From Acutalibacteraceae bacterium (lineage in GTDB: Bacteria; Bacillota; Clostridia; Oscillospirales; Acutalibacteraceae), in contig CAVHYZ010000002.1 of NCBI GenBank assembly GCA_963640495.1, positions 1-43,426 of the forward strand: a DNA stretch of 43,426 nucleotides. Reading direction: 5' to 3'. A program made the translations under genes and the position numbers. Within the stretch, counting starts at the first letter, position 1, and every line of letters begins with the position of its first letter. Positions 1-43,426 of the stretch are shown piece by piece. The notes beneath the pieces are model-generated. The model was not told where the DNA came from, made no database searches, and saw only the letters and a list, made by a program, of their open reading frames with translations.

Positions 1-164
1 ACTACATGACTGCGTTTTCTCCGCTTGAGGCGTGTCAGCCTATGAAATTTTCTTGTTTTCTAAAAATCCCTATGGCGAACCGCCTAAAGGGGAGCTTCTT
101 CATTTAGAATTTGAAATCGGGAACAATGCACAAATACCATATATTATATGTTCCACATTTGAGT

Positions 165-854
165 TTACATAATCTCTCCGGTAACTGCACTTATAATGTC
201 TTTATAGACCGCCAAAAGTGACGAGGAAATATATTTATCAAGATGCATGGATCCGAAAAACCATCGTCTGTAAGTGCAAACCCCGGAAAGCTCTTCAAAA
301 TAAGTATTAAGTCCGTTTACCGTTGCGTTTTCACCATCTTTTAATTGTAAAAAAGACTTAACCTTCACGGGAGGTTCGTGGGTAATTATAAAATCTATTT
401 TACAATCTAATTTTTCAAGATTGTTAGCGCCCTCAATCATTTCTTCCCTTGTGGGAAACTCATCCTTAGACCAAGCATTTTCTTCAAATCTTATATCAAT
501 ATCCGGGCTTTCGCCACCGCCCATAGTGAAATAAGTCATGTTGTCAATTCTGAAAATTTGGCCTCTCATAAGATGATAAATATTATCTGTAATTTTATGT
601 ACCTTACCGCCATTCCATTTTTCTTCAGAGAAAGAATTTAATATTTCGAAGTTTTCATGTGTGCCGTCAATAAAGCAAATAGTAAATTTCTTTTTTGCCA
701 ACTTTCTAAGGCGCTTTTGTTCCTCTTTGCTGCCGTCCCACAGGAAGCCGAAATCGCCGCAAACTATAAGGATATCGTCTTTTGTAAACTTTTTGAAAGC
801 AGGATTTTCAAACCTTGCATAATCTCCATGCATATCTCCGGTTACATAAACCAT
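165..854 (-). CDS. Calcineurin-like metallophosphoesterase with variant motifs
   Basis: Motifs GDMHG, CGDFG, DGTHE, THEPP and FGSMH. Start moved to ATG 854, which has GGAGA upstream. Confidence 0.85.
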   Translation of the reverse strand: MVYVTGDMHGDYARFENPAFKKFTKDDILIVCGDFGFLWDGSKEEQKRLRKLAKKKFTICFIDGTHENFEILNSFSEEKWNGGKVHKITDNIYHLMRGQIFRIDNMTYFTMGGGESPDIDIRFEENAWSKDEFPTREEMIEGANNLEKLDCKIDFIITHEPPVKVKSFLQLKDGENATVNGLNTYFEELSGVCTYRRWFFGSMHLDKYISSSLLAVYKDIISAVTGEIM

Positions 855-898
855 AAATTTATCTCCAATCATGTGATAGCTGTTGCTTTGCTGGATCA

Positions 899-1025
899 GC
901 AATTAGCAATATAGGCCAAAGCCTAATGTGGAATTAGCAATGAAAAGTGGTTAGTGTGCAGTTCCTGCAAAATTATATAATCGAAGATTGCTGCGCAATC
1001 TCCATTTCATTCCACATTTCACATT
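899..1025. repeat. REP/MITE-like palindromic intergenic element
   Basis: Inverted repeat AATGTGGAAT (925-934) / ATTCCACATT (1009-1018), inner hairpin AGATTGC-tgc-GCAATCT (985-1001), direct repeat AATTAGCAAT at 901 and 932. Confidence 0.4.
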
Positions 1026-1120
1026 GAACAAAGTAACTTCTAACTGTAGCAGCTTTAATCTTACATTAATTCTTAAAAAAAATCAAGATATACATCCTGT
1101 TAATTTATGTATTTTTCACA

Positions 1121-1149
1121 TTGCATTATATTAAAATTTAATATATAAT
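1121..1149 (+). promoter_or_regulatory. Putative sigma-A promoter of the ABC exporter pair
   Basis: TTGCAT-N17-TATAAT. Confidence 0.55.
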
Positions 1150-1193
1150 ATTGCGTCAATAAATCTATAATATAAGAAAGGTAGGTGCTCTGC

Positions 1194-2987
1194 TTGAAAA
1201 GGCTTTTAAAGTGTCTGCGTGAATATAAAGCTCCCACATTTATCACTTTTTTATTTATGATAGGCGAAGCTTTTATGGAATGTCAAATTCCTACCCTTAC
1301 CGCAGATCTTGTTAATAATATTAAAGCTTTCTCCGGCCTTACAGGCGATGCTGCAAAAGATGCTCTTACAGGTGTGCTGGAAACAGGCCTAAAGCTTATT
1401 TTAATGGCTTGTATTTCTCTTTGCTGCGGCGGTGCTGCCGGATACACCTGTTCAAAAGCTGCAGCGGGCTTTGCAAAAAATCTAAGGCACGATGTCTATT
1501 CAAAAGTTCAGGATTTTTCCTTTGGCAATGTGGATAAATTCTCATCATCGTCCCTTGTAACCCGTCTTACAACAGACATTGCAAATATTCAATTTGCATA
1601 TATGAATTTCATAAGATCAGCTATACGATGCCCGCTTATGGTAATTTTCAGTATAGTTATGGCTTACAGGATGGCCGGCTCACTTGCAATGACTTTCGTC
1701 TTCATTATTCCCGTGCTTGTAATAGGACTTGCAATAGTTATAAGAATTGCCACCCCTGCATTCCGCAGAGTTTTCAAAAAGTACGATGCTCTTAATGAAT
1801 CAATTGAAGAAAATATCAGAGGTATGAGGGTTGTTAAAGGCTTTGCTCGTGAAAAATATGAAAAGCAAAAATTTGACGCCTCAGCTGAGAATATTCGTAA
1901 AGATTTCACTTTTGCAGAAAGAGTCGTTGCCCTCAATAACCCCCTTATGCAAATTTGCGTAAACTTTAACCTTGTGTTTATCATGTATGTAGGCGCAAGA
2001 ATAATACTCAGAGATAACGGCATAACAAGAAGCTTCGGCGGTGAAATCACCATTGGTGTAGGCCAACTCAGCGCAATGCTTACTTACGCTTTCCAAATTC
2101 TTATGTCTCTAATGTTCCTGTCACTTATTTTTGTTATTCTTACAATGAGCGCTGAATCCATAAACAGGATAAGTGAGGTACTTAAGGAAGAATCAACTCT
2201 TACTAACCCTGAAAATCCCGTTTATGAAATTTCCGACGGCAGTGTCGATTTTGAAAATGTAGCTTTTAAATATTCCGAAAAATCCGATAGATATTCTCTT
2301 TCAAGCACTACCTTGCATATTCCGACAGGCGCAACAGTTGGCATCCTCGGCGGCACAGGCGTCGGCAAATCAACCCTCGTTCAACTTATTCCCCGCCTTT
2401 ATGATGTTACCGAAGGCACTGTAAAGGTCGGCGGCAGAAATGTTAAAGAATATGACCTTACCGCACTGCGTGATGCGGTTGCCATGGTGCTTCAAAAGAA
2501 TGTTATTTTCTCCGGTACAATTAAAGATAACCTTCGCTGGGGCAATCCCAATGCAACAGATGAAGAAATGATTGAGGCTTGTAAGCTTGCTCAGGCAGAT
2601 GAATTTATTTCAACCTTCCCCGATGGATATGACACAAAAATCGAGCAAGGTGGCACAAATGTTTCCGGCGGTCAAAAGCAGAGGCTTTGCATTGCCAGAG
2701 CTCTTCTTAAAAAGCCTAAAATTCTCATTCTCGATGATTCAACAAGTGCTGTTGATACCAAAACAGACGCTTTAATCCGTGAGGGCTTCCGTTCATTTAT
2801 TCCCGAAACCACAAAGATAATCATTGCTCAACGCATTTCTTCCGTCCAAGATGCAGGTATGATTATAGTTATGGATAACGGAGCCGTTGTGGATATAGGC
2901 ACTCATGAAGAACTTCTTGCGAGAAGTGAAATTTACCGTGAGGTTCACCTGCAACAAACTACAAGCGGAGGTGAAGATAATGCCTGA
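1194..2987 (+). CDS. Heterodimeric ABC exporter, TMD-NBD subunit with degenerate site
   Basis: Hydrophobic N-terminal half, Walker A GGTGVGKS, signature VSGGQ, degenerate Walker B ILDD and Gln switch (IAQR). Likely TTG start at 1194 after AGGTG; GTG 1185 is an alternative. Confidence 0.9.
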   Translation: MKRLLKCLREYKAPTFITFLFMIGEAFMECQIPTLTADLVNNIKAFSGLTGDAAKDALTGVLETGLKLILMACISLCCGGAAGYTCSKAAAGFAKNLRHDVYSKVQDFSFGNVDKFSSSSLVTRLTTDIANIQFAYMNFIRSAIRCPLMVIFSIVMAYRMAGSLAMTFVFIIPVLVIGLAIVIRIATPAFRRVFKKYDALNESIEENIRGMRVVKGFAREKYEKQKFDASAENIRKDFTFAERVVALNNPLMQICVNFNLVFIMYVGARIILRDNGITRSFGGEITIGVGQLSAMLTYAFQILMSLMFLSLIFVILTMSAESINRISEVLKEESTLTNPENPVYEISDGSVDFENVAFKYSEKSDRYSLSSTTLHIPTGATVGILGGTGVGKSTLVQLIPRLYDVTEGTVKVGGRNVKEYDLTALRDAVAMVLQKNVIFSGTIKDNLRWGNPNATDEEMIEACKLAQADEFISTFPDGYDTKIEQGGTNVSGGQKQRLCIARALLKKPKILILDDSTSAVDTKTDALIREGFRSFIPETTKIIIAQRISSVQDAGMIIVMDNGAVVDIGTHEELLARSEIYREVHLQQTTSGGEDNA

Positions 2988-4887
2988 TAAAAGCAGCAAA
3001 AAACCGAGCCTTGATTTAAAAGTTCTCGGCAGAATTTTTAAGTATCTTTTTAAATTTTGCCCTGTCTTATTTCCCGTTGCTCTTTTATGTATTGCTTTTA
3101 CGGCTGTTGCAGCTGCAGTGCCGGCAATATTTATTCAAAATATAACTCAGGTTATTGAGGATTGGAGCAAAACCGGCAACTGGGAAGGAGCAAGAGAAAT
3201 TATCATTTCAAAGCTTGTTTTGCTTGTGGGAATGTATATACTTTCCATTCTTTCCGCTACTGCATATAACCAGCTTATGGCATATATCACTCAAGGCTTC
3301 CTTTGCAAAATGAGAGGAACCATGTTTGAAAAGATGCAAAGCTTACCCATCAAATATTTTGACACCCATAAACACGGGGATATAATGAGCTACTACACCA
3401 ACGACATTGATACTCTTCGTCAGCTCGTTTCCCAATCTGTTCCCACTCTTGTTCAAGCAATAATTATTGTAATAGCTGTTCTCTTTATCATGATTTATTA
3501 CAGCATTTGGCTTACTGCCATTGTGCTTGTCAGCGTTGTTTTAATGACTCTTATTTCCGGCAAAATCGGCGGAGGTTCGGCAAAATATTTCCTTCGCCAG
3601 CAAATTTCTCTCGGTAAAACAGAGGGATACATTCAGGAAATGATGAACGGTCAAAAGGTTGTCAAAGTTTTTAATCATGAAGAAAAGAGCCAACAAGATT
3701 TTGATGAAGTAAATGAAGCCCTTTTTCATGATGCGTTCAGAGCGAATGCTTACGCCAATACACTTGGCCCGATTATAATGAATTTAGGCAACCTGCTCTA
3801 TGTTTTAATCGCCGTTGCCGGCGGCCTGTTTATGATTACGGGAGCAAAAAACATCAGCATTTCCGGTATGGCAATGAGTGTAAGCATTATTGTTCCGTTT
3901 CTTAATATGACAAAGCAATTCACCGGCAACGTAAATCAGCTTTCGCAGCAAATAAATGCCGTTGTTATGGCTATGGCGGGTGCAAACAGAATTTTCTCCA
4001 TTATTGACGAAGAATCGGAAACAGACGATGGCTATGTTACTCTTGTGAATGCATCAATTGCTCCGGACGGCACTATTACCGAAACGGACAAACGCACAGG
4101 CAGGTGGGCCTGGAAACACCCTCACCGTGACGGCACTGTTACTTACACAGAGCTTAAAGGCGATGTAAGAATGTTCAATGTAGACTTTGCTTATGTTGAA
4201 GGCAAAGATGTCTTACACGACGTTTCCGTTTATGCAGAGCCCGGCCAGAAGGTTGCTTTTGTAGGCGCAACGGGTGCAGGCAAAACCACAATTACAAATC
4301 TTATAAACAGATTTTATGATATTGCCGATGGCAAAATTCGCTATGATGGTATAAATATCAACAAAATTAAAAAAGCAGATTTAAGGCGTTCTTTAGGTCT
4401 TGTACTTCAAGATACAAACCTTTTCAGCGGCACGGTTATGGATAACATCCGTTATGGCCGCCTTGATGCAACAGACGAAGAATGTATTGAAGCAGCTAAG
4501 CTTGCCGGTGCAGATGATTTTATTACCCGTTTGCCCGGAGGCTATAATGCAGAGCTTGCAAATAACGGCTCCAATCTTTCTCAAGGTCAAAGACAGCTTA
4601 TTTCAATTGCCAGAGCTGCCGTTGCCGACCCCCCGGTTATGATTCTTGATGAAGCAACATCTTCCATTGATACCCGTACAGAAGCCATTGTTCAGCGAGG
4701 TATGGATAAAATCATGGAAAACAGAACGGTATTTGTAATCGCTCACAGGCTTTCAACCGTTAAGGATTCCGATGTTATTATGGTGCTTGACCATGGCCAT
4801 ATTATTGAGCGTGGCAATCACGAACAGCTTATAACCGAAAAAGGCACATATTACAGCTTATATACCGGTGCTTTTGAACTGGAATAA
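2980..4887 (+). CDS. Heterodimeric ABC exporter, TMD-NBD subunit with consensus site
   Basis: Walker A GATGAGKT, signature LSQGQ, Walker B ILDE, switch IAHR. ATG 2980 follows GGAGGTG and overlaps the upstream stop. Confidence 0.92.
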   Translation: MPDKSSKKPSLDLKVLGRIFKYLFKFCPVLFPVALLCIAFTAVAAAVPAIFIQNITQVIEDWSKTGNWEGAREIIISKLVLLVGMYILSILSATAYNQLMAYITQGFLCKMRGTMFEKMQSLPIKYFDTHKHGDIMSYYTNDIDTLRQLVSQSVPTLVQAIIIVIAVLFIMIYYSIWLTAIVLVSVVLMTLISGKIGGGSAKYFLRQQISLGKTEGYIQEMMNGQKVVKVFNHEEKSQQDFDEVNEALFHDAFRANAYANTLGPIIMNLGNLLYVLIAVAGGLFMITGAKNISISGMAMSVSIIVPFLNMTKQFTGNVNQLSQQINAVVMAMAGANRIFSIIDEESETDDGYVTLVNASIAPDGTITETDKRTGRWAWKHPHRDGTVTYTELKGDVRMFNVDFAYVEGKDVLHDVSVYAEPGQKVAFVGATGAGKTTITNLINRFYDIADGKIRYDGININKIKKADLRRSLGLVLQDTNLFSGTVMDNIRYGRLDATDEECIEAAKLAGADDFITRLPGGYNAELANNGSNLSQGQRQLISIARAAVADPPVMILDEATSSIDTRTEAIVQRGMDKIMENRTVFVIAHRLSTVKDSDVIMVLDHGHIIERGNHEQLITEKGTYYSLYTGAFELE

Positions 4888-4904
4888 AAATTATCTTTAG
4901 AGAG

Positions 4905-4942
4905 AAAAATCTCCGCTCAACCATTATTGGGAGCGGAGATTT
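4905..4942. terminator. Intrinsic terminator between the convergent ABC and vor operons
   Basis: AAATCTCCGCTC (4907-4918) / GAGCGGAGATTT (4931-4942) with A/T flanks. Confidence 0.8.
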
Positions 4943-4954
4943 CTAATTTTAATT

Positions 4955-5485
4955 TTATGAGTTATATCCTGTATCAAGGGCCTTAAAGTTAATTTCTTTA
5001 AGGTTTGCTTTTCTTGCGGAAACGATCTTATCAAGAGCCTTATCAATATTATTGTAGGGCAAAACACCGGTTTCTTTGATAAGTTTGCCGGTGATAATCA
5101 TATTTGCAAGAGTGGGAGCACCGATTTCTGCTGCAAGGCGAGTAGCGGGAATGTAATAAACATCAACATCCGTTCTCTTAACCTTTCTCTCAATGAGGGT
5201 GGAATCAACAAAAATCTTGCCGCCGGGAACAACTGCATCTTCATATTTATCAAGGGAAGGAAGATTCATAACAACAAGCACGTCGGGCTTTGCAACGATA
5301 GGTGAACCTACGGGTTCATCGCTGATTATAACGCTGCAGTTTGCAGTGCCGCCTCTCATTTCAGGGCCGTATGAAGGGAGCCAGCTGAGCTGCTTATTTT
5401 CAAGAAGTGCTTTGTATGCAAGGAATTTACCTGCGAAAAGAACGCCTTGACCGCCGAATCCGGCAATAAGGATTTCAGTAGTCAT
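4955..5485 (-). CDS. 2-oxoacid:ferredoxin oxidoreductase gamma subunit
   Basis: AGFGGQG and SYGPEMRGG motifs; start MTTEIL at 5485 after GGAGG. Confidence 0.92.
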
Positions 5486-5486
5486 A

Positions 5487-6242
5487 TTATTCGGCCTCCT
5501 TTGCTGCGCTTCTGTCCTTATAAACACCGAGAGGATAATAAGGAATCATCTTTTCATCAATCCATTGAAGAGCCGCATCGGGAGTCATGCCCCAGTTTGT
5601 GGGGCAGGAAGATACAACCTCAACAAGTGAGAAACCTTTGTTGTTAACCTGATTTTCAAAAGCCTTTTTAATAGCTTTCTGAGCCTGTTTAACATTCTTT
5701 ACGTTGTTAACGGCAACACGGGCAATATACTCGGGGCCGTCAAGGGTTGAAAGAAGCTCGCAAATTCTGATTGGGAATCCTGCAGTAGTAACATCTCTGC
5801 CGTAAGGTGAAGTCTGAGTAACCTGGCCGGGAAGAGATGTAGGAGCCATTTGGCCGCCTGTCATACCGTAAATTGCATTATTTACGAATATGATTGTAAT
5901 ATTTTCGTTTCTTGTGGCGGAGTGAACGGTCTCTGCCATACCGATTGAAGCAAGGTCGCCGTCACCCTGATAGGTGAAAATAATATTTTCGGGTAAAGAC
6001 CTTTTAAGGCCTGTTGCAACTGCGGGAGCTCTGCCGTGGGCAGCCTCTACCATGTCACAAGTGAAATAATTATAAGCCATAACTGCACAGCCAACGGGTG
6101 CTACGCCGATGGTTTTACCCTCTATTCCCAGCTCATCAATAGCCTGTGCTACAAGACGGTGAATAATGCCGTGAGTGCAGCCGGGACAATAATGAAGGGG
6201 AGCATCTGTCAAACTTTTCGGTTTTTCAAAAACAACTGCCAT
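5487..6242 (-). CDS. 2-oxoacid:ferredoxin oxidoreductase beta (TPP-binding) subunit, VOR-like
   Basis: [11 protein letters not shown] motif GDGD...NN, YGMTGGQ, SCPTNW. Confidence 0.93.
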
Positions 6243-7303
6243 TATTTGTTACCTCCTGCTGCTTTTTTTATTGATTCAAGAACCTGCTCCGGTGCGGGAA
6301 TCATACCACCTGCTCTATTGCAAAGAGTTACGGGAACCTTACATTCTGCTGCAAGGGTAATATCCTCAATCATCTGGCCCATTGAAAGCTCAACGGAGAT
6401 AATTTCTTTGCAATGTGTTGCTGCTTTTGCAATAGGTGCTTTGGGGAATGGCCAAATTGTAATGGGTCTGATAAGGCCGGCTTTAATGCCTTGTTTTCTT
6501 GCCTCAACAACAGCATTTCTTGAAACACGAGCAGCGATACCGAACGCAACAACGCAGATTTCAGCGTCATCCATCATAAACTCTTCATATCTTACTTCGT
6601 TTTCTTCAACAGCCTTATATCTTTCGTATCTCTCAAAGTTTACTTTTTCAAGTTCTTCGGGAACAAGGTAAAGAGAATTGATAATATTGTGCTTTCTCTT
6701 CATTTCCGTGCCGGTAACAGCCCAAGGCTTTTCAATCATCTTAGGCGCTGTTTCGGGAAGCTCAACAGGCTCCATCATCTGGCCCATTGTGCCGTCTGCA
6801 AGAAGCATTGCGGGCATTCTGTATTTATCGGCAAGCTCAAAAGCAAGGCCGGTAAGGTCTGCCATTTCCTGAACCGATGCAGGGGTAAGAACGATAAGGT
6901 GATAGTCACCGTGTCCGCCACCCTTTGTTGCCTGGAAATAATCGGACTGTGAAGGCTGAATGCCGCCAAGGCCTGGGCCACCTCTTTGAACATTTACGAT
7001 AAGTGCGGGAAGGTCTGCACCTGCAATATAGGAAATACCTTCCTGTTTAAGTGAAACTCCGGGGCTTGAGGAAGAGGTCATAACTCTCTTACCTGTGCTG
7101 GAAACCCCGTATACCATGTTGATTGCAGCAATTTCGCTTTCAGCCTGAAGGAAGGTTCCACCGATTTTAGGCATTCTTTTTGCCATATAAGCAGCAAGCT
7201 CGGTTTGGGGAGTAATAGGGTAACCGAAATAGTGCATACAGCCTGCTCTTATAGCAGCCTCTGCAATAGCCTCGTTACCTTTCATAAGAACTTTTTCAGA
7301 CAT
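6242..7303 (-). CDS. vorB: 2-oxoacid:ferredoxin oxidoreductase alpha subunit, 3-methyl-2-oxobutanoate (VOR) type
   Basis: [35 protein letters not shown] and KGGGHGDY, typical of the VorB-type alpha subunit. Confidence 0.88.
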
Positions 7304-7308
7304 TTATC

Positions 7309-7521
7309 TCACACTCCTTTTTCTACTGTAATAACGCAGTCAGGGCACATAGTTGCACAGAAAGCACAGCCTATGCACTTGCTTTGGTCAGTCATTTCGG
7401 CGGGAGAATGTCCTTTTTTATTGATCTTATCCTTTGCAATTACAAGTATCTGCTTTGGGCAAGCCGAAACGCAAAGCCCACAGCCCTTGCATAAATCCGT
7501 GTCAAAGGTTACTTTGTTCAT
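7309..7521 (-). CDS. 2[4Fe-4S] ferredoxin, delta subunit of the oxidoreductase
   Basis: Two CxxCxxCxxxCP motifs (CKGCGLCVSACP and CIGCAFCATMCP). Confidence 0.93.
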   Translation of the reverse strand: MNKVTFDTDLCKGCGLCVSACPKQILVIAKDKINKKGHSPAEMTDQSKCIGCAFCATMCPDCVITVEKGV

Positions 7522-7539
7522 AAAAACACATTCCTTTCG

Positions 7540-8199
7540 TTAATAATATTTTGCCTGAAGCTTAATTGGGAAAATATTTTCTCCTTTTACGCTCCCTGCT
7601 ATAGAGTCCTTTACGGTAGTCATAACAATGGGAAGGCCGGACAGCTTTGATAATTCTTCCGCAAGTCCGTATGTGCCTTCGATATCCTTTGCGGTAGTTT
7701 CTTCTCCTAAATTTGAATTGTTAATGATTCCCGTAAAAGGTACTTTACCTGCGATTTCAATTTCGTGCATAACTTCTATAGAATCTGCGGCATTCTGAGT
7801 AAGAGGCCTGAAGAAATTTGCCACGAAAAAGTTATCATAGTTATTTTCCTCAATTATATAGGGAGTAAATCTGCCAAGGGCGTAAGCGCCTCGGTCGTCA
7901 CCGCCTATATCAAGCACTGCACAGCGATTTTTTTGCTGAAACAAGCCGTAAAGCTCTTGGGGAAGAGCAGGCAAATCCACATTGGTATTTGCATAGTGAG
8001 GGCTTATGAGCCGTATACCGGCATCATTAAGCTCCTTTTCGCTATCCTTTGTGCGAAAATAGGGATTAACTATATCCATATCCGCAATATCTGTTTCTTC
8101 ACCGATGCTTTTAAGCCATAAAGCATAGTTCACAGCAATGTTTGTTTTGCCGCTGCCGTAGTGGCCGCAGAATAAAGTTACTCGCTTATGATTCAGCAT
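7540..8199 (-). CDS. P-loop ATPase (MinD/CobQ-like) of unknown function
   Basis: GHYGSGKT, DMDIVNPYFR, LDIGGD. Probable start ATG 8199 overlaps the ilvE stop (ATGCTGA); ATG 8214 is an alternative. Confidence 0.8.
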   Translation of the reverse strand: MLNHKRVTLFCGHYGSGKTNIAVNYALWLKSIGEETDIADMDIVNPYFRTKDSEKELNDAGIRLISPHYANTNVDLPALPQELYGLFQQKNRCAVLDIGGDDRGAYALGRFTPYIIEENNYDNFFVANFFRPLTQNAADSIEVMHEIEIAGKVPFTGIINNSNLGEETTAKDIEGTYGLAEELSKLSGLPIVMTTVKDSIAGSVKGENIFPIKLQAKYY

Positions 8200-9260
8200 A
8201 CCTTGTGAATCCAATTGTTTTTATCTTCGAGTTTGCCCCACTGGATGCCTGTGAGTTCATCATAAAGCATCTGTGTAACCTCGCCGATTTTACCGTTGCT
8301 GATTTCAAATTCGTCACCCTTGTAGCTGAGCCAGCCGATAGGTGAAACAACTGCTGCAGTGCCGGTGCCCCATGCCTCTTCAAGAGTACCATTCTTTGCA
8401 GCATCCTCAAGCTCGTCAACTGAGAGGAGTCTTTCGGAAACAGTATAGCCTTTTTGCTTAAGAAGTTCTACGCAGCTCTTTCTGGTGATACCGGGAAGAA
8501 CAGAGCCTGTAAGTTTAGGAGTAACGATTTCGCCGTTGATTTTGAACATAACGTTCATTGAACCAACTTCCTCGATGTACTTTCTTTCAACACCATCAAG
8601 CCAAAGAACCTGAGTGAAGCCCTTTTCTTCTGCCTTTTGGCCTGCACGGAGAGATGCAGCATAGTTGCCGCCGCACTTAGCATAGCCTGTGCCGCCTCTT
8701 ACTGCTCTGACGTCTTCGGATTCAATGGCAATCTTAACCGGGTTAATGCCCTCTGCGTAGTAAGCACCGGATGGGGAAAGAATTACAACATACCTTGCGT
8801 TGTGAACTGCGTGAACGCCGAGGTTTTCATCATTACCTATCATGAAAGGCCTGATGTAAAGAGATGTGCCCTCTGAATGAGGAACCCAATCTTTTTCAAG
8901 CTCAACAAGAGTATCGAAAATCTGCATTGCGTCTGCCTCATCAATCTGAGGAAGGCAAAGGCGCTCTGCGCTGTTATTCATTCTTCTGATGTTTTCAATA
9001 GGACGGAATAAAGCAATGTCGCCGTTGACTGTTCTGTAAGCTTTAAGACCCTCAAAAATCTCTGTGCCGTAATGAAGAACACTTGCAGCGGGATGTATGG
9101 GGATATAATCGAAAGGTACGATTCTTGCATCGTGCCAGCCCTTGTCTGCTGAATAATCCATTACGAACATGTGATCTGTGAATACTTTGCCGAAACCGAG
9201 CTTGGATTCATCTGTGGGCTTTGCCTTTGGGGTTGTGGTTTTTGTAATCTTGATTTCCAT
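8193..9260 (-). CDS. ilvE: Branched-chain amino acid aminotransferase
   Basis: LHYGTEIFEGLKAY, YIRP, PLP lysine in AKCGGNYA, EEVGSMN, LPGITR, GTAAVVSP. Confidence 0.96.
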   Translation of the reverse strand: MEIKITKTTTPKAKPTDESKLGFGKVFTDHMFVMDYSADKGWHDARIVPFDYIPIHPAASVLHYGTEIFEGLKAYRTVNGDIALFRPIENIRRMNNSAERLCLPQIDEADAMQIFDTLVELEKDWVPHSEGTSLYIRPFMIGNDENLGVHAVHNARYVVILSPSGAYYAEGINPVKIAIESEDVRAVRGGTGYAKCGGNYAASLRAGQKAEEKGFTQVLWLDGVERKYIEEVGSMNVMFKINGEIVTPKLTGSVLPGITRKSCVELLKQKGYTVSERLLSVDELEDAAKNGTLEEAWGTGTAAVVSPIGWLSYKGDEFEISNGKIGEVTQMLYDELTGIQWGKLEDKNNWIHKVC

Positions 9261-9290
9261 AATAAATCTTCCTTTCTGATTAATTGTATG

Positions 9291-11579
9291 TTAAAGTTTA
9301 TTTCTCATGATTTTGCCGCTTACTGTTTTCGGAAGCTCATCCTTGAAAACAACGAGCCTCGGATATTTGTAAGGAGCGGTATGCTCTTTAACATAATTTT
9401 GAATTTCTTTTTTAAGCTCTTCCGTGCCTTCCGTGCCTTTAACAAGCACTATACTTGCTTTAACAATTTGACCTCTTACCGGATCCGGAGCGGCTGATAC
9501 GCCGCACTCAAGCACATATGGAAGCTCCATGATAACACTTTCAATCTCGAATGGCCCTATGCGGTAACCGGAGGACTTGATAACATCATCAACACGGCCA
9601 ACATACCAGAAGAAGCCGTCTTCATCCTTCCAAGCTGTATCGCCGGTATGATACCAGCCGTTGCGCCAGGTTTCTGCGGTTTTTTCTTCCGAGCCGTAAT
9701 AGCAAACTGCAATACCATGAGGAATGCCATTACTTATATCAACACAAATTTCTCCGTTTTCTCCGGGAGGAACAGGTTTATCATCTGCATCAAGAAGTTG
9801 GATATTAAGGTGGGGAGCAGGTTTGCCCATCGAGCCAACTTTATGCTCTGCGCCTCTGAAGTTTGCAAGTAAAACAGGGCTTTCCGTTTGGCCGAAGCCT
9901 TCAAGAATCTGCAAGCCCGTAAGTTTTTCAAATTGGCGATAAACCTCAGGGTTCAGTGCTTCGCCGGCGGTGGTCATATGCTGGATTGAGGAAAGGTCGT
10001 AATGGCTTATATCCTCTTTTATTAACATTCTGAGCATCGTGGGAGGTGCGCAGAAAGTGGTGATATTGTATTTTGCAAACATAGGCAAAACATCTTCGGC
10101 ATGGAAACGGTCAAAGTCATAAATGAACAGCGATGTTTCGCACATCCATTGGCCGTAAAGCTTACCCCAAGCTGCTTTTGCCCAGCCTGTATCGGATATT
10201 GAGAAGTGAATACCGTCCGGGTCAACATTGTGCCAATACTTTGCAGTATGGAACTGACCGAGAGGATATAAATAGTTGTGAGTTGCGATTTTGGGATAAC
10301 CTGAGGTGCCGGAGGTAAAGTACATAAGCATATAATCTTCACCACAGGGTGCATCTGCAGGTCTGGGATAATGAGAAGAATAAAGAACATACTCATCATT
10401 AAAGGTTCTCCAGCCTTCTCTTTCGCCATTAACAATCATCTTATTGACCATGCCGTCATAATTTTTGAGGGCTTCGTCAACATTTGCACAAACCTCACCA
10501 TCTGCAGTGCAGATAATAGAGGTAACATTTGCTGCTTTGAATCTGTAATCAAAATCATGCACAAGGAGCTGATTTGTTGCAGGGATTGAGATTGCGCCGA
10601 TTTTTTCAAGAGCAAGAGTTGCAAACCAGAACTGATAATGCCTTTTAAGCACAAGCATTACACGATCGCCCTTTTTTATGCCCAAGCTCTTAAAGTAATT
10701 TGCGCAGCGATTTGTGTTTTGCATAACCTCTTTGAATGTGAAGTTTTTATATTCTTTGCTGTTTGAAACATAGTGCATTGCAATTTTGTCGGGGTCTTTC
10801 TTTGCAATTTCATCCATAATATCAAAAGCAAAATTGAAATGCTCATCATTTTTGAATTTAACGGAAATGGGAGTACCGTTTTCGTCTTCTTCAGCATCGA
10901 TAAACTTTTTATAAATGCGTTCTTTAGTATCTTTTGTGCTCTTTTTATGAGGAGCATCAACCTTTTTGGCCACTGTAATTTCCGGAATAGGCTCACCCGA
11001 TGGGTTAAGAACTATCGCATAGAAGCTGCAGTCTTTACCGTTTACGGCAATCATACCGTGTGGTGTGCCGGAATCATAATAAATACTGTCACCGGGGCCT
11101 AAAGTTTCTTTATGCTCACCAACCTGAACCATAAGGTTACCTTCAATAACTATATCAAGTTCTTGGCCGCTGTGGCTTGTAAGCTCAATGCCCTTCTTTT
11201 CGGACTCTTCACTGTATTTGCTTACAACATAAAGGGGCTCGGATATTCTGTTTTTGAAACCGTAAGCCATGTTGTAATAAGTCATACCGTGAGCATCGGA
11301 TATTTTTGGAGCGTCTCCCCTACGGCTCAAATAGTATGAATAAAGTTTCGGGCTTTGGCCCTCAATAATGTTTGTAACATCTACCGAAAAAGCAGATGCG
11401 CACTTATAAAGGAACGCAAAGTTAAGGTCGCTTTCACCGTTTTCACAGGCAAGATATTCTTCTACCGTGGAGCCCGTTTTTTCTGCCATTTGTTCAGGAG
11501 TAAAGCCCTCAATTTCACGAAGCTCTCTAATACGAGCCGCCATTTCTTTGATCTTGGTATCAAGACCGGATATTTCCAT
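9291..11579 (-). CDS. XRE-HTH/cupin fused to a medium/branched-chain acyl-CoA synthetase (paralog B)
   Basis: N-terminal HTH (RIRELRE...YLACENG), cupin (H.GQE, GDSIYYDSGTPHG), then AMP-binding YFTSGTSGYPK, GFGQTE, YHTGD, GRVDD and LPKTVSGK. Start MEISG at 11579 after GAGGTG. Confidence 0.92.
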   Translation of the reverse strand: MEISGLDTKIKEMAARIRELREIEGFTPEQMAEKTGSTVEEYLACENGESDLNFAFLYKCASAFSVDVTNIIEGQSPKLYSYYLSRRGDAPKISDAHGMTYYNMAYGFKNRISEPLYVVSKYSEESEKKGIELTSHSGQELDIVIEGNLMVQVGEHKETLGPGDSIYYDSGTPHGMIAVNGKDCSFYAIVLNPSGEPIPEITVAKKVDAPHKKSTKDTKERIYKKFIDAEEDENGTPISVKFKNDEHFNFAFDIMDEIAKKDPDKIAMHYVSNSKEYKNFTFKEVMQNTNRCANYFKSLGIKKGDRVMLVLKRHYQFWFATLALEKIGAISIPATNQLLVHDFDYRFKAANVTSIICTADGEVCANVDEALKNYDGMVNKMIVNGEREGWRTFNDEYVLYSSHYPRPADAPCGEDYMLMYFTSGTSGYPKIATHNYLYPLGQFHTAKYWHNVDPDGIHFSISDTGWAKAAWGKLYGQWMCETSLFIYDFDRFHAEDVLPMFAKYNITTFCAPPTMLRMLIKEDISHYDLSSIQHMTTAGEALNPEVYRQFEKLTGLQILEGFGQTESPVLLANFRGAEHKVGSMGKPAPHLNIQLLDADDKPVPPGENGEICVDISNGIPHGIAVCYYGSEEKTAETWRNGWYHTGDTAWKDEDGFFWYVGRVDDVIKSSGYRIGPFEIESVIMELPYVLECGVSAAPDPVRGQIVKASIVLVKGTEGTEELKKEIQNYVKEHTAPYKYPRLVVFKDELPKTVSGKIMRNKL

Positions 11580-11604
11580 CAAAAACACCTCTTTTGATTG
11601 GGAC

Positions 11605-11870
11605 AACAAAAAACTCGTCCCAAAGCTGATATACTTTGAGACGAGCATGATATTTCATTACCCGCGGTACCACTCAAATTGTGCAATTCGCACCACTCAG
11701 GCTCTGACAAGCCGTATGCATTCACGCAGCAATCACGGAGAGGTTCTACTCACTTTCGTTTTCTTCCTCCCGGCTCAGAAGCTACAATCTTATGCTGCGG
11801 GCTGACAGCTTACACCAAACCGCTGCCTCTCTGCATAGTCGCTCACACAAGCTCTCTTCGTCAAAGCCTT
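11605..11870 (-). ncRNA. T-box riboswitch (transcriptional), probable Val specifier GUA
   Basis: Minus strand: GA motif GCTTTGACGAAG...CTTCTGAGC, AGAGAG bulge, GGTG loop, stem II AGTA/GAA, T-box AATTTGAGTGGTACCGCG (11663-11680), terminator CTCGTCTCAAAG/CTTTGGGACGAG plus U-tract (11608-11645). GUA (11783-11785) lies one nt before the closing CTTC. Confidence 0.92.
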
Positions 11871-11881
11871 TAATTGTTCAT

Positions 11882-11910
11882 ATAATAAACCAACTTTGTT
11901 TTTTTGTCAA
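11882..11910 (-). promoter_or_regulatory. Sigma-A promoter for the paralog B T-box unit
   Basis: TTGACA-N17-TATTAT directly upstream of stem I. Confidence 0.8.
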
Positions 11911-11971
11911 TATTTAATTTTATACAAAACTACCATAATCAGGTGCCGAGTTTATTGCAAAACTCCCAAAA

Positions 11972-14245
11972 TTAAAGCTTATTTCTCTGGATTTTGCCGC
12001 TGATGGTCTTGGGAAGTTCGTCACGGAACACAACAAGCCTCGGGTACTTGTAAGGAGCGGTATGCTCTTTAACATAGTTTTGAATTTCTTTTTTAAGCTC
12101 TTCGGTACCCTCTGTGCCTTTGGTAAGCACGATGCTTGCCTTAACTATTTGGCCTCTGACTTCATCCGGAGCAGCGGAAACACCGCATTCAAGAACATAA
12201 GGAAGCTCCATGATAACGCTTTCAATCTCAAAGGGCCCTATACGGTAACCGGAGGACTTAATAACATCATCAACACGGCCGACATACCAATAGTAGCCGT
12301 CCTCATCACGCCATGCTGTATCGCCGGTGTGGTAAACGTTGAATCTTCTGCATTCCTCGTTCTTTTCATCTTCATCTATATACTGCTTGAAGAGGCCTAC
12401 CGGGTCGCCGTCCTTAAGTCTGATAACAATTTCTCCTGTTTCACCGTCTGCAACGGGATTACCGTCCGGATCAATAATATCAACATCATACTGAGGTGAT
12501 GCAAGACCCATGGAGCCCAGGCGAGGTGTAGTGCCCACAAGGTTACCGATAACAAGAGTGGTTTCGGTTTGGCCGAAGCCTTCCATAATTTCAAGGCCGG
12601 TTGCCTTCTTAAACTGGATTGCAACCTCCGGGTTAAGAGCTTCGCCGGCAGTGGTCATATGCCTTACGGACGAGAAATCATATTTTGTGATATCTTCTTT
12701 TATAAGCATTCTGAGCATTGTGGGAGGAGCACAGAAAGTTGTAATATGATACTGTGCGAAAAGAGGAAGAATATCTGCGGAATGGAATCTGTCGAAATCA
12801 TAAACGAATACTGCACCCTCGCACATCCACTGGCCGTAGAGTTTGCCCCAAAGAGCTTTACCCCATCCTGTATCGGAAATTGTAAAGTGAAGGCCGTCTT
12901 TTTCGCAGCAATGCCAATATTTAGCCGTTACGAAATGACCGAGAGCGTAGGTGTGCTTATGCTCAACCATCTTGGGGTTGCCGGTTGTGCCGGACGAGAA
13001 GAAGATAAGTGCCGTTTCATCTCCGCCGGGAGTGTCCTCTGTTCTGGGGAAGTGAGAGGAGAAGCGGGGATATTCTTCATCAAAATCATGCCAGCCCTCT
13101 CTCTTGCCACCGACAAGAATTTTATTAACAACAGATGGACATTTTTCGGCTGCCCTTTCTGCTATTTCACAGGTATCGCCAAAAGAGGTGCAAACTATTG
13201 TGTTTACATTTGCGACATTATATCTGTATTCAAAATCATGATCTTTAAGCAGATATGTTGCAGGGATTGCAACTGCGCCCATTTTGTGAAGGGCTACCAT
13301 TGCAAGCCAGAATTGATAGTGACGTCTGAGCACAAGCATAACTCTGTCGCCCTTCTTAATGCCGAGGGACGCAAAGTAGTTTGCAACTCTGTCGCTTTCC
13401 TGCATAATTTGCCTGAATGTATATCTTCTTTCAACCTTATTCACATCAAGGTGAATCATTGCAAGCTTATCGGGATATTTTCTTGCGATGGCGTCAACAA
13501 CATCATAACCGAAGTTGAATTTTTCGGTGTTTTCGAAGTGTATGCTCTTAAGACAACCGTTTTCATCTTCAACACATTTTGCGTATTTGTCAACGATAAG
13601 GTCTTTTGAGTCTTTTGCTGCTTCAATTATTTTACGGGTTTCTGTCGATTCTTTCTTTTCACCGGGAAGAATCATAGCTATAAATGTGCAATCTTTGCCG
13701 TCAACGGCTATCATGCCATGAGGTGTTGAGGAATTATAAAAAATACTGTCTCCCTCGTGAAGCAACTCCTGTTTTGTGCCTACCTGAACAAGAAGAGTGC
13801 CGGAAACAACAAAGTCAAATTCCTGACCGTCATGCTTTGTAAGGTGAATGGGCTGATTTTGGAGCTTTTCGTCATACTCATATGTTACATAGTAAGGCTC
13901 GCCGATTCTGTCTTTGAATTTAGGAGCCATATTTTGAATTGTGATGCCCTCTTCTTTTGCTGTAACTTCGCCCTTACCCTTTCTTGTAACAGTATAAGAT
14001 GAAAGGCGGGCAGTGCTACCCTCAAGGAGCTCGGTGATGGTGATGCCGAAAACTATTGAGCACTTATGAAGGAAAGTAAAGGGGAGGTCTGAATCCCCCT
14101 TTTCGTACTTAACATAATCCTCGGTGGTAACTTCTGTTTTCTCGGCCATCTCTTCCTGTGAGTAACCGAGAATATCTCTCATTTCCTTAACTCTTGCAGC
14201 TATCTCCGACAATCTGCTTGCTTCGTTAATTACTTTTGCGTCCAT
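11972..14245 (-). CDS. XRE-HTH/cupin fused to a medium/branched-chain acyl-CoA synthetase (paralog A)
   Basis: Same architecture as 9291-11579: FFSSGTTGNPK, GFGQTE, YHTGD, LPKTISGK. Start MDAKV at 14245 after AAGGAGG. Confidence 0.92.
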   Translation of the reverse strand: MDAKVINEASRLSEIAARVKEMRDILGYSQEEMAEKTEVTTEDYVKYEKGDSDLPFTFLHKCSIVFGITITELLEGSTARLSSYTVTRKGKGEVTAKEEGITIQNMAPKFKDRIGEPYYVTYEYDEKLQNQPIHLTKHDGQEFDFVVSGTLLVQVGTKQELLHEGDSIFYNSSTPHGMIAVDGKDCTFIAMILPGEKKESTETRKIIEAAKDSKDLIVDKYAKCVEDENGCLKSIHFENTEKFNFGYDVVDAIARKYPDKLAMIHLDVNKVERRYTFRQIMQESDRVANYFASLGIKKGDRVMLVLRRHYQFWLAMVALHKMGAVAIPATYLLKDHDFEYRYNVANVNTIVCTSFGDTCEIAERAAEKCPSVVNKILVGGKREGWHDFDEEYPRFSSHFPRTEDTPGGDETALIFFSSGTTGNPKMVEHKHTYALGHFVTAKYWHCCEKDGLHFTISDTGWGKALWGKLYGQWMCEGAVFVYDFDRFHSADILPLFAQYHITTFCAPPTMLRMLIKEDITKYDFSSVRHMTTAGEALNPEVAIQFKKATGLEIMEGFGQTETTLVIGNLVGTTPRLGSMGLASPQYDVDIIDPDGNPVADGETGEIVIRLKDGDPVGLFKQYIDEDEKNEECRRFNVYHTGDTAWRDEDGYYWYVGRVDDVIKSSGYRIGPFEIESVIMELPYVLECGVSAAPDEVRGQIVKASIVLTKGTEGTEELKKEIQNYVKEHTAPYKYPRLVVFRDELPKTISGKIQRNKL

Positions 14246-14281
14246 TTGATTTTCCTCCTTTTTGTTAATTGCTTCAGACAA

Positions 14282-14552
14282 AACAAAAAGCCCGTCTCAA
14301 GCATTTTACTTGAGACGAGCCGGAATTTATATTTCCGATACCCGCGGTACCACTCAATTTGCACATTTCTGTGCCACTCTTCAGGTTCTATCAAACCCTA
14401 TGCACTAACGTAGCAGTCACGGAGGGTATCTACTTGCCTTTTGCTTTCGGGCCCTCGGCTCAGAAGGGATAAGAATAAAACATACACTGCCGGGATCACA
14501 GCCCCCCCGACTCTCTGAAAGCTACCTGTTTTTTCCGTCTTCGTCATAGCTT
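14282..14552 (-). ncRNA. T-box riboswitch (transcriptional), probable Ile specifier AUC
   Basis: Minus strand: GCTATGACGAAG...CTTCTGAGC, AGAGAG bulge, GCTGTGA loop, T-box AAATTGAGTGGTACCGCG (14343-14360), terminator GCTCGTCTCAAG/CTTGAGACGGGC plus TTTTT. AUC (14468-14470) is in the same register as GUA of the other leader. Confidence 0.92.
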
Positions 14553-14572
14553 TTACTTATTAAGTTGCGAGT

Positions 14573-14601
14573 ATATTACCACAAACGAATATTATTGTCA
14601 A
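14573..14601 (-). promoter_or_regulatory. Sigma-A promoter for the paralog A T-box unit
   Basis: TTGACA-N17-TAATAT. Confidence 0.75.
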
Positions 14602-14673
14602 TAGCAAATTTCAGAAAATTTAATTTCAAAAAGTGTACATTTTCAATCACAACTTCATTACCGATATTTTATT

Positions 14674-15177
14674 TTAATTCGGCAAAAAAGTCAAAACACC
14701 GGCTACAATTAAAGCAACTATAACATACATAACAAATCCCCTTACAAATGAGCCGATATGCATTGACGGATTTTGATATAATTCTTTATTGGGAAGAAAA
14801 GAAAAGCGGATTCTTTTTGTGTTTCTCCACCACAAAAGGTCAATTATTACCAAATCAAAAAGGTTTAAGGCTTCACCCATTATTAAGAAATAAACAAATA
14901 CATCCAAAAAGCCATTAAACCCTATTGTGTATTTTAATATAACACCAATAATCAAAAACATAACAGTAAAAAGAATAAGATTCTCTGTAAAAACTTTGGG
15001 AATATTAGCCTCGGCAGGTGCTTTTTCGCCTATGGTTTTATCTTTTCTTACTATATCTTGCACTTCCTTTGGATAGGAACGAAGGCCTCGCAGATTTTTT
15101 TCATCCCCACCCGTATTGATATAGCACATAAGCCACCAAAACAGACATAAACCTATAACTAAACAAGCTTTTACCAT
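14674..15177 (-). CDS. Four-TM membrane protein of unknown function
   Basis: Hydrophobic segments and the motif NLFDLVIIDLLWW, similar to the split gene at 36732-37234. Start ATG 15177 lies 8 nt after GGAGA. Confidence 0.75.
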   Translation of the reverse strand: MVKACLVIGLCLFWWLMCYINTGGDEKNLRGLRSYPKEVQDIVRKDKTIGEKAPAEANIPKVFTENLILFTVMFLIIGVILKYTIGFNGFLDVFVYFLIMGEALNLFDLVIIDLLWWRNTKRIRFSFLPNKELYQNPSMHIGSFVRGFVMYVIVALIVAGVLTFLPN

Positions 15178-15205
15178 AATCATTATCTCCAATCATAATC
15201 ATTCA

Positions 15206-15221
15206 GTTAGTTTGTGCTAAC
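15206..15221. promoter_or_regulatory. Palindromic operator candidate GTTAG-N6-CTAAC
   Basis: GTTAGTTTGTGCTAAC; a near-identical copy lies at 36678-36693 upstream of the homologous gene. Confidence 0.5.
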
Positions 15222-15340
15222 CGCCGTTATTTTATCACCATTTATTTCAAATTACAATGGATTTTATTGATAATTTTTGAATGGTAAAACATTTTATTCG
15301 TCTCAACTTTCTTTACCAATGTGGTTTTTAAAAAAATATA

Positions 15341-15366
15341 TGGTATAATGGTTTAAACACTTAAAC
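15341..15366 (+). promoter_or_regulatory. Extended -10 promoter plus putative ArsR operator
   Basis: TGgTATAAT (15341-15349) followed by the palindrome GTTTAA-acac-TTAAAC (15351-15366). Confidence 0.55.
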
Positions 15367-15379
15367 GAAAGTGCGAAAA

Positions 15380-15484
15380 ATGCCACAAGCAGTATTGATA
15401 ACAGATGCTTCCGGAGGCTTTAGAAAAACTTTTGCCGTGCGTGTTGCGCCCAAAACATTGGTTTCAGTAGCTATTAAGAAATGA
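15380..15484 (+). pseudogene. Remnant of a short-chain dehydrogenase/reductase gene
   Basis: 34-codon ORF MPQAVLITDASGGFRKTFAVRVAPKTLVSVAIKK, resembling the SDR N-terminal ITGASxGxG...FA motif. Confidence 0.5.
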
Positions 15485-15518
15485 CAAGGCAGCCTAACAG
15501 AAAAAGGAAACAAATAAT

Positions 15519-15881
15519 ATGAAGAATTTATTTACAAAAGAAATTGAAAAACTTTCTGCCGATTTTTCGGATTGTGCCAAGGTACTCACTGCAATCGGAG
15601 ATGAAACAAGGCAGCACATTATTTTGGAAATGTTAAAAATGGAAAAGTGTACCGGAGTGCGTGTAGGAGAAATAACCGAAAGGACAAATCTTTCAAGACC
15701 TGCCGTTTCTCATCATTTACAAATAATGAAAGATGCCGGCATAATTAAATGCCGACAGGAAGGTACAAAGAATTATTATTATTTTGACCCGGATATGAGA
15801 ATGCTAAAACAAGTAGATGAAGCATTAAAGCAGATTATTATGATAACAAAGTTGCTACCGGACAGGAGTGGTGAAAAATGA
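15519..15881 (+). CDS. ArsR/SmtB family transcriptional regulator
   Basis: AIGDETRQHII, LSRPAVSHHLQIMKDAG, RQEGTKNYY. Confidence 0.92.
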   Translation: MKNLFTKEIEKLSADFSDCAKVLTAIGDETRQHIILEMLKMEKCTGVRVGEITERTNLSRPAVSHHLQIMKDAGIIKCRQEGTKNYYYFDPDMRMLKQVDEALKQIIMITKLLPDRSGEK

Positions 15882-16057
15882 GCAAAATTCTGATATTTAT
15901 TTTTTACACAGACAGAGTGAAGGTTGACAGAGCAACCCTCTTCGTGTGAAAAATCTCTTGATTATCTCATTGATTGTAAGAATGATCCGAAATGTAAAGG
16001 CGTATTTGTTAATCATGACTTAACCGTTAAAGAACAAACAGTAGAGGTGAACATATA

Positions 16058-16711
16058 ATGAATATTTTTGACATAATGAAAGAAAGACACAGCGTTAGGC
16101 AATATACGGATAAAGCAATTGAGCCTGAGAAGCGTGCAATTCTAAATGAACTTATAGAGGAAATCAACAAAAGCACAGGGCTACACATTCAGGTGTTTTT
16201 TGATGAGCCTAAATGCTTTAATTCCATGGTAGCACATTACGGAAGCTTTACCGGCGTAAATAATTATATTGCCATTGTAGGCAAAAAATCACAAAATTCA
16301 GATGAATCTCTCGGCTATTACGGAGAAAAGATCGTGCTTAAAGCTCAAGAGCTTGGCTTAAATACCTGCTGGGTAGCATTAAATCACGGCAAAAGCAAGG
16401 CTATAATCAATAAAGGTGAAAAACAAGTTTGCATAATTGCTTTGGGTTACGGCAAAACAAAGGGCGTGCCCCACAAATCAAAAAGCATAACAGATGTTTC
16501 AAACTATAAAGAAACTATGCCGGAATGGTTTAAAAATGGCGTAAGTGCAGCTTTGCTTGCCCCCACCGCAATAAATCAGCAAAAATTTCACTTTGAATTA
16601 AAAACTGACGGCTCTGTAAAGGCCTCACACGGCAAAGGGTTTTACACCAAACTTGATCTCGGCATAGTGAAATATCATTTTGAAGTTGTTTCGGGAGTTA
16701 AACCTAATTAA
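16058..16711 (+). CDS. Nitroreductase family protein
   Basis: RHSVRQY, GLNTCW, IALGY, APTAINQQ, DLGIVKYHFE; GAGGTG RBS. Confidence 0.9.
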   Translation: MNIFDIMKERHSVRQYTDKAIEPEKRAILNELIEEINKSTGLHIQVFFDEPKCFNSMVAHYGSFTGVNNYIAIVGKKSQNSDESLGYYGEKIVLKAQELGLNTCWVALNHGKSKAIINKGEKQVCIIALGYGKTKGVPHKSKSITDVSNYKETMPEWFKNGVSAALLAPTAINQQKFHFELKTDGSVKASHGKGFYTKLDLGIVKYHFEVVSGVKPN

Positions 16712-17175
16712 ATTTAATCTTCCCTGTTTCCTTATATGAATTGAAAACCTTTATGAAATTATCAATTTTACCTATAAGGCCTATGGAAAAATATGTAAGC
16801 GGCTCCTGCGCCCCATTTTTAACGGCAATAAACCTGCCCGTTGACACATATCGCTCTGTTTCAAGAGAATCAATATCTTCAGTAGGTATGGCTTTGATAT
16901 TATTTACCGTATATTCAGGCTCAATTCTTCGGTGTTTGTATTTTTTGGCTTTACAAGTTCCTCCTCGCCCTCGGCAATATAAAGGCCCTCTTTATCAAAA
17001 AAACTCAAGTGCTGCAATAGCACTCCGTATTGTCCATATTCGCCGTGGCTATGTAAAGCAAGGCATCTGTATTAAGGCCGGCCTTGTTAAGCTCTGCCAA
17101 AAGATTCGGATGAAATCTCTCACTTTCGTTCATCGGCCTGTGGGGTAGTTTACTCATCGGTGGCTTTATGCTCAT
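16712..17175 (-). pseudogene. Disrupted, truncated gene, possibly the N-terminal extension of a large ABC transporter
   Basis: ATG 17175 directly follows the U32 gene. 56 codons run to an in-frame TGA (17005-17007), then a frameshift in A7 (16997-17003) gives FDKEGLYIAEGEEELVKP, and a second shift gives ...IDSLETERYVSTGRFIAVKNG...YFSIGLIGKIDNFIKVF. The family guess is from memory. Confidence 0.55.
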
Positions 17176-17183
17176 TAGCTAGC

Positions 17184-19229
17184 TCACAAAACATTTTTAT
17201 AGTAAAGTCCTCTGGTGTATTCATACTCCGGAGGCATATTTTTATGGTAGTTGTTTATTATCTGCACACACTCACCCGCACTCTCGGTGGTGAAATACAG
17301 CAAATCATAATCTATATTTCTAAATTCATTTTTTCTGTCATACACGCAAAGTGGGCGGGAATTTAATATATAACTGCATCCGTATTTGCACCTGACCGGG
17401 AATTTAATATTCATTCTGTCCCAAAGCTCGCTGCTTCTACCACATTCCGTGCAACTGAGTTTATTTTTTATGGGACAATTTCTTGTAACCATAAGAGGAA
17501 GTCTGCCGTAAACAAGAACCCCTCTTTTTAGATTTGTGCCCATATCGGCAATTTTATTTACCGAAAGTTCTGAAGATAAAAGCGCATCCACGGCGCCAAG
17601 CTTCTTAATTACATTAAGAGATTCAGAGTTAAAAATATTCATTCCGAAACCTGTGGCAAATTTCATACCGGCGTTTTGAGCAATTTTTATACCATCTATG
17701 TTACACGCTAAGGCAAGCTCTACCCCAAGATTTTTAAGTCTGTTAAGCTCTTTCAAATATAATTCTCCGAAAGAAAAAACATTAACCGGTATTTCTGCGG
17801 CTATCTCCGCATTGGACTTAACAAGTCTCGAAGCCGTTTTATCATCTGTGTCAAGTGGAATAATCACTCTTTGAGCATTAATTTCATTTGGAATTTGCTC
17901 TTTATCAAGAAATCTTACATGAAGCTCTCTGCTTGAAGATTTATGCTTTTCCGTAATAAAGTTAAAGGAATTTATCTTTACAGGATCTTTCTCGGATATT
18001 TTATTTTCAATTTTATTCAAGGCATCTCGCCTTAATGCGTTTAAGGCAGAAGCCGGCATATTTAACCCCTCATCTATATCACATTCAATATTTTCCGTAT
18101 AGAACTGAGTGCCTCCGCATTTTGAAAGCCTTGCCGCAGCCTCTTCGGATGTGATAGGCTTATTTATGGCTTGTGAGGGCAAAATATCACTTTGCACATC
18201 GGCCTCAAAAACTCCTGTGCTTATTTTTAAGCATGCAGGTTTATCTTTTTGCATTTCAAATTGCACTTTTACGGGAATAAGAGGATTCTCGTTATCGTAA
18301 AGATGGCTCAATGAAGAAAGAACACTTGCGGATTTTTCAACATTTTCTTTTGTTCTTATGCCAAACATATCCTTGCCCGGTTTTCCCTCAAAATACCCTT
18401 TTGTAAAGCCGGAGCGGGAAAAAACAGCACCGAGAGCATCATCAATTTCTTTGTTGGGTGTGCCGTTTATTGCATTTTTACAGGCTGTAACCGCAGCCGC
18501 CACATACTCGGGACGTTTCATTCTGCCTTCAATTTTAAGAGAGGTTACTCCTGCTTTTTCAAGCTGTGAGATTTTATCAATCAAAGATAAATCTTTAAGG
18601 CTTAAGTTATTGCCGCCCTTCCCGTTTACCCCGAAAGGAAGACGGCAGGGCTGGGCACAAAGGCCTCTGTTACCACTTCGCCCACCAAGAACACTGCTCA
18701 TAAGGCACTGACCGGACAGGCACATACAAAGCGCTCCGTGAACAAAGCACTCAAGCTCCATATCCGTTTTTTGTGATATGCTGTAAATTTCTTTTTCGGA
18801 AAGCTCCCTCGGCAAAACAGCCCTGCAAAATCCCATTTCTTTAAGAATTTCAAGCCCTTCTATACTTTGAACGCTCATTTGTGTTGAGGCGTGAAGGGCA
18901 ACGGTAGGGCAAATTTTCTTTACCATTTCAGCAAGGCCCAAATCTTGAATTATGAAAGCATCTACACCCGCGAGGCAGATTTTTTCTATCTCTTTTGATG
19001 CGTCAAAAAGTTCACCGTCACTTGCAAGGGTATTGAGAGTTACATAAACTTTAACCCTGTGCCTATGGCAGTAATCTATAGCTTCGGCAATTTCTTCATC
19101 TGTAAAATTAGAGGCGTTGCGCCTTGCATTAAAGGCTTTTCCGCCGAAACATACTGCATTTGCGCCACAGCGAACAGCTGCGGTTAAAGCTTCACGGCTC
19201 CCTGCGGGAGCAAGTATTTCAAGGCTCAT
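17184..19229 (-). CDS. Peptidase U32 family protein with C-terminal DUF3656-like region (RlhA-like rRNA hydroxylation factor)
   Basis: EILAPAGS, HASTQ, LPRELS, FVHGALCMCLSGQC, NRGLCAQPCR, LKIEGRMK. Confidence 0.88.
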   Translation of the reverse strand: MSLEILAPAGSREALTAAVRCGANAVCFGGKAFNARRNASNFTDEEIAEAIDYCHRHRVKVYVTLNTLASDGELFDASKEIEKICLAGVDAFIIQDLGLAEMVKKICPTVALHASTQMSVQSIEGLEILKEMGFCRAVLPRELSEKEIYSISQKTDMELECFVHGALCMCLSGQCLMSSVLGGRSGNRGLCAQPCRLPFGVNGKGGNNLSLKDLSLIDKISQLEKAGVTSLKIEGRMKRPEYVAAAVTACKNAINGTPNKEIDDALGAVFSRSGFTKGYFEGKPGKDMFGIRTKENVEKSASVLSSLSHLYDNENPLIPVKVQFEMQKDKPACLKISTGVFEADVQSDILPSQAINKPITSEEAAARLSKCGGTQFYTENIECDIDEGLNMPASALNALRRDALNKIENKISEKDPVKINSFNFITEKHKSSSRELHVRFLDKEQIPNEINAQRVIIPLDTDDKTASRLVKSNAEIAAEIPVNVFSFGELYLKELNRLKNLGVELALACNIDGIKIAQNAGMKFATGFGMNIFNSESLNVIKKLGAVDALLSSELSVNKIADMGTNLKRGVLVYGRLPLMVTRNCPIKNKLSCTECGRSSELWDRMNIKFPVRCKYGCSYILNSRPLCVYDRKNEFRNIDYDLLYFTTESAGECVQIINNYHKNMPPEYEYTRGLYYKNVL

Positions 19230-19561
19230 TTGTCTGCTTTTAGGTTTTTAATTTCTTTTTTTAATTTTTCAACTTCTCTTTTTGCAAGCTCTGCATCCGT
19301 TCTTGACCTTGCCGCATCCTCAAGATACGCTTGAATTTGCGAACGAAGATTTTCACAAGTTGCTTCTGATTTTTTATAAGCATCCGCATAATCAAGAGAA
19401 GTAAGCACAGCTGCCTGAGTAACGGAAATTCTGGCATTGCCGCTTAATAAATCCGTGATCTTTCCGTTTACCTCTTCTCCGAGCTGAGCAACATATTCAA
19501 GGTCGTCATCTGTGTTGAGATTATAAGTTTCTCCTGCTATGGTAAGTTTTATTTTTTCCAT
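19226..19561 (-). CDS. zapA: Cell division protein ZapA
   Basis: KLTIAGETYNL...YVAQLGEEVNGKI...AAVLTSL, then a coiled-coil C-terminus. Confidence 0.82.
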   Translation of the reverse strand: MEKIKLTIAGETYNLNTDDDLEYVAQLGEEVNGKITDLLSGNARISVTQAAVLTSLDYADAYKKSEATCENLRSQIQAYLEDAARSRTDAELAKREVEKLKKEIKNLKADK

Positions 19562-19697
19562 AATTTCACCTCATAGAGATAGTTTTACATTATATATTGT
19601 AAAACAAAATTTTTATCAAGTAAATAGTTTTTTATTTTTATTGCATTTTTGTGTAACAAAATAGTATAATACTGTAAATTTTGGGCGAAGGCACAAT

Positions 19698-20870
19698 ATG
19701 AGTTTGTTAGTAGCGATTATCTACCTTGCATTTATAAGCTTGGGCTTGCCGGATTCTCTCCTTGGCTCCGGATGGCCTGTTATGTCCGTGGAACTCGGGG
19801 CATCTCTTTCCTCGGCCGGTATTATTTCTTTTATTATTTCAGCATCCACCATTGTTTCGGCACTTCTTTCCGATAAAATCGCAAGAAAAATCGGCACGGG
19901 TAAGGTTACGGCTTTCAGTGTTCTTTTAACAGCTCTTGCCATGATGGGCTTTTCATTCGGAAAGAATTTGACAACTCTTTGCATTCTTGCTATCCCCTAC
20001 GGACTGGGTGCAGGAGCAATAGACGCCTGCCTTAACAATTATGTCGCTCTTCATCTCTCTCCAAGGCAAATGAGTTGGCTCCATTGTTTTTGGGGTGTTG
20101 GAGCAGTTGCAAGCCCCTACATAATGAGCTATGCCATATCAACAAGGCTCGGATGGCAAGGAGGCTACAGAGCAGTATCTATAGTTCAGCTTGTGCTTAC
20201 CGTAATAATGTTCCTTGCAATCCCCATGTGGAGCAAAGCTGCAGCTAATAAAAACGGCGGGAAAGAGGAGGAATCCGTTTCTCTCTCCATCAGTCAGATT
20301 TTCAAAATTCCGGGCACGGTTTTAATGTTTGTTTCTTTTCTTCTTTATTGTGCCATTGAAAATATGCCTATTGTTTGGGCAAGCAGCTATTTTTCAAGCA
20401 TATATTCTTTAGATGCCGAAAAGGCCGCTTCTTTAGCTTCGTTATTTTACATAGGAATGACCGGCGGCAGAGCAATTTGCGGAATTTTTGCAAATAAGCT
20501 GGGGGATAAGCAGTTAATCAGAACCGGTATTATCATTATTCTTTTTGGTGCGATTATATCCGTGTTACCTATAAGCAGTTACATTTGTGCCGCAATCGGT
20601 TTTGTAATAATCGGACTCGGCTGTTCACCTATATATCCCGCTTTTGTTCACTCAACTCCTTCTAATTTCGGCAGAAAATACTCTCAATCCATAATCGGCG
20701 TGCAAATGGCGTTTGCCTATGTGGGTATGACAGTAACGCCGATTATTTTCGGCAAACTTGCAGAGTACATTTCAATTTCAATACTACCCTACGGTGTATT
20801 TTCCGTGGCAGTAATAATTTTAATCACAACAGAACTTCTCAATAAAAAAGTTGCCGCTACAAAGGCATAA
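19698..20870 (+). CDS. MFS transporter
   Basis: About 12 hydrophobic helices; AFISLGLPDSLLG, GAIDACLNNYVA, LHCFWGVG. Confidence 0.9.
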   Translation: MSLLVAIIYLAFISLGLPDSLLGSGWPVMSVELGASLSSAGIISFIISASTIVSALLSDKIARKIGTGKVTAFSVLLTALAMMGFSFGKNLTTLCILAIPYGLGAGAIDACLNNYVALHLSPRQMSWLHCFWGVGAVASPYIMSYAISTRLGWQGGYRAVSIVQLVLTVIMFLAIPMWSKAAANKNGGKEEESVSLSISQIFKIPGTVLMFVSFLLYCAIENMPIVWASSYFSSIYSLDAEKAASLASLFYIGMTGGRAICGIFANKLGDKQLIRTGIIIILFGAIISVLPISSYICAAIGFVIIGLGCSPIYPAFVHSTPSNFGRKYSQSIIGVQMAFAYVGMTVTPIIFGKLAEYISISILPYGVFSVAVIILITTELLNKKVAATKA

Positions 20871-20936
20871 TATTGTAATTTTTATATGCTTGTGGTAAAA
20901 TAATATAAAATATAATTTAGGAGGGATTTTGTCGGT

Positions 20937-21866
20937 ATGAAAAAAATATTTTCCGTTTTTCTTGTAATTTCAATATTGATACTCTCCCTATGCAGCTGTG
21001 ATATAAAAGTAACCCATGCCAAAAAAGATGCCCTTGTTATATCCGGCACGAATATAAACGAAGAAATTTACAATTACTATCTTGATGTGGTCACTCAAAG
21101 GCCCGGCGATTATAATATTTCAAGTTCAAAGGATGAAGACGCAATAAAAAATGCCGCCATTGAGCAATGCAAAAGATATTTGGCAATAAATACAAGCTTT
21201 AAGGAAAGAAATCTTAAGCTCACAAATGCTCAAAAAATTGAAATTGCGGATAATGTAAACAACTTTTGGATGAGAAGTGAAGCACATTACGAAAAAATCG
21301 GCGTAAGCAGGCAAACGCTCAGTAAAATACTTACGGCAAATGAATATGAAGATGCTATTTTTTCATCTGTATATGATAAAGGAATGGATAACGCCGAGGC
21401 AGAAGGCGAAATCCAAGCATATTTTTACGCAAACTACACCGCCTTCCTCAATATCTGTGCTTATTTTACAACCGGCTCAACTACTCTAACCGAGCAGGAA
21501 AAGCAAAATCTTATAGCATCTTTTGAAAATATTGCTCAAAGCTCCGGTGAGAGTGCCGAAGATTTTACAAATGCCTGTTCAGATGCAGGTTACTCCGCAT
21601 CAAGCACCGTTATTATTGAAAAAGAATCCGAAGGCTACCCATCCGGTTTCTTCCTTAAAGTTTACACGATGGAGCCAAACACCGTGAGAGTTTTCAGCTA
21701 TGATGACTGTGTATTTTGCATTAGGAAAGAAAGTCTCTCTTCCCTTGGGGATGAAGTTTATTCAAATTACCGTGACACCTGCATTGAAAAAATGTATTCT
21801 GCCGATTGGCAGCAAACGGTAGATGATTATCTTAAAAATTTTACCGTTGATGAAGTGAATATTTAA
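20937..21866 (+). CDS. Putative lipoprotein, possibly SurA/PrsA-like
   Basis: MKK plus hydrophobic stretch and lipobox-like LCSC; GGAGGG RBS. Function not established. Confidence 0.7.
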   Translation: MKKIFSVFLVISILILSLCSCDIKVTHAKKDALVISGTNINEEIYNYYLDVVTQRPGDYNISSSKDEDAIKNAAIEQCKRYLAINTSFKERNLKLTNAQKIEIADNVNNFWMRSEAHYEKIGVSRQTLSKILTANEYEDAIFSSVYDKGMDNAEAEGEIQAYFYANYTAFLNICAYFTTGSTTLTEQEKQNLIASFENIAQSSGESAEDFTNACSDAGYSASSTVIIEKESEGYPSGFFLKVYTMEPNTVRVFSYDDCVFCIRKESLSSLGDEVYSNYRDTCIEKMYSADWQQTVDDYLKNFTVDEVNI

Positions 21867-21877
21867 TTTTCAGCGTT

Positions 21878-21949
21878 TAAAATCTCTATGACATTTCTTT
21901 TGTGATTCCTTTGGTAAGTCTTCGCCTAAGTGCGTTATGGGGATTTTTA
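21878..21949. repeat. Long imperfect inverted repeat (terminator- or REP-like)
   Basis: AAAATCTCTATGAC ... GTTATGGGGATTTT; the arm resembles TAAAAATCCCTATGGC at 61-76. Confidence 0.35.
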
Positions 21950-22029
21950 TTTTGCAATTTCTTTCTTAAAGAACACAAATCAGCGAATATTTTGCTCACC
22001 CGTTTACATTACACAATTTATTGACCATG

Positions 22030-22061
22030 AAAAAACCACCCGTTAATTAACAGGTGGTTTT
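22030..22061. terminator. Intrinsic terminator downstream of rpsU, probably bidirectional
   Basis: AAAACCACC...GGTGGTTTT hairpin. Confidence 0.8.
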
Positions 22062-22074
22062 GTGTTTGTACTTA

Positions 22075-22254
22075 TTATTTGTACTTACGCTTACGAGCTG
22101 CCTCTGACTTTAATTTTTTCTTAACAGAGGGTTTCTCATAGTGTTCTCTTTTACGAACTTCCTGAATAACGCCGTCTCTTGAGGTTTGTCTCTTAAATCT
22201 TCTGAGAGCGCTTTCAAGTGATTCGCCTTCTTTAACTTTGATTGTGGTACTCAT
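22075..22254 (-). CDS. rpsU: 30S ribosomal protein S21 (absent from the supplied ORF track)
   Basis: Manual translation [73 protein letters not shown] promoter at 22336-22341. Confidence 0.97.
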
Positions 22255-22348
22255 TATATTCCCTCCCCTCGTTTTACACAGGGACTAAAACTATTAGCCA
22301 TTTATGAAGAGATAATATCACAAAAATGGGTATTTTGTCAACTGTTTT

Positions 22349-24763
22349 TTACTGAGGTTTAACAACAATATTTACAAGCCTGCCCTTAACATAAAGTTCC
22401 TTAACTATTTGCATACCTTCAAGAGCAGATTTAATCTTATCACTTGCTTTTGCTGCTGCAATAGCTTCATCATTCGAAGCCTCAGCGGAAACAACAAGTT
22501 TTTCTCTGACTTTACCGTTAATTTGAACGGCAATTTCTATTTCATCATCAACACATTTTGCTTCATCGTATGTGGGCCAAGAGGTTTCATTAAGCATACC
22601 CTCAAAACCTGTAACCTGCCAAATTTCTTCGGTAACATGAGGCACAAACGGATTAAGAATTGTAATAAATGTTTTTAGCTCCGCCTTATTGATTGAGCCT
22701 TTTTCGTAAATCTTATTAGTAAGAGTCATCATTGCGGCAATTGCTGTATTGTATTTCATATTTTCAATGTCGCTTGAAACTTTCTTAACAGTCTTATGCA
22801 TAATACTTTCAAGTTCTTTTGAATATGTATCTCCATCGGTAAGAATTTCGGTAAGTCCCCAAATTCTGTCAACGAATCTCTTACAGCCCTTAACGGCAGT
22901 TTCGCTCCAGGGGGCGGCTTTTTCATAATCACCCATGAAAAGAACATAAGATCTTAGCACATCTGCACCATACTGATCAACTACTTCGTTGGGGTCTACT
23001 ACATTGCCCTTGGATTTTGACATCTTATCGCCGTCCGGCCCGAGAATAAGGCCTTGAGCAGTTCTCTTTGCGTAAGGCTCTTTAACGGGAACTTCACCTA
23101 TATCATAAAGGAATCTATGCCAGAATCTTGAGTAAATAAGGTGCCTTGTAACGTGCTCCATACCGCCATTATACCAATCAACAGGCATCCAATATTTAAG
23201 CTTGTCTTTATCTGCAATAGCCTTATCATTGTGGGGGTCAATGTAGCGAAGGAAATACCATGATGAACCTGCCCACTGAGGCATAGTGTCTGTTTCTCTC
23301 CTTGCATCACCACCGCACTTGGGGCACTTGCAATTTACAAATGAATCTATTTTCGCAAGAGGGCTTTCGCCATCTGTGCCGGGTGCAAAATTCTCAACAG
23401 GAGGAAGTTCAAGGGGAAGCTCTTCATAAGGCACGGGAACCATACCGCACTTAGGGCAATAAACGATGGGAATAGGTTCGCCCCAATATCTTTGGCGGTT
23501 AAATGCCCAGTCTTTCATCTTATACTGAACGCCTTTTTCGCCGATGCCTTTTTCCTGAAGGTACTCTGCCATCTTTTGAATGGAATCCTTCTTGTTGGTC
23601 ATGCCGTTAAGGAAACCGGAATTAATCATTTCTCCTTCACCGGTATAGGCTTCTTCATCAAGATTTCCGCCCTTAATAACCTGAATAATATCAATGCCGA
23701 ATTTATGAGCAAACTCATAGTCGCGCTGGTCATGAGCCGGAACAGCCATAATTGCGCCGGTACCATATCCCATCATTACATAGTCTGAAATATAAATGGG
23801 GATTTCTTTACCGTTAATGGGATTGATTGCGCTGAAGCCGTCAAGTTTAACGCCGGTTTTATCTTTAACAAGCTGAGTTCTTTCAAACTCTGTCTTTTTA
23901 GCACATTCTGCTCTGTATGCTTCAACGGCATCCATATTTGCGATTTTTGAAGCATATTTATCAATAAGAGGATGTTCCGGAGCCATAACCATAAAGGTTA
24001 CACCGAAAAGAGTATCAGGCCTTGTAGTGTAAATTTTAAGTTTTTCATCTGTATCCTTAATTTCAAAATTTACAAATGCACCTGTGGATTTACCAATCCA
24101 ATTTTCCTGCTGAAGTTTAATATTAGGAAGATAATCTACCTCTTTAAGGCCATCAAGAAGTTTATCTGCATATTCGGTAATTCTCAAATACCAGACATCT
24201 TTTGACTTTTGAACGACATCGCTATGGCAAATATCGCACTTGCCGCCCTGTGAATCTTCGTTTGAAAGAACAACTTTACAGCTGGGGCAGTAATTTACAT
24301 AAGTTTTATCTCTGAAAGCAAGACCGTTTTCAAAAAGCTTAAGGAAAATATACTGAGTCCATTTATAATATTCTTCCTGAGTGGTATCAATAACCTTCGA
24401 CCAATCAAAAGAAAAGCCTACTCTGCGAAGCTGACTCGTAAACTTTTCAATATTCATATCCGTAACTTTACGAGGATGGATGCCTGTTTTGATTGCATAG
24501 TTTTCAGTGGGGAGGCCATAAGCGTCAAAGCCGATGGGGAATAGAACATTATATCCCTCAAGCCTTCTCTTTCTGCAAATTACTTCAAGGCCTGAATAAG
24601 CCTTAATGTGACCTACGTGCATTCCCGCTCCGCTTGGATACGGAAACTCAACAAGTCCGTAAAACTTGGGCTTTGAATAATCTTCACTGCATTCAAAAGT
24701 TTTATTCTTATCCCAAACATCCTGCCACTTTTTTTCAACTGATTTAAAATCATACTGCGCCAT
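22349..24763 (-). CDS. leuS: Leucine--tRNA ligase
   Basis: FPYPSG, HVGH (HIGH motif), editing domain TTRPDT/GTGAIMAVPAHDQRD, KMSKS. Confidence 0.97.
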   Translation of the reverse strand: MAQYDFKSVEKKWQDVWDKNKTFECSEDYSKPKFYGLVEFPYPSGAGMHVGHIKAYSGLEVICRKRRLEGYNVLFPIGFDAYGLPTENYAIKTGIHPRKVTDMNIEKFTSQLRRVGFSFDWSKVIDTTQEEYYKWTQYIFLKLFENGLAFRDKTYVNYCPSCKVVLSNEDSQGGKCDICHSDVVQKSKDVWYLRITEYADKLLDGLKEVDYLPNIKLQQENWIGKSTGAFVNFEIKDTDEKLKIYTTRPDTLFGVTFMVMAPEHPLIDKYASKIANMDAVEAYRAECAKKTEFERTQLVKDKTGVKLDGFSAINPINGKEIPIYISDYVMMGYGTGAIMAVPAHDQRDYEFAHKFGIDIIQVIKGGNLDEEAYTGEGEMINSGFLNGMTNKKDSIQKMAEYLQEKGIGEKGVQYKMKDWAFNRQRYWGEPIPIVYCPKCGMVPVPYEELPLELPPVENFAPGTDGESPLAKIDSFVNCKCPKCGGDARRETDTMPQWAGSSWYFLRYIDPHNDKAIADKDKLKYWMPVDWYNGGMEHVTRHLIYSRFWHRFLYDIGEVPVKEPYAKRTAQGLILGPDGDKMSKSKGNVVDPNEVVDQYGADVLRSYVLFMGDYEKAAPWSETAVKGCKRFVDRIWGLTEILTDGDTYSKELESIMHKTVKKVSSDIENMKYNTAIAAMMTLTNKIYEKGSINKAELKTFITILNPFVPHVTEEIWQVTGFEGMLNETSWPTYDEAKCVDDEIEIAVQINGKVREKLVVSAEASNDEAIAAAKASDKIKSALEGMQIVKELYVKGRLVNIVVKPQ

Positions 24764-24789
24764 AACCGATAGCAACTCCTTAGTATAAG

Positions 24790-25152
24790 TTAATCTTCCG
24801 TAATAATATTTGACAAGTCAAGTGTGCTTGCATCAGTCCACAAGCGCTCAAGATTGTAATATTCTCTGTTTTCTTTATCAAAAATATGCACAAGCACCAC
24901 GCCGTAATCAATCAAAATCCAGCCTGTTGTTCTGCCCTCAATGTGGTCGGGTTCAATACCCAAGCGCTCTTTTATCTCATATTCCACATCATCAGCAAGG
25001 GACTTAACATGTGTATTTGATGTGCCTGTTGCAATAACAAAAAGGTCTGAAACTATGGTAACCTCTTCTGTTTCAATGGCAACTATATTAATTGCTTTCT
25101 TTTCATCAAGAACTTTTGCTATTTCAAGTGCAAGATCTTTTGAATTAACCAT
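24790..25152 (-). CDS. rsfS: Ribosome silencing factor
   Basis: LDEKKA, FVIATGTS..HV, WILIDYG.V.VHIF..ENREYYNLERLW; start MVNSK after AGGAGG. Confidence 0.95.
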   Translation of the reverse strand: MVNSKDLALEIAKVLDEKKAINIVAIETEEVTIVSDLFVIATGTSNTHVKSLADDVEYEIKERLGIEPDHIEGRTTGWILIDYGVVLVHIFDKENREYYNLERLWTDASTLDLSNIITED

Positions 25153-25162
25153 AATGTACCTC

Positions 25163-26302
25163 CTATAAGCCAAAATGTCTGAGTGTGTCATTATAACACT
25201 CAAGGGTTGAGGGGTGCACGGGTCTATCCAGTGCAACAAGGCTGTTTATTGTGTATCTGCCCGTGTAAAGCATTGCATGCTCAAGGCTGATATAAGCAAG
25301 CCTTCTGACTACTTCAACATCGGGATAATCCCTATCTGCCGAAATAAAATCTGCCGTGTAAACTATTTTTGCAAGCAAGGACATGTCTGCCTTGCCTGTT
25401 GTGTGCCACCTGATTGCATCAAGTATTTCTTCATCCTCCACAAGTCCTTTTTCTTTAAGAAAAGCAGGGCCTGACATTTGGTGCCACACTTTATAATTTT
25501 CTTTTTCAAGGGGAGTAACCTCGCCTATAAGCCTCAGTTGCTCATCGCCCGGCATACGCTTTGTAATATCATGAAGCAAGCCTGCGAGTTTTGCCTTTTC
25601 AGAATCTGCTCCGTACCTTTTGGCAAGAGATTCCGCTGCTTCGCTTACGCACTCGCTATGATAAAGCCTTGCCTCATCAAGCATATCATGCATAATTTTT
25701 CTGTAACGATCAAACTCATCGTCATAAAGTTTCTTACTTCTGATATACTCTAAAACCTTTGGAGGTATAAGCCCATTACCGTCGAAATTGCTTTTAACAA
25801 GGCTTCTTATCTCCGTGGATCTTATTTCAAGAGGTTCTTCGTTAAGAAAAACAATTCTTTCTTTTTGCTCATTTGTAAATGCGGATAAATCAGGCTTATA
25901 TCCTTCTTTGCGTGATGCCGCACAAATCCTTGCAAGGGAAAGTATTTCTTCCCAGCGGTACCACTGAGTAAAGGTGCTGAGCATATCTGAGCCCATTATG
26001 AACCAAAGTTCATCATTCGGATATATTTCTTTAAGTTGCCTTAATGTGTCAACGGTATAGCTTTTATTTCCTCTTTTTATCTCTATATCTGACACTTCAA
26101 ATATAGGCTCATCAAAAGCAAGCTTGCACATTTCAAGCCTTATATGAGCATCAAGTGGAGAACCGGCTATTTTGTGTGGCGGTATACTTGAGGGGATAAT
26201 CATTATTTTATCAAGACCTAAAGCATTAATCGCCGCTTTTGCAAGGCGTACATGGCCTAAATGGGGTGGATTGAAGGTGCCCCCGAAAATTCCGATTTTC
26301 AT
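25163..26302 (-). CDS. nadD: NadD-YqeK fusion (nicotinate-nucleotide adenylyltransferase plus HD-domain Ap4A hydrolase)
   Basis: GGTFNPPHLGH, SYTVDTL, IMGSD, IRSTEIR; C-terminal RLYHS...LLHDITK...WH...HTTG...ADFI. Confidence 0.92.
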   Translation of the reverse strand: MKIGIFGGTFNPPHLGHVRLAKAAINALGLDKIMIIPSSIPPHKIAGSPLDAHIRLEMCKLAFDEPIFEVSDIEIKRGNKSYTVDTLRQLKEIYPNDELWFIMGSDMLSTFTQWYRWEEILSLARICAASRKEGYKPDLSAFTNEQKERIVFLNEEPLEIRSTEIRSLVKSNFDGNGLIPPKVLEYIRSKKLYDDEFDRYRKIMHDMLDEARLYHSECVSEAAESLAKRYGADSEKAKLAGLLHDITKRMPGDEQLRLIGEVTPLEKENYKVWHQMSGPAFLKEKGLVEDEEILDAIRWHTTGKADMSLLAKIVYTADFISADRDYPDVEVVRRLAYISLEHAMLYTGRYTINSLVALDRPVHPSTLECYNDTLRHFGL

Positions 26303-26304
26303 GA

Positions 26305-27141
26305 TTATTTAATATTAACCCTCTTGTGCATAATATCTGCTGTAAGTATAAAATAAACAATATCCTGTACAAGCATAAACACAAAAGGCATAAGGGTAAG
26401 TTGTGTGCCCGGAGTGGTGGGATCACCGAAATTAAATGTAAATGATTTATCCTCACAAAGCACAAGATAAATTCCGAGGTATTTTTCAAGGAAGTTTATA
26501 ACTGTGGTGTAAATTACACAGGTAGCAATAAAAATCACGATAGCCCAAAGGACATTTGTCTTTTGAAACTGACGTATGTGGGATGCTGCGATTGCAAAAT
26601 AAATCATAATAATAAATGAAAGTACAAGAGCAAAAAATTCAATTATGAAATAAATTGCATAAGCAATAATTTGTGCTTTCGATGGGAAATTCGCAAACAT
26701 TGTAAGCAAACCCGATGCGGTATCTATCATATCACCATACTCAGAGGTTGCATAATTACTGAAAATGTCAACAACGAGCACAAAACTCGCAAAAGATACA
26801 AGCATCCAAAAACCGTAAACTATAAGTTTTGAGCCAAGAAGCTGCCTGCTGTTTACAGGAAGAGTAAAGCTTAAATAACCTTGCTGGCCGAAAAGTGATT
26901 TTTGATAATCATAGATAACAAAGAAAAATGTAACAAACACAAGAAGAAACGAAACAAGAAGGCTGACTATAAGACCTATTACAAGAACTTTTACGTTTTC
27001 TGTCTTTTGCCCTATATAAAAAGCTGCCAAAGCGGCAATTTCAATAAGGTAGAAAAGAGGAATTACTCTTGCACTTGCAAGAAAATCATTTTTTATAAGT
27101 TTAAGCATCTTACCCTTAACTTTATCAGAATTGCCAGTCAC
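26305..27141 (-). CDS. ABC-2 type permease
   Basis: About six TM segments; GYLSFTLPV...LLGSKL. GTG 27141 follows GGAGGTG; ATG 27108 is an alternative. Confidence 0.8.
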   Translation of the reverse strand: MTGNSDKVKGKMLKLIKNDFLASARVIPLFYLIEIAALAAFYIGQKTENVKVLVIGLIVSLLVSFLLVFVTFFFVIYDYQKSLFGQQGYLSFTLPVNSRQLLGSKLIVYGFWMLVSFASFVLVVDIFSNYATSEYGDMIDTASGLLTMFANFPSKAQIIAYAIYFIIEFFALVLSFIIMIYFAIAASHIRQFQKTNVLWAIVIFIATCVIYTTVINFLEKYLGIYLVLCEDKSFTFNFGDPTTPGTQLTLMPFVFMLVQDIVYFILTADIMHKRVNIK

Positions 27142-27832
27142 TTGCAAACACCTCCTTAAACACTTCGTTAACTGTTTTGCCTGACTGCGTAAGATGTGCA
27201 ACGGTATCTTGCATAAGAAGCTTTCCTCTGCCTATCATTACAATTGAATCAAGAACTCCCTCTATATCATGAATAAGGTGAGTAGACATAAGGATTGTTG
27301 AGCCGGCCGGACGATTTCTGATAATTGAATCAAGAATAAAATCTCTCGCTGCCGGGTCAACTCCGCCCATAGGCTCATCAAGAATATAAATCTTTGCGTT
27401 TCTGCACATTACAAGAATAAGCTGAAGTTTTTCTTGCTGACCCTTTGACATAGTTCTTGCCTTTTGTTTATGTGGTAATTGGAAAGTATCAAGCATGTGC
27501 ATTGCTTTGGCAAGATCAAAATCATCATAAAAATCTGCAATATACTTAATGGCGTCATCTGCCGTCATCCAGCTTGCAAGGTATGTTTTCTCAGGAAGGT
27601 AGGCAACCATGGATTTGGTTTTTGCTCCCGGTTTCAGCCCTGCCACACGAACATCACCTGTATAGTCGTTAATAAGACCGGTGAGAATTTTAATAAGAGA
27701 AGTTTTACCGCTGCCGTTCGGGCCGAGAAGACCGATAATTTGACCTTCTTCAAGACCGAAAGATACATTGTTAAGCACCTTATGGCTGCCGTAAGACTTG
27801 CTCAAATTGTTAAGAGTAATAATTTCTGACAA
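27125..27832 (-). CDS. ABC transporter ATP-binding protein
   Basis: GPNGSGKT, MSKGQ, ILDEP, STH. Confidence 0.92.
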   Translation of the reverse strand: MSEIITLNNLSKSYGSHKVLNNVSFGLEEGQIIGLLGPNGSGKTSLIKILTGLINDYTGDVRVAGLKPGAKTKSMVAYLPEKTYLASWMTADDAIKYIADFYDDFDLAKAMHMLDTFQLPHKQKARTMSKGQQEKLQLILVMCRNAKIYILDEPMGGVDPAARDFILDSIIRNRPAGSTILMSTHLIHDIEGVLDSIVMIGRGKLLMQDTVAHLTQSGKTVNEVFKEVFASDWQF

Positions 27833-28053
27833 TTTAAGTCCCCGCTTTTTTACGAATAAAATTCGTTTATTTTTTGATTTTGTAATAATATCACTATAAT
27901 CTAAAATATTATACCACTTTTATATATAAAATAAAAGATTTATTTTGACAATTTTATAATAACCATTTAACATTTTATTAACTAAACGAACAAAATTATA
28001 CCGACCATTCAAGTGAGGAGCCATTATAATAGGGAGATAACTTTATCAAAAGT

Positions 28054-28085
28054 AAAAAATTCCCCGAATGTTTGCACATTCGGGG
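28054..28085 (-). terminator. Intrinsic terminator after rplL
   Basis: CCCCGAATG/CATTCGGGG stem followed by a U-run on the minus strand. Confidence 0.8.
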
Positions 28086-28112
28086 TTGTTGCTATTAACT
28101 GAAAAATTAAAC

Positions 28113-28490
28113 TTATTTAAGTTCAACCTTTGCGCCAACTTCTTCGAGCTTAGCTTTAGCAGCTTCAGCATCGTCCTTGGACATAGCTTCTTTAACGGTC
28201 TTGGGAGCACCATCAACAACAGCCTTTGCTTCTGCAAGGCCGAGGCCTGTGATCTCACGAACAACCTTAATAACCTTAATCTTTTCTGCGCCAACTTCAG
28301 CGAGAACAAGATCAAATTCAGTCTTTTCTTCAGCAGCAGCGCCTGCATCAGCAGCAGGAGCAACAACAGCAACAGCAGCAGCTGCGCTTACGCCAAATTC
28401 TTCTTCTACAGCGTGAACAAGCTCTGAGAGCTCAAGAACGGTAAGAGTTTTGATTTCTTCAATCATAGCAGTAATCTTTTCAGATGCCAT
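28113..28490 (-). CDS. rplL: 50S ribosomal protein L7/L12
   Basis: [10 protein letters not shown]...[36 protein letters not shown]. Confidence 0.98.
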
Positions 28491-28528
28491 TTTATTTTCC
28501 TCCAATTTGAGTAAATTTTTTAAGTAAA

Positions 28529-29098
28529 TTATTCTGCAGTTTCTTCTGCGGGTGCTGCTTCCTCAGCAGCGGGAGCTTCGGCAGCTTCTGTAGCTGCAGC
28601 TTCTACGCCACCCTTGTCAACGATAGCCTGAATAGCACGTGCGAAGGATGCAATAGGAGCATTGAATGCATTACAAACGGTAGCAAGCATAACATCTCTT
28701 GTGGGAAGCTTAGCAAGCTTGTCAATAGTGTCAAGGTCAACAATGTTGCCCTCGAGGTAACCGCTCTTAATGCTGAAATTCTTGTGACTGTCAGCGAACT
28801 TAGAAAGGATTCTTGCAGCAGCTGTATGATCTTCAGCACTGATAGCAATAGCTGTGGTGCCTTCAAGAACATTTGTAAGCTCATCAAGACCTACCTGCTT
28901 TGCAGCAAGGCCGAGGAGTGTATTTTTAACTACTGAGTATTTAACGCCTGCTTCACGAAGCTCTTTACGAAGAGCTGTATCATCTGCAACATTAATGCCC
29001 TTATAGTCAACAACAACACCTGCAACTGAATTTTTAAGGGATTCGGTAAGGTCAGCAACAATCTGCTTCTTTTGTTCTAAAACTTTCTCACTTGGCAT
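28529..29098 (-). CDS. rplJ: 50S ribosomal protein L10
   Basis: VVDYKGI, LRKELRE, VVKNTL, LAKLPTR. Confidence 0.98.
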
Positions 29099-29138
29099 TT
29101 TCTATATTTCACCTCCATGTGGAATGTTAAACAATATT

Positions 29139-29258
29139 AAAGCCCTTTCCGCATCTGACGGAAAGGGCATAACATACTTATATTTTGTATGTTTCCTTTC
29201 TCGGCAGGTGGTATATAACCTTTATGCGAAAAGCACCTGCTGTCTTCAAAAAGAACAG
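29139..29258 (-). ncRNA. L10 leader (ribosomal protein autoregulatory RNA) with attenuator
   Basis: AAGACAGCAGGTG...CACCTGCCGAG core followed by the hairpin GCCCTTTCCG/CGGAAAGGGC-TTT upstream of rplJ; promoter TTGACA-N17-TAATAT at 29266-29294. Confidence 0.85.
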
Positions 29259-29317
29259 CGTGGATATATTAACACACAAATTAAGGTGTGTCAAGAAATT
29301 TTTCAGAAAAAATCTGA

Positions 29318-30025
29318 TTATGCCTCAGCTGATGAACCAACCTTATTAGGATTGATTTTGATGCCGGGGCCCATTGTGGTGGCAAGTACACATGACTTAA
29401 TGTACTGGCCCTTTGATGCTGCGGGCTTAGCTTTGATGATAGCGTCAAGAAGAGTATCAAAGTTCTCTTTAAGCTTATCAGCGCCGAAAGACACCTTGCC
29501 GATGGGGCAATGGATGATATTTGTTTTGTCAAGACGGTATTCAATCTTACCTGCTTTAGCTTCGGTAACTGCCTTAGCAACGTCAGGAGTAACTGTACCT
29601 GCCTTAGGGCTGGGCATTAAGCCACGGGGGCCGAGAACCTTACCAAGACGACCAACAAGGCCCATCATGTTAGGTGCTGCGATACATACATCAAAATCCA
29701 TAAAGCCTTCGCCCTGAATTTTTGCAACGAGGTCTTCTGCACCAACGATTTCTGCGCCTGCTGCTGCAGCTGCATCAGCATCGGGACCTTTTGCAAAAAC
29801 TGCTACTCTAACAGTACGACCTGTGCCGTTAGGAAGTACAACAGCGCCACGAACCTGCTGGTCAGCATGACGTGAGTCAACGCCGAGGCGAATGTGAGCT
29901 TCTACTGTTTCATCAAACTTTGCGCTTGCAGTCTTAACTGCAAGTGAGAGAGCATCGGCCGGATCGTAGAGAGTAGCTCTTTCTACGAGCTTTGCGCTCT
30001 CATTATATTTTTTACCATGTTTCAT
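29318..30025 (-). CDS. rplA: 50S ribosomal protein L1
   Basis: [31 protein letters not shown]; start MKHGK. Confidence 0.98.
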
Positions 30026-30046
30026 GTTAATTATTCCTCCCAATCA

Positions 30047-30075
30047 TGTGGTTAATCGGATTTGTTCCTCCCACA
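30047..30075 (-). promoter_or_regulatory. Putative L1-binding RNA site upstream of rplA
   Basis: GTGGGAG...ACCAC hairpin directly before the rplA RBS. Confidence 0.65.
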
Positions 30076-30083
30076 GTTTGCAA

Positions 30084-30509
30084 TCAGTCTGCTACTACGA
30101 CGCCCATGCTGCGTGCAGTACCTGCTATCATGCTCATAGCGGTTTCAATTGTAGCAGCGTTGAGGTCTTTCATCTTTGTCTCAGCGATCTTGCGAATCTG
30201 TTCCTGAGAGATGGTTGCAACCTTGGTCTTGTTGGGAACGCCTGAACCACTCTCAATACCGCAAGCCTTCTTAATAAGAACAGCGGCAGGAGGGGTCTTG
30301 GTGATAAAGCTGAATGTGCGGTCTGCATAAACAGTGATAACAACGGGAATGATGAGGCCCATATCGTTCTTGGTACGCTCATTGAATTCCTTTGTGAAAG
30401 CCATAATGTTAACACCGTGCTGGCCGAGCGCTGGGCCTACAGGGGGAGCAGGAGTTGCTTTGCCTGCAGGAATCTGTAACTTAATTAAGCCGACAACTTT
30501 CTGTGCCAT
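30084..30509 (-). CDS. rplK: 50S ribosomal protein L11
   Basis: [33 protein letters not shown]; start MAQKV. Confidence 0.98.
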
Positions 30510-30532
30510 AATAGTTAACCTCCAAATATAAA

Positions 30533-30567
30533 GTGGTAAATTGCGGAACCTTTTTAGTTCCTCCCAC
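30533..30567 (-). promoter_or_regulatory. Putative L1-binding RNA site upstream of rplK
   Basis: GTGGGAGGAAC...GTTCCGCAATTTACCAC, same core as the site before rplA. Confidence 0.6.
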
Positions 30568-30645
30568 GAAGCCGACACCTTAATTGATGCGACTGCACCT
30601 GAAACGGTGCTGATTTGAAAGGGCTACGCCCTCAAATTACCGTGA

Positions 30646-31197
30646 TTATTCGTCAGCAAGCTCAACCTGGTCAAGCTCAAGCTCAACAACGGTTTCTTTG
30701 CCGAACAGTGCGGAAACAACAACCTTAACAGTATTGTTTTCAAGGTCGATTTCCTGAACAGTTCCCGAAAAGCCATCAAACATATCATCTATAATATTGA
30801 CTGTGTCGCCAACGGCATAGGATATTTCAATAACCTTCTTCTCGACTCCGAGCCTGATAACTTCTTCGTCGGTAAGGGGAATTGCTTTGTTTTCCGGACC
30901 AACAAATCCGGTAACGCCTCTTGTGTTTCTAATAAGAACCCAAGTTTCATCGCTCATTTTGGGGCGATTGTCTTGATCCGGCGATACCGCTACTTTGACG
31001 AATACGTAACCGGGGAAAAGCTTACGCTCTGTTTCTTTTTTTGTTTCTGCGTCTTCAACTGTTTCCACGGGAACCATTACTTCAAAGACTTGGTCCTGCA
31101 TTTTGTGGTTTTCAACTAATGTTTCAATAGTTGATTTAACCTTATTTTCATAACCGGAATAGGTATGTACCACATACCATCTTGTGTCAACAGACAT
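30646..31197 (-). CDS. nusG: Transcription termination/antitermination factor NusG
   Basis: WYVVHTYSGYENKV, FPGYVFV, TRGVTGFVG, C-terminal KOW domain. Confidence 0.97.
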   Translation of the reverse strand: MSVDTRWYVVHTYSGYENKVKSTIETLVENHKMQDQVFEVMVPVETVEDAETKKETERKLFPGYVFVKVAVSPDQDNRPKMSDETWVLIRNTRGVTGFVGPENKAIPLTDEEVIRLGVEKKVIEISYAVGDTVNIIDDMFDGFSGTVQEIDLENNTVKVVVSALFGKETVVELELDQVELADE

Positions 31198-31213
31198 CTT
31201 AAATCCCCCAGTT

Positions 31214-31585
31214 TCAAGCAATAAAGAAGCTGTTTAAAGCTATCATTGCTGCTTCTGTAGTGGTTTCAGCATCAGCTGAGTTGCCAACGCTCTCTGCTGC
31301 TCTTTCAAGAAGTGAAAGACCAAGTGAAAGAAGCTGATCAATTGCAAAAATTGCCAATCCGCAGATTGCAACCATTGCAAGAACAACGAGTGTTGATTTA
31401 AGAACGGTTTTTCCATCGGGCCAAACAATCTTTTTGTTTTCACCCTTTAAATCTTTGCAGAACTTTTTGATTGCCTTGCCTGCTCTCTGGAACCAGTTTC
31501 CATTGGGGTTGGCAGGTTTTTTGTTCTTTTTCTTTTCGGCGGCGGCAACCTTTTCAGCAGCTGCAGAAGTTTCATTCTTAGCCAT
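31214..31585 (-). CDS. secE: Preprotein translocase subunit SecE
   Basis: E.KKIVWP motif followed by a TM helix; lies between rpmG and nusG. Confidence 0.92.
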   Translation of the reverse strand: MAKNETSAAAEKVAAAEKKKNKKPANPNGNWFQRAGKAIKKFCKDLKGENKKIVWPDGKTVLKSTLVVLAMVAICGLAIFAIDQLLSLGLSLLERAAESVGNSADAETTTEAAMIALNSFFIA

Positions 31586-31603
31586 AAGGTTTTTACCTCC
31601 CGC

Positions 31604-31768
31604 TTACTTTGATTCTCTGTGAAGAGTGTGTTTCTTGCAGAAACGGCAGTACTTATTCATCTCAAGTCTGTCAGGTGAATTCTGCTTGTTTTTCATTGTG
31701 TTGTAGTTGCGCTGTTTGCATTCGGTGCAAGCAAGTGTAATCTTGACTCTTTTACCGTTAGCAGCCAT
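31604..31768 (-). CDS. rpmG: 50S ribosomal protein L33, Zn-binding C+ type (absent from the ORF track)
   Basis: Manual translation [64 protein letters not shown]. Confidence 0.97.
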
Positions 31769-31897
31769 GTGCGGCACCTCCATTATTCGGAATTTTTCAG
31801 CCTCAGCACAGCTTATCAGGGAACTGCCTGAAGCTAAGCCTCCCTCTGCAATTGATTTTTGGGTACAAAAAATAAACCCTTGCGCAGAGGTGCAACT

Positions 31898-31926
31898 ATA
31901 ATATCACACAAATTTCTCTGCGTCAA
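31898..31926 (-). promoter_or_regulatory. Sigma-A promoter of the rpmG-secE-nusG operon
   Basis: TTGACG-N17-TATTAT with a TG extension. Confidence 0.7.
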
Positions 31927-31976
31927 GGATTTTTTCTGATTTCCTAAAATTTCTTGTAACTATATCTATTACATTA

Positions 31977-33122
31977 TTATATAATAATCAAGAATGCCAA
32001 TAAGCCCATGCCGAAGAGTGAACCTATTATGAGGAATATTGCAGCAAAGAACACCATAATATTCATTGCCACAAGAGCTCCGCCGACCACCTTAATTCCC
32101 ATGGTGTTTTCAGCTTGTGAAATATTTTGCCATGAATAATAAACGGTGCTGCCGTCTTGATAGTAAGTATCTATATCCGTATTTTCCGTTTCGGATTCCC
32201 CGAATCCGCACTCCTTAAGTCCTGCCGTAAACAGGCTTGCAATTTCATCATTTTTAAATGTTATTTTTCCGCTTTGCCTAAGCTCGCTTGCCGGCTCCTG
32301 TCTTGTAAGCTTACCATATTTGAAGCCGGTGCTCCACCAAGTTTTTTCATAAGGAGTTGTAAACTGATAATCGTATGATCCGTCAAGGTTGCCGTCACGG
32401 TAAAGAGAAGTTTGCATGGTGGGCCTGTCATTGCCATCAACTTTCATATAGGTGGTATAGACCTTATCTTCTTCATCTGAATGTGATTTACTGTAAACGC
32501 CGGTTTCGCAGCCGTAGAAAAGTAAACCGTACTGGCCTTTCCAAAGCTGCACCATCCAGTCCTTACCCTCATAAGTAAAATGAACTCTTACATAGTCATA
32601 TTCCAAAAGAATATAGGGAGCAACAAGATCATAAATTTTATTATATCCGTAATTTCCCTGCCATGCATCCCATTGATTTACATAGTAATAATCGTCCACA
32701 TATGAATATCTGTAACTTAGAATGCTGTGATTTGCAAGATAATCAAAAGTGCGAGTGGAATTTTTTATAACTTTAACTTCAAAAGTGCTCTTATATTCTT
32801 TTCCGCTTATATTTTTATATGCGGTTATTGTAGCTCTGCCAACGTCTTTCCCCTTAACAACGCCGTTACTGTCAACTACCGCAACATTTGAATTAGATGT
32901 TTTCCATTTAACATCATTTTCGCTTGATTTTAATTGGAGAGTACTCCCCTTTTTAACCGTATCGGTGTTAGCGATAATTTTTATATCTATAGAAATATCT
33001 TCTGTAACCGGCTGAGTTGTTGTTTCTTCCCGGGCCTCTCCCTCGGCAAAGGCAACTATGGTCGGAACCCATACAAAAGCAACAAGAAGAGCAAGTGCAA
33101 AGGCTGCTATTCTTTTTTTCAT
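31977..33122 (-). CDS. Exported, membrane-anchored protein: Ig-like (Big_2) plus DUF4474-like domain
   Basis: Signal peptide (AFA), Ig-like WKTSNSNVAVVDSNGVVKG..G.ATITA, DAWQ..YGY...YD and WMVQLWKGQYG...G.E.GVY, C-terminal TM. Confidence 0.75.
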   Translation of the reverse strand: MKKRIAAFALALLVAFVWVPTIVAFAEGEAREETTTQPVTEDISIDIKIIANTDTVKKGSTLQLKSSENDVKWKTSNSNVAVVDSNGVVKGKDVGRATITAYKNISGKEYKSTFEVKVIKNSTRTFDYLANHSILSYRYSYVDDYYYVNQWDAWQGNYGYNKIYDLVAPYILLEYDYVRVHFTYEGKDWMVQLWKGQYGLLFYGCETGVYSKSHSDEEDKVYTTYMKVDGNDRPTMQTSLYRDGNLDGSYDYQFTTPYEKTWWSTGFKYGKLTRQEPASELRQSGKITFKNDEIASLFTAGLKECGFGESETENTDIDTYYQDGSTVYYSWQNISQAENTMGIKVVGGALVAMNIMVFFAAIFLIIGSLFGMGLLAFLIII

Positions 33123-33230
33123 AATGGTATAATCCTTTCGTTAATGTTATAAAAATAATACTATAAACATAAAATTAAATCAAGTATATTACAAATTATT
33201 TTTAAATTTTAACAAATTGATATATTTTTC

Positions 33231-33259
33231 TTGACAACATGCGTTTCATTTGGTATAAT
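33231..33259 (+). promoter_or_regulatory. Consensus sigma-A promoter of tRNA-Gly
   Basis: TTGACA-N17-TATAAT with a TG extension. Confidence 0.88.
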
Positions 33260-33272
33260 CACCCTTGCAATT

Positions 33273-33348
33273 GCGGATGTAGCTCATCTGGTAGAGCGCC
33301 ACCTTGCCAAGGTGGAGGTAGCGAGTTCGAGCCTCGTCATCCGCTCCA
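33273..33348 (+). tRNA. tRNA-Gly (GCC)
   Basis: Acceptor stem GCGGATG/CATCCGC, anticodon arm CCACC-TTGCCAA-GGTGG, T-loop GTTCGAG, encoded T-CCA end. Confidence 0.98.
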
Positions 33349-33353
33349 GTTTC

Positions 33354-33385
33354 AGCATCGGTCAAGTCTTGACCGGTGCTTTTTT
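33354..33385 (+). terminator. Intrinsic terminator after tRNA-Gly
   Basis: AGCATCGGTCAAG/CTTGACCGGTGCT followed by a T-run. Confidence 0.85.
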
Positions 33386-33413
33386 GATACATACATATTT
33401 TCGGTGGTGCAAT

Positions 33414-34115
33414 ATGAAAACTTATGTTACTCAAAACATAATAAATTGCCGTGATTTAGGTGGATATTCCTGCAATGGCGGCGTAACGGCCTTTGGGAAA
33501 GCCTTAAGATGCGGTGCTCCGAGAAATCCGACAGATAAAGATATCTCTTTTTTAAAGAAATCGGGGATTAAAAATATTATTGATTTAAGAGGAATTGAAG
33601 AGGCAGACGAACGCCCGTCAATTTTCGCTTCGCTGCCGGAGTTTAATTATTATCACATTACCACTCTTGAAGCAAATCCGGCACTTATTAAAGCAAATTC
33701 TCCTATATGGGAGCTTTATGCCATGTCCCTTGAAGAATACGGTGAAAATTACGCTAAAATACTTCGTTCTATTATATCGTTTAAAGAGCCTTTTCTTTTT
33801 CATTGTTTTCTCGGAAAAGACAGAACGGGCCTTATTGCCGCTATTCTCCTTGATGCCGCCGGAGTAGCAAAGGAAGATATTATTAAAGACTACTGCACGT
33901 CATGGGATTATATTAAACCCTTTGCCGCAAATGAAATCAAAAATAATACGGGCCTTATTTGGGAGCAAGACGAATCCAGGCTTCGCTCCGACAGAGAAAA
34001 CATGGAAAATATTCTTGACTATTTCGACCGTGGTTACGGCGGAATTAAAGGCTACCTTTCAAATATCGGCTTAACAGATAATGAAATAAATCTTTTAGGC
34101 AAAGTTCTTTTATAA
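33414..34115 (+). CDS. Protein tyrosine/lipid phosphatase (Y_phosphatase3/IphP-like)
   Basis: [13 protein letters not shown], catalytic loop [11 protein letters not shown]. The true start is ATG 33414; the ORF-track extension runs through the tRNA. Confidence 0.88.
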
Positions 34116-34184
34116 CATTACATATTCACTTTTTAATTTTATTATGTTATTATGAATTAAAAGAATTTAGAAAGTTAATTTTAA

Positions 34185-34376
34185 GTGGCGCACTTGTCCT
34201 ATGCGTTTTGCTCACAGAACACTCCCAATGCTTTTCAAGCTGCTGCTGATTTTGGAGCCGAAGGCATTGAAGTTTTCTCAAGCCTCGGAGATTATCCATC
34301 ATGGTGGGAGAAAATGATTTCTATGAATACCCGAGGTTTCAAAACTAATTTTCCCGAAGCTTTCACCGAATGGTAA
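34185..34376 (+). pseudogene. Internally deleted glycerophosphodiester phosphodiesterase remnant
   Basis: AHLSYAFCSQNTPNAFQAAADFGAEGIE resembles the GDPD N-terminal AHRG...ENT..AF..A...GADGIE; the end GFKTNFPE resembles the C-terminal GI.TN.P. Confidence 0.6.
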
Positions 34377-34398
34377 TAAAAGCAAATGAGAGGTAAAA

Positions 34399-34959
34399 AT
34401 GAAAATCGTAAATGTTACTGCTTCAGATGCCGAGGAACTCCTTAAGATATACAGTTATTACGTGGAAAATTCTGCCGTAACCTTTGAACACGTTTCTCCC
34501 TCTGTTGAAGAATTTAAAAGCAGAATTATCACTTACGCAGCAAAATATCCGTATCTTAAAGCCGTTGACGATAACGGGAAAGCTCTCGGCTTTACTTTTG
34601 CCCATTATTTCAGAGAGCGCAAGGCTTATGATTGGGCGGTTGAAACATCAATTTATCTTGATAAAAATTCACGCCATAAAGGTGTGGGAAAAGCTCTTTA
34701 TACAGATCTTGAAAAAAGACTTGAAGAAATGGGCATATTAAATATGTATGCCTGTGTTGCTCACCCCAAAAAGAATGTTGATGACCCTTATTTAAACGCC
34801 GACAGTCCTAATTTTCATTTAAAAATGGGCTTTGAAGCTGTTGGAGCTTTTCATAATTGCGGCAGCAAATTCGGCCGCTGGTATGACATGATGTGGTACG
34901 AAAAAATAATCGGTGAGCATTCTGAAAATCCCACTCCGGTAAAATTTTACAATATATAG
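34399..34959 (+). CDS. GNAT N-acetyltransferase (phosphinothricin/methionine sulfoximine acetyltransferase-like)
   Basis: IYSYYVENSAVTFE, RKAYDWAVETSIY, GVGKALY, FHLKMGF, KFGRWYD. Confidence 0.9.
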   Translation: MKIVNVTASDAEELLKIYSYYVENSAVTFEHVSPSVEEFKSRIITYAAKYPYLKAVDDNGKALGFTFAHYFRERKAYDWAVETSIYLDKNSRHKGVGKALYTDLEKRLEEMGILNMYACVAHPKKNVDDPYLNADSPNFHLKMGFEAVGAFHNCGSKFGRWYDMMWYEKIIGEHSENPTPVKFYNI

Positions 34960-34968
34960 GAGAATTTT

Positions 34969-35388
34969 ATGGAATACAGAAGATTTAATGATAAAATTGT
35001 TTTAAGGCTTGACCGTGACGATGAAATTGTTGAAAGCATAAAAGCCGTTGCCGCAAAAGAAAATGTACGCCTCGCTTATGTTAGCGGAATAGGCGGAACA
35101 GATAAAGCTTCCATCGGTGTTTTCAATATGGATAAGAGGGCTTATGCTAATTATGAAATCACCGGCACTCACGAAATTACCTCTCTTGTAGGCAATATAA
35201 ACACTCTCAATGGCGAAATTTACACTCACCTTCACATAAATCTTGCGGGTGAAGGGGGGAAAATTGTGGGCGGTCATCTTTTCAGCTCCGTAATTTGTCT
35301 TACTGCCGAAATATTTATCACAATTATTGACGGCACCGTTGACCGTAAAAAAGATGAAGATCTCCAAATCAATAAATTTTCCTTTTGA
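34969..35388 (+). CDS. PPC/DUF296 domain protein
   Basis: LRLDRDDEI, GIGG, EITSLVGNI, HLH, GGHL, TAEIFI. Confidence 0.88.
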   Translation: MEYRRFNDKIVLRLDRDDEIVESIKAVAAKENVRLAYVSGIGGTDKASIGVFNMDKRAYANYEITGTHEITSLVGNINTLNGEIYTHLHINLAGEGGKIVGGHLFSSVICLTAEIFITIIDGTVDRKKDEDLQINKFSF

Positions 35389-35397
35389 GGATTAACT

Positions 35398-36603
35398 ATG
35401 CCTAAATACGAAATTCTAAGCAATGAACTTACAGAAAGAATTGAATATGACAGGGAGAAAAGTGCTTTTTCTTCCTTTGCTTTTAATGATAAAAATGCTA
35501 TCAGAAGAAATGAAGAGCTTGACAAGCCCTCTCTCTTGCGTTCCCCATTCATAAGAGATTGTGATAAAATCATTCACTGCCCTTATTACAATAGATATGC
35601 GGATAAAACTCAGGTTTTTTCATTCTACAAAAATGATGATATAAGCCGCAGGAGTCTTCATGTGCAGCTTGTTTCCCGTATTGCCCGTACCATCGGAAAA
35701 GCTCTTGGGCTTAACTTAGAGCTTATTGAGGCAATGGCGCTGGGGCATGGTATAGGTCACACTCCCTTCGGCCATGCAGGTGAAAAGATACTCGATTCTC
35801 TTTTTTATGAACACGCAAAAAAGCATTTCAGCCACAATATTCACTCTGTAAGAGTTCTTGATGATATTTTTCCTTATAATATCACTTTACAGACCTTAAG
35901 CGGTATTGCAAGCCATGACGGTGAAATTGAACTATGTAAATACAGTCTCGTTTCACTCGATTCTTTTGAAGAATTTGATAAGCAAATTCAAGATTGCTAC
36001 TCAGACAAAGAAAATGTCAAAAAACTGATTCCCTCCACTCTTGAGGGTTGTTTTGTACGCATTTCGGATATAATAGCATATCTCGGCAAAGACCGTCAGG
36101 ACGCACTTAGATCAAAAATAATAACATGCGATGAATTTGACGAGGGCGGTATCGGCACAATTAATGCCGAGCTTATCAATAATCTTATGGTTAACATAGT
36201 GGAAAACAGCTACGGAAAGCCGTATATCAAAATGGATGAAGAGCATTTTGAAGCACTGAAAAAAGCAAAGGCCGATAATTACAGGCTCATCTATCTTAAC
36301 GAAAAAGTTAAATCATTAACAGATAACGCAATTACTCCCATGATGGCAAACCTATATGATAAATTTCTCAATGATCTCAAAAGTGGCAATAAAGCATCCC
36401 CTATATTCACTCATCATATTGATTATGTGAATAAAGCTCACTATAAAAGGCCTTTCTCCTATGGAGAAACAGAAAAAAACCAAATAGTAGTAGATTACAT
36501 AGCAAGTATGACAGATGACTATTTTGTGGATGTGTATAACTATCTGTTTCCGAAAAGTAACATAAAAATTGATTATGTGGGATATTTTGTTGATAACACC
36601 TAA
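35398..36603 (+). CDS. dGTP triphosphohydrolase-like HD protein with the HD motif changed to HG
   Basis: FIRDCDKIIH, DKTQVF, GHGIGHTPFGHAGE (family motif GHD.GH.PFGH.GE), SDIIAY...D..D, DYIASMTDDY. Confidence 0.85.
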   Translation: MPKYEILSNELTERIEYDREKSAFSSFAFNDKNAIRRNEELDKPSLLRSPFIRDCDKIIHCPYYNRYADKTQVFSFYKNDDISRRSLHVQLVSRIARTIGKALGLNLELIEAMALGHGIGHTPFGHAGEKILDSLFYEHAKKHFSHNIHSVRVLDDIFPYNITLQTLSGIASHDGEIELCKYSLVSLDSFEEFDKQIQDCYSDKENVKKLIPSTLEGCFVRISDIIAYLGKDRQDALRSKIITCDEFDEGGIGTINAELINNLMVNIVENSYGKPYIKMDEEHFEALKKAKADNYRLIYLNEKVKSLTDNAITPMMANLYDKFLNDLKSGNKASPIFTHHIDYVNKAHYKRPFSYGETEKNQIVVDYIASMTDDYFVDVYNYLFPKSNIKIDYVGYFVDNT

Positions 36604-36642
36604 TATTGTTTGAGATAATGAGCAAAATTCTTCCATACGCTC

Positions 36643-36698
36643 TTGAAATTATAAAATTTCATGGTATAATAAATGCAGTTAGCAAAAGCTAACTGCAT
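36643..36698 (+). promoter_or_regulatory. Promoter plus palindromic operator
   Basis: TTGAAA-N16-TATAAT with TG extension, then the perfect inverted repeat ATGCAGTTAGC-aaaa-GCTAACTGCAT (36673-36698). Confidence 0.7.
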
Positions 36699-36731
36699 AA
36701 TTTTATTTATTTCAGGCAGAGAGGTGATATT

Positions 36732-37234
36732 ATGGTAACTTTTATAATTGAAGCTGTTGTAGTATGTTTGGTTTTTACTTTGTCTTGCTTTTCACTTGTA
36801 GGCAAAACGATGAAAAATTTAGAGCTCGCAAAGCTGAACTATCCGAAGCCGATTATTCAAAGGCTGATTGACCTTGGCAAAGTTTCAGGAGACAAACCCT
36901 TAACCCTCATTCAAAGAATCAAAAAAAGTGGCCTGCTATGATATTAATGGGTATTATACTCGGGCTTTTGGTATGTTATGTTAACAAATGCTCGACCTTT
37001 CTTTCCGGTTTCGGTACCGCTTATCTTCTTTGGCTAATAGTTGATTGGTATGACGCCTTTGTGCTGGATTGCCTTTGGTTTTGCCATTCTAAAAAATGCA
37101 TAATTCCCGGGACAGAGGATTTAACCGACGCTTATCATGATTATATGTTTCACATTAAAGGCTCATTAGTTGGTATGCTTATTGCCTTGCCAAGTTGTTT
37201 AATTGCCGGGATTATGTGTGCAATCTTAAAATGA
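36732..37234 (+). pseudogene. Frameshifted four-TM membrane protein, homolog of 14674-15177
   Basis: ORFs 36732-36941 and 36938-37234 join as ...RIKKKWPAMIL... if one A is added to the A7 run at 36921-36927; motif DWYDAFVLDCLWF. Confidence 0.75.
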
Positions 37235-37357
37235 TTTTTCTTTACTTTTTAACTAATAAAATTCGGAGAAAGAAGCGATGCAACGCACAACGATTATACA
37301 TCAGCTTGCTACACAAATCGACAGCCTCTCCGTCAAGGCTACGCCTAATTTCACATT

Positions 37358-37390
37358 AAAAAAGCTCCCCGAAGGGAGCTTTTATTTTTT
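37358..37390. terminator. Bidirectional intrinsic terminator
   Basis: AAAAGCTCCC-cgaa-GGGAGCTTTT. Confidence 0.85.
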
Positions 37391-38771
37391 ATGTATCCCA
37401 AGTAAGACTTACTTTGAGTCCGTCAACAGTGTAAGTTACATCTTTCCAAATGTTTCTGTCAACAGCAGTAGTAAACGCCTTAAGCATTTCTTCATCTGTC
37501 ATGAGAATTGTGGTTTTAAGGGTAAGTGAGTGAGGGCTGTAAAGGCGTGTGCCCATCTTAAAGCCGTTTACCCACCAGTGATTTTGTTCATTGATATTTA
37601 CGAGCAAATCGTCGCCATGCCAGATTTGAAGGCTCATATCAAGTTGGTCTTCAGTTTTTACAACATCGTAATATGTGCCGTATTTACCCTTATCACGATA
37701 ATAAACGCCAACCTCGCCACCGTTGGTAATGAGATAATTACCCTTCCACATTTGAATCATATAGTCTTTATTGTTATATTCAAAGTGGAATCTACGGGTG
37801 TTGTAGCAGTAAACGGGCAAAGCATAGCAGAGGGCATCATACTCGAAACAGAAGCCGAAGTTGCGCATCCAGCAGTTTATGGGAGCATATACAAGAGCCT
37901 CTTTATAGTTGCAGTTGAAGCCTGTGTTCTGCATGCCTTGATCGTCCCAACCGTAACATTCTCCGGTTTCGGTGTTTATATAAATTGCGGTATTGTAGCG
38001 CTCTGTGCCACCATCACCGTATGTTAAAACCATTTCAACTTTATAAACTGAATTTCCTTTAGGAATAAGCTCAAGCTGTGCGGATTTTATAGAGCTCATA
38101 ACTGCGCCCATAATCCAAGTAACTGTATACATTAGAGTGTTGCCCTCTTCATCATATTGGTCTCTGAGAGCATACATTTCTTTTCTGTACTCTGCGGTGT
38201 CAATATTAAGAACTTTATTGATTTTGTCAACAGATTCGCTTTCATCCGGTAAGTTTGTGAGAAGCTTGTAAACATCAAGGGCAGTATTTGAGCTGATGGT
38301 ATCACATACTTCTTTAAGGGCATCGTCCATAGTTACAGGCAGATTTTTAGGTTTTGAGAATAAGATTTTGCCGGTAACAACATATTTAGCAAGCCTTAAA
38401 GCTTGATAAATCTTGAAGAAAGTGGAAGTAGTAAGAGTAGGAACACCCTTGCTGTAAATATCATTTTTAAGTGAAAATCCCTTTTGCTCTGTGATTTGTT
38501 CAGTTTGCTCCGTTGTTTTTTCTTCGACTGCGGAAGGAGCTGTTTCTGAGGAGGATGAGTCTTTATTTACTTCAGAATTATCTTTAGGCTCTTCTTTGGG
38601 GGATTCTTTTGTGGCTTCTGTAGATTCTTCTTTTGTTTCATCAGATACGGACGAATTACTGCCTGCACCTGTGCCTTCCGATGAACTGCCATCGGCAAAT
38701 GCAGGGGGCAAAACGCAAAACGTCATTATAAAAATAAGCAAAATCGCCATGAAAGGTGTTGTTTTTTTCAT
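37389..38771 (-). CDS. Secreted DUF4474-like protein with a low-complexity S/E/T/K linker
   Basis: Signal peptide (AFA), acidic linker, C-terminal NCWMRNFGF..YD, YMIQMWKGNY...GGEVGVY and HWWVNGFK. Confidence 0.75.
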   Translation of the reverse strand: MKKTTPFMAILLIFIMTFCVLPPAFADGSSSEGTGAGSNSSVSDETKEESTEATKESPKEEPKDNSEVNKDSSSSETAPSAVEEKTTEQTEQITEQKGFSLKNDIYSKGVPTLTTSTFFKIYQALRLAKYVVTGKILFSKPKNLPVTMDDALKEVCDTISSNTALDVYKLLTNLPDESESVDKINKVLNIDTAEYRKEMYALRDQYDEEGNTLMYTVTWIMGAVMSSIKSAQLELIPKGNSVYKVEMVLTYGDGGTERYNTAIYINTETGECYGWDDQGMQNTGFNCNYKEALVYAPINCWMRNFGFCFEYDALCYALPVYCYNTRRFHFEYNNKDYMIQMWKGNYLITNGGEVGVYYRDKGKYGTYYDVVKTEDQLDMSLQIWHGDDLLVNINEQNHWWVNGFKMGTRLYSPHSLTLKTTILMTDEEMLKAFTTAVDRNIWKDVTYTVDGLKVSLTWDT

Positions 38772-38935
38772 AAGTCGCCTCCTATTATTACTATATAATA
38801 TTACCTCTCCGGTGCATTATACTATATATAAGAGAATTTTGCAAGTTTTAATATTTTTCAAGAATTAAATCTGTTGATTATTTGATGAATATGGTTTATA
38901 CTTGGTAGGTAGTAATTAAATGAAGGAGGAAATTT

Positions 38936-40174
38936 ATGAATAGGTATGAAAGTGCAAAAGAGCTATATGCTTCTTACGGTGTAGATACTGAAAAAGCTAT
39001 TGAAAGTGCAAAAAACGTTCCCATCTCAATTCACTGCTGGCAAGGCGATGATGTTCTCGGCTTTGACAGCACGGGAGCTCTCAGCGGCGGTATTCAGACT
39101 ACGGGAAATTATCCGGGCAGAGCCTCAACACCCGAAGAACTTATGGCAGATTTAGACAAAGTACTTTCTCTTATCCCCGGCAAGAAAAAATTAAATTTAC
39201 ACGCAAGCTATGCTATTTTTGATGGCGAAAGAGTTGACCGTGATAAAATCAAACCCGAACATTTCAAAAAATGGATCGATTTTGCAAAAGAGAGAGGTAT
39301 AGGCCTTGATTTTAACCCTACATTTTTCTCTCACCCAATGGTTAAAGATAATTTAACTCTTACATCTCCGGATGAAACCGTGCGTAAATTCTGGGTAGAG
39401 CACGGCAAGAGATGCGTTGAAATTTCCGAATATTTCGCAAATGAAACAGGTGTTCCCTGCCTTATGAATATTTGGATTCCCGACGGCTACAAAGATATGC
39501 CCGCAGATCGCCTTTCTCCCAGAATGAGATACGCAAAATCCCTTGATGAAATTCTTTCCGTACCTTATGATAAATCAAAAGTTTTCATCTCTCTTGAATC
39601 CAAGGTTTTCGGCATAGGTCTTGAAAGCTACACTGCCGGCTCTGCCGAATTTACCATGGGATATACCATAAAAAACGGTCTTGTTCCTCTTATGGATAAT
39701 GGCCACTATCATCCCACGGAGGTTGTTTCCGATAAGATTTCATCTATGCTCTGCTTTAACGATAAAATAGGTTTGCATATTACCCGTGGCGTAAGATGGG
39801 ACAGCGATCATGTGGTGCTTTTTGATGATGAAACAAAAGAAATTATGAGAGAACTGGTCAGAAACGATGCCCTTGACAGAGCATTTATCGCAACAGATTA
39901 TTTTGACGCTTCCATAAACAGAATTTCCGCTTGGGTTACAGGCTCCAGAAATGTGCAAAAGGCTTTGCTCTATGCTTTGCTTGAACCCTCAAAGGCTAAA
40001 AAAGAGCTTCAAGATAAATCTGATTTTACTGCTCTTATGGCCATTAGTGAAGAAGAAAAAACTTTACCTTTCGGTGACGTTTGGCAAGAATACCTTGACA
40101 GATGCGGCCTTAAGAATAGTTATATTGATGATATTAAAGAATATGAACAGAAAGTACTGGTGACCAGAAAATGA
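38936..40174 (+). CDS. rhaA: L-rhamnose isomerase
   Basis: SIHCWQGDDV.GF, LNLHA, DFNPTFFSH, NIWIPDG, ESKVFGIG.ESYT, GHYHPTE, VRWDSDHV, DYFDASINR. Confidence 0.96.
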   Translation: MNRYESAKELYASYGVDTEKAIESAKNVPISIHCWQGDDVLGFDSTGALSGGIQTTGNYPGRASTPEELMADLDKVLSLIPGKKKLNLHASYAIFDGERVDRDKIKPEHFKKWIDFAKERGIGLDFNPTFFSHPMVKDNLTLTSPDETVRKFWVEHGKRCVEISEYFANETGVPCLMNIWIPDGYKDMPADRLSPRMRYAKSLDEILSVPYDKSKVFISLESKVFGIGLESYTAGSAEFTMGYTIKNGLVPLMDNGHYHPTEVVSDKISSMLCFNDKIGLHITRGVRWDSDHVVLFDDETKEIMRELVRNDALDRAFIATDYFDASINRISAWVTGSRNVQKALLYALLEPSKAKKELQDKSDFTALMAISEEEKTLPFGDVWQEYLDRCGLKNSYIDDIKEYEQKVLVTRK

Positions 40175-40986
40175 AAAATATTTTTGATGCCCCCTTCCTT
40201 AAAGAAATGATGCAAACAACGGCGAATATGTATCGCCTCGGCTATGATGAAAGAAACGGCGGTAACATAAGTTGGATGCTTGAGCGAGAGATTGTCGGGG
40301 AATATCTTGACCTTAATAATGTAATTCGCACTATTCCCACAGGCTTTAAGGCAGATGCTCTTAAAGGCAAAATTTTCATAGTTACCGGCACGGGAAAATA
40401 TTTTAAAAATGTTCAGTTTGACCCCGAAACTAATCTGGGTATTATCCGTATTGGTGAAGACGGCGAAACAGCCGAGCTTCTTTGGGGATATAAAGACGGC
40501 GGTCAATTTACAAGCGAGCTCCCCGCTCACCTTATGAGTCACATGGCACGCCTGAGCGTGAACCCCAACAACAGGATTATTATGCACTGCCATCCCGATT
40601 ACACCCTTGCAATGACTCAGGTGCATGAAATGGATGAAAGAGCCCTCACCCGCACTTTATGGAAACAAATGACGGAAAGTATCGTTGTATTCCCCGAAGG
40701 TGTCGGTGTTCTTCCTTGGATGGTTTGCGGTACTAATGAGATTGGCGCTGCAACTGCCGAAAAAATGAAAGAATACAGGCTTGTTGTTTGGACTCTTCAC
40801 GGCATTTATGGCTGCGGGAATGATATGGACGAAGCGTTCGGACTTATTGAAACCGTTGAAAAAGCAGCAAAAATGTATATGCTTACAGCCCATTTGCCCA
40901 TAGTAAATACTATCAGTGATGAAAATTTAATGGGCCTTGTTAAGAGATTTAATCTTAATTACAGAAAAGACTTTTTAGACATATAA
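40171..40986 (+). CDS. rhaD: Rhamnulose-1-phosphate aldolase
   Basis: DERNGGNIS, VTGTGKYFKN, TSELPAH, MHCH, W..HG, ETVEKAA; ATGA overlap with rhaA. Confidence 0.96.
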   Translation: MKNIFDAPFLKEMMQTTANMYRLGYDERNGGNISWMLEREIVGEYLDLNNVIRTIPTGFKADALKGKIFIVTGTGKYFKNVQFDPETNLGIIRIGEDGETAELLWGYKDGGQFTSELPAHLMSHMARLSVNPNNRIIMHCHPDYTLAMTQVHEMDERALTRTLWKQMTESIVVFPEGVGVLPWMVCGTNEIGAATAEKMKEYRLVVWTLHGIYGCGNDMDEAFGLIETVEKAAKMYMLTAHLPIVNTISDENLMGLVKRFNLNYRKDFLDI

Positions 40987-41047
40987 TGTATAAACCCCCG
41001 AGGCTTTTGTCACGGGTGGATAAGGCAGTATTTTATATGAGGAATTT

Positions 41048-41076
41048 GGAGTAGTCCGAAAAGGGCTACTCCTTTT
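41048..41076 (+). terminator. Hairpin with T-tract at the element end
   Basis: GGAGTAGTCC-gaaaa-GGGCTACTCC-TTTT. Confidence 0.65.
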
Positions 41077-41089
41077 CCATTCGCCGGGG

Positions 41090-42799
41090 TTAACCGGCAT
41101 TTTGCTCGTGCATATCGGCGAGTGCCTGTAATTCTTGCTCTGTCGGTCTTTCAAACAGTCCGACGCCGGTAAAGTAAATATCTACCTTGACATGGCAGTG
41201 ACCGTCATACTTATCGTTATTGTGAACTTCTATACGTCGGATCATCATATTCACGATTTCAGGCGTCAATTCCCGCATTTCAGAATATTTACGAAATCCG
41301 TTTAGAAGCATTCGCACATCAACGGCTTTCTGCTCCGCATCGGCGAGCTGCTTTTCTGCGTCAGCAACAGACTTTTTCAAGCTTCGCTGTTCCGATTCGT
41401 AATCAGCCGTCATTGTCATAAAACGCTCATCTGAAATCATCCCACTTACATTCTTCTCGAAAAGGTTGGAAATATTGCGGTCAATTTCTTTGATGCGTTT
41501 GTTGCCGTTGAGGATAGCGCTTTTCAAAGCCTGAATGTCACTTTCTCTTTCAACGGTATTGCGCATTTTAATCAGATTTAGAAAGTCATTCTCATAACAA
41601 CGTATGAAGTCGGAAATATCGCTGATTGCTTCTGTTACAATCTGTTCAAGCACCACATTTCGGATAAAATGAATTTTGCAGAGACCTCGTCCGCTTTTAT
41701 AATTGGCACAGCGGAAGAACTCCTGCTCCCTTCTCAGACTTTTAGAGGCACAGAAATGCAGCTTTGCTCCACAGTCCGGGCAGTATACCAAACCGCTGAA
41801 AAGACTTTTTCTCCCCGTTGCGGTCGGTCTGCGTTTATTGCTTCGTAACACTTGTACACGCTCCCATACATCTTCTGAAATAATCGGCTCTTGCATATTT
41901 GGGATGATCTGTTGCTCCTCCTCTGAGTTATATACCGTTTTATGGACTTTGTAGCTAATAGTCGTGGTTTTGAAATTCACGGCGCATCCGGTATATTGGC
42001 GATTAGCCAGAATGTGCTCGATAGAGGAGTCCTTCCACAGATGCGGCTTAACGGGAAGATTATTGCTTGTCTTTTTCTCTATGGAATGATAATATTCCGT
42101 AGGGGTCATAACACCTTCCCGTTCAAGTTGACTTGCAATCTGCGTAGGGCCGTATCCCGCGAGGCAAAGATCATATATTTTACGGACTGTTTCAGCCGCA
42201 GGTTCATCAATCAACCAGTGATCTTCATCATCGGGATTCTTCCTATACCCAAAAGGTACGGAAGAAGAAACGCGTTTACCGTTCTCCGCTTTCATACGGT
42301 TTACCGCACGGATTTTCTTCGAGGTCTGCGCCGCATACCATTCATTGAAGATATTATGGAACGGCATCATTTCCGCACCCGTGTTCTGTTCGGTATCTAC
42401 ATTCTCCTGAATAGCAATAAAACGAACGCCGAGCGTCGGGTACTTGATTTCAAGATACTGTCCGGCCTCCAGATAGTTTCTTCCAAAACGGGAAAGATCT
42501 TTGACGATAACCGTTCCGATTTCGCCTCGTTCTATCATTTCTTCCATACGGATAAAATCCGGTCTTTCAAAGGTGGTACCCGAAACGCCGTCATCCACAA
42601 AAAACATTGTGTTCGTGTAGCCCTTCCGCTTAGCGTAGTCAAGCAGCATCTTTTTTTGATTCGTTATTGAGTTCGACTCGTCCTCGACCTGACGCTTTCT
42701 TTTTCCTGCCTTTTCGTCCGGCAGGTCATCCTGCGATAAACGACAGTAAAGAGCCGTGATTTTATTGTTTTGCCCTGTTATATTATTTGCTGTTGTCAT
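41090..42799 (-). CDS. Large serine recombinase (TnpX-like; resolvase, recombinase, Zn-ribbon, DUF4368-like)
   Basis: Catalytic YCRLS, DDGVSG, VKDLSRFGRN, PFGY, CPDCG...C...C, IRRIEVH; start MTTAN after AAGGAG. Confidence 0.93.
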   Translation of the reverse strand: MTTANNITGQNNKITALYCRLSQDDLPDEKAGKRKRQVEDESNSITNQKKMLLDYAKRKGYTNTMFFVDDGVSGTTFERPDFIRMEEMIERGEIGTVIVKDLSRFGRNYLEAGQYLEIKYPTLGVRFIAIQENVDTEQNTGAEMMPFHNIFNEWYAAQTSKKIRAVNRMKAENGKRVSSSVPFGYRKNPDDEDHWLIDEPAAETVRKIYDLCLAGYGPTQIASQLEREGVMTPTEYYHSIEKKTSNNLPVKPHLWKDSSIEHILANRQYTGCAVNFKTTTISYKVHKTVYNSEEEQQIIPNMQEPIISEDVWERVQVLRSNKRRPTATGRKSLFSGLVYCPDCGAKLHFCASKSLRREQEFFRCANYKSGRGLCKIHFIRNVVLEQIVTEAISDISDFIRCYENDFLNLIKMRNTVERESDIQALKSAILNGNKRIKEIDRNISNLFEKNVSGMISDERFMTMTADYESEQRSLKKSVADAEKQLADAEQKAVDVRMLLNGFRKYSEMRELTPEIVNMMIRRIEVHNNDKYDGHCHVKVDIYFTGVGLFERPTEQELQALADMHEQNAG

Positions 42800-42882
42800 A
42801 TTAAAATTCTCCTTTCCGACAACCGGGCATAGCAAAGGCAAGTATAGTTTACTACGCCCGGTCATCTTTTTCGAATGTGCGA

Positions 42883-43062
42883 TTATGCGGATTTCTGCGA
42901 GAGCAGCAGATCACGGAACTGCTGCAGCACACTCTGCTTACCGCTTTCATTAAAATGGGTTGTCACTTCGTAGACCGTGCCGCCGATCTTCATCCTGAAA
43001 GATGATTCGGCATCAGGCTCAAAGCCGAAGTGAGTCAATTCAAATTTTGCTTTTTCATCCAT
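42883..43062 (-). CDS. TnpW-like transposon-encoded small protein
   Basis: KIGGTVYEVTTHFNESGKQSV, directly upstream of the recombinase; AGGAGG RBS. Confidence 0.75.
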   Translation of the reverse strand: MDEKAKFELTHFGFEPDAESSFRMKIGGTVYEVTTHFNESGKQSVLQQFRDLLLSQKSA

Positions 43063-43075
43063 ATGCGTTCCTCCT

Positions 43076-43426
43076 TTATCTTTCACGGTCGTTTCGTCGG
43101 CGGTAATCTCGTTCGCAGAGCTTTACGACAGCGTCTTCAATTTGAGCGACGGTATAGCTTTGCGGAAAATATTTGCGTATACGATCCATAGGGATTTTCA
43201 GACGATCCTTTTGATTGGCTTTTTCCTCCGACATGATTCGCATAATCTCAAAGCTGTCGAGCTTACCCACACGGTCAGCCTTATGCATCCGCCACGCCTG
43301 CGAATATGACGGTGTGCAGTCATTGACAGCGCACTGTTCCAATACCTCACGCTGGCTTTGCTCATCAAGGAATGACAGCTCCACGCCGACGGACAGCGCA
43401 ATTTCACCGTTATCCATCTTTTCGAG
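43076..43426 (-). CDS. C-terminal part of a ParB/RepB/Spo0J-family protein, truncated by the window edge
   Basis: GVELSFL..Q...TPS.SQA.RM...IMSEEKANQ...KYFP resembles the C-terminus of ParB-like proteins in Firmicute integrative elements. Confidence 0.7.
   Translation of the reverse strand, partial: LEKMDNGEIALSVGVELSFLDEQSQREVLEQCAVNDCTPSYSQAWRMHKADRVGKLDSFEIMRIMSEEKANQKDRLKIPMDRIRKYFPQSYTVAQIEDAVVKLCERDYRRRNDRER

Follow-up and report, generated by a model that had tools for sequence, protein, structure and literature searches.

The locus described here, on the minus strand of a 43,426-nucleotide window (the whole stretch of Acutalibacteraceae DNA that was analysed, from gut-type Clostridia), very probably serves amino-acid salvage gated by uncharged tRNA, in which branched short-chain acids and CO2 are converted to isoleucine (Ile) and valine (Val). 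This anabolic interpretation, first proposed in the original prediction, is well supported: genes of the usual ilv route were not found in the genome, gene order is conserved among relatives, and the two T-box riboswitches carry Ile and Val codons. From these and the enzyme families we infer the direction of flux and each substrate.

In the proposed pathway, uncharged tRNA-Ile would cause read-through of T-box 1 and expression of the acyl-CoA ligase AcsA, which may convert 2-methylbutyrate to its CoA ester with cleavage of ATP to AMP and PPi. Uncharged tRNA-Val would likewise cause read-through of T-box 2, leading to expression of a second ligase (AcsB), the aminotransferase IlvE, a P-loop NTPase and the four subunits of the oxidoreductase Vor; AcsB is predicted to form isobutyryl-CoA from isobutyrate. 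Vor would then combine the acyl-CoA with CO2 and electrons from reduced ferredoxin, for which PFOR or Rnf is the presumed donor, and IlvE would transaminate the resulting 2-oxoacid to Ile or Val. A leucine (Leu) T-box on contig C15 would gate a third ligase, which probably supplies isovalerate-derived acyl-CoA to the same Vor and IlvE. Vor and IlvE are probably broad in specificity, so that the separately gated ligases would set the product mix. In this genome both enzymes are placed behind the Val T-box only, so that starvation for Ile or Leu alone would switch on just a ligase, a point that counts against the interpretation. The module had been described as self-contained and CO2-fixing. The first term does not hold, as the Leu arm lies on another contig, the module has to draw its reduced ferredoxin from outside, and the genome also contains a Tyr T-box ligase-IOR locus; the second is apt in that one carboxyl is added per amino acid, but does not amount to autotrophy.

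Anatomy of the locus and its RNA switches

All parts of the locus lie on the minus strand, from position 14601 to about 4901. Sequence scans bore out the order originally proposed for the first unit, in which the promoter-like site P1 (14573..14601; TTGACA-17-TAATAT with a TG extended -10, 10/12), whose function is predicted, stands directly ahead of T-box leader 1 (14289..14556), and this leader, with its specifier AUC (Ile) at 14470-14468 and a 15-pair terminator at 14321-14289, precedes acsA (11972..14245). The second unit also has the proposed order. The promoter-like site P2 (11882..11910; TTGACA-17-TATTAT), at 11/12 the top score of the region, and T-box leader 2 (11613..11873), with specifier GUA (Val) at 11785-11783 and a 14-pair terminator at 11646-11613, are followed by acsB (9291..11579), ilvE (8193..9260), the NTPase gene (7540..8199) and the Vor genes for the ferredoxin-like delta subunit (7309..7521) and the alpha (6242..7303), beta (5487..6242) and gamma (4955..5485) subunits. 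The junctions are indeed tight or overlapping, with spacings of 30 nt between acsB and ilvE, -7 between ilvE and the NTPase gene, 18 between the latter and the ferredoxin gene, 5 between ferredoxin and Vor alpha, -1 between alpha and beta, and 1 between beta and gamma. The operon ends in a terminator-like hairpin with a U tail (~4901..4944), which sits just beyond the extent first given for the locus and is common to the operon and a convergent ABC-transporter gene; it was seen by folding positions 4880-4960 (-23.7 kcal/mol) and is absent from the list produced by the terminator scan. The promoter scan as a whole gave a count near chance (28 observed versus 23.0 +/- 4.4 expected), so that P1 and P2 are carried by their position rather than by this count; TTGACA is also present ahead of several related leaders in an alignment of relatives. 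A candidate internal promoter at 8419-8391 (9/12) scored at chance level and was rejected.

In a search with an E-value threshold, both leaders matched the T-box model RF00230, at 14556-14308 (76.1 bits, E 5.8e-16) and 11873-11634 (75.6 bits, E 7.6e-16), scores that lie below the Rfam gathering cut-off of 93 bits, and a gathering-level search matched neither. Family membership is indicated by their features: the match is full length (model positions 1-219), stem I motifs, the specifier loop and the UGGN bulge are present, the bulge reading UGGUACC in each leader, and the 5' arm of each terminator doubles as part of a foldable antiterminator. The leader alignment is conserved across relatives. 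T-boxes ahead of thrS-, asnB- and cysE-like genes of the same genome likewise score below 93 bits.

The specifier codons AUC and GUA agree with the Ile and Val assignments made beforehand. The base following the Ile specifier is C and not a purine, which, like the two scores below the Rfam cut-off, counts against the interpretation. Applied by eye to the seven other T-boxes of this genome with a recognizable downstream gene, the same codon-reading rule returned the expected codon each time (7/7); judging from their sequences, we take these genes to be valS, pheS, alaS, trpE, asnB, cysE/S and thrS. Among relatives, synonymous specifier changes (GTA/GTC, CTC/CTG) preserve the amino acid. T-boxes turn genes on in response to uncharged tRNA (PMC7778990).

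The ligases and their specifier codons

AcsA and AcsB are paralogues in which an N-terminal XRE helix-turn-helix and a cupin, a feature missing from the original description, are fused to an AMP-forming acyl-CoA ligase (PF00501/PF13193). A PDB sequence search with the XRE-cupin part gave no match at E 0.001, and the nearest PDB relative of both ligases is 3ETC, MacsMa (E 2.7e-175 for AcsB). They are assigned to the MacsMa type by their AMP-binding domains and by an equivalent of the alternative pocket Trp (Trp259), which is retained in the 3ETC alignment; MacsMa numbering was anchored to PMC10455477 through its G459-Y460-K461. MacsMa prefers 2-methylbutyrate and makes adenylates with C3-C8 acids (PMC10455477).

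A survey of 115 related ligases, 89 of them preceded by a leader and 88 with a codon that could be read, associated the specifier with one pocket residue in every case: Gly with ATC (40/40) and Ala with GTA or GTC (48/48), although these 88/88 are not 88 independent cases, because the match probably reflects a single evolutionary event. The pocket column was the sole column to pass an 80%/80% split and equals Gly255 of MacsMa, four residues ahead of the critical Trp259; AcsA has Gly at this position and AcsB has Ala467. The split was run on strict-regex codon labels, which left 52 of the 115 ligases unlabelled and mislabelled one, and which the 88-codon set supersedes. Gly versus Ala at the acyl pocket would fit the one-methyl difference between 2-methylbutyrate, the predicted substrate of AcsA, and isobutyrate, that of AcsB. 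Independent origins of the Val/Ala ligase were also considered, as FastTree split the Val ligases in two; IQ-TREE, run on 41 of the 115 rows, joined them in one group (support 70/94), and independent origins were rejected as unproven.

It could be argued that the pathway is anabolic with other substrates, its ligases being broad or acting on propionate and similar acids (e.g., propionate to 2-oxobutyrate), and that the Gly/Ala difference is an accident of lineage. The broad range of MacsMa, the possibility that the Gly/Ala split was one event and the fact that Vor specificity is predicted only would all agree with this. Nevertheless, 2-oxobutyrate would still require IlvBCD, which was not found in the genome, and the discriminating residue adjoins a known pocket Trp and differs in the direction expected for one methyl group, leaving other substrates a very improbable explanation.

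The top NCBIfam match of both ligases is MbcS (NF047394), at 439.8 and 413.2 bits, below its cut-off of 850; they are expected to work like MbcS but are not assigned as members of the equivalog. MbcS takes isobutyrate and 2-methylbutyrate but not isovalerate, a range that fits the presence of a separate Leu ligase in the genome, and it has a lipid role in Staphylococcus aureus (PMC11167679). The ligases might accordingly salvage branched acids mainly as primers for iso/anteiso membrane fatty acids, with the T-boxes serving as indirect sensors of a lack of precursors and Vor working oxidatively to add acyl-CoA primers, a proposal with which the common occurrence of T-box-less Vor operons in relatives is consistent. 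We consider it unlikely. Apart from the scores below the MbcS cut-off, oxidation of Val while Val-tRNA is uncharged would worsen starvation, the Tyr T-box with its ligase-IOR-PaaK genes has the same layout without a lipid role, and no alternative route to branched-chain amino acids (BCAAs) was found in the genome. Some side flux to lipids would not contradict salvage for amino-acid synthesis.

Shared enzymes and genomic context

IlvE passes the cut-offs of two equivalog models, TIGR01123 (390 bits, cut-off 250) and NF009897 (481 bits, cut-off 307). Vor is assigned to the VOR family by its alpha subunit, which passes the VorB model (NF005507, 553.7 bits, cut-off 399), and by a full alpha/beta/gamma/delta set with a TPP motif and Fe-S cysteines. 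The 2x[4Fe-4S] delta subunit was identified by profile matches and the beta and gamma subunits by profile matches and alignment, neither of the latter passing an equivalog cut-off; GDGD...NN and Cys19/22/52/213 are invariant among 38 TPP-binding beta subunits. Family membership does not fix the substrate, because VOR-cluster enzymes can prefer aryl substrates, as HpdE of a related cluster does (PMC13285125).

The gene between ilvE and the Vor genes had been called a P-loop ATPase. The P-loop stands, with an invariant Walker A motif (GxYGxGKT) and a SIMIBI fold in the predicted structure, but the ATPase label is replaced by NTPase, the nucleotide being left unspecified. The protein has 219 amino acids from the ATG at 8199, or 224 from a TTG at 8214. 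Its model reached a pLDDT of 86.7 with a 66-row alignment (30.9 from the single sequence) and compared best with FlhF (Z 16.2, rmsd 3.1 over 177 residues), followed by SRP/FtsY, Get3, BioD, HypB and MinD. Searches gave no Pfam or NCBIfam match at E 0.001; PDB profile matches, considered for the MinD/ParA, SRP GTPase, ApbC, CooC and NifH subfamilies, were mostly confined to the first 45 residues; Atlas clusters were labelled CbiA/ParA or carried no label; and no Cys is conserved at 90% in the alignment. In neighbourhood comparisons the NTPase is a constant companion of this Vor type, and it may play an accessory role in Vor maturation or activation. A fusion search for the NTPase, with 7998 proteins scored, found 7 longer ones; the two in which it is joined to a ligase look like read-through or frameshift artefacts from one or two short contigs, and no fusion is claimed.

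The genes for de novo synthesis were expected to be missing, and profile searches of the genome, rated 98.09% complete and assembled in 151 contigs, found no IlvD, IlvC or acetolactate synthase (IlvB): the weak matches to the IlvC N-domain are other Rossmann enzymes, and the sole TPP_N match is IolD. The ilvBCD genes are usually clustered, so that one unassembled contig, set against the 151 present, could hide them all. Nor were a BrnQ transporter, a butyrate kinase or an [FeFe] hydrogenase found in the genome. Beyond the window, the Leu T-box on contig C15 precedes a locus whose ligase is unrelated to AcsA and AcsB, and a Tyr T-box on contig C24 precedes ligase-iorA-iorB-paaK. A PDB sequence search with a LeuA-like protein gave no match at E 1e-20. 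An aconitase and a dehydrogenase on contig C96 were considered as LeuCD and LeuB; the first passes aconitase models and the second none, and no leucine pathway was counted.

Neighbourhood comparisons showed the gene order to be conserved in relatives, as anticipated. Across 70 genomes of the order, two tandem ligases beside the NTPase occur in 8/39 genomes without ilvC/ilvD and 0/31 with them, and the fused ligase in 22/39 and 2/31, respectively, although such genome and locus counts overstate the support because kin are not independent. Against the interpretation, the NTPase is also found in 14/31 ilvD-positive genomes of this set, and within the genus ilvD is present in 6/18 genomes and Vor in 18/18. 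Because some relatives retain ilvD beside the module, it represents salvage rather than strict replacement. It also counts against the interpretation that the Vor operon often lacks a T-box: no T-box motif was found ahead of Vor in 19 loci (L036-L054; 5 of the 19 were also negative by Rfam), nor in 4/80 closer loci with sufficient upstream DNA, a survey that contributes counts of T-box presence only and no codon calls.

These observations also bear on the view that IlvE and Vor work as in the oxidative Stickland branch, turning BCAAs into branched acyl-CoA by oxidation, with the ligases running in reverse or recycling the products. The reactions are reversible, Vor alpha passes the VorB model, and both C. 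sporogenes and C. difficile use VOR catabolically (PMC13285125). Switches that turn on at starvation argue otherwise, as does the enrichment of the module in ilv-less genomes; moreover, the ligases are AMP-forming, the locus holds no kinase or acyltransferase, the single acetate-kinase-family gene (PF00871) lies away from it on contig C8, and an ADP-forming ligase was not found in the genome (no PF13607 match). Catabolism is thus highly unlikely. Building on tRNA-gated salvage, a wider proposal, tentative and doubtful as a joint claim, is that gut Clostridia possess a genome-wide acid-to-amino-acid regulon in which each ligase is paired with its own tRNA sensor; that the Val branch arose from a duplicated Ile branch by coupled AUC->GUN and Gly->Ala changes; that Vor relies on a dedicated SIMIBI NTPase to be matured or activated for uphill carboxylation; and that a catalytically dead LeuA is the leucine-sensing subunit of the isovalerate ligase.

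Relation to known systems

The chemistry itself is not new and has been known since the 1960s. Allison and co-workers reportedly described, between 1962 and 1971, how rumen anaerobes and methanogens make Val, Ile and Leu by reductively carboxylating isobutyrate, 2-methylbutyrate and isovalerate, respectively. Labelling established some 60 years ago that rumen and gut anaerobes require branched short-chain acids, and the searchable literature yielded no set of bacterial genes, together with its control logic, for using them. The locus supplies candidate genes for the rumen-labelled reaction, which can be tested directly on its two RNA switches and on five activities amenable to purification. 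If the salvage interpretation is true, it would correct the annotation of Vor and IlvE as catabolism, imply that many uncultured Clostridia depend on their neighbours' branched acids, which is a hint for culturing, and offer a one-residue rule for ligase specificity; the very common, uncharacterized NTPase might assist an enzyme that incorporates CO2.

Activation, ferredoxin-dependent carboxylation and transamination are the steps of the rumen and methanogen pathway, for which labelling of Ile from 2-methylbutyrate and Val from isobutyrate (as cited in PMC7356843 and PMC2812497) and an anabolic VOR of Methanothermobacter (Tersteegen, 1997, as described in PMC13285125) are on record. The excerpts of the rumen literature mention neither a set of bacterial genes nor its regulation, whereas here one bacterial cluster has an amino-acid-specific RNA switch ahead of each ligase. 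The T-box ilv/leu operons of Bacillota (e.g., ilvBHC-leuABCD of B. subtilis) share the riboswitch class, amino-acid signals and biosynthetic output, but the genes controlled here are acyl-CoA ligases and Vor. A RegPrecise table covering 93 genomes (PMC3766115, supplement 2) names no ligase/Vor operon under Ile, Leu or Val, a few entries being bare locus tags; the main text of PMC13285125 does not use the term T-box; and a literature search, which covered neither of the two main T-box surveys (Vitreschak, 2008; Gutierrez-Preciado, 2009), the likeliest places for prior mention, turned up no publication that connects T-boxes with these enzymes.

MacsMa (3ETC) and S. aureus MbcS belong to the same ligase family, AcsA sharing the pocket Gly of MacsMa and the Trp259 equivalent being kept; the XRE-cupin fusion and the Gly/Ala paralogue pair distinguish the present ligases, and MbcS itself feeds lipids. 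The oxidative Stickland clusters of C. sporogenes and C. difficile likewise combine a four-subunit VOR-type oxidoreductase with an aminotransferase step. Catabolic VOR clusters are paired with a phosphate acyltransferase and kinase or an ADP-forming ligase, while AMP-forming ligases point to synthesis (PMC13285125); the former enzymes are absent from this locus, which instead has AMP-forming ligases behind starvation-on switches. A closer counterpart in logic is the Bacteroides IOR with its AMP-forming arylacetate-CoA ligase, proposed to be biosynthetic (PMC13285125): its substrates are aromatic rather than branched, but the combination of ligase and oxidoreductase is the same, and the C24 Tyr T-box locus of this genome is of that kind.

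Organization of the locus and its T-box leaders

The locus described by the original prediction is present on the minus strand of the window and consists of two promoter/T-box/ligase units, the second of which continues into ilvE, a P-loop gene, ferredoxin, and vor. In the first unit, a promoter-like site, P1 (14601-14573), lies upstream of T-box 1 (14556-14308) and the acyl-CoA ligase gene acsA (14245-11972). P2 (11910-11882) precedes T-box 2 (11873-11634), which is followed in order by acsB, ilvE, the P-loop gene, ferredoxin, and vor alpha, beta, and gamma. The junctions from acsB onward are tight or overlapping, as had been claimed (30, -7, 18, 5, -1, and 1 nt), and after vor gamma the operon would be closed by a single terminator-like hairpin (about 4901-4944, minus strand). 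The upstream neighbors (14674-16711) encode an unassigned membrane protein, an ArsR-type regulator, and a nitroreductase, and are not kept beside the locus in relatives. Elsewhere in the window, an L10 leader (29127-29267, minus strand) and tRNA-Gly(GCC) (33273-33345, plus strand) are ordinary.

Both leaders match the full Rfam T-box model (E about 1e-15, 76 bits) and fall below its 93-bit cut-off, so that routine annotation would miss them. Competing terminator and antiterminator structures can be folded in each. When the codon is read as the triplet that ends just before the final unpaired base in the specifier loop, the specifiers are ATC in T-box 1 and GTA in T-box 2, in agreement with the predicted Ile and Val assignments. 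The whole genome contains 12 T-box matches, and the same rule yielded the matching codon at all seven others with a downstream gene tentatively recognized from its sequence (7/7); an eighth precedes a lipoprotein gene. Relatives show only synonymous codon changes, with GTA or GTC ahead of acsB and CTC or CTG ahead of the Leu locus. Only the Val switch lies ahead of Vor and IlvE in the window, and transcripts from P1 should be expected to stop at terminator 2 as well. When Ile or Leu is short, Vor might be provided through basal read-through, co-limitation, or an internal promoter.

Predicted ligase specificity and the Vor-associated proteins

Domain profile searches identified AcsA and AcsB as fusions of XRE-HTH, cupin, and AMP-binding domains, with the XRE-HTH and cupin parts encoded at 13660-14245 and 10995-11579 (minus strand). 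This part may act in regulation or as an allosteric sensor; in other relatives, XRE-cupin and ligase are separate adjoining genes (e.g., the 182-aa gene at L036:10848-11393). The nearest solved ligase structure is 3ETC, MacsMa (E 2.7e-175), which prefers 2-methylbutyrate and in which Trp259 is critical in substrate binding (PMC10455477, available portion). MbcS is the best NCBIfam match, at a score under its cut-off, and acts on isobutyrate and 2-methylbutyrate but hardly on isovalerate (PMC11167679, available portion).

The substrate pocket was compared across 115 ligase domains from 100 loci and the window. A leader was present for 89 of these domains, and its codon could be read for 88. The column that corresponds to position 467 of AcsB holds Gly with ATC (40/40) and Ala with GTA or GTC (48/48); when a stricter initial labeling was used (41 Ile, 21 Val), no other column passed an 80%/80% split. 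Its counterpart in MacsMa is Gly255, which precedes Trp259 by four residues (numbering offset 23, anchored on G459-Y460-K461 in the available portion of PMC10455477). Gly would provide space for the extra methyl of 2-methylbutyrate, which Ala would occupy. FastTree split the Val ligases and IQ-TREE (41 of the 115 rows) joined all 18 Val rows in one branch within the Ile rows (support 70/94); the codon/residue match is therefore taken to reflect a single event, or two at the most, rather than many independent cases. In the relative G003, acsB is in two frames with one internal TAG (L030:618-2996), reflecting either an assembly error or a pseudogene.

IlvE scores above two equivalog cut-offs and Vor alpha above that of NF005507, while Vor beta and gamma are family members but lie below every equivalog cut-off. 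The P-loop protein has no Pfam or NCBIfam match and at least 8000 relatives. Its structural model (pLDDT 86.7) has a predicted SIMIBI fold, nearest to FlhF (Z 16.2, rmsd 3.1, 177 residues) and SRP-type GTPases, with further matches to Get3, BioD, HypB, Cfd1, and MinD. Its alignment contains no conserved cysteine, evidence against a role in carrying electrons or clusters. Somewhat favored is a factor that matures or activates Vor under a nucleotide switch, and 'ATPase' is a putative label.

Genome content, parallel loci, and distribution in relatives

IlvD, IlvC, and acetolactate synthase, the absence of which the original prediction had proposed as a check, were all not found in the window's own genome (1.88 Mb, 151 contigs, 98.09% complete); weak IlvC-type matches are other dehydrogenases, and the sole TPP_N match is IolD. 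Because ilv genes are usually clustered, one unassembled contig could hide all of them. The assembly likewise yielded no HMGL-type citrate synthase, which illustrates that it may lack genes. IlvD is also missing in same-layout relatives of 94-100% completeness (G003, G008, G017, and G022). An aconitase and an isocitrate/isopropylmalate-type dehydrogenase begin at the edge of another contig, C96 (L035:143-3255). BrnQ, an ADP-forming ligase domain, and [FeFe] hydrogenase were not found in the genome, and one acetate-kinase-family gene was. The Vor superfamily is represented by three oxidoreductases (a 1201-aa PFOR-sized frame, the window Vor, and IOR), and two RnfD-family genes are present; PFOR and Rnf could be the source of reduced ferredoxin.

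Two loci on other contigs parallel that of the window. In the first (L033:2722-6873, C15:5721-9872, plus strand), a CUC (Leu) T-box leads into a LeuA-like gene, after which comes an acyl-CoA ligase of 818 aa, extended at its N-terminus by a further domain of some 270 aa. The LeuA-like gene retains the C-terminal regulatory region; the arginine/glutamate and His-x-His motifs typical of catalysis are missing from it and from the LeuA-like proteins in an alignment of 36. The locus is probably the isovalerate arm. This LeuA-like and ligase pair adjoins the main locus in many relatives, and in a rearranged version at L135 ilvE-vor is divergent from a Leu T-box locus. The second (L034:4078-10060, C24, minus strand) contains a UAC (Tyr) T-box, a ligase, iorA, iorB, a PaaK-like gene, and a small, presumably ACT-like gene, and is probably a counterpart converting arylacetates to aromatic amino acids. 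Both loci strengthen the anabolic case. In G027, an IOR-like pair and PaaK-sized ligase divergent from the P-loop-vor operon (L045:8919-12680) join aromatic and branched modules.

At least 498 species genomes contain a relative of the P-loop gene, and the best 80 of the 498, picked by closeness and hence not a random sample, were kept. All are titled uncultured or metagenome-assembled, and most are Clostridia of animal guts, with two spirochaetes. Synteny held among these 80: ferredoxin and vor alpha follow the P-loop gene in 78, the other two ending at a contig edge. Within 9 kb there is a ligase or its XRE-cupin part in 76 and ilvE in 53. Upstream, 60 have a T-box and 4 have none, the sequence of the other 16 being too short. 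In a rearranged version at L072 (about 5000-6570, upstream part), an Ile T-box lies immediately ahead of ilvE-P-loop-vor.

In the 70 order-level genomes compared, each with a completeness of 92% or more, ilvC and ilvD occur together or not at all, and 31 have both. With the caveat that kin among these genomes are not independent, so that P values carry no weight here, ilv-less and ilv-positive members differ in the P-loop gene (32/39 vs. 14/31), two or more ligases (31/39 vs. 6/31), and a tandem ligase pair beside the P-loop gene (8/39 vs. 0/31). No T-box was found by motif at 19 Vor loci of other relatives, or by Rfam in the five of these tested, and a stand-alone Ile T-box ligase occurs in several ilvD-positive genomes (G001, G010, G015, and G016). 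Vor operons without a T-box and ilvD-positive carriers suggest a salvage route on which some lineages came to depend, and isoleucine salvage may be its oldest branch. An Ile T-box with a fused ligase, away from vor, is found at L019, L021, L023-L026, L028, and L029, in genomes of the same genus as that of the window, several of which keep ilvD.

Relation to known systems

Conversion of branched acids via acyl-CoA and 2-oxoacids to Ile and Val, the anabolic direction originally proposed, is very probably the best explanation of the locus, its function being inferred from the sequence, the gene content of the genome, and relatives described in the literature. Rumen microbes form Ile from 2-methylbutyrate and Val from isobutyrate (cited in the available portions of PMC7356843, PMC2812497, and PMC10658910). 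The available portion of PMC13285125 links catabolic VORs to kinases, argues that AMP-forming ligases imply synthesis, and notes a proposed reverse role for methanogen VOR and IOR; that of PMC13768988 adds nothing specific. No prior description of the T-box/ligase/vor architecture was found in the literature searched. No relevant term occurs in the text and three supplements of Wels 2008 or the main text of the TBDB paper, and the whole RegPrecise T-box table (93 genomes) names no ligase or vor operon. The locus is an apparently new gene-and-riboswitch arrangement for chemistry that is already known, through which a long-standing nutritional observation becomes testable gene by gene.
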